A DNA stretch of 62,907 nt, counting the filler, from Rhabdomonas costata (lineage: Eukaryota), in the NCBI GenBank assembly GCA_019059605.1. It is 40 parts of 40 records of this genome, joined end to end, with 100 filler letters (N's around TTAATTAATTAA, not from the genome) between each part and the next. Parts side by side here need not be neighbours in the genome. Positions count along the whole stretch, not along the records: positions 17,376 to 18,850 come from JAHMHO010014983.1; 39 more parts are not named here. One strand, given 5' to 3'. The notes beneath the pieces were generated by a model that ran no database searches, had not been told where the DNA came from, and saw nothing but the letters and a program-made list of their open reading frames with translations. The first letter of the stretch is position 1. Each line of letters begins with the position of its first letter. Made by a program: the position numbers and the translations under genes. Shown one piece after another: positions 1 to 62,907 of the stretch.

Positions 1-21
1 GTTTTTGTTTTCGTTAGCTTT

Positions 22-1475
22 TTGCTTTTGGTGTTCTCGTGTTCTGCACGAGACACTGATATGGAGCCCACCGCCTTCTATGAAGGACTCTCAGCCTCCG
101 CGTTTCGGGCCTCCGTTGGTAAGCCTTCTGGTGAATATGTAGAAGCACTTCTCCGGGTTCTACTAACCTTCAGGCCCCGCAGTGTGGCAGCATTGGCGCC
201 GGTTGCCGGCTTGTTGTGCCTTTCCCAACAGAGCTGTGGTACAGTGCTGGGGCCTATGCAGCCAGCATCGAGTCCCTCCTTGGGGGATGCCGCCGCGTCC
301 ATGAGGTTTGCGGAGGTTCTTGGTACTGACCCGGCTGTCCTTTCCGCAGTGATGCTGGCCGATCTTCCCCTTATCTTGGCGGAGGCTACTCGTCATGTTA
401 TGAGCCAGGTGAAGGGCAAGACCTTGCTGCCAGTGGATGCTGCAGTATCCAGCCAGCAGGTGGTAGGCTGGCTCGCTGGGTATTTTCAAGCCAAGCTCGG
501 AGCTAATCCGGTGCCAGCGCAGGGGGTGACTGTGGGTGTAAAAGATGACGACCCGGCTTCTGGTTCCAAGAATGAGGGCGTACAGGCTGAGACTGGGGAC
601 AATCTCTGCAACAACACCAAGGCTGGTGATGAGAACCCGAAGGAAGCATCCCTGAATGGATCAACATTAGGTTTTTTCGTGTTTCATATGTGAAGTGACA
701 ACAACTGTGAAAGGCAAAGAAAGGCCTGCTCGCATGCGGGCTGTGAAGTTGAACACAAAGAAGACGAGCATTCCAGCGCCAATATGAACATACAGGCACA
801 CTGGAAAGCAGACAAAATGTTATTTGTGCTTTGAAATGGTGAATTGGTGGATTTGGATATTTACTCTTGCTGCTGAGCAGCAAGCTTCAACATTGTGTTT
901 ATCTTGGTGCTTTTGCGTGTATTCACTTTTTCAGAGGCTTGTGATAACCGAGTTGCTTTGCGAAAGCTCTTCGAGTCGATCCAGGGCTCTGCCGCGGAGG
1001 CTGCTCAGAACTTTTGCTCCCCTTCAACAGCATCTGCAGATGACACCGTCGTTTATTCCCGGACCTTCAAAGCGATGCTTCAAGTGCTGGGCTGCCTGAC
1101 TGATGCCTCTCCTCGGCTAGTAGAGCTACCTTCTGTGTCTGCCAAAGCACTGTCCCTCAGTGCAACTGGCCTGGGGGCTGCGGTGCGGAGCTTGTGCGCA
1201 ACTGTCCATGCCCGAGAGCTGGAGCAGAGTAAGACGGGCGACTCCTCGGGGGCATGGTCCCCCTTACCCCGGGAGAATCGTACCCGGGATGGCCTGGACG
1301 CGGTGGATGATGGGCCCCTACACAACTTTCAGAGCTATCCCAAGGCTGGGTCCCCTGCCAAGGCCCTGGAAGGGATCGACTGGGAGGACGCTGTGAGGCA
1401 GACCGGAAAGACGTTTTGGGTCTGTCCACACTGCCAGCGAAGCACCTCCGACGAGCGCGAGGAGCACCACCCACC
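22..1475 (+). CDS. Hypothetical protein, partial; exons ~22-670 and 935->1475
   Basis: Removing GT..AG intron 671-934 (TAG|GTTTTT...TTTTCAG|AG) joins ORF 22..693 to ORF 895..1527 in frame (..NGSTL-E-ACDNR..). A CPHC motif lies near the end. No family recognised. Confidence 0.6.
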
Positions 1476-1575
1476 NNNNNNNNNNNNNNNNNNNNNNNNN
1501 NNNNNNNNNNNNNNNNNNNTTAATTAATTAANNNNNNNNNNNNNNNNNNNNNNNNNNNNNNNNNNNNNNNNNNNN
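1476..1575. other. Artificial contig linker, first of 39 (others start at 3051, 4626, 6201, 7776, 9351, 10938, 12547, 14126, 15701, 17276, 18851, 20426, 22000, 23575, 25150, 26725, 28300, 29874, 31449, 33025, 34599, 36173, 37747, 39321, 40895, 42469, 44034, 45609, 47184, 48758, 50332, 51906, 53480, 55054, 56628, 58197, 59771, 61334)
   Basis: An identical N44-TTAATTAATTAA-N44 block recurs about every 1575 nt; TTAATTAATTAA gives stops in all six frames. Confidence 0.99.
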
Positions 1576-3360
1576 GTTTGTGGGTGGTCCTTTTACGGGT
1601 GCCCCCCTCTCCCCCGATCCCGCCGAGCGTGGCTGAATGGCCGTATGTTGAAACCCTTACGTCCCAGAGGAAACCACCACAAACCACTAGAAATCAACGA
1701 AAACTAGGCGGAAACCAAACGTTCAACGTTTTCTGGGTGGAGGGAGGCAGGAACTTTGCCACTTCGCGCCTGCCACCCTGATCCTCACATTTCTTAGCCG
1801 ATCACCACACCCCTTTTCAGTTTCTCCATCGCCCATCCCCCCACTCCCTATGTCCAGGCAACTATTCCCACCATCAAGCCCGGCAAACAAAATGCTTCCC
1901 TCCCCTCCCCTGGCCTTTCCTTTAACTTTTTCCTAATCCCCATGGTACCTGTGTGCCTTTGTGCGCACGTAGCCGGAAAAATATACAAACCTGTTTGCTT
2001 CAGCATTTACTTGTGATTTTTAGGTATAAAACCTATAAAACTCAGTGCTAGGCCCGGAACTTCGGTAATTGACATACAAGATTACACCCTCACCCTCTCT
2101 TGTCCTTGCGCCAAATTCCGGCGGGACGTTGGAAGGCCCGGTAACAGATATCGTTCCCCATTTCTCTCACACCACCCCGTCCCTCAACCGCCAACCGCTA
2201 TCGGTGGACCAAGGTGGTCTCCCTTACCTGCCAGCTCACCCCAGATTCTTACAATGTTTTTTATGGGGTTTTTGCCCGTTTCTTGCGCAGCCCTGCCCTC
2301 CTGTGGAGAAGCCACAGTTCCCTGCCCCCGAGGGTACGGGGCCCGCAACGCGAGCACGTTGTGCTCCTCCTTGACCTGCAGCGTGGAGGACTGCTGTGCA
2401 GGTCTGCCACCCCATGTCTCTGTGTGAGCTTTGTGTGGGTGTGTGAAGTTTCTGTTTCCCAACCAGGCACCTGTTGACCTCCTTGTTTAAAGGAGAAGTC
2501 TTGGTTGGGGTGGGGCCAGAGTTTGTCTTTGCGAACGCGCCGGAGCAAGACCAGCGGGGCCGACCGTGAATATAGACTCCAGCCGATTCTGGTGCTCCAC
2601 AATATCCTCACCGGGTGGTCACCCGTTACAACCAACTCAGTCTGGAATTTCTGTGACTTCTCAAGAAGAGAGAAACATAGTGGGCAACCACTTTGGTTCG
2701 TCTGAATGCCATTTCTGACATCTTGAAGGACGCTTACACGCTGGGTTTGAGGCCTGAGCTTTCTGCCAGGGTTGGCAAGGATACCTGAAGCTGGAATGCT
2801 TTATGCGTGCATTGGAGTTGGCCGGAATTCTTCCCGCTGTGGCGGCGAAATTGGGGATTGTTTTTTTTGGGGGTGTCTTTCCCGGGCATTGACACAGCCC
2901 TCCCCAACACCTGTGGCAGTGGAGGGGGGTTCTCCTGCCCTGCCGGGCTCCCCGCCCCGCAAGGGAGGCCTCAACTGTGTGCTTCTCGCTGAACTGCACC
3001 AAAGAGTGCTGCGCAGAGCCGCCCGCAGGTTTTCGCGTTCTTTTTTTGCGNNNNNNNNNNNNNNNNNNNNNNNNNNNNNNNNNNNNNNNNNNNNTTAATT
3101 AATTAANNNNNNNNNNNNNNNNNNNNNNNNNNNNNNNNNNNNNNNNNNNNTGTGTCATCTGCTCTTTTTGTTTCTCTCTGCAGTGTGCCTTGTGTAGCAG
3201 GTTACATCCTGAGTAATAACTGATGTCTTGACTGAAAACTGACGATATCCAACACCGAAGAAAGCCAGCATTGGAAAATCATCATTTAAAACTCCGTATC
3301 GGAATTCCTATTCTGTTACCTTTGGGGTGGCCATCAGTATCCAACTTCTCACCCCCAAAG

Positions 3361-4490
3361 GTTGGCGGGTTAGACTCCTCCCAGAGCTCCTGCCTGAGCG
3401 ATGTCTGGAACTCCCCCGACGGGGTACGGTGGGTCCAAGCCACCTCCTCGGCTAACTTTGGCGCGCGCTGCGGGGCCTGTGCTGCGGCTCTCTCCGGAAG
3501 GCTGTGGGTGCTGGGCGGGTACTCCCTCAGTTCTGGCCAGGGCCAGGTCGAGGCCTCGGCCTCTGACGCGTGGTACTCCATGGAAGGGGCGGTGTGGAGC
3601 AGGAACCCCCCGACCTCACCCGCGCCTGGGATGGCGTACTCGGGGTGTACCGCCGGGCTGGGTGGGAACCTCACGGTGGCCTCAGGGCTACTCAGCCCTG
3701 CGAACGACGTGTGGAGCGGGAATGTTACAGGTACCAGCCACCACCGCTGCTTGCGTTTCTCTTTCCCCCACCCCACCCTCCTTCGGTGGTGGTGTGATCT
3801 ATCGGTGGTGGTGTGACCCCCTGCGTATGGCATTTGCAACGGGAACCGTGAACCGGTATGTTCTGAGTTACTCTCATTTGTCGGGATATGAACGGTGTGC
3901 CTCCTGTCAATCGTGGGGTTGGACTGATAGCAGAGTAGATAACCCCATCGCCATGGGAATGGGCATGCTCGCTGAATAGCCTGACGAGAAAGTCGACGAT
4001 GAACACAAGTATCGGAGTGAAATAAATGTTTGGATGGAGACATTCTGTGGACTCATCCCGCAGCGTAACTGTCAAGCTTTACACAGGCTTCACGAATCCC
4101 TTATCCTCCGATGGGAGATCTGCCAGGGTGAAGGGGAGATTTTCTCCCCATTCTCCATATGAGCATTGACATCGAAGCACCAAGGGTCTCGCTCCGCGGC
4201 CTTCGACACCATGGAACAGGAAACGTGCACCGCAACCTAACCCCTGTGGAACCCACTTCTAAGCCGAAGCACAGGATTTCGTTGGTATTCGCTTTGCCTG
4301 GGTGGGTCCCTCATACGCAGGTCTCGATTGCGTGGGCAGCCTCTCGGTCGGGCAGTGCTCCGCGGACTGTGGGCAAGGCTCCGCTGTACAGGCCTTCAGA
4401 GTGGCCGTGCAGGGGTGGGGCACTGGGGCACCGTGCCCCTACAGTGATGCGCAGAACCTCACCATCCCATGCTTGGGAACCACTGGCTGC
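3361..4490 (+). CDS. Kelch-like repeat plus thrombospondin type-1 (TSP1/spondin-like) domain protein, partial; exons 3361-3730 and 4321-~4490
   Basis: Kelch-type repeats: SDVWNSPDGVRW, GRLWVLGGY, SDAWYSMEGAVW. GT-AG intron 3731-4320 keeps frame into DCVGSLSVGQCSADCGQGSAVQAFRVAVQGWGTGAPCP, a TSP1-like Cys pattern. Confidence 0.7.
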
Positions 4491-5294
4491 GGTACTTCAC
4501 CGGCTTGCTCGCGTCTTGCCAACTCCCCCCCTCTCCCATGTTTTTTTGTCGTTTCGGACTCGAATTTGTTCTGCCCAAAACCGCCTGCCTTTCCCCTCTT
4601 CCCCACAGCACCCCACCCACTCCCCNNNNNNNNNNNNNNNNNNNNNNNNNNNNNNNNNNNNNNNNNNNNTTAATTAATTAANNNNNNNNNNNNNNNNNNN
4701 NNNNNNNNNNNNNNNNNNNNNNNNNGGGGGTTGGGGCCAGAGGCTGTGAAGGCGGCTGCGCCTTCTCCAGAGGTCCCTCAGAGAGAGAAACACACGTGCA
4801 CTCACTCACTCGCATTCGATGATATTCCAATTGCTTACATGTTGACTGTCTAGCCTGGGTGTCTTGTCATTTGTGGTTTTAAGTTCAAAACGGGAATTAA
4901 AGAAGTCATTACGAAGTGCTTGTGCGAACACTTGTCAAGTAGCGTCGTGGGGGACGCGTCCGTATGCGCTCAAGGCTTGGGAAGGAAGAATTCTGGGCGT
5001 GCCTTGCCATCGTCAAAGAACACTCATAGGTTGGCAATGGATTTTCGCGAATCGACCACAAAGACTGTGAAGTGAGAACGGAGAGAGACCGTCTCCACAA
5101 TAGTCTGCATTCCTTTGCAGTCCTTGCCCATTCTCCACTTCAGTGTTCTCTGTTTCATCCATTTTCCACAACTCTTTCATACTATTGAAGTCGCTGGCTG
5201 GGTTGAAGTTTCCCTCCCTGAGTCACGGTGCTCTCACGGTTCTAAGCTAAGGATGCCAGCGTAAGCCTAAACGTGTGTGGTGTTCTTGCCTCAG

Positions 5295-6133
5295 GAGGAC
5301 GAGGTGGGGAAGGCGGCGGCCTCGCCGGCTCCTCCGTCTCCTCTGCGGGGAATTTTCCCCCGAGCTCCCGCGGACCCTGACGAACTCAAGCCCGACGAGG
5401 CCCTGAAGGGGGTTGTCACCCCCCCCCCCCACACACACACACTGTGCTGTATTTGCCCTTGGTGAATGGAACGTTACATAGCCCCTTGCCCCCGTGTTCC
5501 AGCAGTCGCGGCGGAGCGTTTGTCGAACACCTGTTAACAACTTCTCGATATTCTTCTCGTCCTTTTACAGGGAAAGCCCATTCTGCCAAACTTGACTGTC
5601 GAGCCCTGCAAGTGGATCGTCGACGCGAAGTATGCTTTTTCTTTTTTGTCCTGTCATTTGTTAGTGCGCATAATTAGTTGGGCTATGTATGATGAGTGTC
5701 AGCCTTGCGCCGTTGCAAAGGCGACAGAATTCCGCAAGACTGTTGGCTGGGTTTTGTTCACCGGATGTGGCCGCTTCCATGCGCCCGTCCTGCTGCTGTG
5801 AGAAGCTTTGAAACGAGGGAAAGTCTTCGTTACGGTTCTTGTTATGTCCTTTTTTTTTTTGCGACTTCTATACGCGTCTTTGTTGGAGGTGTGTGTATAT
5901 GTGTGTGGTCTGTATGGTTTTATTCACCGCTCTCGCGATGGTTTTCAGCCCGTTGCCCCGGGAAGGAGTCACGCTGTACGTCCGCGCCCCGGACACGGAA
6001 CCGGAATGGGTGATTCGAGGTCGTACGCACTACGACACCGTGGAGGCCGCGATTGCTGTGGCACAGCCCGGCTCGGTTGTGAAGCTGCTGCCCGGGAGCT
6101 ACCCTCCGCTGGTCATTGCCAGCCCTCCCCGAG
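5295..6133 (+). CDS. Multi-exon protein with the N-terminal cap motif of right-handed beta-helix (pectin-lyase-like) proteins, partial
   Basis: Exons ~5295-5411, 5571-5629, 5679-5797 and 5949-6133 join at GT-AG sites. The last exon reads HYDTVEAAIAVAQPGSVVKLLPGSY, matching the 'TIQxAIxxAxxGDxIxVxPGxY' motif. Confidence 0.55.
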
Positions 6134-7470
6134 GTCTGCCACCCTAACGTAAAATCTGAAACTCCAACCTCTGCTGCAACCCCGAAGTCCAACACAAACC
6201 NNNNNNNNNNNNNNNNNNNNNNNNNNNNNNNNNNNNNNNNNNNNTTAATTAATTAANNNNNNNNNNNNNNNNNNNNNNNNNNNNNNNNNNNNNNNNNNNN
6301 GCTTTGAACTAGTGCATTCATGGGCCATTCCGGAGAGTGCATGGGGTTTCATGCCATGGCCGGAAGTTGTGGGGGACCCCCACAGACATCTGGGGCCGCA
6401 GTGTGTCATAATCACCTTGTCCCCGCTATAATCGGGGTTAGATGAGGTGTACCGCAGTGGCTTAACTTTGCTCTCTCAAAGAGGCTTTCCTCAAGCAATA
6501 CCCCTCGTTCTAATTGTAAGTTTTCCAGCATCAGAGGGGCTCTAAGCTTACCAGCTGACGTTGGATAGTGGGTTTCCCCTGCTAATTTTCTTTGAGCTCC
6601 TGGCAGCAATGGAGGGCGGTCCGAGGGCGAAGAGAATAGTGCGGCAAGGGGTGTGCGCTTCCCGGTGCACTTTCACGGGCAAGTGTGCCATCGCAGGCGG
6701 TTCCCGAAGCGGGTGATCGTTCTAGGGCTGCGAGAGGCCCCCATCCAGCCCTCCGCACCCTGCCTGGGAGTCACGGTGCAGTGTTGTGGTTGCCCATGCT
6801 TTGCGTCATATGACAGGATTGAGGTACACACAACATTAGCCCATCAAGATATGTCTCTTGAAGGGGGTTGGTTGAATGCCTGTGGGGTGTGTCGATGGCT
6901 AACAACCTCTGCACACAAATTTGTTCGTTTATGCAGACGCGGTGACCTCCAACAACAGCCAGGCTGTATCTGGATATCGTTAGGATTCAAGCAGGGGGGG
7001 TGGGGGGGGAAGGCGCACACATGCGGCATTAAGGCAACCAAGGTTGAACCAAGCGTTCGATATTCCGCAACTTCTGGGAAATCTCACACAGGAAGGTGCA
7101 TTGATCCTAGGTACGGGTGCATTGAGGGGGTGCTCCGCCCTCCCTCACCCCATTACCCCATATGCATGTATAGGTACATCCATTGCTCCCTAACCCCATT
7201 CGACATCTTCTATCATGTCCTGGAGCACACGCGAATCGCCATTTAACCCAGTCCATGCGAGATCTTCCAGGAGACGCGTACATTGCTTTCTAACCCTCTG
7301 CTAGGTCTTCTGTCATGTCCTCGCAGATGGACGAGACGTGCACCTAGGGTCCGCAAAATGCACCTTAAATGGGGGGTGGGGTGCCCAAAATGTCCAGCGC
7401 CATCATTTTTTATCTCTCTTGGAGTTGATTCGCCGTAGAGCTGGTAGTAAATGAGTTGTGTTGGGCTTCA

Positions 7471-7690
7471 GTTCACCCTGGAGCTAGTCAGCGCAGAGAC
7501 CCTGAAGTGGGTGAAGAGGGTGGTCGGTGTTGGGGACCATATCGCCGTGGACTGTGTGTGCCTCCCGCGCGGCACGAAGAGCCCCCGCCCGGAGCTCTGT
7601 GCGCGGGCTGTGGAGATGCTCGAGCGATGGGCGGACACACACGGGTTCTCACACATACCCTTCGACCTGCTCACCTCCTTCGCTACATTG
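7471..7690 (+). CDS. Probable exon of an unknown protein
   Basis: GC3-rich open segment after CTTCAG (FTLELVSAETLKWVKRVVGVGDHIAVDCV...). No family recognised. Confidence 0.35.
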
Positions 7691-10475
7691 AGCGAATTGC
7701 CTCGAATTGCCGTGTGGTTTTGACCCAATCCCAGGTCACCACGAGGATACTCATTATGCTCGTAGCATGCTGGATNNNNNNNNNNNNNNNNNNNNNNNNN
7801 NNNNNNNNNNNNNNNNNNNTTAATTAATTAANNNNNNNNNNNNNNNNNNNNNNNNNNNNNNNNNNNNNNNNNNNNTTTTTTTTTTTCGCATTATAGGTTT
7901 GCGAGCGAAGGCCTGCAAGCATTGGAAAGATTGAACCTTCAGCAGGTGCATCAATGCAAACGCGAACCCATGTTTCAACTCACTCACCTGCCTACAATTC
8001 ATGACAAATGGGTCTGCTACAGCATCTACATGTCCGTTTTCCCTGATTTGCAGGAATCAAGCGGTGTGTTAGTTAAGTTAGTTATTACAAGATTGCAAAA
8101 CTTTAGAAACCCTGCTGAACTGCGCAGTTTTTTTTAAACCCTTTCTGTGTGTTCTGTAAACATTTGGTGAGAGGTTGGCATGGGGAGCCATGTTTCTGCT
8201 GGCATGGTTTTTTTGGAGAGGTGATGATGGTTGGGAGTTTCAGGTGCCTCTGTGTGCAGCAGCAGCAGCAACATCCGTGAAACAGCTTCTGCAGCGTCAT
8301 CTGCGGCTGACCGCGACGAGCCTTGGGTGAGCGGCGCTGCGAGAAAGAAGCATCGGGCTGAGAATGGACGACCCCAGCCTTCTCCCAGCGTGCGCGGGGA
8401 GCAGACCACTGCTTCTTCTTCTTCTTTGGATTTCTTGCGGAGGTGTTCCGCACACCCAACCAGAGGGAATGGATCGGCTGCTTCCAATGCCTCCCGTGAC
8501 GGGCCGAGCTGGTACTTCGTTGTACGCCCGCCGCACGATGGTGTGTTCCTCTGTGTGTGCTCGCGCCAGTGTCTGCGTGGCCGACTGTACGGCTTATAGG
8601 GCAACTAGGAAGGACTAAGTCAGGACTTGAGCAGTGAAGAGTGCCCAGGAGTCAAAGCCGGTTTGTTTTATGGTGATATGGAAGCATCACCACGTGAACA
8701 AATGAAGGGTGTTAGTAATTACTCAGGTGTGTGCTGAGATACACATTTGGACGAGTGAAAGGTCGTTTAGTCGAAGGACCAGTTGCGTTGATTGATGAAT
8801 GGGCTGGGGCATACAGTGGTATACAATTCGCAGCGTGCCGTTTGCAGTCAAGGGGAAGGCAGGTGGGGCGCTTCTCAGCGGGGATACTTTTGCGCGGCCT
8901 CCGCGGCACTCTTCTGGAGGACTCGGTTGATGGTGGGGATGGTGAAATTGAAGGGAAGCTTCCTGTTGAGGACAACCAGGCACTGGACACCGGGAAAGCG
9001 GCCAAAGCCGCGTTCCGAGGAGGAGAGGAAGTACGGATGTATCAATCTACGTATTTTTCTATTTCTCTCCTTTTTCTTCCTCCTTGTTTGTTTGTTTGTT
9101 ATCTAATAATTTCTCTACTTCAAGAAGAACGCTGCCTTTATTGTGTGCAGGAAAAAACGTGTTCTAACTTTTCCATCGCTTTTATCAAATCCGAGGATGC
9201 AGACTTTGGGGAGGGGGCCTAACACCGATGTCGAGCAGTGTTAGGCACCCTAACAGAGGTAGGCCCCCCTAACATTAACTTTGAAATCGCGTGTCCGTCG
9301 CCCTTCTCCCATCCCACCTAACGCCATTTGCCCACATGCCCACACCCCCCNNNNNNNNNNNNNNNNNNNNNNNNNNNNNNNNNNNNNNNNNNNNTTAATT
9401 AATTAANNNNNNNNNNNNNNNNNNNNNNNNNNNNNNNNNNNNNNNNNNNNTCTCCAGCTTTCGTTCTTATCCTGGTCTCCTTCGCTACGATGGTTCCTGT
9501 TTCTGTGTCGATTCGTGCTTCTGTGGTGCTGGCGTGCCATTGCTGGTGTGGTGGTGTGCTGGAGTGGTGTGGCTTCACTGGGTGAGGTGAGCGCGGGTGG
9601 TTCTTGGGTATCGTGCTGTGACGGTGTGCTGGATTTGGGTTACATCTTCGAAGTCCGTTTCCTTGGGTTTGCAGTCGGGTTGCTGTATGCAATGGAAGGG
9701 CCAGTACCGGTGTCGTGTGGTGTGGCTTTGGGTGTTGTGGGCCTTCCTCTCATCCGTTGGTGCTTCTTCTTATCCATGCGAATCTTGGTGTGCTGGTATT
9801 GTGGAGGGTGTTGGGGCTGAGGTTGATGCGTTCGTTGGTTCTTCGGCGTTGGGTGTTGCAGGTGTCGGTGGTGCTGTGGGTGTACTGGTGTACTTGGTGT
9901 CGGGTCTAGTTCGGGTCATAGCGTCAGTGTTTTTGCCGTCCTCTGTCTCACGTTGTTGTGTCTCATGGTGTGGTGGTTCCAGCGTCTCAGGGTCTGTCAT
10001 GTGTTGGTCATAGCGTTCCTCTGCCTCATGTTGTGTCTCCTGGTTCCTGTTGTATTGCCTCTGTGTGTGACCTCGACCTCAGTGTGTGCTCTTGCTGCCT
10101 TCATGCGTTTCAGTCTCAGGGTGCGTTTCATGGTGTGTGTTCTTTGCCTCCAGTTGCTGAGTGTCTCCAGATGTCGACGTGTGTCTCTGTTTCGTCTCTT
10201 GTTAGGGTTTGAGTGTGTTCCTGACTCTATACGTGGTATTGCCTCTGTGTGTGTTCCTGCTGCTGTTGATGTTGCCTCTGGGTCTACGCCTTCTGTCTCC
10301 CTTCTGTCTCACGTTGTGTCATAGCCTCATTGTGTCACTCTGTCTCACGCTATGCCTCCTGTTGTGTCTCTGTTTCAGTCAACCATGCCTCTTGTGTCTT
10401 GGCCTCAGTCTTAGCCTCTTGGCGTGTGTCTTGTGCTTCAGTTACCGATGGTGTGACTTGCTGCCTCTGACCTCG

Positions 10476-10512
<37 letters not shown>
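10476..10512. repeat. (GT)n microsatellite
   Basis: Perfect TG run. Similar runs occur at 11056-11072 and 11803-11852, and a (GA)n run at 14558-14578. Confidence 0.95.
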
Positions 10513-10516
<4 letters not shown>

Positions 10517-11226
10517 TCCTGCGACCTTGATGCCTTCTGTTTGACTCAGCCTTCAACGTGTGGTGGTTCTACGCTTCAGTCTCTCTTGGTGGTTCCTGCT
10601 GTGCGTGTCTCTTGGCCTCTTGCTCCCTTTGTTGTGTGCCTCGATGGGTTGATGCCTCCTGTTCCCTCCGCTGATGAGTGACTGAGCCTGAGGTGATGTT
10701 GAGGTGAGAAATCCCAACGTGATTCAACCTACGCATGAACCCACCTCTTGATGGATGAACCCACCACAGATACGCATGATGGCTGAGATACCCGCTAACG
10801 TGATGGATCATGGTGATGCTGCTATCTGAGGGCCCCACGCAGGTTGAAGGGAAAGGGTTGAAGATGTGAAAGATGCCCAACTGTGACTGAGGAGCTAAGG
10901 GTGAGAGGTAACCACCACAACCAACCACACCCAACACNNNNNNNNNNNNNNNNNNNNNNNNNNNNNNNNNNNNNNNNNNNNTTAATTAATTAANNNNNNN
11001 NNNNNNNNNNNNNNNNNNNNNNNNNNNNNNNNNNNNNGGGGTTTGTGAGCGTCGCTGTGTGTGTGTGTGTGTGCGTGCGCGCGCGCTCGCGCGTGAGACC
11101 ACAAGTCCGCTTATAACGCCATGTAATCCAGCATGCACTAACGTGACTGAACTCGGGGTTGCTGCAAAAATAACAGTGGGTTACCAGAAGAAAAAGGGAG
11201 TAACCCACACACGCACACAAACACAC

Positions 11227-11799
11227 TGTGCCGCAGTGTGGGCAGCTAAGCCGAGACTTCTCCATGAACGCAAACTGGTCCACCACCACGCTGCTGTTGT
11301 TCGCAGTGTACTGCGCCCACGCCTCGCGTGCCACCTCGCGCTCCTCTCGGCCTTTTTTGATTTGGAGACACCCCAATGGGTCGAGTGCAGGGTGAAACGT
11401 CCCCCAGAAGAACATAATGCCACAGGAACACGGGGCACAGCTGGCAAAGGTCAGCACGGGGGAAAGGTCTTCTATATTCGGGCGATCACCAAAATAAACA
11501 TGGAAATCTCAATTAAAAACGCGGCAATATAGTGAGTCGTACACGGGTCCGTGCTCAGTGACCGAACGCATGGCTGTCGTTGTACACCCCTGAGACCATC
11601 CGGTGCCCAGCTTTGCTCAGGGAAGGAAGCGTAGGTAGGGATGGAGCAGTGTGTGTGTGGATGGGCACGGCGCACACTCTCACCCCAATGCCTGTCGTGT
11701 CGTCCAGTACGAACAGCAGCACAGTGAACGCGCCAAAACACCAACAGGTGTGCAGAACAAGCAACACAAGGACAAGCCACAGCACACTGCGCCAAGGCG

Positions 11800-11854
<55 letters not shown>

Positions 11855-12530
11855 GCGCACCCTTGCTCTCAATGGTGGCCTGGTTGTGGCAGCGCCTCTT
11901 GACTCGGTTGAGGTCCTCATGGAGGCGATCCAGGAAGGTCCTCAGGAAGTCGTGGGCGTCCTGCTGCGCCGTCCTACCAAAAACAATCAGCAAGACAGTC
12001 AGAAGGAGAATGCTTCCAGGAGAGCGCTCACAACAGCAAAATGCCCGCACAAACGGGGAGCCGCACAACGGTTCCGTGGGTCACCACGAAGCACGGAGAG
12101 CAGGCGCGTCTCGTGCCGTCACTAGGGCAAAAATCCCACAGACACAGCACAGGCATGAAAACCATTTACTGCAGCCTAGAAAGAAAAGCTTGGGCCCGAT
12201 AAAACCCACTCTCTTTACACAGCCACACCACAACGTGGAAAAAAAGGAAAGCCCGCAGACGCCTTCATCATCCAAGGTGTCAACTGTGAATGAGGACAGG
12301 AGCAAGGGAGTCCGACAGCGTGGTTGAGCAGAGGGTTGTGAAGGGGAGGGTGAGGGGCCATACCCTTGGAACATCTCATCGCAGCACCCCACGACCTCCT
12401 TGAACTCCCTGGGACTGACGGGGTGCTCCAAGGGCTTGGCCAGCTCCAACAGCAAAAGGTAGAACGACGCGGCGACCCGCCCGTTGAGGCCCAAGGGGTT
12501 GTCCCTGTTGAGGTCTGCGGGGGGTATGTG
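11227..12530 (-). CDS. Ubiquitin-specific protease (peptidase C19, USP4/8/15-like), partial; exons ~12516-12364, 11973-11861, 11351-11227
   Basis: Spliced translation: LNRDNPLGLNGRVAASF...SPREFKEVVG..FQG|TAQQDAHDFLRTFLDRLHEDLNRV..K|GREE..AW..Y...NSSVVVDQF....KSRLSCPHC. This contains the QQDA/LHEDLN box, and the GT-AG junctions keep frame. Confidence 0.92.
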
Positions 12531-13247
12531 CATATGGCACACAGACNNNNNNNNNNNNNNNNNNNNNNNNNNNNNNNNNNNNNNNNNNNNTTAATTAATT
12601 AANNNNNNNNNNNNNNNNNNNNNNNNNNNNNNNNNNNNNNNNNNNNGGGGTTATACGCTTCTTCAGATACGGAAACGCTTCTGGGTACATCCTCTCATTC
12701 CTTTTTTCACTTTTTGCTTGTAAATCACAATGGATAGAACATAATTATAACAGAAAATGACTCACATAAACTTTTATTTTGTTTGTCAATCACATCAGGT
12801 AGAATTAATGATGTATAATACATTTTAACCACTAACGTCTTTAAAACAACGTGGAAGCGCCACCGTCAACAGAGCAACGGTTTTACAGAACGTCAAACTC
12901 CGGAAATAATAATTTCTTCCGCTTCGCAATATAAAATGATTTTGCTCGTGTATTCACACGTACTGCCAATCTAATCCATCTTGGCTTGAACCATGTTCGG
13001 CCCTTGAAATGCTCTGTGACTCTTTGTCTTGTCATGTTCTCTCTAAACTGTGACGGCACAGCCTTATGCCTTGCCACTTACATGTCCCGGTGTGTTCACA
13101 GGACTGCGGACCCGGCTTGGGGCTCACCGCTTCCCGAACGCCTGTGACGCGCGTTGGGCGCTGCCGGGGCTTACCTTGGTATACACCAAGTACCTGTCTT
13201 TGATTACACTCAGCCGCCTTTTGCGGCGCTTGGCGTGGTCCCTCGCG

Positions 13248-14125
13248 CCTCCCGCTTTTCTTCGTTGACCTGACGGTTGTGGTGCTTTCTATTCCTGCTG
13301 TGGTGGCGGGGCTACGAGGGTGCGAGGGCGCGCAAGCTTCAACTCCAAAACCCAAACCTCTTGGCAAATTGCCTGCGTGTGGGCTGCCATTTTGCGTGGA
13401 TGGTGTGCTTTCGACTGCCTGATGCCTGTGGTGTGCTTTGGCTTCGCCCCTTCTAACTAACACGCGCACTTCAGGTGGTGTGAGTGTGCCCTTTGGCCTT
13501 TCACAACTTTCCACTATTCCCGGCTTGTGCGTAGAAGCAAGGTGAGAACAGCAACAGCCAGACAGTACGAACAAGGCAAGTCAAGACAAACACCGCACGA
13601 CTTACGATACACAGCTCCACCGCCCAAACCTTCACAACACCTCTTGCACGGCACCCTACGAACTCAACCACTACAACCAAAACACCAAACAAAAGCAAGA
13701 AAGAGGAAATTAAACCTCAACCCATTGCTTTACGTAAACATCAAACTCCTACTCCAACACGTCAGGTCAAAAAGCCACAATACACTTCCAAAGCCCTTTT
13801 TGATTCTTTAACTCGACGTAGAAAGTCTTGAAGATTCCGCTCAACGTAATCTTCTTCAAAATTTGCGGCATTCCAGACCATCACCACATCGTCCTCTGAA
13901 TCCTTTGAAATTCTTGGAAATTCTTTGCTCCACCGCGTTCTCCTCGTCGAACTCTTTCAAGATAGTTCTTGTACGAATGCAAACTCCGCTGCTTTCAACC
14001 TCCCGCTTTTCTTCGTTGACCTGACGGTTGTGGTGCTTTCTATTCCTGCTGTGGTGGCGGGGCTACGAGGGTGCGAGGGCGCGCAAGCTTCAACTCCAAA
14101 ACCCAAACCTCTTGGCAAATTGCCT
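13248..14125. repeat. ~128-bp exact direct repeat (13248-13375 = 13998-14125, contig end)
   Basis: CCTCCCGCTTTTCTTCGTTGACC...GGCAAATTGCCT occurs twice, 750 nt apart; the second copy runs to the contig end. Confidence 0.9.
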
Positions 14126-14762
14126 NNNNNNNNNNNNNNNNNNNNNNNNNNNNNNNNNNNNNNNNNNNNTTAATTAATTAANNNNNNNNNNNNNNNNNNN
14201 NNNNNNNNNNNNNNNNNNNNNNNNNGTTTTGGGGTCACCGGTTGACCGAGCAAAAGACTGCCAGGAATGCTTGGGGCCCCTCAAGTTCTTGCTGCCGTCT
14301 TAGCCACGCCCTTCCGGACAATGTCCACGTATACGCATCCGATGAAGCCCTACTAATCCACCACAGCGTTCAGTGAATTGAAAAATGAAAGCACACGAGG
14401 GTCTTCTTTGATTTAGGGATTGTGCATCTGTTTGCTTGCGTTCTGTGTATGTTTGAGCAACGAAAAAACGGAAAGGAAGCACACGGGTGTATAAAAAGTG
14501 CAGCTGCGGTTCGACACAGCACAAAGCGCTGTACATCACACATACGCAGCGACAGCCGAGAGAGAGAGAGAGAGAGAGTAGAGCAAAAACACCGGGCAAG
14601 GGATTAAAGACCCACAGCAAGGAAGAGACACACGCAGACACACGCACGTGACGACATGAAGGAAACGCGATGTAAGGCTCTTTTCTCAAAGGAAAACAAG
14701 AGCGATACACCGAAACCACACCCATTTCCTGGACAACGCAGGGGCAGACAGATCTTCCCAGA

Positions 14763-15443
14763 TCAGTTACTTCCTTCTGGCAGGGTCACAGACGCCGCAG
14801 ACATGGCCCGCTCTATGCCCAGAGCGGCGGCGCAGAGCCTCTCGTACTGCTCCGGGCCCAGGCGGGCAAGCATCCGGTTGAATGCGCCCTGCTGCCGGAT
14901 CAAGTTGGCCGGGGTGTCGTACTCCAGCATTTCGCCCTGCTCCAGCACAAGGATCCGGTCGGAGTCGATCACCGTGGCCAGGCGGTGCGCGATGGTCAGC
15001 ACGGTGCACTGCTTGAACTCCGTGCGGATGGTGCGCTGGATCATCGCGTCGGCGTCAAAGTCCACGGAGGCCGTGGCCTCGTCCAGCAGGAGGACCTTGC
15101 ACTTCTTCAGCAGAGCCCGGGCCAGGCAGATCAGCTGGCGCTGGCCCACGCTGAAGTTGGTGCCCTTCTCTGCGACCTGGCAGTCCAGGCCGGAACCGTC
15201 CTTCCGAATGCGCTCCGTCATGTTCACGCGGTCCAGAACGGCCCAGATCTCCTCGTCCGTGGCCTGGAAGAACGGGTCCAAGTTGCTCCGGATGGTGCCC
15301 TGGAACAGCAGAGGGTCTTGAGGGATGATCGTGATCTTGGTGCGCAGGTCGTGCATCTTCAGCAAGGAGATGTCCACGCCATCAAGAATCAGCGCTCCCT
15401 CCGCTAGCTCCACAAGACGAAACAGGGCCAGCATCACAGTGGA
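14763..15443 (-). CDS. ABCC/MRP-family ABC transporter, C-terminal nucleotide-binding domain (last exon)
   Basis: Motifs: IIPQDPLLFQGTIRSNLDPF, signature NFSVGQRQLICLARALL, Walker B LLLDEATASVD, H-loop TIAHRL. Acceptor TTTCTTACAG| falls just after the Walker A Lys. Ends in TGA. Confidence 0.96.
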   Translation of the reverse strand, partial: STVMLALFRLVELAEGALILDGVDISLLKMHDLRTKITIIPQDPLLFQGTIRSNLDPFFQATDEEIWAVLDRVNMTERIRKDGSGLDCQVAEKGTNFSVGQRQLICLARALLKKCKVLLLDEATASVDFDADAMIQRTIRTEFKQCTVLTIAHRLATVIDSDRILVLEQGEMLEYDTPANLIRQQGAFNRMLARLGPEQYERLCAAALGIERAMSAASVTLPEGSN

Positions 15444-17375
15444 CTGTAAGAAAGAAATTACAGTGCTGATAAGATAAACAAGCTAGCTTTCTTCTTGGCA
15501 ATGGATATGCTTCTAAACAAACGAGATGTGCTTCTCATTGTTCCATCTTTTCTGGAAAAAAAAAGGACAAGGTTTCACCTAATTTCCTTCCGATAAGTCT
15601 TTATCGATACATCTTCAACCAACCCGTTACGCCATCCGCAGCGAACTGGGACAGAAATGAGAAACACAAAGCCCACATAAAACCATTAAAAAAATAGGTG
15701 NNNNNNNNNNNNNNNNNNNNNNNNNNNNNNNNNNNNNNNNNNNNTTAATTAATTAANNNNNNNNNNNNNNNNNNNNNNNNNNNNNNNNNNNNNNNNNNNN
15801 TGCAATCGAATCGTTGAACGTTGCTACCTGAGTGTAGAACAGTGAGCCTTACCGAAGCCCTTAAAAGCACTACGCGCAAAATGCGCACGCTTCCATCTTC
15901 AGCTGCTCACCCTGACCTACAGCCACCTGAAGGTCACGGTCGAACGCCATACCGCCCGACGTTTCTCCTGCCGTCGATCTTCTGAGCTTCGAGGGTCGGG
16001 AGCGACCGAGGCACTTTTGCCTTCCCCCTGAAACAAGCAAAATGCATGGCGGATTTGCAAGAACCTTCCGGGGGTCCAAATCCCCCCATCTGACACATCC
16101 CCCCACTACCGGAGGGAGTGTCTCCTGCGAAGCTAGAGAAGAGGAGTGTCTTGTCTGCTCAGTTGGCGACCTTCAATGCTCGGTTCATATTAGGGCCTGT
16201 TGAGGATGCTGTATTCAGACAAATGGCTTGCTATGTAATATAAGGTACCACTGCCCATCATCATAAAAGCACATGCCTATGACATATCACCGGTAAAGAT
16301 ATCGCGAAAAAAAAACACCCCTCCAAAAATCATCCTCTCCATCTTTCCTTTCTCACAGTGTGCGTTTTTACACACCCAACTAGCTGATGGTGTCCTCATT
16401 GGCTAGGTCCTATCCGTTGTCATAAAGCGGAGGCGTAAAGCTCAATCACTAATTGCGAGCGTCCTACCCTCCCAGGCTTTCCGTACGTCCGTCCTTCACT
16501 AAGCAAGGTCTTCTTTCTGCAAAAGGACTCGCGATTTCAAAATAGACCCAATTCAGAAAATACATATAAAATCCAGCCGCAGCGTTTCAGTCTTCTCCTC
16601 AGCGGAAGCACTGGCAGCGTTGGCTTCCCCCTGTGTGGCTGTGGTGGTGCAATGTGACGTAATGCGCATGCAACGCATTCACCAAAATTTAACCCAGCAC
16701 AGAAATGAGACAAAAGTTAGAATGGCGCGTGCGGAGGAAACATGCGGACACGCGCATCAAGAGGGGTTCTCGTATACCGCCTTGCGTTCTTCAGCGGCAG
16801 AGGAGACAGAGGCATCAACAGCAGTAGGAGGTTCAACCTGGAAGTTCCCGACACATGGGCAAAAACAATAAAACTTCCAAAACTTTAGGACACACTTCGA
16901 GATCAACACAAATCATGTCCAATTGCAAGCAGTTAACTGTTGTGACATTCAACAGAGAGTAGATGGAAACGAAAGGACCGACACATTCGGAATACTCGAT
17001 TACAACACACTTGGATGAAGATAGCAGTGTGAAGTTGTTGTGCTCTGTTTGAAGAGAGCGATTGACAGAAACGGTTCACTCAAAAGAGACAGTGAGTCCT
17101 GAGAACCCTTCCAAGTGAGAGCAGAGAAGGACTGGGCGAAAAAGGCAAACACAGAAGGTCCAATCAATGGACAAACGGTAATAGTGACAACATTCCAAAC
17201 TGCAAAAGGAGGGGGAGGGGGACTTGCGCCGAAAACGACAACAGAAATGAGGCGAAATGTGCCGTTCCAGGCCCTNNNNNNNNNNNNNNNNNNNNNNNNN
17301 NNNNNNNNNNNNNNNNNNNTTAATTAATTAANNNNNNNNNNNNNNNNNNNNNNNNNNNNNNNNNNNNNNNNNNNN

Positions 17376-18850
17376 CCTTACCCCAAATGGCAAAATGCGC
17401 CATCTTGCTCAATGGAGGGTTACTCTTAATCCTGTGTTGAATTGATCCATGAGAATACAGTTGATCGGCTTAGATCGGCGCCTCAACGTGCCATTGTCTT
17501 CCAAGAACAGAGGTTATTTCCAGTACTGCCGATCTCGCCTCAGTCTTTTCAGCTTTTTATACCACGAGCCATCCGGACAGTACGGTGCAACCAACAGTAC
17601 CCTGCTCCGGTTAGCGAAACTTTTGTCAAACACCTCGTCCAACAGCGACCACGGATGATTCGCAAAAAGGATTTGATCCGGTACCCAGTGGTAGTTGAAG
17701 GCGTTGTAGGCCTCGGCCTTCCGGTCCTCCGGATCAGCTGAATAGTACCTGCTCAATTGGCGATGTTTTCGGCTTGCAAACAGATCCATCTGAGGAACAA
17801 GACAAAAGTTCTGGCAGATTGCCAGGAACAGTGTGGGACACAGCATCACATCCTCCTAAATTTCAAAGTTGGGATGCGGTTCACATGCAATCTTTATGAG
17901 CGCGGAAGTGCCCTGCTCAGTCAGATCGCGCTTCCACACTGAAGTGGCCTAAACTGCTGTGCGAGCGGCGCACAGTCACTGGATAGTACCAATCCCATGC
18001 ATCGCTCCACAACTGGAAGTGGAGCAGCCTCTTCCGGTGGGTAGGGTTGGAGATGAAGCACAATGACATCCAAATAGAATCGCACCACTTTGTGGGGAAT
18101 GGTCGGTCGCTTCCTGATCATCTCAGTGTGGACACACTGCAATGCATACACCATAAATGGGTCATACTCATGAACGGCATTGATGTCCCATTGCGAGTTG
18201 CTTTCCTCACAATTCTGGTACACATCCAGTTCAGCAGGCGCATCGTGAGGTTGGAAGTCCTGATCCACGGCTTGCTGTTGGTGATTGAAATCTCCCAGTG
18301 TAAACCTCAGTGCTTGTTCCAATTCCCGTTGTTCCTCTACTTGAAGAACGGTGTCATCAGCATGCTCATTCGTGGTCAGCTGGCCTACGGGGTCCATCTC
18401 CCTCGTATAGAATTGAATCAGCTTGCTGTAATGGAATACGGGCCTCATCTTCTTCCGATGCTGGAATGGATGAAAATCTCAATTGTTTTATTCTTAATCT
18501 GCCCCTTGATCTTGTTAGGAGTTCCAGGGGGACATCGAGGCCCAGCTGGTTGCGATGGTGTTTCTGCTTGTTGATCAAGACGTCCTGCCCAACCACAAAT
18601 TGATAATTGGCCCGCTTGCGGTTGCCGAACTCCGCTGCCCTTTCCAGTTCATGGTACACGGCACGGTACACAAATGACCAGTCGGAGTTCAGCTTTGCAA
18701 GCCATTACTTGATAGTCACCGTGTTCTCGCCGATTAGCCTCTCCTCGTCGAATTTGTGAACGTCAAAGAAGAAGCTATGGTGTTAGCCCAGGAAGAAGTA
18801 TGGGCTGAGCTCTGTGCTTCCGAGGGGGGCTGATGGCGATCTCAACAAAC
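17376..18850 (-). mobile_element. Degenerate Ty3/Gypsy-like LTR retrotransposon fragment: integrase C-terminus, possible chromodomain, N6-adenine MTase
   Basis: FVEIAI / STELSPYFFLG*H (cf. 'VExAxN..T..SPF..xYGxHP'), NRKRANYQFVVGQDVLI (cf. 'DxxRxxxxFxVGDxVL'), MRPVFHYSKLIQF (cf. 'HPVFHVSxLKPY'). Contains frameshifts and stops. Confidence 0.75.
17440..17860 (-). pseudogene. DNA N6-adenine methyltransferase (Dam/DIRS-MT-like) domain within a retroelement, degenerate
   Basis: EDVMLCPTLF..I....VPQMDLFAS (SAM-binding-type motif, 17786-17772), YYS.DP.D..A.AYNAF.YHW, FANHPW (17660-17649; CAT is one change from CCT, giving NPPW), VLLVAPY...SWY. In-frame stops at ~17858 and 17514. Confidence 0.85.
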
Positions 18851-18950
18851 NNNNNNNNNNNNNNNNNNNNNNNNNNNNNNNNNNNNNNNNNNNNTTAATT
18901 AATTAANNNNNNNNNNNNNNNNNNNNNNNNNNNNNNNNNNNNNNNNNNNN

Positions 18951-19358
18951 TGTGTGTGTGGTAGCCAATTCGCGAGTAGGTCGGCCGAGAGCACGTTGAC
19001 CTGGAAGCTCTGGGCTGCACTTGATTGCTCTGGAGGTAGAATCGCCTGTCCCACCGTAGCAGTTGAGTCAGCACCACCTGAATTCCTCTGACAATCAGCA
19101 TGTCGGTGTCTCGTGATAGTTGCTAATGAAGTTTCTCAGTGCCTTGTCATACAGCAGGTAGTCGCCGCCTGCCAGCCAAGCATCAGAATACCAGACGTGG
19201 CCTTGCCCTGCGTCAGCTGCCTCGGCAACTTGGATCCATACCCCAAAGGCGTCCACAAGCAATATCCGAGGTTGGTCCGCTCCTGAGCTGACCTCTACCC
19301 GCTCGGAGCACTTGCGTACATTGCGTTTAATCAGGGAAAGCAGTTTTTTCACTCCCAT
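18951..19358 (-). pseudogene. Asteroid/FAM120-like XPG-PIN domain protein with an apparent internal deletion and frameshift
   Basis: MGVKKLLSLI...ILLVDA...AGGDY (N-terminal motifs), then at ~19119 a frame switch to LSRDTDMLI (cf. 'LSxDSDFxI'), a motif normally well over 100 aa further on. Confidence 0.65.
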
Positions 19359-19999
19359 TGCAGAGAAACCAAAGGAAAGCTGCCATGCAAAAAAGGGGCA
19401 ATTATTACTCAACTTTTAAGACTTAAGAGAGATAAAAACGGCAGATGCCCCCCCCCCAACAACTGAAAACAAATGAAAAATGCTCGAATTCCTTGCAAGT
19501 GCAGCACTTCGAGGGATAGGAGCTCCGTCCGCCATTGTACACAAATTGAGCGGAATCAAACGGAAGGCGAAGCATACGATCAAGCGCAGCCCTTAAGACA
19601 GTGGCCGTCATGACAGGCGGATTCTTTCAAAGACGGACGAGGTCTTTAGCTGACGGGTGGTTGATCGACGGATGGAAGAATAAAGGAATCAGGCAATGCG
19701 AGATAGCAACATCATAAAAATGCTTCTGTTCCTTTGGCAGAGTCAGACATTTTCTGATTTTGGACGTGCGGTGACGGAAGGGTCTTTTTTCTGCGACGGC
19801 AGCTGACTGGAGGTAGATCTATACTCACAGTCAGAGCTGCCCTTAAATTCAAGCTTAACCGGATAGCCGCCGAATTGCTCTTTCCAACGCAACTCGAGCT
19901 CAAGGTGACAACCTTGTGAGCTGCCACAGGAAAAGGCGAGAAAAAATGTTTCAGCAAACTGGATAACTGGAAAAATGCACACACACCCTCCCCAGAGTC

Positions 20000-20134
20000 T
20001 CAAGCCTCACCGCACCACAGCTGAATATGGTCGCGCTCAACAGCGCGTGCACGGATCACCTCCACGGGGTCCAGCTGGGAGCTAAACATCAGGTCCATGT
20101 GGTGCCCAACCTCAGGGATAAGCACAGGGACAAC
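20000..20134 (-). CDS. Serine carboxypeptidase S28 (lysosomal Pro-X carboxypeptidase-like), last exon
   Basis: IPEVGHHMDLMFSSQLDPVEVIRARAVERDHIQLW matches the S28 catalytic-His tail 'GAHHxDL...DPxxVxxARxxExxxIxxW'. Acceptor CTCAG|, stop TGA. Confidence 0.85.
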   Translation of the reverse strand, partial: VVPVLIPEVGHHMDLMFSSQLDPVEVIRARAVERDHIQLWCGEA

Positions 20135-20885
20135 CTGAGTGACCCCGGCACGTATGCAAGCATCTGAAGGCACTTCTTCATTTTTTATACGCCAGTCACG
20201 GCTAGTCTTTGGAGGACGCTGCTTCGTTTTGGGTCTATTCTGTGTCAACAAGATTGCCACTCATTCTCTGGGCCACATTTTGAAGATACCCACCAAAAGG
20301 ATGAAGCAAGCACCTCACAAAAAATATATAAACCACCAGCGGCACCGAAAGGCACTACGTGCAGGTAAAACGCTGTCCAAAAAGTCGCTTCAACCCTTGT
20401 GGGCAGCAAGTGCTGACACCACACCNNNNNNNNNNNNNNNNNNNNNNNNNNNNNNNNNNNNNNNNNNNNTTAATTAATTAANNNNNNNNNNNNNNNNNNN
20501 NNNNNNNNNNNNNNNNNNNNNNNNNGCCCTGTGTGTGGATGGGCGGGTAAGTCGATAGGGGTTAGGCTTCGGGTAAGGGCTAGGGTTACAAGCGCAGGGA
20601 TACACACACCGCAAAGACTTAGCCGGAATTCCAATGCCAAGCAAAAAATGTAAGATAAGTCCGCATCACCACAAAAGCGTACACATCTAAAGAAAATAGT
20701 GCGCTAAATCAGGTGGTTTCAGACTGAAAAGCTAAACCCGGGAGGGGGGGGGGGTAAAAACTGGACATTGTCTTTACTACTTTTTTAAACTGTTCTTTTC
20801 GCATCCTCACCCCCTAGGTTACAAAGCCATATCACAAACCAGCGAATGCAGGCTAATCAGACATACGCAGACCGCACACACATAC

Positions 20886-21802
20886 CATGAACTTCCGGTA
20901 CTCAGCCAGGTCCTTGGTGAGGCTGCTGAATGCCTGTAGCATCAAAATAGCAGAAGAACACCAAGAAGTGAGTACTTCGCACAGAGCACACGACCAGGGA
21001 CCAGGCCGAACACACGACGAGGCAGGTGATGGACACAATCCTACCAACTGCAAGCAGCAAAGCCAGCTGGCCAACAGATGTACACCCCCCCCCCTCTTCC
21101 GGTTCCATTGATCCCATTTCCACCCTCACCCCCCATCACGGCCGACCTGCATCAGGGCGTCCACCTCGCTCAGCATGGAGCGGGGGAAAGGCCGCACCAG
21201 GTCCACGTCCATCTCCCGCAGTTTCTCCACCTCAACCACCAGCCGGCTCAGCGGCCGCGTCAGCAGCCTCATCAGCACGACCACCATCAGGGAAGACCTG
21301 AGGGACGTCGACCCACGCCACGATCCCAGCAGCCTCCAAATGTATGTGCCTTGAAACAGCCGAGGTACAGCAAGCACTCGCAGCAACAACAGAAGCGGCT
21401 AGAAAAAGCAGAGGGGAACCATCAAACGGAGTCTTGAGAAAAAGAAACAGGCTTGCTCTGTGGTAGCTCGTCCATCTATGCAATATCCATGCAAGAAGCC
21501 GACATTGGAGTCTTGCAATCGGCGGCGCCTCTCGTACACAAAAACAAACGCTCCAGTGGGTGCCACGGGTTTCGACACATGTTTGCCCTTGCCAGTGTGG
21601 AAGCAAGATTCAAAGTCACTTGGATGATTTGCGCAGGTTTCCAATCCGAACATTACACACGCGCACACGAGATTTCATGGTCTCTAGCTCTCAGCTGATG
21701 TGCGCCGACCGCTGGAGCTGAAAGGCTACAAAAGAAAAGAACGCACCCGATAATGAAAGCGACCGCAAAGGCGACCGTCACTGGAAGACCCTCGTTGACC
21801 TT
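20886..21802 (-). CDS. Receptor-type adenylate/guanylate cyclase-like protein, TM plus HAMP region; exons ~21802-21747, 21297-21147, 20933-20886
   Basis: Spliced translation: VTVAFAVAFIIG|SSLMVVVLMRLLTRPLSRLVVEVEKLREMDVD...SMLSEVDALMQ|AFSSLTKDLAEYRKFM. This is a TM helix, a HAMP and the 'LxEYRxF/YMP' linker that precedes class III cyclase domains in euglenozoan receptor cyclases. Confidence 0.8.
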
Positions 21803-22225
21803 CTGATGCCACAGGCCAGAGTCTGTGCCCACCACCAGTGCCCAGCTCAAGCCCTGCGAAAGAGAGCGGGAAAGTATGGGGTGGGCGAATAGCGCACCGC
21901 TATATTGTTGTCTATCAGTTGAACCGAAGGATACGACATCGGTGTGCGTGTGTGCGTGCGCACCTTCGACAGAGCACGAAATTCGCTTACACCACACACN
22001 NNNNNNNNNNNNNNNNNNNNNNNNNNNNNNNNNNNNNNNNNNNTTAATTAATTAANNNNNNNNNNNNNNNNNNNNNNNNNNNNNNNNNNNNNNNNNNNNG
22101 TGTTGGTGTGTTTGGGGGTTGTGGTAACAACACGCCTCGCCGACACCCTCAGCGAAGGGGATGCCCAGTGCTAAGCGAAAATATTATGGGGATAAAAGGG
22201 GGGGGGGGTGCACGCGTGCCCACAC

Positions 22226-23574
22226 CTGCTCCCAGATATCCTCCGCGGTGCCCTCCTCGTGCGCCGTGGGGTTGGAGGGGTTGGTGTATTGGTTGAGGAA
22301 GTGGTAGGTCCCGGGATTCTCCGACACCAGCCGGTTGGCCACCCCCAGGTGGCTCTCGGGGGAGTCAAAAGCAGCCTCCGTCGGGGTCCGGATCACCTGC
22401 GGTCGTGCGCATGTGAGTAAAAAGGAGTGACAACGAGTGAGCGAGTGAGTGGGTGATTAAAAACGTGCCTATTGAAGCGATCCTGCTTTCGATGTTGGTG
22501 TGTGTGTTGAGCACAATACACGATGCAGGGGAGGGTGTCACGTCCATGTCCATGTCCTGTGTGTGCTGATGTCTCGCACATATTCGCCTGATAACCAGGA
22601 TGCTGATGTGTGTGCGCAGGCTTGAGGATGGGCGTTTGGGGAGAATGGAAACAACTAATCCACACCATCTCCGCGAGCAAGCCACCAAGTTTGCTAACCA
22701 GCTGATGGTGTGTTCATGCACTTCGCTGTGAGTTGTGCTTTGTTTCCTAGTTTTATCTCCCTCATTCCGAAAAGAATCGCTGAAGGCGCTGCCAAAGGGA
22801 TCGCCTGCGAAGGGAAAGGGGTTGGAAAGACCTCGCTGCCCAGGGCTTTCAGCACGGAAACCTTCTCGGAGGACATCTTCATGGGGAGGGTGAGGATGCA
22901 GTGGTAGCCCTTCGCCGCGGAGGTCAGGGCCAGGCCGATCCCAGTGTTCCCGCTGGTGGCCTCGACAATGGTGTGGCCAGCCTTCAGACGGCCTGAACGA
23001 GAGGTGCGCGGTTCTCAATGATTTCAGGAGTATTCATCTCAGCGGCCCCCTCTGAACAAGCGACTTTTGTCGCTGCAGATGTTCTGCATATCCAGGGGAA
23101 CAACCTTCGTCCTTCCCCGTCAGACGAATCAGGGATCCAGGTGCTTTCCAGGTACCTTCGGGTCGTCGGTCCAGACCGCTTCCATTGAGTAAATCTGAGT
23201 AGGTCAAAACATCTTGAATTCTTGAACACTGAACACTTCGCAGATAGACCTTCAGCCGAATTCGCCACCCGCACACACAGACGCACGGATAGACATTTCC
23301 CGTCGGCCGTGTGTTTATTAACCCCACACGTCCCTACACCGCGTTTCAATCCTGACTTCGTTTTCTGACTTAGTTTCGGGAATACAGATCCACAGCGAGC
23401 TACCCGACTTCTCAGCGTCCTCGATCATCTGGCGGCCAATGCGGTCCTTCACCGAGCCCCCGGGGTTGAGGAACTCGCACTTCGCGATCAGCTCGCACTC
23501 CAGCCCCTTGCTCACGCGGTTCAGCCGCACCATCGGGGTCTGCCCCACGCAGTCCAGGATACTGTTCTTAATTC
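22226..23574 (-). CDS. CBS: Cystathionine beta-synthase, partial; exons >23574-23404, 22992-22832, 22396-22226
   Basis: [25 protein letters not shown] (PLP lysine), [61 protein letters not shown]. Canonical GT-AG introns. Confidence 0.95.
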
Positions 23575-23674
23575 NNNNNNNNNNNNNNNNNNNNNNNNNN
23601 NNNNNNNNNNNNNNNNNNTTAATTAATTAANNNNNNNNNNNNNNNNNNNNNNNNNNNNNNNNNNNNNNNNNNNN

Positions 23675-25149
23675 GGGGTGTGGTCCACTCCCCCGTCCTT
23701 CAGGTCGGACAGGTACTGCACCGCCGTGGCGTTGGCCGTCGCATAGGAGGGAAACGGCAGCCCCACCATCAGCTCCATGCTGGAGGTGTCCTTGGTGTTC
23801 TGGGCGTTGGCGTAGGCCGTGACGCTCACAATGCTGTTGGCTACAAGCTCCGCATCATCGATCTTCATCTCGAAGCCTAAATATAGAGAAAGGCAGCACG
23901 TCCAAGGAGCGGAGCAAAGCAAAAGCATGCAAACCTAACATCAGGAAAGGGGAAAAGCAAGCATCCACCTGCGCCCAGTCGAGGAAGGCACACGTAGGCC
24001 GCCAGCACAGGCACATTCCTGAGCAAAACACAATCAGCGGTAAACACATATGCACACATTCCCACAAAGGCATTTGTCAACGCTCCAAGAAAAAAGGAAT
24101 TACCTCCCATACCGATAGTCTAGCGTAAAGCCACTGCCCGTCTGGCAATCTACCACTGCATGCTGCATCGCCGTCGATGGGCCGGGGCACGTCGGGTGGC
24201 ACACGCTGTCGTAGTACTTCGGCTTGGTCAGGAACGAGAACCCCGCGGTCCCATTCACAACAGCAGAGCGGGCCAGAAGAACCTCCGTGGAACCGTTCAG
24301 GTTCGCGTTGATCAGCGTACCCTCCTTGCCAAGCTGCTTCAGGATGTCCTCCCGAATCTGATTCATGGGGATCTCCAGCACCAGCGACACGTTCAGGTTG
24401 GGCATGTCCCAGCTCGCCGCGAGCACATTCCCGTACCCTCCAGAGCCCAAGATGTCCAAAGCTGTGCCGCTGTCGCTGCTCACCGCCGCAGCAGCCGCAG
24501 GGTCGTACGTGCACTGCGTTCCCTTGCACCCACGGCTGGGCGCCGTAAGGATCACCCCGGGGTTCGTAGTACGCACGATTACAAGGCTGGAATCATCAGA
24601 GGTATCGTTGGAGAGAACAGCGTTGACGTCATTGGCGGCGGCCAACGTGTAGCTGAGAACTGTGGATTGGTCGGAGCTGAACGGCAGCATGTAAACTAGC
24701 CCCACACCGCCTCCACACACAGGAACAGGCCGGCAAGCAATAAATGCGTCCGCCATGGTGTAGGACTTTCCCTGAATGGTTGCCCCGGCCGAGGTCAGCG
24801 AGAGCGCCATGGCATACCGGAGGTCGTCGTTAAGCGTAGTGCATCCTGCAGGCTGGCTGCTGCTCGGTCCAACGCAATTCCGAAGCGGCGACAGAATGCT
24901 TGGAGTGCCACTGAAAAAGAGCAAGACCAGAAAGTCCCCGAAGTGATAAAAAAAATAGTACAAAGTGGACCAAACCAACAGGATGTTAAGCAATCTTTGC
25001 CACACCTAGAATTGCCCACCACAAACGCCTCAAAGCCGTTCGGGTACTGCTCAAAGTTCGTGCGGTTCACTACGCTGATCAACGCGGGCAGGTCCAAAAA
25101 GCCCATTTCGCACAGCACGGTGAAGCTGTTGGCCAGCACACGGGCACGC
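23675..25149 (-). CDS. Extracellular sensor region of tandem Cache-like modules (probable receptor cyclase or kinase), partial; exons >25149-25006, 24910-24113, 24018-23969, 23876-<23675
   Basis: Three GT-AG introns keep frame and give FTLDYR|NVPVLAAYVCLPRLGA|GFEMKIDDAEL, which resembles the Cache consensus 'DYRGxxVLxAYxPxxxxxWGxVxxIDxxE'. Confidence 0.7.
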
Positions 25150-25669
25150 NNNNNNNNNNNNNNNNNNNNNNNNNNNNNNNNNNNNNNNNNNNNTTAATTA
25201 ATTAANNNNNNNNNNNNNNNNNNNNNNNNNNNNNNNNNNNNNNNNNNNNTTTTGTTTCCATTCTATTTTCTACCCATAACACTTCGAGCAAGTAAGATCC
25301 GGAATAGGTCCATATTAGAATGGAATTGCTCGAAGTGTTATGGGTAGAAAATAGAATGGAAACAGAATCAGCGGTCATCAGCAACCGCCCAATTAAAGAG
25401 AAGCGAGAGTTTGGATCCGAAGGAGGGGGTCACTCGCCTAAGATATTGAAGGAATCCACCGAGTCCAAGCATTTCACAGAGCTTTGAGACTGGAGCGTGG
25501 TAGCGGAAAAATTTTCAGAGAAGTCTTGGGGAGATTTAGAAAAGACAGCGGTGAGCAGCATTCGAAGAGGGGAAGGACGTACCACGGTCCCTCTGTTCGT
25601 GTTGCGATTCCAGAGAGACGCGAGAGAGGGGGTTGGGTTCTTGGGTAATTTTCCAGACCCTCACCCCAT

Positions 25670-26724
25670 CAGCCACTAATGTTCTTGCCGTTGTGGATTG
25701 GGAGAACCCAAGTTAGGGCTTTACTGTATTCCGGAGCTTCAGATTCGTTTACAAGTCAGGTTTTGGTCAAGAGATTCCGTTTGAAGAGGTACACGTTGCA
25801 GCAGAAGCTTACGGCGAGGGTTGCGAACGTGGAAGGACTTCCAGTGACGCACTTCGTCCGAGTTGTCGAAAGGTTGGGTACCATGCTTATCAAATTGTTT
25901 TTGAGAGCGATCAAGACTGCAATCCCAGTGGTTCTGGTCTATCCACTTTTAACGAGGCTGCAACCTCAGATTGATTGGAAGCGCAGGAATGTCAAAATGT
26001 TGAGAGGAAGAAGAATGTACGACATCCAGGCTCTTCCAGCGGTAGATTCATTTCGAATCACATGCCCCACCACAGGAATGTTGGAGGCAGAGCAAGGGGG
26101 AGTTGCCACGGTGAACCCGTTGACTGCTCCACCGCAGAACGTTCAGAGGTCGTTCCCCCGAGCTCACAATAGCATGGCAGGGGGGAGGCGACGTCACGAG
26201 CAGTCCCAACGTCCAGAGTGTTGGAGTATTGTTGGAGACCATTCCACACGGTGCGGAAACTAATCCACAGTCCCATACACAGGTCGTGGTTTCTGCACTG
26301 GAGGTGGAAGAGGTTGTTCCAACCAAGCAAGACCAGCGAGCCATTGCTAGGGCTCAGGAGCCCAAGTGGAAGGTCAAAATGAAGTTTCGAGATTCGCCTC
26401 AAAAGGTGGTAGAAAAGTTGATCAAAGAGGTGGACCACAGCATTTGTGGACCCCATTGTGCGGCGTTACCCAACACCTCCAGAGATTCAGAGTCTCAATT
26501 AAGAATTTGCGCACATCTTTCCAGCGCCAGTTCCCTGAGGGTTACCCCATTCAATGAGGACGGAAAGGAGGGAAAGATGTGCGCAAATTCTTAATTGAGA
26601 CTGCAATCCCAGTGGTTCTGGTCTATCCACTTTTAACGAGGCTGCAACCTCAGATTGATTGGAAGCGCAGAAATGCCAAGATGTTGAGAGGGGGAAGAAT
26701 GTACGACATCCAGGCGCTTCCAGC
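25670..26724 (+). mobile_element. Ty3/Gypsy-type LTR retrotransposon fragment: retropepsin protease, inactive
   Basis: PLMFLPLWIG...VRALLYSGASDSF (DSG changed to YSG), VANVEGL, VVL.YP.L..LQPQIDW. Segment 25915-26040 is duplicated, with mismatches, at 26597-26724. Confidence 0.85.
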
Positions 26725-26824
26725 NNNNNNNNNNNNNNNNNNNNNNNNNNNNNNNNNNNNNNNNNNNNTTAATTAATTAANNNNNNNNNNNNNNNNNNNN
26801 NNNNNNNNNNNNNNNNNNNNNNNN

Positions 26825-26963
26825 TGCGCTGGCCCTGGAGGTACGTGAGGTAGAAGCCCAGGAAGCCAGCCACCACCATCAAGGCGATGAAGGCAACGAC
26901 AAGCAGGACCTTCAGCGAGAGAAGGTGCGCGAGCACCTTGGGGCAGGGCTTTGGAAGGGCCAT
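26825..26963 (-). CDS. N-terminus of a membrane protein (signal anchor typical of receptor cyclases), partial
   Basis: MALPKPCPKVLAHLLSLKVLLVVAFIALMVVAGFLGFYLTY. A pyrimidine tract (27040-27003) and a TAG lie upstream of the ATG. Confidence 0.55.
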
Positions 26964-27811
26964 ACAGCGAGATGGCTAGCTAAAACGGGTCGCCACCCAA
27001 GAAGTGAAGTAGGGAAAAAGGAAAAGATAAGGTATAAAACCAGAGCAAACTGAAACCAAAGGTTACCAGAACACGCGCCCTCCCTTCTCTGAGAATCAAA
27101 GAGATTCGCGAAGCACATTCCTTCTGCAACATCCTTCCCTTCAGACACTCCGCCACCACAATGACACCGACTCTGAGTCTGCCTATATGCGACGCGTACG
27201 GGATTGTGGTTGCTCTGGTTGATACCGCGTTCAGTTCTGTCATTCTTGCGAACTGTGAAAGTTGCACCCAGAGTGTTTCTCGCTCAGTGAGGAAGGCGTG
27301 AATATCTGGCGATCATCCGCGATAAATATGTTGATGGGGGGATTGCAATGGGCCGCCGTTACTCAGATCTGCTTTTCCGTCCACACCAAGCCCAGTCAAA
27401 AAACAGATGGGCTTCATGTAATTAATATTAATTAGTCTCGTCCCAGTAGATTTCAGACAAACTTTCATCACTTCCCCTTAATCTGCGATGTGCAACAACC
27501 CACGGCCATTTTCAGTTTTGCATCGCTACTGAACGAGTCGTCCCACAGAGGTGGTGGAGTGATGGGCCCAATGTTGTTTCGTACAACCCTTGTGTGCAAC
27601 CCTTGGCGGTTCTTCTTTTCCCACCCTTTTCCACAACAGCGCAGCATTTTCCGCAGACAAGCCATGGTCACGCCCAAGTTCTCAGGGCTCTTGAAGTGAA
27701 CGGGAACTCTTCCTTCTGAATCACCCCTCAGCATTACTCCCCCCCCCCGCAACAACGAGACAACTGGCGCAACAGAAAAAAGTTGTCAGTTGCTGCAGCA
27801 CCAGCACACAC

Positions 27812-28012
27812 CGGCGTGCAGAGCCTGCTCTGGGGGCAGGAAGGAGACGTCCACTTTGCCGTTATCATTGTGCACGATTTGGTCTAGCAGGCTACCCAGC
27901 CCGAAGAACGGGGTGGCCCGCTCCAGCTCCATGCCCTCCACCATAAGGAAGTCAATGGACAGCGACTCGCACATCGACACGGTCCAGTTCAGCAGCGCGG
28001 ATTTCCCCACCC
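27812..28012 (-). CDS. Exon of an AAA/STAND-type P-loop domain (ADCY10-like cyclase-ATPase)
   Basis: CAG|GG GTG GGG AAA TCC: GVGKSALL (Walker A end), then VEGMELERATPFF, like the 'GxExExxxPY' of cyclase-associated AAA_16 domains. Donor G|GTGTGT. Confidence 0.65.
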
Positions 28013-29214
28013 CTGAGTGAATTAAGTTTGCACATCTTTTAGGACGGGTGTGATGACCGTAACCTCAACTTCCCTGAATATCAGCGCACATATTTTGGAG
28101 AGGTTAGGGGGTGATGCACACTCTCTTCGATTCCAGGTCATCCTTTCTCAAAGATTAACGAAGGGCCCTTTTGTGGGGGGGGGGATTGATGCCGGAAAAA
28201 GTTATAATGGTGCAACGGTAAAATGGTGTGACGAACGCACTGACCTAAAGCTATTGTTGTTTTCCTTTGAAAGGGTTAAGAAAAATGTGACACAACACAN
28301 NNNNNNNNNNNNNNNNNNNNNNNNNNNNNNNNNNNNNNNNNNNTTAATTAATTAANNNNNNNNNNNNNNNNNNNNNNNNNNNNNNNNNNNNNNNNNNNNG
28401 TTGTGGTTTGCCGCAAAAAGAAATGAATGAAAGAAGGGAAATGCACATACAGAAAACAGGGATTTGTGACGTGGATAATCGCTAGCAGTGGTTTGCTGTG
28501 GCACTGAGACCATGAGGCAGTTGAAGAGAGAAAGTGTGAGAGAAAAGAGTGTGAGAGAACCGCATCATTAAGGCCGGGCCGACACGTAACAGCACTGTAT
28601 GCATTGCAGCACAACACAGGCATGCACCAACCATAAGTTGCTGAAGGGGGGCTCATTGGAGAGGTAGAGACAAATCACGCAAAGCAGAGAGAGGTCTCAG
28701 GGGCAACCTATACCGTGGTCTGTGCGTGCGTCCAATGCTCATTGCGGGCGTATGCATAGTATCAGATCCACCGTGGTTTGAACGTTGTTTAGAGAATCGC
28801 TGTGCAGACGCAGAGAAAAGGGATTTGTGACCTGGGGGTAACCCCTAAAAGTGGTTTCACGTGGCAAAAAAGATACGGAGGCCCCCGGTGAGAGAGAATT
28901 ACGAATCGAGAGGATTATCAAGGCTGGGCAGACGACACGTAACTGCCAAGGCACCTCGCAAACTGCGCGCAAGAAATCGCAGCCGCGAGTACCGGAGAGT
29001 GGGCCCACGGGTCGCCGCCAAATCAAGCGCATCCGATGCGCCAGTAGATAAGGGTGCCTGCATTCTTTCCATTTATAGCGTACCATTATGAATTTATAAG
29101 GCATAACTGCAAATGACGGGCCATAAGGCAAAGCAAGCGCTATAACAAAGGTCACTGGAAAATGTTGTCACGGACAAAGCATAGTAATGAAAGAAATAGC
29201 ATCATCAGGGAGGT

Positions 29215-29670
29215 TCTAACGCCACTGGAACTCCTTCACACTGGCCTCCTCTCGCTCTGAGAAAGGTCTTCAGCATACCCCAGGTACCATCAATCCCTTT
29301 GGTGAAAACCACTCGCACCTTGTCCCATAAGCGCTCCAGCCTGACCCACTCCCCACTGGAATGGTAGGCAGAAGGCCACTTCAAACCCTTGCAGAGAGAC
29401 TCATCAGCCCCGTCAGTGTAGAGGAACGAGCCCTCCGCAACTTTGTCAACAGGGAATATATTCGATAGTCGGAGGACCGAACCTCCTTTCGTCAGTTTTT
29501 CTTGTCATCAGTCTAAATGAAGATCCCTTTGAGGCCCCTGAAATCACCTTTAACATCAGTGTCATGACCATATAAGCCCTTTCACTTCCTCCCAATCTCA
29601 CATTCATCAGCCTCAACCTCCAAGCCTTTTCCTCCACATCATTTTGGACAGCCTCAGAGTTCATGATACA
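29215..29670 (-). mobile_element. Merlin/IS1016 (IS1595-family) DDE transposase remnant
   Basis: A frame absent from the ORF track reads KVAEGSFLYTDGA...YHSSGEWVR...VVFTKGIDGTWGMLKTFLRARGG, then after a shift VKEFQWR. This matches 'VxxGSxIxTD..NHS..FV..TNxIEGxWxxLK...EFxWR'. Confidence 0.85.
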
Positions 29671-32600
29671 AACCCTGAACCTTGCAGACCAGATGGACAC
29701 AGTGTGAGTACAGTGTGAGTGTGAGTGATGCCCCGCAAATTCATACTGCGGGTCCCAGCACAGGCACGAGCCCAGAAATACGCCATGTTAATCCACTGAT
29801 TCAGCGAGAGAGAAAAGACTCCAGAAAAGATGAAGACTTGGCGTGGATCTTCTTTCGGCAAGCACGGCACCTTNNNNNNNNNNNNNNNNNNNNNNNNNNN
29901 NNNNNNNNNNNNNNNNNTTAATTAATTAANNNNNNNNNNNNNNNNNNNNNNNNNNNNNNNNNNNNNNNNNNNNGCTGGGCCGCTGACGGGGCTTGGTTTG
30001 TTCCTGGGGGGCTCGCTGCTGGCCGCGCCCCACCGCCCCAGACACCGACTTGGGGGGTCCCGGGTTCTTCGCTTCCCCGATCCGCTCGCCATGGGGCTGT
30101 GGTTCGGTTCACACTGATGCTCAGGTTGAGCAAGAGCATGGAAGCTGGGTGATCTCGGACGCTGGCTGGGATGACGCCTCTGGGAAGCCTCCTCGGGAAA
30201 GTACTCGGGCTAGGGGCTGCTTGCCGCTTCCGGGTTGGTGTGTTTGTTTTGGAGCACATTACGCGCTGGCATTTGCCCGTTCGCCCATCGGCTCACGGGC
30301 GCGCGCGCGGTTGGCCACTGGTGCTGGCTAGGGAAGGCGTTGTAGCAAACGGTGCAGTGGGGAACCGGAAGCGGATCACCTGAACATCCGCGGTGGTCGC
30401 GGGCCGATGTCGCGCGGTTGCTTCTGTTCCTCCCTGGGGGGTATGAACGAACCCCGGGGCTTTTTTGGTACGGCAGGTGTTGTGAGAGGATTTGGTTTCA
30501 CCACACTCGAAGACCGGTTTGCTTTACACAATAACCGTGTTACTAATTTAAAATTCCTCGCTACCAATTCCAAACAAAAGATTAAGAGAATGGATACAAG
30601 TGTGTAAAAACGTGAGAAAACGAATGTGCATGAAAAGAATGGGATATTTTTCATTTGCAAAAAATTTCATTGGCCTACGTTTTCTGGTAAAATTTCGTTG
30701 TTTTGCGGTGATGGGAGTTTTGGTCAAGCAAAAGTAGTTTTCAATCAGGTTCGTTTCGTTGAGGTCTAATCCGGTAGCAAATTTCAAAACCAGCCCGGAG
30801 GGCTAAGGGACCAGTCACACGGGGGGAAAGCGGTACCAAAGGAAAGGAGTCAGCATATTAGCACAGAAAGACAATGGGTGTTGTGCGGGCACGGGTATTG
30901 GCCAGAAAGGTCATTTTTCCAAAAGGGCATTTCGTTAAGGGATTTTGGCTTTCCTTTGGCCCCAGCTTAAAGGCGCGGAATTCTTCCGATGTTCAATGGT
31001 CCGCTTCTGCCGCGTAGGTCGCCCGAAGGGACACCGGTGGATTTTTCATGCGATCACGTGCCAGCATCTCGCTCCTGTGTTGTCCGAGCTCGTTTTCTTC
31101 CATTCGCCCGCTACCGCTTTCATGTCTCTCCGCTGGGGGTGTCGGGGGTCACTTTCGTGCCGTCGGCCTCTCCCGCTTTGCGTTTATGTATTCAGGGACG
31201 CTCCAGCGTTGATCCCCGGGGCTCTCTTTTTCTTATCGGCTCCTGCAAGCGGCGGTGCTGGAAAATGGCCGTTTTGAGGAACAAGATTTTCCACCGCCAG
31301 GATCGGACAAAAGCCGAAAATGGGGACAGCACCCTCCAAAAACCAAAGTGGGCATTCGAAGGAAGCTTTGCCACGGCAACGGTGCCCGGTCAGAAAGCTC
31401 CCTCCCTCTCCCTCTCACTCAAAGGGGGTTTTGGCCCACGGAACACCCNNNNNNNNNNNNNNNNNNNNNNNNNNNNNNNNNNNNNNNNNNNNTTAATTAA
31501 TTAANNNNNNNNNNNNNNNNNNNNNNNNNNNNNNNNNNNNNNNNNNNNCCTCAGGATACCACCACACCACAGACCACCTACCTGCATCATGGGACCCTAA
31601 GAGCCTCGAGGGGTGTCAGAGGGGCTAAGGGTAATGGGCGTGATACCCCCTGGGCTGGGGCCCCTAGAAGAAGAGTGATGGTCGCATACTCCCTCTGGTC
31701 GTATGCTCCGTGGATGCTGAACCCCGAAGACCGAATGCCGAACCCCGACCCCGAATTGGCGGCTTATGCCGGTGGAACGACAAACCATCACATTTAGGGA
31801 GTGATGCGAGGCATTGAGCATCACGACAGGAATACCCTTCTGAGTTCAACATTACGAGCGTAGCGAGGGACACGCAGTGGACCGAGCGTAGCGAGAACGT
31901 GGCCGGAGGCCTCTCTTCTCTTCTTCCTCTGAGTTCAGCATTTAGGGAGTGACAAGTGCAGCGAGTCACGACCAGCAAAGACAAGGGGCCCCACAAACGC
32001 AGTGAGTGGGGACATCAACGCTTTACCCTGGTCTTGTGAGGGAGCGTACCGCATGCGGGGAGCGACCGAACAACGCATTTAGGAGCATGGGATCGGAGGG
32101 ACCATGCGACATCAAGACATTATCCTCGTCGTCACTCCCCACCATAGGGTGGTACGTTCCTCCTCACTCCCTCAACCACTCAACTCAGGAACTCATGCAT
32201 TCTCTACACGTGTCTCTTCACTCACTTTGCCACCATAAGGTGCCTTTGTTCGTTCCGACATGGCGTAGCCATGCAGAATACCCTGAGTGAGAGGTTTCGG
32301 TCTCAGGAGAGTATCGGAGGGCATGTCGACGCTGTAGGCATGCCCGTAGAAGGATGAAAGGCACAGCAGGTAGAAACACCCTTGGCATCTTTCTCACACC
32401 CTCCTACTGCCCTTGACACAGCGCATGACGTGGAGCCTGGCAGCCATCAGCAACATCGTACCATCCTGTCACGTGGACTGAAGGGTGATGGTGGTGACGA
32501 CCATGGTTGTGTGAGGAATGCGGTGAGGTGAGACCAGGACATCAAGCGTAGGGTATCAACGTGGCATGTCGGGCTCGGCGCCCTCCACTTCGCATCAACC

Positions 32601-33124
32601 CTAGCATTGGGGCTTGGCATCACCCGGTAGGCATTCCCACTACCAGGGAACCACGCCATGACCACCGATGGCATCAGAGCGACAATGACATCATGCCATA
32701 ACCACCACTACACCTATAGGATAACATAACGTACACACAAGGAATACGCAACGGTACCACTACGGGTTGGTGAGTGGGTAGGAATAACGCCACCACCACC
32801 TGACACCACCACCGGATGAGTGAGTAGGGTAGAACACATCCAACGGTAGGCTGACACTCCTTCTACATGAGGTGCTACCGTAGGACATGCCTTGACCACC
32901 ACCACCACCACCACGGAGTGAAGGGATAGGAACAGGATCCAACCACTATGGCTTACCACACTGTGCATCGGCAGCATAACCATGGTGACGTTCACCTTAC
33001 GCCTATCCCAACACCTGGTGTAACNNNNNNNNNNNNNNNNNNNNNNNNNNNNNNNNNNNNNNNNNNNNTTAATTAATTAANNNNNNNNNNNNNNNNNNNN
33101 NNNNNNNNNNNNNNNNNNNNNNNN

Positions 33125-34598
33125 TTGTGGTGGGCGACTGCGACCAGGAAGAGACCTGTGATGGAAACTCATACGACTGCCCTGACGACCTGGCCATGCC
33201 AGCGACCCAGGCACGTTTTTTTCGCGGTGTAAAAGGCTCCGTTACCCCTGGTGTTGACAGATCTTCGCGCGAGAAGACATCATCTCACGAAAGGCAGAGT
33301 CAATCACAGACAGATTAGGGTGGTTTCCAAATCCCGCGCGGTATGAGTTTATTGTCTGTTAGGGTTTGTGGGCATATGGGAGCATCTCTCGAGCGCATAT
33401 TGTGGTGATTATTTCCTTAACGTCCGCCTGGTAGCTTCTAGGTCCCAGTTTTACCACAGCATTGGTTTCCGCCTTCGTGCTTTCACCCAGGTCTGCCGCA
33501 ACTCCACTGGGCTGTGCGACGAAAGTGAGTACTGCGACGGGAGCTCGATGTCGTGCCCAGACGATGCCCTGACCGTCGCGGGTACGGTGTGCCGTTCTCC
33601 GACTGGCCCCTGCGACATTGCCGAGGTGTGCAACGGCGTGATCAAGGACTGCCCTGACGACATCAAGAGGACAGTGCCAGGTTGACCCACTCCGCCCCCC
33701 TCCCCCCACCTTCGTGCTGCAGTTCGACGCACTCCGCTGTGCTTGCACCGCAATTGCGAGCTCCGAGTTAGTTTTCAGGCGGGAAACCATGCCAGTAATT
33801 CCCTTTAAACAGTTCTTTGTCGATCCTCGAAACCAAACCCGGAAGCCAAAAATAGCACGAACTCTAGGCACAACCTGCGCTGAAAGATGTACCCAGAAAT
33901 ATGCTACCATCACCAGAAACCCGGGGATTGCGGTAGGAAACCACAAAGCAAAATACGCAAACGCCTTATGAAAAATGCCACCGACACATTATTGGAAACA
34001 CCAGGATTTATTAAGGAAGTAAACCGAAGATCCATCCCGTCCCCCAAGAGCCCTCACCGACCAGGATGGAAGGCGTGGACTCGAAGCGGTATTCTGAACT
34101 GGATCGAAACCAGAAAGAGGACGACTGAACTCTGAGTCGCCTTGTCCGCCTGTTCACAGATTTCACCGTGACAGCCAGCGACAGCGTGAACCACTACGCC
34201 CCACAGTCCCTGACCGGGCAGACCTCCATCGTCTTCGAGGTCATGGCCACCCAGAACGCCCGGGTGCTGCTCAGCAGCACCTCCACTTCCTCCACCTCGG
34301 CTCAGACCTACACCATCCTCCTGGGCGGGTGGACCAACACCCGCTCCGGGATCGCCAAGGGCACGCCCTACTGCAACACCACCAGCACCCCTAGCGTGCT
34401 CAGCGGGACGCAATTCCGATGGTTCTGGGTGAGCTGGGGCACCGGCACCGTCGCCGCGGGCCAGGGCCAGACTGTGGGCCAGAAGGTGCTGGTGAGCTGT
34501 GAGGACCCCACCCCGACTCCCGTGAACGCGGTGGCCTTCGCCACGTTCAGCGGGTCGACGGGGCTCTGGCTGCTCAAGGACAGCCTGCCCCCACCAAC
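33125..34598 (+). CDS. Disintegrin-like Cys repeats plus FAMeT-like (Methyltransf_FA) domain protein, partial; exons <33125-33210, 33491-33680, 34160->34598
   Basis: Three repeats of GxCDxxExCxGxxxxCPDD. Then FEVMATQNARVLLS...YTILLGGWTNTRSGI...VLSGTQFRWFWVSW..GTVAAGQG...EDPTP.PVNAVAFAT, the FAMeT-like pattern. Confidence 0.85.
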
Positions 34599-35115
34599 NN
34601 NNNNNNNNNNNNNNNNNNNNNNNNNNNNNNNNNNNNNNNNNNTTAATTAATTAANNNNNNNNNNNNNNNNNNNNNNNNNNNNNNNNNNNNNNNNNNNNCC
34701 TTGGGTTTCCTCTGGTTTTCCCCTGTCATCCATCCTGGCCCTGTCGGCCATTTTTGATCCTCTACGAGGACGCACACTGATAAAACAAAGATAACTCCCG
34801 ATGTGCATGCGAATCTCTGTGTTTGTCTGTTTTTCGTGACATGACTTGCGGGATGCGCCTCCTCCAATATTGGCACCCCGTTTGTGCGGGCATGCCCTGT
34901 TCCACCTCTCTGAGGAATGTGCCGAAATGATCCTGAAAGGTCTACTGTAGCAAGAGGCTGAGAAAATGTCTGCCATTATCCTTGTGGTATACCTGTGGGG
35001 GACCCCAAGCAGCCCAAGCCATGGCGATTGTGGTGACCACTCAAGTAAATTAATCGGATCGGAGCGGTTGTTGCGATGGTGGGTGAGCATGTCAGGGGTT
35101 TTCTCCTTTGGGCAG

Positions 35116-35936
35116 TGCCCCCGCTGCGGCGGGTGGTTTGCCGCCAGATGCTCCGGCTGCCCGGCCCGGGCTGCGGCTCTACGTCGTGGACCTGCACGCC
35201 CACACGGAGCTGGCGCTGTCCCAGGGCGTGCACTTCAGCCCCACCCTGGCATTGTACACCAACGGCGCCCCGGCTGCCACATTGTACCGCGGTGCGTGTC
35301 CCCCCCTCCCCTCAACGGAATCAACCCAAGGGGGTTACGTTAGTTTTCCCTGATTGCGATTGAAAATGTCCCCCACACCACGCACGCACGCACGCACACC
35401 ATATCTCAGTTCTGGAGGAAGTCTGTCGCCAAACTCTCTTATCCAGCGTCTTCCCCATCTTTTCCCGTCATGCCCGTCTTTAGTCGTCGTCTTTCGTCTT
35501 CCGCCTGCCACCGCTGTGAAGGCCTGTCGTGCACACAGCCAAAAAAATGATAAACCTGACGAGGGAGATGGGGTTGCTGTGAATGTTCGAAAGTTTGCGC
35601 GTTTTTGCTCCACCAACCATCTTTTGATTGATTACACCCGAAATCGGTGTTGCGAGCCCCTGAAATTTCCCCCCACGTTGTGGGTTCCGGAAATCTCCTG
35701 GTTCAGCCGTGTATGTTTTGTTTTCTGGCTTGTTGGGGATGTTCACCAATGCACTGCCCCCTTCAGTAGCCTCCAACCAAAACACTGCTTTTGAACGTCG
35801 GCGGACACTGCGTGGGGCTGGTTCCTTAGGGCCGCGACGGCTCCGGCCGATGCAGGCCTTCGTGACTCGCGTCTCTGACGGGGTGCTGCCCTTGCTCACC
35901 CCTGCCGCAATGGCGCTTCACTTGGCCAGAGCAGAG
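35116..35936 (+). CDS. Thioredoxin-fold/PDI-like protein, partial; exons ~35116-35291 and 35830-35936
   Basis: LYVVDLHAHTELALSQGVHFSPTLALYTNG...YRG|PRRLRPMQAFV resembles the PDI pattern 'VDxxxxxxLAxxxxVxxxPTLxxFxxG....YxGxR'. Confidence 0.6.
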
Positions 35937-36729
35937 GTGCGGGGACACTTTGTTTGCATCTTTCCCCGTCCCCTCCTCCCTCCATTTCACAACGGCGCGA
36001 GGCAATAGGCCGTTATAGAGCTGTGCGAGGACGATAATCGCCTCCAGGAACTCTGGTGACTCGGTGAATCCACACACAATTGCCTTTCTTGACCACGTGC
36101 ATTTGTCCCGTTTCCTTTCGTTGCTGTGAGGAAAGGCTAAAAAGAGAGAGTCGCGGTATTGCCACCCAACCCNNNNNNNNNNNNNNNNNNNNNNNNNNNN
36201 NNNNNNNNNNNNNNNNTTAATTAATTAANNNNNNNNNNNNNNNNNNNNNNNNNNNNNNNNNNNNNNNNNNNNGCGGTAAAAGGTGGGTCCAGCCCCATCA
36301 CCATCAATCACCAATGCTACGAAGAATTGGAAAAGGAGAAACGAGAAAGAAAAAATGTTTGCGTTTCTGCACGTAACGCAAAACGCTTACACCCTTTACG
36401 AAAACCCTTCTACTTTTGGGGAACTCATCCAACGAAAGATCAGACGATTCAATGCGCCACAGTTCATCATCGCAGCCCGTTCTCTACGGCGAGAGGAGGT
36501 GGGAAAAAAGCGTTGTTCCCAAGACCCACTCAACAAAATGCAGTGGCAATAATAAAAATTGCACCCTGGAAGACGATACGATGTGCGAGGTGGTCGTTGC
36601 CTGCATGTACTAATCACGCAGACATAGACTCGCAGGTGAGGGCGAGGAACATCCCTTGTCTTGGCACCCCGACACCGATAGGGCAATTACTTAACTTTTT
36701 TCACAGCCCATTCAACAGTACTCACATTG

Positions 36730-37330
36730 CAAAGCTGAACGCACTGCAGCCCCTCCAGCCATACACGTCTTACAACCTCATGCCCAAGGATGCGATGGAT
36801 CAGTTCCCTTGCGCTCTTCTGGTTGTGGATCTCTGGCGACAATTCTTGCCACCCTATGACAGTGCTATTTGAATGCCAAGGTGACCTTTCGAAGGTGGAG
36901 GCGTGAACGTCCGCGAGCAGAGGTAGGAAGAAGCACAGCCGGTCCACGGGGCGGTAGGTGCGCGTGGCGAAGGACAACAGCGCCAGCAGATGAGTGACCA
37001 GAACGTCCGCCGTCGCTTCCGCTGAGATAACCACCACACCAGTACCACATGAAGACCAGGCAAAAGAAGCAAAGTGTCGATGGTAAAAAATGGAGCAGTC
37101 GGAAAGGTGGAAGTAATTCGCCAGAGGTGAGGAAAAGGGACGAAGGATGAATCCCAATCCATCCCGGCGGGACTTCTTTCCCGAAAATCAATTACTGCTC
37201 TTGCAACTCCGCAACTGCCACAGTACGTGAAAAGGAAGGAAGAAAATGATACCTTCCGAGAGAATTCCCAGCGAAGCGAAGTGGTTGTCAAAGTCAGCGA
37301 TGGCCTTTCTCGGGGCACTTTCTGGAATAT
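36730..37330 (-). CDS. Hypothetical protein exons (~37330-37253 and 37021-~36730)
   Basis: Open frames with plausible AAG|GTATCA donor and TCTCAG| acceptor. No family recognised. Confidence 0.4.
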
Positions 37331-40300
37331 GTGATAAAAAGGTGCAGTGTGTCGGAGGTTTTTCTACACCAGGCTGCACTCTTCACTGAGAGTTTTTCAC
37401 CACAGCACGTCACGGGATGCCGCGAAGGACCAGCGGCATAATTACTGGCTGCAAAGATTTGTGTTCGAAATGTCATATACTATATTCTCAGTTACGGTGT
37501 GTCACAAGGCTTATTTAAATCGGGGGTGGGGCTCCCTTGTGTTGCTGCCCTGCATTACAGGTTCAGACACAGCTCCCGTTATTCAGCATCAAGTTGTCGA
37601 CCCCCATGTTCGACCCCCAAGAACGGCCCTTGAACAGGTGCCCCCGTGCGGTCCTCAGAGGGCGTGACCAAAGCAGGTCTTCCGCTTCCATAGCAGATCT
37701 CTGATTGAGATGACGATTGACAATCGCACCAAGAACACCAACAACANNNNNNNNNNNNNNNNNNNNNNNNNNNNNNNNNNNNNNNNNNNNTTAATTAATT
37801 AANNNNNNNNNNNNNNNNNNNNNNNNNNNNNNNNNNNNNNNNNNNNTCTGGGTTATAGATCAGATTTCGGAGGCGGATCAAAAGCCTTGAATACAGTAGA
37901 TAATCAATTTCATGACAATTTGAAATGGAAATCTGTGGAGAAGCACTACTACAAGGAGAAGCAATTTCTAATTGTCATGAAATTGATTATCTACTGTATT
38001 CAAGGCTTTTGATCCGCCTCTGAAATCTGATCTAAATCCGCATGTTGTCTGGGTTATAGATCAGATGTCGGAGGCGGATCAAAAGCCTTGAATACAGTAG
38101 ATAATCAATTTCATGACAATTTGAAATGGAAATCTGTGGAGAAGCACTACTACAAGGAGAAGCAATTTCTAATTCCCTAGAGACGCCACATGCCGCAAGC
38201 TTCAAGTCTGATTAATTTCGGCGCAAGATGCTTTGAAACACAGGTAGCGGTTCCGAAGTTGTGATTGCACTCCAAATCACTTCACTTGGCAATACGCCTA
38301 TATGTGTAGGAATTTACGACAGACTCCAGATCTGTAGAGAATCTATTCTGTGCTTTGTAGTTCCGTAAGTCTTCTGCGTATTGACAGGCCATATGTTACT
38401 CCAATTTGCTCCAATCACATAAATCTGTGACTTTATAGACAACAATTCTGAGAACTATTCACTCTCAACGTCCGCTCTGATAAAGGAGGCCAAACGTTTC
38501 ACAGTGTGGCATAGAATGCTTTTATCTTAACCCAACTTTACCTGTGAAAAAATTAGGGCATGGGCTAAAGTGGCTGTGATCAGTACTTGCCAAATGTGGA
38601 TGCCACATCAAACTGATACAGTGGAGCAATTGCTTTCAGTTTTTTCTTGCTCAGATATTCAACAATTGATCACACAATAGACTGCAAGTTTTGCATTGAC
38701 ATCGGAGTGTCCAATTTGGGTGATTGGTAAAACAAAGCTTCCAGTATTGACGACATCGACACGTAGGAAATACTGCACATGTGTACGATGACATCTCTGT
38801 ATCGGAAGGTGTTTGCTCGGATTATACATAGGCTTGCACTGTTTTTATACTAATAATACAAATGCTAATAATACAAATACTACTTCTAATAATACAAATA
38901 AGCTTGGATTAGTTTTCGGCAGGTAGATGGCATTGAATTAGATTTTTTTCAATTTGAGGAAATCTGAAATCAGTTGATACTGGATATTTGCAGCTGGTTA
39001 AGGCAACATTGTAGAAAAGCAATACAGGGTCCTTCTCAAACAATGTACGTCTAAATTTGTAGCATGTAGCATGTTACCCTCAGGATGTTTATTGCATTGG
39101 CACTCCGCGCACTTCCAACCAAAGACATCACTCAGTATGCCATCTGCGCACTAATCCGCATACATCATGTAGAAAGGTAATCAGTGGTTTATTTCACTGT
39201 TTTATCCAGTGCTACTGTCAGTGGACTCCATTAGAGATTCTGGAGATTCATGGAGGGTTATTTGCAAGAAATTATTCCGGTTCTAGTAGAAACCGGATGT
39301 GTCGATGATCCACAACCAACNNNNNNNNNNNNNNNNNNNNNNNNNNNNNNNNNNNNNNNNNNNNTTAATTAATTAANNNNNNNNNNNNNNNNNNNNNNNN
39401 NNNNNNNNNNNNNNNNNNNNGGGGGGGGGGGGGGGTTGGCAAGGTTCACGCAATAAGTAATTCTGCCTGCTCTTGGACTTCCTTTAGAATGACCTGGAAA
39501 GTAGTGCTGAAGGTTGTCGGAGCGCAAAGAAAACACACACAGTCGGATGTGAATAGATGTATCTAAAGATGGAAAGGCGTGCCTGTGAATAGTGTGCATG
39601 TTGACAGAACCTCCAAGACGTCGTCATCGCAGCGCTTGCTTGCACGCCCACCTCCGTCGGAGATTATATGGTCGTCGCGGGTTCAATGTGCTTTTACATG
39701 TGTGGAACAATTCGCCGTGGGTATTAAAGAGGACGGTTACCATTGCGAACATCCTTGTGTGGAACAGAAGGATACCATTTTTCAGCCCAAGGGCACACCG
39801 GGTTGGTCAAGGTTCAAAGGAAGCTACCCTATCACTGAGACAATCCAGGGTTGCAAAATGGGCCCCTGGGTTGGTCATCAGCCATGTCCTGTGCAAGCGC
39901 ACTCAGGCGTACCGCTGTCTTCAGTACATCAGCAACTTCATATTGATGTTGTTAGCATTGGTCATTTGAAGCATCGGGCTCTGGTATTGGTTCAGAGCGT
40001 CCAGTTCTAGTTACCATTTATTCTTCTTCTCTCAGCTGGAGTTGGGGTGGCAGCCAGAACTTCCCCTGACTGCTCCATAAATATCGGCCTAATTGTCCCC
40101 CCAGATGCTGAAGTTGGAACATTTGGCTTTCTCTTCCTTTCTCTCCCTCTCTCTTTGTGTGTGTGTCGACCAAGCGTGAGTTTTGCTGTGGATTCTGGTG
40201 TGTCTGTGCGGGCTGAGATTCGGACAGTAGTTGGCCATGTTTTTGTCGACTTTTGTGCGCAACGTAGTGCAAAATGTATGGTGGCAAATCACTGCTGGTG

Positions 40301-40994
40301 TTTGCTTCAAAATGCGTCTTCCCCTGAAGCTGTTGGGTGAGTTTGGGCAACGGAAGGAGGTCGTCTTCATTGGTTTGCGGTGCTGTGGTACCGTTCTAAT
40401 GATTTCCATCTTCTCTCTATACTTTTATAAAGCAAGTCACATGGTAACGTGAGAACTAATTTGGCGGTAGGACGGGCAACGCCCAAAAATCAGTGGTTGA
40501 AAAGTCGCGTAGAAAATCATCGGAATTTGCTTCGCAATTTTCTTCTGCTTTTGGGATATTATCTATTTTGCTTGATTTCTGGCAACGGGTGTTTCACCAA
40601 AGAGTGTGCGTTGATATTTGGTATTGTTCATGATCTTGCAAGAAAAAAGGCATCGGCCTTGCGATGCGCCTGGTTTCTGCCCATCCTTCTTTGTGAACAG
40701 ACTCCACCTCTGGGGTATTTGTTATTCTGCGGTATTTTCCGAGCCCCCAGCTTTTCGGGGTTAAGCCAGCGCAGAAAAGACGCAAACAGTGTTCTGGACG
40801 GTTTAGTGCTCTCTGTTACTGGTGTCATTTCAGTTTCGCCTTTCTGCGCTGGCTTAACCCCGAAAAGCTGGGGGCTCGGAAAATACCCCAAAACNNNNNN
40901 NNNNNNNNNNNNNNNNNNNNNNNNNNNNNNNNNNNNNNTTAATTAATTAANNNNNNNNNNNNNNNNNNNNNNNNNNNNNNNNNNNNNNNNNNNN

Positions 40995-41610
40995 CAGGGA
41001 GTCGTCCACAAAGGGGTGCGGGCGCAATCTCAGGAATGCGTGTGCGTGGGTCTGGTTAGGCGTCCATCGTGTGTGGGGTGGGTAGGTGAAGGTATGGTGA
41101 ATAACGAGATGAATGTGACGTTAGAAGTGGAACGCCGTATCACAGAGCAATGAGTAAAAGTGAAAAGGCTAACGTTCCTTCCTTCTATACGGTGCCTTGT
41201 TAGTTTGCTCATTGATGCAGGCTCTAGTACCGCCCCCTTTGCCCTCGGATCCAACAGTCTTTCATTCGGGCGGATTGCCCGGTTCACCGCCGCCTCAACA
41301 CGTTCGGTCACGGGGACCCTCCATGCCGCATCGAGCACAGCACACAGCAGGAGGACACCACTGCACCCACCTCCCAGCACACTAAATTTCGCCACGAGGG
41401 TGCATATCAAGGCGCAGTCTTGCCCGAGGAGTCCTGAAACAGGGAGTCGTCCACAAAGGGGTGCGGGCGCAATCGCAGGAATGCGTGTGCGTGGGTCTGG
41501 TTAGGCGTCCATCGTGTGTGGGGTGGGTAGGTGAAGGTATGGTGAAAAACGAAAGGAATGTGACGTGAGAAGAGAAACGCCGTATCAAAAAAACAATGAA
41601 TGAAGAGCAC
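40995..41610. repeat. Diverged ~165-bp direct repeat (40995-41160 and ~41440-41605)
   Basis: CAGGGAGTCGTCCACAAAGGGGTGCGGGCGCAATC... occurs twice. The copies are near-identical for ~105 nt, then gapped and diverged. Confidence 0.85.
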
Positions 41611-42689
41611 CACAGGAAAGTCGTATGGGAAGAGCAGCATAGTGGCACGCAGGGGTTTCATCGTGGAAGCCGAGCAGAGGGCAAAGAGCAAAGCTGTGGG
41701 GGTGCCCTGAAGCACTTCGCTTCCTTCCCTTCTGTGGCAGTGCTGCTGGTGCATGCTGGCGAACGCCAAAGCATAGGGTTAGAGACGGGAAGCGCTCTGG
41801 AATGGTTGCTTGACGGGTGTCGGCGCATTTGGGGCGGTGTGATGCAACGAGAGAGGGACCCATAAGAGAGCGAAGTGAGAGGCAGGCTTGGTGGGCTTGA
41901 CAGAAGAGTGCCTTTTGGATGGCCTCTGCATTGCGGCAACAGCGGGAGTGGAATTAGTAATGGCCTTCCGTGCAAAGTTGCGGGGCACAGTGAAAACAGC
42001 TGAGGCTACTGTAAGCTTGTGGGTAGAACAAAATGGATTGGTGCAAACAGTAGACACTTGCGAAACTTCAGCGGCTGTGAAAAAGAGAATCTTTGCACAA
42101 AATCTTATGGGGCGCACTTGGCTGTGGATTCAAAACGCCTTACTTTGAGGATCAGCCCCCCAAACGCATTCCAATGTTCCCCAACAGAAACCTCTGCTGA
42201 AAGGCGGTACAATGCAGTGGTGTGGCCGTACTTCAAGCTTAGCATCGTCGAGACATAAACTCTAACTTACGACTCGAGCAAAATGAGGGGTCTTTCAACC
42301 GATGCAAGCGCTTGATGACGATATAATAAAAGCACATTAGCACGGCATAGGTTCACTTGACAGGCCAAGAGGGGTAGCAACGAAACGCACCAAGGATCAG
42401 TGCAGGCAACCGTCTCTGACACAGGAAAGGAGGGAAATGAGTGGATCAGCATCCTCAAGGAGGTTCCTNNNNNNNNNNNNNNNNNNNNNNNNNNNNNNNN
42501 NNNNNNNNNNNNTTAATTAATTAANNNNNNNNNNNNNNNNNNNNNNNNNNNNNNNNNNNNNNNNNNNNAGTGGGACAGCCCAGAAGGGTGTGCAACTGAA
42601 GGGACCAGGTGGACCCTTATTTTGTGTAGTTCTTAAGTGTGGACCGGGACAGAAACCACCGCTCTTCACTGTTGCTGACATGTGCAGGT

Positions 42690-42960
42690 TGTTTCGCTGA
42701 AGAAGTCCCCATTTTTCTTGTCTTCGCGCGCGCTTGCGACTGTGGACGCACGCTTCAGAAAAACTTCGCACAACAGATCAGAGTCCACGGGCGGGGCCTA
42801 GAGGAGTCCAGAAACAGAGCATAAATTACGCTTCCGCTGTCGGTACGAACGTCCCTCCGCCCGAGTCGGGCGGACGTGCCCCGCCCAACGCCACTGCTTA
42901 GACGTTAGGATCGCAGCCAGCGCTGCCTCCCCAAACCCTGGCTCTACAGCAGCAATTTTG
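42690..42960 (-). mobile_element. Probable RTE-like non-LTR retrotransposon 3' end remnant
   Basis: ILTSKQWRWAGHVR (cf. the RTE ORF2 tail 'IxxxKxRWAGHVxR'), later FWTPLG and ARRQEKW (cf. 'AxDRxxW'). Frameshifted. Confidence 0.5.
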
Positions 42961-44854
42961 GCTTTCAGCATCGGTTTTTTTGTGTGGTGATTCTGTACGA
43001 GTCGCAGGGTTGCAATGCAGCGCCCCAATGAGCAACAGGTGAAACGGATGTTTCAAACAGGGGTGAAGATGACTGCCACTGCAGTGGAGCAGCGACGCAT
43101 GGTTTCTTCTTTTCTCATCCTCCTCCTTTCTATTGTCACTTCTGCAGGTCTTATTTCAGTCCTCTCTCCCCCGCATTACTAACGCTGTGAAGTTTTTGTG
43201 GGTTTTTCTTTTTCATTTGATTTTTTGTTGGAATGTCCCTCACGGAGATATGCACCTTGTCAGGTGTGAGCGCACCCTCAGTATTGAAACTCTCCTGTAA
43301 CCACTACCCCCTCTTTTTAACTTCAATCACAACGGGAGGGCCAGCGGCAAAAAGGCAACACATCCCGCAAATGGGGCTGGGTTTGTTAGCAGCCCCCCCC
43401 CCCTTTCTGTTTTGCTGTGTTCCGAAATTTTTCTTAAGGAATTCATCGCACCAGCCAAACTGACCGATCAAAGCAAAACTTTTGTAACAAAATTTCTATG
43501 TCATCTAATAGCATCGGTATAAGAAATTTTCATGGAAAACTTACCGCATTATAGCATTTCGGGAGGCCTGCTGAAAATGCTACAGAATTATAGCACTGCA
43601 AATAAATGTGCTTCCCGGACACGTGCACCTTCTCATTACCCTCTGCGAGACCAAATAAACTCACTTGGGGTCTCTTCGGAGACTGCAATGCACTCGCTGG
43701 CACTAGCACTAGCAGTAGCACCTGGGACTTTGGTCCGCGGAGCGCAGCGGAGCACTCCGGACCGACAAAAATTAACTCCGCCCAACAGTTCACAGCGTTG
43801 CCGCAAATTATTGCGTCGCTGTCAAAGTTTTAAAATTTTTGTGCATAAGTAAAAGAAGTTTAAAAAGAATTTTTGGACTGAAAAATTCTTATATCACCGC
43901 TACATGGTTTTTAGTGTCACCATAAAGGTGGGGCTGTTAACAACTGTTGTGGCCCAGTGACGTGTAAAAAAATTAGCAAACTCCTCCCTCTAACCGCAAT
44001 TTTCAACAGCATCGCTTTTTTCAACAGCACCAGNNNNNNNNNNNNNNNNNNNNNNNNNNNNNNNNNNNNNNNNNNNNTTAATTAATTAANNNNNNNNNNN
44101 NNNNNNNNNNNNNNNNNNNNNNNNNNNNNNNNNCCGTAGTGGAAGGAGGTTACACCAGTAGTTCACCTGGTCGCAGTGGTGGTGGCTGCGGCAGCAGCAG
44201 CACTTCTGTGCTGACAACGGCGGCGTTCCGGTGCGAGTTTGATCCCCTGGAGCCCAGCCTAAGCGTGTTCCACAGTTCTGGGGGGCAGCGCTGCTTCCGC
44301 CGCCTTTGGGCAGGGGTCAGCCCTCTCCTCCCTTTAGCAAATAATTATTCTATCTCTCACACAAACATCCGCTTGCTGGTTGCTGGATGTGAAACTTTTG
44401 GCAGTTAGCCGGTTTTCCACGGCGTCGTTCGCTCCGCAGGTACCTCTCATAAGCACCTGGTCAACTGGTCAACCGCGTGCGCCTGTCAGTCCACAGTGGT
44501 CGCCAACAGTCAACCAGGCAACAGCCAGCGCGCAATGCGCCCAACACACATCCACAGATCTGTTCTGAGCGCATAGCGCGCTAGCTAAGGTGGAGCTGAT
44601 ATATCTATATGGAGATAATGTATCTTGGTCTTCTGATGATCCCGTGGCTTCTGTATTGGTGGGAGAGCTGCGTTACATACCAGAAGTCGGCCGGTGCCAT
44701 TCGAATGCATGCTGACTGCCATAGAATGCTCACCTCAACAGCCATCCATCAGTTACATTGCTGCTTTTGCATCCGTGTTTACACAGCCCTTGCACAGTCC
44801 GCAAAAGTGCAGCCTTTTCCATCGCTTGATGACCCACACCTGACTCCCCCTCAG

Positions 44855-44958
44855 GGAGGACGCCTGGAATACATCTCCGTGGAGGGCGCGATGTGCTTCG
44901 CGATTGTCCGCAGCACCACACAGCCCACGGAGCTGCTTGCGGTGGACCTGAACTCAGG
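44855..44958 (+). CDS. Probable exon, possibly the beta-propeller/linker of an S9 peptidase
   Basis: CCCCTCAG|...EYISVEGAMCFAIVRSTTQPTELLAVDLNS|GTTAGT, with an 'SxxxPxEL' motif. Confidence 0.35.
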
Positions 44959-46096
44959 TTAGTGTGGAATACGGTCAGACCGTCGAAAGCATGAAGGAGG
45001 ATGCCTTCTTTGGGGGGGGGATACCCTGTGAGCTGCTCTTGTGTTCAGGGCTGTGACATTGCAAGGGCAATATATATTGTTCATTGTATTGGGCAAGATA
45101 CCTCAAGTGCCGAACCCTAGAAAGCCCTTTTTGTGTGATGATTCGACTTCACTTGGGAGCAAACAGAAGCTTCCGTAGGAAACCACTGTTAGCGGTTACC
45201 CATGTCCCACGCCCCTCTTCCCTCTCGGCGCACAGTCCCACTTTCATTCTCGTGCTTTTGTGGTGCACCACACTCCGCATTTGTGCTCGCACCACTTACA
45301 TATATGTTTTTGGCATCCTACCGAACGGTTAGCACTGCTGCCCAAGAGTCGGAAGTGTCGTTCCTGACAACGTTTCCTTGGGTATGGAGCTAACTGGGGT
45401 TTCGTGAGAAACTTCTTTTCCGGGTGGTGCGCAGATGCCAGGAGAATCGGGATGGCAATTCACACCAACCCCCGATTGCTCCACGCGGTCGCCTGTGCAT
45501 TTGGGTTGGCACCGAATACCTCTTCTGTGTGACAGCTTGTCTCTTGTCCTGCGTTGCTCTTAGGGGAGGCTTCCTCCTTTGAACTGCCCCGCAGCTACAC
45601 CCCCACCCNNNNNNNNNNNNNNNNNNNNNNNNNNNNNNNNNNNNNNNNNNNNTTAATTAATTAANNNNNNNNNNNNNNNNNNNNNNNNNNNNNNNNNNNN
45701 NNNNNNNNGGTGGATGAAGGGCAAAGGCGCACTTTTTTTTGGGGAGGGGGGTGAGTGCGGCAAGTTGCAAATGTGCCTGGTGCAGGAATATCCGCTTGAT
45801 CATGGCGCTGAGAATTGTGTGAGTTTGGTGGTCTTCAGGCGGCCATCGGGCCATTTGCCTGGCCCACGTTCGGCATGGGGTGAGGGATGGATGGTTCTTT
45901 AGCAAATACGTTGTGGGTGCTAACCTAAACCCTCCGCTGCCACAACCAGCCGAGAAGGGGAACAGGAGGGAAGAAGCGAGTGAGAACAAGCGAGGGAAAA
46001 AGAGAAGGAAAGGTGCCACACAAACTGGGTAACACTGGGAGGGCTGAGACAGGAGCGATGGAGGATTCGGGGTAATTTCTTCGCACAGAATCTCAC

Positions 46097-47182
<1,086 letters not shown>

Positions 47183-50100
47183 ANNNNNNNNNNNNNNNNN
47201 NNNNNNNNNNNNNNNNNNNNNNNNNNNTTAATTAATTAANNNNNNNNNNNNNNNNNNNNNNNNNNNNNNNNNNNNNNNNNNNNGGGTTGTGTTAAGATTT
47301 CGGGTCCAACGGGGGGGGGGTAACAGTTACCAATGGTGACAGATGGGAATTAACACTGAATTAACTATAAAAACATGCAAGGTTCTTGAAATGACTTCGT
47401 GTGTGGGGGTTTGCTTAACTTTGCCAGTGCCTCCTTGATGACTGATTTTGCTCAACAGGTGAAAACTACTGCAGGCTATGGACTCGCTAATGGCTGGGAT
47501 ATGGAGGACAGAATTAGTGGGGCGAGGGCCAGCGGCGCGGCGGCCGGAGCGGACGCTGCGGCGGGGACGGGACCTGGGGGGTTGTTTGACTGACTTTTTG
47601 AATTCTGCTCCCATTGTAAAAAGTGTTCCCTCTGGTAACGGTTACCAGTGATAAGTACAACCCGTAACCGTTATCCCCCCCCACCTTCCATTGCACCAAG
47701 TTTCGTCAAAAAAAAAAGGCTGTAAAATTTGCAAACACCATGCATGCATGCATGCATCACAACGGCTTTCCATCTTCCTCAGGCCTACCTGGAGTGCAAG
47801 TTGCCGCTTTAGTTTTGAAACTGTATTGTGGTTTGTGGTGTTTCCGATATCGCAACCTGTGGTTTGGCCGGGAACTTTTTCCGACTGCTAAATTCTCCGT
47901 TTCACGGTTTCACGGGCTTGGGATGTTTTGAACGTTTTGAACTGAGGCTACCATGTTACCTTGCTGCTATCCAGCCATATGCTGAATTTAAACGGCCGCG
48001 AAAATTGGTGAGTGTCGTTTTTCGAAGCTGTGGGAGGTCTGGGGGAAGTGCAGTTGAAAAGGTTTTTCCTATGGGGCTTCTTTTTTAATGCAGGGGTACG
48101 TACAATGCTGATGACGTGCTGACGGACTTGGACATGGGCGTAGAAGACTTTATGACAGGAAAGGTACCTCGGAGATTTTTGTCATGCACCATCATTTTGT
48201 GGTCCACCGTGCATGGTTTTCTTTTGCGTCCATCTCCTGCATTTTGTATGCTTCGGCCTGAGCCGCCTTCCAAACTGGTTACCCTGTGACAACCGCTTCA
48301 CTCACCCAGGAGGCCGCTTCCCATGGGAAAGGTGAATCGAAACCAGCAAAACCCAAAAGCGCTGATGAAGACCCGAAAATGATCGAAGGACTTCCGGGGC
48401 AGTTACAAGCCAAGCGTTCCAGCCCACTTCCGGTGCCAGCATGAAGTGGTCCTGGGGCCTGGAAGTCAGTTTGCACACGCAGCCAGCTCACCAAGAACTA
48501 AGCCTGGGTACACCCCGAAATGGAGAATCGTAACGTTTCGAAAGTGAAGTCTTTTTGGCGTGTTTTTATGCCGCTGGGCTTGGGTAGCATATGCTGTGTC
48601 TTGGTGAATACGCAAGATTGTAAAGCTCTCGATTTACGGTGTAGCCTGCTGTAGTAAAATGTAACGTTTGGGTCGGAAGGGTTTAAAAGTTACATTTTAC
48701 TACAGCAGGCTACACCGTAAATCGAGAGCTTTACAATCTTGCGTATTCACCCACACANNNNNNNNNNNNNNNNNNNNNNNNNNNNNNNNNNNNNNNNNNN
48801 NTTAATTAATTAANNNNNNNNNNNNNNNNNNNNNNNNNNNNNNNNNNNNNNNNNNNNCAAGTTGGTCGGGGAGTTTGACGAATTAAGACGAGTTGCGGAG
48901 CGAAGGTGGTTAAGTCCCCTTCGGAGGAGTTTGATAAGCGACCGAGAGGGTGCGACGGAGTTGCAGGTTGCGACCGAGAGTCGTCGACCAAGAGTCCACA
49001 GGCTTGGGCAGCTTCGGGGGGTGGTTGCGGCCAGGCTCTACACGGCCCTCGGCGAAAGCAAGGCCAACCCTGGGGGAAGAAAGTCTCCTAACCTATGTGA
49101 GTTGACCGCGCTCACAAAGCAAAAGATTTGTCGTGAGGGACCACGGAGTGGAGCGGATCGAGTGGGGTACTCTGGGAAGTGGCAAGAGCCACGTAATTGG
49201 TCGGATCCCGCCGTGCCGTCTGACACGTGGTAGCAGAGGATTGTTTCCTTCACCAGTGCGGGGGAACGCAGCGAGGTAGCACTTCGTGACAGGTTGAAGC
49301 AGAGGGTTGATAAAGTTCCATAGCGCAACACATGACACGTGGTAGCAAAAAAACAACAACTTTTCCGGTGATAACCGCCAATCGAAGTCTGGGAATCGGG
49401 CGGCGGGCTTTTTTTTTATGTAGAACGGAAGAAACGCCTGGTGGCAGAGGATTTTCATTTGCTTTGCTGAAAAACCGATGAAGTTTTCGGCGATCCCCGG
49501 ACGATCCAATTTGCACGAAGCATTAAGTGCGAAGGAAAAGTAGGGAAATTTTTGGGGCAACGCTCCGACGTCACGGCTATTGCCAGATGGAAGCGGGGAC
49601 CAGCGGGAAAGGAAACAGGAAACAGCAAACCCAAAATTCGAAAACGGGAAACCGGAGCGGTTTTTACAAAGGAAAACGCGGAGACAAAGGGGGGGGGGCC
49701 CTTCCGCTGCTCGGCCGTTTAAGCGGCACAGCGTGCCGCTGAAATTGGTTGCTCGGGTCTAAACGTTCGCAGACAATTTTCCGCAGGCGGTGGCTACGGT
49801 CGGGAAGGAAATCAGTTTTGTTTGGCGCCGCCCTCTTTGTATGACGCTGGGTGAGGGCACACCTGACGAGGAAGACCACGCCGGGGGGTAAAATGATACG
49901 CAAATGGGTCCAACGGCAATTTCTGGTTGGGGAGTGGTTGCCACCATTTGTGGGCCACAATCTGTGCCCAGAGTACCGAAAAGAAAAACTCGCGAGCCAA
50001 CGTAGTTCCGGTGTTCTCTTGTACGGAGAAGGGTCAACACTCCAAGAATTCCTGTCGACACATGAGGCATATCAAGAGGCTACCGCAATTTCCCAAGCAC

Positions 50101-50588
50101 CATGTGTATGCACTGAAGCAGAACTACTTCCAACACGCAAGCTTCCTTGGTGAGGAAAGGTGAGGAAAGGGAGGGTAACCATGAAGATATCAGATTCACT
50201 GTACACTTCACAACAAAGATCACCAAGATAGAGACGAAAGAGACAATGAAAGAAAGGAAAGAGAGACCGAGAGCCAGCCAGAGAGAGAGAATCCCTGTAC
50301 TTCACAAATGGCGACAAAAAGGAGGTTATCANNNNNNNNNNNNNNNNNNNNNNNNNNNNNNNNNNNNNNNNNNNNTTAATTAATTAANNNNNNNNNNNNN
50401 NNNNNNNNNNNNNNNNNNNNNNNNNNNNNNNGGGTGGTGTGAGTGCTCTTGTTGGAACTTTCTCCTGGTAAATGGTTTGGGGTTGGTACCTATTTAGAGG
50501 ACTGAGGTTTTGAGTGCTGTCCCAGAGATATTCGTGCCTGTCATTTGCTCCCCCTTTGTTCACCTGTCTGGATTTAATCCATTCTCAG

Positions 50589-51401
50589 GCATCGTCTGAG
50601 CCGCCTTCCTCGGGTTCTGGTACTGCACCTGAAGCGGTTTGAGCCGGTCTTTAGCTCGGACAAGGAATTTGTTTGTCTGAGTAAGCGGGACGATCCCGTG
50701 GGCATCAGCCTGGCTCTGGAGGCGGACCCTGTGTGCTGCGGGGATGTGATGCAGCCCCCACCGCTGAACCGGCCGCTACCGCGCGGGAGCAGATCTGAGG
50801 TGTGCAACACAATTACAGGGACAAATGATTTCGCAGGAATGCAGCGGGATTGGGCAAGGCAGTGGTGTCGAGGCTCTGGCAAACATGTGGTCATGTTCGT
50901 GTGGTATGGTCATGCTTGGCAGCCTCTATTGTGTGCATCGTTGGCGACCGTCATACCCAAACGAGGTCGTGCAACACTCTGAATTGAAGTGCGACTGAAT
51001 AGGTCCGTAGTAATGCGGTCTGGATGTGCTGTTCCTGTATTTTAATGATGTTCTGGGCGTCACTCGTTTTTCATGGTTATTCCTTCCGTTTTCAGGCCGT
51101 TGTGCATAACTTCAACGGATACGCCCTTCAGGCGTTTATCACGCACCACGGGGAGGAAGCTGCCCGAGGGCACTACAAGTGTGCTGCTAAACAGCCAGTG
51201 GAGCAGACTTTGGATCCTCAGGGCACGCCTTCAGGCAGCGGGGCTGGGGCCGATTCTGGCAGCACAGCGAATGGGACTGCAGACTGGGTCGAGTACGACG
51301 ATGAATACGTCACCCCTGTGCAGCGCTCGGTTTTGCTGCGGCGTGGGGAAACCATGGCTTACGTGCTTTTCTATGTATTTGAAGCCCTGTTTGCGGAATA
51401 G
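50589..51401 (+). CDS. Ubiquitin-specific protease (C19), C-terminal His box; exons 50589-50799 and 51096-51401
   Basis: LPRVLVLHLKRF, YALQAFITHHG..A.RGHY, WVEYDDEYVT, AYVLFY. Ends in TAG. Confidence 0.92.
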
Positions 51402-52917
51402 GGGGTAGAGATTGCATTCCCAAGTTGTGCGGTGCTTGTCGGTCAGGGATGTGATGTTGCGTGCGGACTGCGGTGTAATGTACGGAGTGCACAGTTTTCT
51501 ATGCACTTGGGGCTTGGGGGCGGCTTATTTGGCGGCTCCTCGCGCTTTAGACCAGTTTGAGCTGTTGCTGTTACCTTCCTTGCTTCCTCTTTTTTCTGTT
51601 GCTTCTGGGGGGGGGACTTAAACTTCGAAGCGATTCATGCCTATCAGGTTCCTTATTGTCATGCAGAACAGTTCTGTCACTTTAAAAACCGGCAATTTCT
51701 GATTCAAATGATTTTTTCCCATAGTCAATATGATTTTGCGTCCTGCTGTGGTTGCAGCCATTTGCCAATCCAGATCAAGCCCCCCAAAGCCTATGAGGGA
51801 CCCCCCTGTGCAAATATAGTTTCTGTTGTCCGTTCCTAAGTCAACGAGGGAACCCCATAGCCTAAAGGGAGCAGCACGAAGGCGCTCAAAGCCCACTAGC
51901 ATAGGNNNNNNNNNNNNNNNNNNNNNNNNNNNNNNNNNNNNNNNNNNNNTTAATTAATTAANNNNNNNNNNNNNNNNNNNNNNNNNNNNNNNNNNNNNNN
52001 NNNNNGGGGGTGGGTGGTGAGCGTTGAGTTTCTGTTAGGTCCGAGGGGTTGTGTGGTGGGTAGGGTCATGGTTGTCAGGAGTGTGGTGTTAGCGTCGTTA
52101 CTGTTAGGTCCGTGGGGTTCATGCTGCGTAGGTCTCAGGTCTCAGGTTGTGTGGGTCGAAGGTCGTTGCGTGGAGGTCCGAGGGGTTGTGGTTGAAGCGT
52201 GAGGGAGGGGTTAGTGCGATGCCAAGCTGAGTGTGTTGCTGTCTTGAGGGGTTACGTGTTCTGAGGCCTTCTTGTTTCGTGGGGTTGAGGGTGTTGGGGT
52301 TACGTGGTGAGTTAGGACATACCTTCTTACCTTACCTTCTCTAGGCCTGCATGCTAAACTTTCGACCGGGCCTGTTTAGCATACCTGAGGGAAGAGGCCA
52401 GGAGTACTGCATGGTGGCACCGGTGTGGGCCGGAAGGCTTCGGTTTAGAGCCACTAGAGGCCATTTCAGGGCCTTTTGGCGGTATTTTTGAGCCCTTTTG
52501 CCTTTACACAGGCTTTCAAGGGCGCTTTTTGGCCCTGGCAGGCCTGCATAATGATAAGAGAAGGAACTGTAGGCTGGCACACCGTCCGCCCCCCTGCACG
52601 CCGGTGTGTCAACAACGATTTATTAGCTATTGTTGGTGAAGGTGGTGATAACTTTTCACGGAAAACTTCGTCCTATTGTTTCCTTGTGTCTGCTTTAAAA
52701 AAGCACAGCTCTAACTCCCGGACTTAAAAGTTATGCGATAGCGGTGGGCCACTTGAGGAGACTCTTCCGCTTTGTAGTGACCTTTCCATTCCAAAAATTC
52801 CATCCAAATTTTACAATTTTTACCACTGTGGCAGGTGGCAGTGTGCCTCTTTTGTTGTGCTAAATTCAAAAACACCTTCTCATCTTGCTCTGCTTCCTTT
52901 TCTCATGCTTTCGAAAG

Positions 52918-53426
52918 GGTGCGATGCCGAAAAGGTGCTGGCCCATCTCAAGGAAGCATTCGGCGCGGCCAAACAAATCAAGGTGTTCTTGGAAGGCATG
53001 CTTCCGGATTCGGCACGGACATTCCTGAACAAAATGGGTCGCCCTTTCACTCTGGACGAGATGGTTCTGCTGACGGAAGTTCCGTTTGGAGCTGTGATGA
53101 CCCAAATCCTTATGCAAACCACTCCGGTTTGCTGTTTGTGTATTTTGGTCCTTCTAGTTTGTGTTCAGCGTTCTATTCTTGCTCGCACGTGCTGCATCCT
53201 GGCTGCCGCATTGACGCAACTCTCTCCACAGGTCCTGCCTCAGGAGGATGTTCTGGAGGAGCTTGCCGAGGCTCACCGGGAGGCGCTTGTGCGCAGTGCT
53301 GCGTCTAAACTTGCTCATCAGAGTGACTCGGTTGTTTTTATGACGCCGCTGGTGCCCACCCAGCTCAGCGCATCGTGGGACTTCGGACCTTCCGTGTCGG
53401 TTTCGGAGGCTACAGGGCATCTGATG
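52918..53426 (+). CDS. Hypothetical protein exons (~52918-53063 and 53232-53426)
   Basis: Coding-like segments bounded by AG/GT (ATG|GTTCTG, CTCCACAG|GTCCTG, ATG|GTTGGT). No family recognised. Confidence 0.45.
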
Positions 53427-56400
53427 GTTGGTACCGGTGGGCTGGTGAGCTGGTTCTTCGAGCGGGTTCGTTTGCAATGNNNNNNNNNNNNNNNNNNNNN
53501 NNNNNNNNNNNNNNNNNNNNNNNTTAATTAATTAANNNNNNNNNNNNNNNNNNNNNNNNNNNNNNNNNNNNNNNNNNNNGTGTTGGGTTGAAATTGCGGA
53601 GATCTCTAAATGTCCAACCAGAAATCTCTGAATGGGACGTAGCATTGGCAAGTTTGTGTGTTGGTAATGTGCTCCGTGCAGGAATTGTATTAAAATCAAA
53701 GGTTTCCTTCGGAAACTTCCCTTTCTCATCTTGCAAGAGGCTGCAGCCACACAAACGCTGTGTTCTTGGCACACGGGAAATGTCAATGCAAGAACATCGG
53801 AGGAAAGCAAACACATGGCGAGCAAAACCCCTTTTGCAGAGGAGCACCCGAAGAAAAACTGGCGCAACCGAGCGAGCGCAACAGCTAAAAATCCAGAGCA
53901 TGATAACACGCGGCCGGGTGGCTCGCCTGACCCGCGTGTGGGGTGCCAAGGGACCGGGGCCTGTCCTCGCCGCCTTGGTGTTGTGTGCGCCGGTCCACCA
54001 CGGGCTCTCCACAGCTGTTCCCCTCCCCTGGGTTGCGGGTGGGGTGGGGGCGTCGGTTCAGGAAATACTCCTTTCCCTCCCCGTCTCACTCGAATCCAAC
54101 CCCACCAGGCTCCGAACCATACCCAAGCCCAAAAACGCTTCTCGATTTCTTCTTCCTTATGGTTCCTCGCTGCCACTTCTGCTCCTGCAAAACTTATCCT
54201 TGGTAAAAGAGTTCCGGAGCACCGTTTGCCTGGGGAGCCTTGGGAAGAAGAGGGCGTGGTTTTCATACACTTCCACATTTTATTCTACCACAGCACCAAG
54301 GTTTGGTGCGGCATAACTTTGGCATAACTTTGTTATGATTCCAATGGATTAGTTAGTTGATGACAACAACATTCATATCATCAAATTTTCTACGTTCTTG
54401 TGTGTCCTCTGTTTTCTGCTAGGTGGTACGACGCCGTTAATACGGTGGCCTCTTGTGTTCACCGGCGCGCCAACCACGGCTTTCTTCATGGCAACTGTTA
54501 TTCTTATTAACGGCAAGAATTTGGTAGATGCTGAAAAGCTGCGCCGCGGTTTGTATTTATGTTTATGGTCATGTTTATTTCATTCGTTCATGTTTATCAC
54601 TTTGTGTTTTATTTCCCCGTGCCGGAATGGCTGCTGTAAGACAACCGCATTCTTCCCCGCAATTGCCTGATTTCACGATAGTCGCGCGGTGCACATCCGA
54701 TGTTTTAAGTACTCCACCCTTTGTGGGTACCTGTGGACATGGCCCTGATCTTGTTTGCATTTCAACAATTGCCTCGCTTCTTGTGGCGTGTGGTCCGAAT
54801 GATTCGGCCTGAGCTACCATGATGTTTGAGCCTCGCTTCATTTCTTCGCAAATACAAATGTTGGTTTTACTCTCTTTACAGATTGTACCTTGCTACAGCA
54901 GGTAAAGATTGAGTGCAGGGCTGCTTGTTTTCCCCGCGCTTAATTCAAAAGCATGCAATTCTGAAGAGCGACCACCAAAGCTTGGTAAGATCTTCAGTGT
55001 TACGTATTTCTAACTTCTTGCTTTCTAATTAGCGCCCGGAATTCCCCCACCACNNNNNNNNNNNNNNNNNNNNNNNNNNNNNNNNNNNNNNNNNNNNTTA
55101 ATTAATTAANNNNNNNNNNNNNNNNNNNNNNNNNNNNNNNNNNNNNNNNNNNNTCAAATCAAACTTTCAGAAATTAGAAATTGAGTCACTCAAGACAAAA
55201 ACACGACAGTCGCAGTCCCTCATCTTGGGTTAGTTGGGCGGCTGTTTTGGTGGTGATAAATGGGTATTGGCAAACGTGTTTTTTAATCTCTGCAGTTAAA
55301 ATGAGATTTGTGTGTGGATGTGCTGCGAACTTCCCCGCTCAACAGGAAGGAGAGGAAGGAGAGGAAGGAAGATAACGATCCACGTCACACGTACGTAGCA
55401 AAGCCTATTGATATTAATGCGCCGGTGTTTGCCCCAGCTTGCTTCCAACGTACTGCTCTTATTCTTGAGATGACGCCCAACCGACCAAGTGGAAGATAGA
55501 AAATAAACCCCCCCTTAACTCTTATCTTCTTCTTCTTAACTCCAATTCTAGCTTTGAGACCTGCTCTAGTTGCGGGTCGGCCCCTAGATCCAAAGGCGGA
55601 TGGGGCGGAAGTGCCTCCCCGATGCAACGGGCCTTCGCCGGTTATGTTCGCGTTTGCGCTTTTTATGCGGGGCGATCTGGGTTGTTGCACACCGCCGTGT
55701 TTGCACTTCCCCGGACCCGCAAAGTACGCCCCGCTTAGGCGAGCGGCTCGGGGCCGCAAATGCCATGAAAACCCGCAGCTCAAGTGCTGTCCTGTGTACC
55801 GGTGTGTACCGGTATACTCGGTGACGGGTTGCCTGCCGGCCCACGCCGCTTGTTGGACTTGGGGCATAAAGGGCGACCGGGACTCCATGCACTGCGTTGA
55901 GCCCGTTTTTTTGCCTTCGAGCCCGGTGTCCTGATTTGCAAAATGTCCCCCGCCGGGATGGCAACTTAAAAACCACTTGGACGCGTACGGAACGCGCCAA
56001 GCAGGCAACCAATCAACCAGCTGCCGTCTTCAATTCAATTGCACTGGATGACAACAAGCAAAAGCACACGACGTACCACAGCGTGGCAAAGTGTGGGCCA
56101 CGGCAACTCGAGGGGAAAAATGTCCAAGAACTAAACTACAAAGAGGTGCCTGAAGAGGAAGACGAACATACAAAAGGCACAGTGCGAGCGACCCCACACC
56201 GTTCATGACGCCACACACCCGGGCACCCCCCTCCCCCCGTCCCTTTCCTCCTGTGCTTCGAGGGGAACACCCCACCACCACGCTCACTGGCACACGAACT
56301 TTATGGAAAATAGGAAAATAAGCTGGAGGGGCAAGAGGCAGGCATAAATGCCATCGAAAAGTCCATGAGAGCAATGCATAGTGAGCGTGTGAGGCGGCCG

Positions 56401-56727
56401 AGGATGAGAGGGGCCGGAGATGGGGCAGCCGGAGGGAAGGGAAGGGACCCTTCCCACTCGGCTGCACGGAAGGACAGACACAGAGCAGAGCCAAGTCGCA
56501 CAGACATACACACGCCTGCACACTCACACACACGGCGAGCAGACTGAGACGGATGCGGCCCACAGATTCGGCAGCAGAGGGTGATTCCCGTACTCCTCCT
56601 TTCCTCCAGCCCACCCAGCAACAACAANNNNNNNNNNNNNNNNNNNNNNNNNNNNNNNNNNNNNNNNNNNNTTAATTAATTAANNNNNNNNNNNNNNNNN
56701 NNNNNNNNNNNNNNNNNNNNNNNNNNN

Positions 56728-56955
56728 GTGGTGTGGGGTGGAGAGGGACGTGAACAAGGCCATGGAGTGGTACCGCAAGGCCGCTGAGCAGGGCCACGCC
56801 GTTGCACAGTGCAATCTCGAAGGTCAGCATAAAGAGCAAAGGCATGGCAATCGATGTGGTTGCTGCCGCGAGATGGTGGACGGCTACGCCCTGGCACAGC
56901 TTAACCTGGGGATGAGATGCTAGTGCGGCCGCGGTGTGGAATGGAACCTGTAGCA
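56728..56955 (+). pseudogene. Sel1-like repeat fragment; second repeat degenerate
   Basis: GVERDVNKAMEWYRKAAEQGHAVAQCNL is a canonical Sel1 repeat. It is followed by GYALAQLNLGMRC*CGRGV with a stop. Confidence 0.75.
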
Positions 56956-57922
56956 TGATGTGAAGTCAGAAGTGTCAGCATAGCACTATTCACCTCTGCC
57001 TGAAAAAGCCCAGGCGAAAAACACAGACGTCTTTGTTTGCTCCCTGTCAAATGTTTGTGCAACCCAACGACTGCTTCATGTTTGTCGTTAATGTTTGTCT
57101 TAAATGTTTTTATTTTTATGTACTAGCTATTGAGCTTTCGTGAACTGGGTTTGCAGCATTTCCATTTCAAGTTGAAAGTTGAAATCGGGAATTGTGTCAA
57201 TATTGTTTTTCCGAGTTCTGAAGAGTGACTACAGCATTCTGGGACAGTGAATGTCAGCGACAAAAAGGTGTTATTGGACCAGATGGTAGAACTGCTGTAC
57301 TGTGCAAGTCATCTCAACGCCGGCGCTTCTTTCCTTAGAAAGAAAAGCCCTGCTTTCAGTAACCAGTTTTGAGTTGAAGTAAAGTTAACCGTAACTATTT
57401 TCACGATGCCCAACCTAGATGCGGTACTTACCACCCTAAAATTTCAGCTGTGTACGGGGTTCAACACGCTTTTAGTTTTGGGTTTTGAGTATCCAAAAGC
57501 ATTTTTTTTCATCCGAAGTGAAGTGAACGGAAATTATTTTCAAGCTTCCAAAGGGATGAGTAGTCTTCAAATTAAGGTTGTTATCCTCAGGTGAGGCAGG
57601 GGTGTTTTTCACTGTACATCTTATTTTTTATACTTTTAATGCACCGTGTAATTCATTGTAATTTTCTTGTGCGCAGGAAATGCAGCAGTGGAAGATGACC
57701 TGCGTGGGGCTCTACCGTTCTCTGGACTGGAGGGAGGGGGTGATTGGATTGACCCGGAATCCAGTAATCCGAAGCCACCCCGTGTTCCGAGAATACTCTT
57801 GATCCAAAATTTCTACGGAATCGGGAATCATAGCTCACGCAACTGAAGCTTTTGCGGGAAGCGAATGGTGTTTCCCCGAGCTTCTTCTTTTTGTGCTTCC
57901 AGGTCACTCTTCTTCACCAACA

Positions 57923-58196
57923 ATGGGTCGGAAGCACTCGGGCTCGGCGGGTCCCATGGGGCTGATTGCGTACGGTCTTTCGGGGGCCATGTTCTGCCTC
58001 AGCCTGATGTACCCTAACGCCTCGGGATACATGACCCCGATCATCCTCATCTTTGGTGGGATCTTCCAGATCATTGCGGCGATCATTGAGCTGTACCGAG
58101 AGGACGTGTTCCACGGGACGGTGTTTGGGAGCATTGGGTGCTTCTGGATTGGGGTCTCTCAGGGGTGCCTGAACCCGTTCTACTTTTGCGGGTGGG
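57923..58196 (+). CDS. GPR1/FUN34/YaaH (SatP) acetate transporter family protein, 5' part
   Basis: GSAGPMGLIAYG (cf. 'ANPAPLGLxGF'), FGGIFQIIAAIIEL, DVFHGTVFGSIGCFWI (cf. 'NTFGxTxFxSYGxFW'). Confidence 0.85.
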
Positions 58197-58712
58197 NNNN
58201 NNNNNNNNNNNNNNNNNNNNNNNNNNNNNNNNNNNNNNNNTTAATTAATTAANNNNNNNNNNNNNNNNNNNNNNNNNNNNNNNNNNNNNNNNNNNNGGTG
58301 TTTTGTTGTCTTCCTGGTCTCCTGGTCGTTTGCGGAAGCAGATCGATTCACACATTCTAAAGCCCTTGCCCATCTCTTCTCTTCTTGAGAACTTTGGGGT
58401 GGTCGCTTTTGTTGCGGGGTGCGTCGATGCGTGTGCCTGTCTGTGGAGCTTGTGTGTCACCCTTGTGGCCTTTCACTGGCCCCCCTGAGCTTGGGACTTT
58501 CCGTTGCTGGCGCATTCCCTCCCCCCCCCCAGCACAGAGAAAAAGTTTCTGGCGCCATAGCCTGCTTTTCAGACCCTTTGGCTCTCGAGCAAATGAGCAA
58601 ATGCGCCACTGCAACCTGCGAAGCCCGCACAGGGAAAAGGACCTCCACAGGACCGGGGCCATCACCGCAACAGCCAGAGCGCTATGCATCCAATCTAACC
58701 ACCCACTCACAG

Positions 58713-58963
58713 CGCTGGCGGTGACCTTTGTGCCCGTTGTGGTGCTCTCCCCGTCGAAGTTCGCGTTCTTCTTCACCACGGGGAACATCTTCCTTCTGGG
58801 CAGCGGAATGCTTCTAGTGGGGCCCGCCGCGCTTGCCCGGGCCATGTTCGACCGCACCCGCGCGGTGGCCTCAGGCCTTTACTTGGGCTCCATGGTGCTC
58901 ACTCTGATCGTGGCACTGTGGTTCGGCTCCCTGATCCTGGTTCTGCTGCTGGTCAGCCTGCAG
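58713..58963 (+). CDS. Got1/Sft2-family vesicle transport protein exon
   Basis: LSPSKFAFFFTTGNIFLLGSGMLLVGP....AMFD.TR..AS.LYLGSMVLTL..AL matches the SFT2 pattern. Bounded by CAG| and |GT. Confidence 0.9.
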
Positions 58964-60159
58964 GTCGTGCGTGCATCCGCTCTGGTGCTTTCGCTTTGTG
59001 GTTTGTTTAGGTTGGGCTTAGGTTGCACTCACTTGTTGGACGCATGAACCCTTTGTGGTGCCGTTTGATACACTGTTTCACTTCAGAGGAGCAGGTAGAG
59101 ACCCCTTTTCAAAAGCAGACTGGTGGGAGCCTCGTGCCATGCGGGCTACTTACCCACCCTCCTGCACCCGCTCTTCTTGCTGTACTTTAATGGGCGTGCT
59201 CTGCAAGGGTACTCTCGCCCCTTAGCTCAGCACTGGAGAACCATAGGGAGACGCCCCCAATCATGGGTTCGCCATTTTGCATAAAGAGATTTTAATATTT
59301 TCCTTTTTGCTTCAAAAGTGAGATCTCCATTAAATAAGAGCATTTTTGGACTTAATCGCGAAATAAAAGAAGAGAGAAACGAAGAAGAAGAAAAGAAGCC
59401 AACTGAGATGAGACTATTGGCTATTGTATTGGCTTGTTCGCCTTGTTGCATTGACGTTCCCCATGTTTGCAATGGTTGGTGTAAAGTTCCGAGTTTTTAT
59501 GAGGGCCAGAGGAATTCTCGCCTTATGGCTGCACCTTCCAAATTTTTCCGAGTTGGCATTGCGGCCAGGCGCCTGTCAACATTGCCCTTTGAGCGAGTGA
59601 GCGGTCGCGGTTTGCATCGTTCACACTGTCTCGGTTTGTGCTGGATGCTGCTGATCACTGAACCTGCATTGAGCAAGTCATTTTTTAAATATCTTTTTTT
59701 TTTACGTTTTTATGCTGCCCGCTTCAGTGCAAAAGTGACTTTTGCTCTGAAGCGGGCAGCACAAAAACGCNNNNNNNNNNNNNNNNNNNNNNNNNNNNNN
59801 NNNNNNNNNNNNNNTTAATTAATTAANNNNNNNNNNNNNNNNNNNNNNNNNNNNNNNNNNNNNNNNNNNNGGGTGTTGGGGCACCTTGGTGTACTATGGT
59901 CCAGCCGAATTCTAGGCCCCCCCGCGCAGGGCAGCCTGTCGGATGCAATGAAAGATGGAGTCGAGTTCCGCTTGGTTTTGGGAAGTTACCCACAGAGGGG
60001 GTCCCACCCAAAAGCTGGGCCATGGGGCCTCCCGGGGGTTCCGGATGTTGGGGCACCTTGGTGTACTATGGTCCAGCCGAATTCTAGGCCCCCCCGCGCA
60101 GGGCAGCCTGTCGGATGCAATGAAAGATGGAGTAGAGTTCCGCTTGGTTCTGGGAAGTC

Positions 60160-61140
60160 ACCCACAGCGAGACAAGATGCCAGAGAACGAGAGGATGGTT
60201 TGAGCCAACGCGAAAAAGGAGGGTCAGGGGCGGCATCGACAAAGAAAGGGGGAAAAGTAAAGAGGCAGAGGAGAGGGTTTGAGTAATGCCGGAAGAGTAA
60301 CGATGAGCACGCTTGGAGAAGGGGCTGCCACAGTTGAACAGGGAGGAAGTGGGGCGGGGTGTGGCGGCGAGAAAGTTGATAAAGGGCAGGGAGCAGGACA
60401 CCCACTTCCGACGCTGGGCGGGCTGCTCATTGTAGCATGCCCAGGAGTTGAAGTAGCCGTCTCATGGAGAAGGGGCGAACTGGAACAGAGAGAAGAACGT
60501 GAAAAAACCTGGCGACCTGCCCTGGGAGATTGTGAATGTGTGAACATGTGGATGTGTCAATGCGTTTTCCCAACCAATTGATGGAAGTTGCAGGAATGGT
60601 ACTGCTCTTCTTGTTCAGCAAGAACCCGGCTTGCTCCAGGAGAAAGACAGCAAAATGCGTGCAGAATGCGAGAAAGTGGGGATCAGGGTGCGCGAGCAAA
60701 ATGTCGTCAATGTATTGCCAAAAACTGTGCAAGAGCAGGTGGAGGGGTGAAAGGGTGAATTGTATGAAGGAGTGCGCAAGAAGTGGACTCCATGACCAGC
60801 CGAACGGGAGGCGGCGTGTTGAGAGATTTCCGATGGGGGACTGAAATGCAAAGGAGCCACGCACTGCAGAGGGAACCTCAATGGACCAAAAACAGTTTGA
60901 TATGTCCAGTTTGGTGAAGAAAACCGCAGTGGTAGACTTGGGGAGCACGAGCTTTTCTAGGCCGGGAAGATGAAAGGGAGGAGGCTGACCAAAAAGCTGG
61001 CAGAAGTGCGCGTTGAAGGCGCGCATGTCGCATATGAGCCGAGCTTTGATTTCTGATTTGTATGTGAGGAAAGTGGGGGCTGCCGAACTGTCAGGAGGGG
61101 AGGGGCAAACAAGGTTTTGCTCACAGAGGGTCCGAAAGAA
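60160..61140 (-). mobile_element. Tyrosine-recombinase-class (DIRS/Ngaro/VIPER-like) retrotransposon RT plus start of RNase H
   Basis: ARLICDMRAFN, PFHLP, FTKLDISNCFWSI, RLPFGWSWSP, YIDDILL, AGFLLNKKS...P...WLG, LLGMLQ*A (TGA where W is expected), then in frame PFFVDAA (RNase H first Asp). Confidence 0.85.
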
Positions 61141-61499
61141 GAGGAGCGTTGCACAGTGGTTTGCCCGGCAATTGGACAAGAGGGCGAAAACGTCCACATG
61201 GTAAGTTTTTAATACAAAATTTAGGTTCAGTTTTTTTGATTGGGGCTTTGCTTGGAAAATCAAAATCACGCTTCCGCTGTACAATGTTTCGACTGCTGCG
61301 GAAGCGTGATTTTGATTTTCCGAGCAAACCCCCNNNNNNNNNNNNNNNNNNNNNNNNNNNNNNNNNNNNNNNNNNNNTTAATTAATTAANNNNNNNNNNN
61401 NNNNNNNNNNNNNNNNNNNNNNNNNNNNNNNNNGGGTGGGGGTTTACAATGCCGCCATTACCGCAGCAGTTACTGCATACACTCTGAGTTGGGAGCGCG

Positions 61500-62521
61500 G
61501 AATGAACCCACAGGCCGCAAGGAACTGTCACGTCCTTCCATGCCCACGTCGGTGCATCAACAAAGGTGAACTGCGCCAGCCGAATGGCACCATACTTCGC
61601 CGGGAGCAGAACACTATAGTGCAACCAAAGGCCTGAGGGCTTCAAACCGCGCTCCCAACTGAGAGTGCATACAATAACTGCTGCGGTTATCGCGGCATGG
61701 TAAACGCCCTTCCCCATTGGTACCAACACGAAGACGTAAACATTGCGGAGCCCATGAAATGAGGGCGAGATAATGTACGTCTGGGTGGCTTTGGCCGTGT
61801 CCATCGCCACCTCACAAAAGGGAAGGAGCACACCGTTGTAAGTAAACGAAGCACTGCTCAGCACTACGGTCTGCACGCCATGGCCCACTGCTGGGACAAC
61901 AAAGCGGATGATCTCGGGAAGGTATATTACCAGAAGCACGGGCAAGGCCGTGGCACCTCCAAGTACCAGGGCAACCTTCTTCCAGCCTGGCCGCTCAGAA
62001 AACGGTACCGAGACAAACTTCCGGCTGCGCAGCATTCGGTACACATCTGTCGGCCTCCGGCCATCAAATGTCTGCAGTCTCTCGTACTGGTTCCGGCGGT
62101 GGCTGAAGTATGGTACTCGGGGGGCCATGCTGGGCCATCGGGGATAGTCTCGGTTCAGCACTCGGGCCCACAGTGAATCCTCCTGGACAAACAGGTTCCA
62201 AAGCCGGCGCACATGCCGAACGCTTCCGTCAAGGTCCACAAAGGGAAGGTAGGTCAAAATCAGAAACACGATATCCATCGGAAGAGCTCGCAGAGGGTCG
62301 GTGTCCCCACGAAAGCATCGCGCGCACACCCGGTGTGGTGTTCTCGCGTCCTGGTCGGGGTTGAAGTACGAGCAGCACCGGTGGCAAAAGCGGTTTCCGC
62401 ACTCCGAACAATGGTACTTCCAGCGAAACGCGGTCAGCTTGCGGTCGCACTGCATGCAACACATCGGGGAATCTGGTCTCCACAGGGCGAGTGCCAATGG
62501 CGACGGGCAAGTGTCAGGCAT
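61500..62521 (-). CDS. FYVE zinc finger plus F-box plus hydrophobic/amphipathic C-terminal protein, intronless, 3'-truncated
   Basis: WRPD..CMQC.RKLTAFRWKYHCSECGNRFCHRC...RVCARC (FYVE); LRALPMDIVFLILTYL..VDL..VRHVRRLWN.....DSLW (F-box); VALVLGGATALPVLLVIYL (TM). CTGTTTTCTTAG lies 4 nt before the ATG. Confidence 0.88.
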
Positions 62522-62907
62522 TGTGCTAAGAAAACAGAGCTGGGATTTGGGCAGATAAGCAGTGTATAGCAGGCCAACGAAACTACTCTGTTGCAGCGCA
62601 TTGCATGAACATAGGAAGCACGTCGTGACAACTCAGTGGTTGGCGGGGGGTGGGGGGCTAAAACCAAATCAGAACCATCAATCGATTTCCTTGAAACGTC
62701 CGGTAAAACGCCACCCCCCGCGCTTCAGTTGAATTCTAAGATGAATTCGAGTCTGACGTCTTTGCGTGGTCTCATATAAAGTGAAAATAAGGAAGCGGTC
62801 CCAACGCTGAAGGTTCATGAAAGCGGCAAGTCACACGACAATCCAAGTATCTTCGCAAAAAAAACAGCTCTAGCTTCGTACCAACACCAAACCAAACACA
62901 CCCACAC

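What the first reader, a model, noticed from the sequence alone, without database searches (positions are those of the whole stretch)
17376..18850. Ty3/Gypsy-type integrase tail followed by a DNA N6-adenine methyltransferase: candidate methyltransferase-carrying LTR retrotransposon
Seen: within one contig and on one strand, Gypsy integrase C-terminal motifs (TELSPYFFLG, NRKRANYQFVVGQDVLI, RPVFHYSKL) are followed ~550 nt later by an MTase-like domain with DLFAS and FAN(H)PW. No LTR or intergenic-looking break lies between them. Established: Dam-like domains with this DLFAS...(N)PPW signature are typical of DIRS tyrosine-recombinase elements, where they follow RNase H. They are not usual cargo of integrase-encoding LTR elements. 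Inference: an LTR family in this protist may have fused an adenine MTase to Pol, to mark its own cDNA or insertion sites or to evade silencing. This copy is dead (stops, frameshifts, NPPW changed to NHPW by one base).
Basis: partly seen in the sequence, partly recalled or inferred. Interest (0 to 1): 0.8.

Follow-up and report, generated by a model that had tools for sequence, protein, structure and literature searches.

The report
Gypsy retrotransposon with methylase and dUTPase
This short contig is a broken copy of a gypsy-type jumping gene whose integrase ends in an adenine-methyltransferase domain, a kind first described in a 2026 preprint; overlapping copies indicate that the same family likely also carries a uracil-clearing enzyme (dUTPase), a pairing not found in the papers searched.

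Summary
Observation confirmed. The finding is one whole 1,475-base contig, a decayed copy of a Ty3/Gypsy LTR family with at least 40 copies in this genome. Overlapping stop-free frames of other copies put integrase, SH3 tail, acidic linker and methyltransferase in one frame, with NPPW intact in 7 of 14 copies. A purine tract and a ~1.6-kb LTR follow the stop. This is no chimera and no nested DIRS. About seven related families in the genome keep the domain under purifying selection (dN/dS about 0.1), and intact metagenomic polyproteins have the same layout. The kind is known: DAM-LTRs, bioRxiv 10.64898/2026.05.21.726589. This scan also found the integrase-methylase junction before on other contigs of this genome. 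Added here: tiling links this family to a dUTPase (gag-PR-dUTPase-RT-RH-IN-MTase). No single contig holds both, and I did not find the pairing in print. The domain folds closest to the RNA cap methylase PCIF1 (Z 13.0 against 9.1 for T4 Dam), so DNA as substrate is unproven. Most likely it marks the element's own new cDNA. New variant of a known kind; interest 0.35.

The parts
18642..18850 (-). C-terminal end of the DDE integrase core and following helix (broken; contig begins inside it)
   Evidence: motifs; 87.5% nt identity to open copy L005, which hits rve_3 and SH3_Tf2-1
18383..18641 (-). Tf2/Ty3-type integrase SH3 tail region (frameshifted near 18521 and 18457)
   Evidence: tblastn of the SH3 probes; indels
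17856..18382 (-). about 175-codon acidic, low-complexity linker; open and in frame with both neighbours in sister copies; no chromodomain
   Evidence: overlapping open frames L005-L011-L006 at 96-99% aa identity; no Pfam hit
17426..17855 (-). N6-adenine methyltransferase domain (DIRS/PCIF1-type 'Dam'); DLFAS 17786-17772, NHPW 17660-17649 (NPPW in intact copies); family stop codon at 17428-17426
17376..17425 (-). start of the 3' LTR region; this copy has the short junction that lacks the purine tract and the first LTR bases

Best explanation
The contig is a dead copy of a Ty3/Gypsy LTR retrotransposon whose integrase carries an adenine-methyltransferase domain at its C-terminus, which likely methylates the element's own newly made cDNA. 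Shown: integrase, SH3 tail, linker and methyltransferase share one frame; a purine tract and LTR follow; the domain is conserved across families. Inferred by tiling: the family order is LTR-PBS-gag-protease-dUTPase-RT-RNase H-integrase-methyltransferase-PPT-LTR. Inferred mechanism: Pol is packed into the particle, so both extra enzymes act during reverse transcription. dUTPase would keep uracil out of the cDNA. The methyltransferase has no target-recognition domain of its own, so it would be brought to its substrate by integrase and would put N6-methyladenine on the cDNA or RNA-DNA intermediate, so that the new insertion starts with a mark linked to active chromatin. The identity of the element is about 95% certain, the dUTPase link about 85%, and this substrate and purpose about 50%.
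For: Repeat family: 43 matches on 40 contigs at 73-91% apart from itself, 40 of 137 candidates scored. Same IN-to-MTase order on 7 single contigs of this family and 3 of other families. Five successive overlaps of natural stop-free frames run from the integrase zinc finger to the MTase stop. Intact RT-RH-IN-MTase polyproteins from elsewhere: P0173 and P0176 (PR also in P0173) and P0059. LTR edges, PPT and a TGGTAGCAGA primer site. Between-family dN 0.13-0.2 against dS 1.4-2.2, and synonymous saturation in 355 of 378 pairs with the window's family. NPPW in 26 of 41 genomic stretches; D, F, A, PP and W at least 90% conserved in 48 homologues. Confident Rossmann MTase model, pLDDT 96, whose best-scoring matches are mainly N6-adenine methylases. 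RT and MTase trees both group the C-terminal-MTase elements (SH-aLRT 96 and 89). The preprint reports raised 6mA on DAM-LTR insertions, including Euglena gracilis.
Against: The preprint's E. coli assay found no DNA methylation by eukaryotic DAMs. The best fold match is an RNA enzyme, PCIF1. PMC4738411 judged DIRS copies likely inactive. No AMT1 candidate was seen: the MT-A70 search gave 3 matches on 2 contigs, the best METTL3-like by recalled motif, in a very fragmented assembly. No single contig or protein holds both dUTPase and MTase; 4 of 13 frame overlaps between PR and IN are missing. On 2 of the 12 contigs with both probes (L082, L087) the MTase lies upstream of an integrase piece. Trees are quick searches without bootstrap.
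Confidence: 0.5

Rival explanations
1. Same element, but the domain is a PCIF1-derived RNA N6-adenine methyltransferase that marks the element's own RNA (stability, translation or packaging), not DNA.
For: PCIF1/CAPAM takes the top six Foldseek ranks (E 3e-6 to 6e-5, TM up to 0.78) and the top VIA rank (Z 13.0, rmsd 2.5 over 134 of 144 residues). Next come RNA methylases at Z 9-10; T4 and E. coli Dam score 9.1. The PCIF1_WW Pfam rings on several homologues. Motifs align in order with a PCIF1-family protein (weak, probability 16%). PMC4738411 places DIRS MTases in the PCIF1 clade. PCIF1 also acts weakly on uncapped and internal adenosines (PMC8931429 abstract). The negative DNA assay in E. coli fits.
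Against: The domain lacks PCIF1's helical domain, which confers cap specificity, and its WW domain. Fusion after integrase suggests it travels with cDNA. 6mA is raised on DAM-LTR DNA in three species. A shared fold does not fix the substrate.
Confidence: 0.25
2. The domain is kept as a non-catalytic nucleic-acid or SAM-binding module of integrase (a targeting tail in place of a chromodomain).
For: PMC4738411's view that DIRS copies are inactive; negative assay; it sits where chromoviruses have their chromodomain, and its RT falls among chromodomain-bearing relatives.
Against: The catalytic NPPW and the DLFAS motif are the most conserved columns, which binding alone would not need.
Confidence: 0.2
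3. A DIRS element nested behind a gypsy integrase, or an amplification or assembly chimera.
For: The MTase clade is nested among DIRS-type domains. The preprint itself raises nesting or artefacts for Euglena.
Against: One shared frame across many copies. No DIRS RT, RNase H or recombinase probe hit any of 93 loci. A DIRS RT query found only 26-36% matches; 16 of the best 20 are gypsy RTs. Intact fusions exist in other organisms. PPT and LTR follow the stop directly.
Confidence: 0.02

Closest known systems
DAM-LTR retrotransposons (Fernandez-Moreno et al., bioRxiv 10.64898/2026.05.21.726589; main text read whole, figures and supplements not seen)
   Same: Ty3/Gypsy pol carrying a DIRS-derived Dam-like domain with an NPP catalytic triplet and a small five-strand fold; a Euglena DAM-LTR/DIRS group is named.
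   Different: Here the domain is at the C-terminus after the integrase SH3 tail, with no chromodomain and no DNMT, and the family appears to carry a dUTPase (0 mentions in the preprint's text). Whether it is the Euglena lineage could not be tested. The preprint derives the domain from prokaryotic Dam; the fold here is closest to PCIF1.
DIRS1-type retrotransposon MT domain (PMC4738411 passages; DIRS-type proteins P0004-P0007, P0104)
   Same: Same domain family and motifs; the clade is nested among them.
   Different: DIRS have RNase H directly before MT and a tyrosine recombinase; this family has a DDE integrase and direct LTRs with PBS and PPT.
PCIF1/CAPAM cap-specific adenosine N6-methyltransferase (PDB 6irx, 6irw)
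   Same: Best structural match (Z 13.0); same order of motifs.
   Different: Only the catalytic core is present; 14-17% identity; no helical cap-binding or WW domain.
dUTPase-bearing gypsy elements: PosPlaTy3-5 of Postia placenta (PMC2864245 passages); bdelloid Juno, Vesta, TelKA (PMC5408684 passages)
   Same: dUTPase between protease and RT.
   Different: No methyltransferase is mentioned for them in the passages read; other hosts.

Membership tests
Ty3/Gypsy LTR retrotransposon | pol order PR-RT-RH-IN | tested here: met
   Pfam on open copies; order on L136 and by tiling
Ty3/Gypsy LTR retrotransposon | RT groups with Ty3/Gypsy RTs | tested here: met
   nearest named hits are Ty3/gypsy polyproteins; 99 support against DIRS, quick tree
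Ty3/Gypsy LTR retrotransposon | direct LTRs with PBS and PPT | tested here: met
   same sequence after the MTase and before gag (L074 vs L304, L300, L115); PBS-like TGGTAGCAGA on 3 contigs, near-matches on 2; purine tract on 6. Seen on separate contigs; tRNA-iMet match is recalled
Ty3/Gypsy LTR retrotransposon | target-site duplication around a whole element | not testable with these tools
   no contig spans an element
DAM-LTR (2026 preprint) | Dam-like domain with NPP triplet inside a Ty3/Gypsy pol | tested here: met
DAM-LTR (2026 preprint) | host usually encodes AMT1 | tested here: inconclusive
   MT-A70 search: 3 matches, best METTL3-like by recalled motif; 104,289-contig assembly
DAM-LTR (2026 preprint) | raised 6mA on insertions | not testable with these tools
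   needs long-read modification data
Euglena DAM-LTR/DIRS lineage | groups with E. gracilis DAM and RT sequences | not testable with these tools
   no such sequences were returned; the preprint's figures and supplements were not seen
EpiLTR / chromovirus | chromodomain (and DNMT for EpiLTR) | tested here: not met
   no chromodomain from SH3 to stop; stop, PPT and LTR follow the MTase
DIRS | RNase H directly before MT, tyrosine recombinase, DIRS-type RT | tested here: not met
PCIF1/CAPAM | catalytic fold and motif order | tested here: met
PCIF1/CAPAM | helical cap-binding domain and WW domain | tested here: not met
   144-residue domain aligns to 492-656 of 6irx only; no such Pfam hit in the linker
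PCIF1/CAPAM | N6-methylation of RNA | not testable with these tools
   needs biochemistry

The most novel reading that the evidence does not exclude
The retrotransposon 'Dam' is a stripped PCIF1 core that methylates the element's RNA or RNA-DNA hybrid inside the particle, not duplex DNA. It defines an old gypsy clade with a C-terminal methylase that has radiated into about seven families in this genome, and at least one family pairs it with a captured dUTPase: a transposon that both cleans its nucleotide pool and writes a base mark on its own genome.
Probability: 0.25. Interest if true: 0.7.

Novelty: new variant of a known kind. Interest (0 to 1): 0.35.

Why it matters
It independently confirms a kind of element described only in a 2026 preprint and removes, for this genome, the preprint's own doubt about nesting or assembly artefacts: the fusion is in frame, bounded by PPT and LTR, and under purifying selection across families. 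It points to intact natural polyproteins (P0173, P0176, P0059) for biochemistry. It offers a testable reason for the failed DNA-methylation assay: the fold is PCIF1-like, so RNA and hybrids should be tried. The dUTPase plus methylase layout would be a new combination, though each part is known separately.

Tried and rejected
Pfam on the window's own fragments: 0 of 5. Sequence search of PDB with the MTase profile: 1 hit, a DUF4827 protein, judged spurious; PCIF1 not found by sequence. Within-family dN/dS shows only neutral decay (singletons 0.97, shared 0.94 for the MTase), so selection could only be tested between families. Metagenome scan with the MTase alignment could not run. With the RT alignment, 0 of 78 loci carried the MTase and 1 of 78 a dUTPase; the close relatives were 1-2.6 kb contigs. 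Cluster look-up gave no organism names for 10 homologues. ESM Atlas gave unnamed eukaryotic clusters and one Dam-bearing cluster at 14%. Sequencing runs: no RNA holder listed; three runs of one sample, as contigs, cover all 30 bins, but no listed piece spans the contig and they may be the source, so they are not used as support. AMT1 not found (inconclusive). dUTPase origin unresolved: 4 of 60 branches starred. An apparent LTR edge shared by L145 and L149 proved to be a variant upstream sequence. The careful MTase tree did not finish; the quick tree is reported. ApT is not enriched (0.94 in element, 0.83 in window). Not-in-print claim: 'dUTPase, adenine methyltransferase, retrotransposon' gave 1 unrelated-looking paper (listing only); 'dUTPase, methyltransferase, retrotransposon, euglenid' gave 0; 'dUTPase, LTR retrotransposon, Gypsy' gave 37, 25 listed, 2 read in passages. 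The preprint's figures and supplements, not seen, may show this layout.

Full report
Observation. The window is a string of contigs of about 1.5 kb joined by spacers; the finding is one whole contig, G000:C14983. Its own fragments match no Pfam family (0 of 5).

It is a repeat family, and the fusion is real. A DNA search of the genome gave 43 matches on 40 contigs, from 40 of 137 candidates scored. Twelve contigs among the 93 loci then held had both an integrase and a methyltransferase (MTase) hit. Ten have the order integrase then MTase (7 of this family including the window's, 3 of other families); two (L082, L087) have the MTase upstream of an integrase piece, probably tandem or deleted copies, not resolved. 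Natural stop-free frames overlap without a break from the integrase zinc finger to the MTase stop: L063, L050, L030, L005, L011, L006, at 79-99% amino-acid identity. These frames hit Integrase_H2C2, SH3_Tf2-1 and, below cut-off, rve and Dam. No DIRS RT, RNase H or recombinase probe hit any of the 93 loci. A DIRS RT query against the genome found only 26-36% matches, and 16 of the best 20 are gypsy RTs.

Whole element. Walking upstream gave RNase H, RT with YIDD, a trimeric dUTPase (Pfam E 1e-24), an aspartic protease and a gag region with a CCHC knuckle. Contig L136 holds the knuckle, protease, dUTPase, RT, RNase H and the linker before integrase, and L137 is collinear with it. The chain L136-L096-L050-L005-window overlaps at 84-90% over 320-760 bases. 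Other families differ from this one to synonymous saturation in the MTase, so such a chain is unlikely to change family. Three contigs join RT or RNase H to the MTase or its linker through internal deletions (L109, L141, L148). Still, no contig or protein holds both dUTPase and MTase, and 4 of 13 frame overlaps are missing, all between dUTPase and integrase. The link is inferred, at about 85%. P0166 (protease-dUTPase-RT, 73% identical in RT) and L229 show the dUTPase layout in other samples. Downstream, six copies have a purine tract right after the MTase stop, and two contigs begin to match just after it with unrelated flanks. The same sequence ends in CCGTCA about 1.6 kb later and is followed by TGGTAGCAGA (3 contigs, 2 near-matches) and then the gag leader on 5' copies, or by unrelated flanks on others. 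That this primer site fits initiator tRNA-Met is recalled. Thirteen of 18 junctions counted, the window's among them, lack about 33 bases that include the purine tract.

Wider clade and selection. The MTase query gave 150 matches from 150 scored of 473 candidates. Forty-one longer stretches fall into about seven families; 26 of 41 keep NPPW, 7 of 14 in the window's family. Between families dN is 0.13-0.2 against dS 1.4-2.2 for the closer pairs, about 0.1; within the window's family changes are neutral. So the domain was conserved in active lineages, and the copies decayed after insertion. Among 48 database homologues scanned, 10 have integrase or its SH3 tail before the MTase; the first DIRS-type protein is at rank 77 of the 150 listed. 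Of 120 RT relatives, 2 end in this MTase (P0173, P0176) and 1 has a distant N-terminal one. In quick trees the genome's MTases and 11 of 12 integrase-linked ones form one group (support 89) nested among DIRS types, and their RTs form one group (96) among gypsy RTs, many with chromodomains. This fits one old capture followed by radiation; supports are SH-aLRT only and long DIRS branches are flagged.

Fold. The model from a 48-sequence alignment has pLDDT 96.4. PCIF1/CAPAM is the clear best match in both searches (Foldseek E 3e-6; VIA Z 13.0, rmsd 2.5, 134 residues), ahead of rRNA N6-methylases (Z 9-10) and T4 and E. coli Dam (9.1). PMC4738411 (passages) already placed DIRS MTases in the PCIF1 clade and thought them inactive. 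Here the DLFAS and NPPW columns are the best conserved, which argues for catalysis. The cap-specific helical domain (bioRxiv 10.64898/2026.10.22.757692, passages) is absent.

Mechanism. Most likely (50%): the MTase rides on integrase in the particle and marks the new cDNA or hybrid with N6-methyladenine, as the May 2026 preprint proposes, while dUTPase keeps uracil out (role assumed from retroviruses, PMC2864245 passage). Rivals: RNA methylation (25%), non-catalytic binding (20%), nesting or chimera (2%). Against the best reading: the preprint's negative E. coli assay, the PCIF1-like fold, and no AMT1 seen (inconclusive). Evasion of 5mC silencing is weakly supported: CpG>TpG is 0.046 against 0.031 at other C.

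What is known. bioRxiv 10.64898/2026.05.21.726589 (main text read whole; figures and supplements not seen) describes DAM-LTRs, with five lineages including one in Euglena gracilis. dUTPase between protease and RT is known in fungal and rotifer gypsy elements (passages). PMC6338049 (passages) lists DAM for DIRS only. PMC11417388 and PMC8931429 (passages and abstract starts) were read for PCIF1 activity. The pairing of dUTPase and MTase was not found in searches or in the preprint's text. Earlier notes of this scan reported the integrase-MTase junction and dUTPase-bearing gypsy fragments separately in this genome; whether those contigs belong to this family was not checked.

Verdict. Observation confirmed; interpretation supported but already described as a kind. 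The dUTPase-plus-MTase layout and the case for a non-DNA substrate are the additions. New variant of a known kind, interest 0.35.

Noticed in passing
family copies, e.g. L001-L030, L151-L179; other MTase families L036-L047: Decay is dominated by C:G to A:T transversions (0.060 per site against 0.032 for C>T), highest in CCC and CCT (0.11); other families show the same order (0.037 against 0.023). This explains the recurring NPPW-to-NHPW change.
   Followed up: partly
window 17405-17430; L004, L008, L021 against L285, L278, L287, L074: A large subfamily (13 of 18 junctions counted) lacks about 33 bases covering the purine tract and LTR start, yet is multicopy; it may use another plus-strand primer.
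   Followed up: partly
L338 (G000:C7707), L339 (G000:C4559), L266: A second gypsy family of the same RT type carries a dUTPase after its protease; this dUTPase groups apart from the window family's, near cellular enzymes, hinting at two captures (weak support). Whether it has the methylase is unknown.
   Followed up: partly
L180, L181, L182: Three PCIF1-family open frames of 19-21% GC in a genome of about 50% GC; probably giant-virus DNA in the assembly.
   Followed up: no
protein P0166: Labelled as a dUTP diphosphatase of a bacterial MAG (Azonexus sp.) but is a gypsy protease-dUTPase-RT polyprotein; probably eukaryotic DNA in the bin.
   Followed up: no
proteins P0099, P0188: Other placements of the domain: right after an aspartic protease (P0099) and at the N-terminus of a chromodomain-bearing pol (P0188).
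   Followed up: no
L082, L087; L145, L149: Two contigs have the methylase upstream of an integrase piece; two share a variant sequence upstream of the LTR's middle part.
   Followed up: no
window 15000-15445, minus strand: A GC-rich exon of an ABC transporter nucleotide-binding domain on a neighbouring, unrelated contig (read from the sequence; family label recalled).
   Followed up: no
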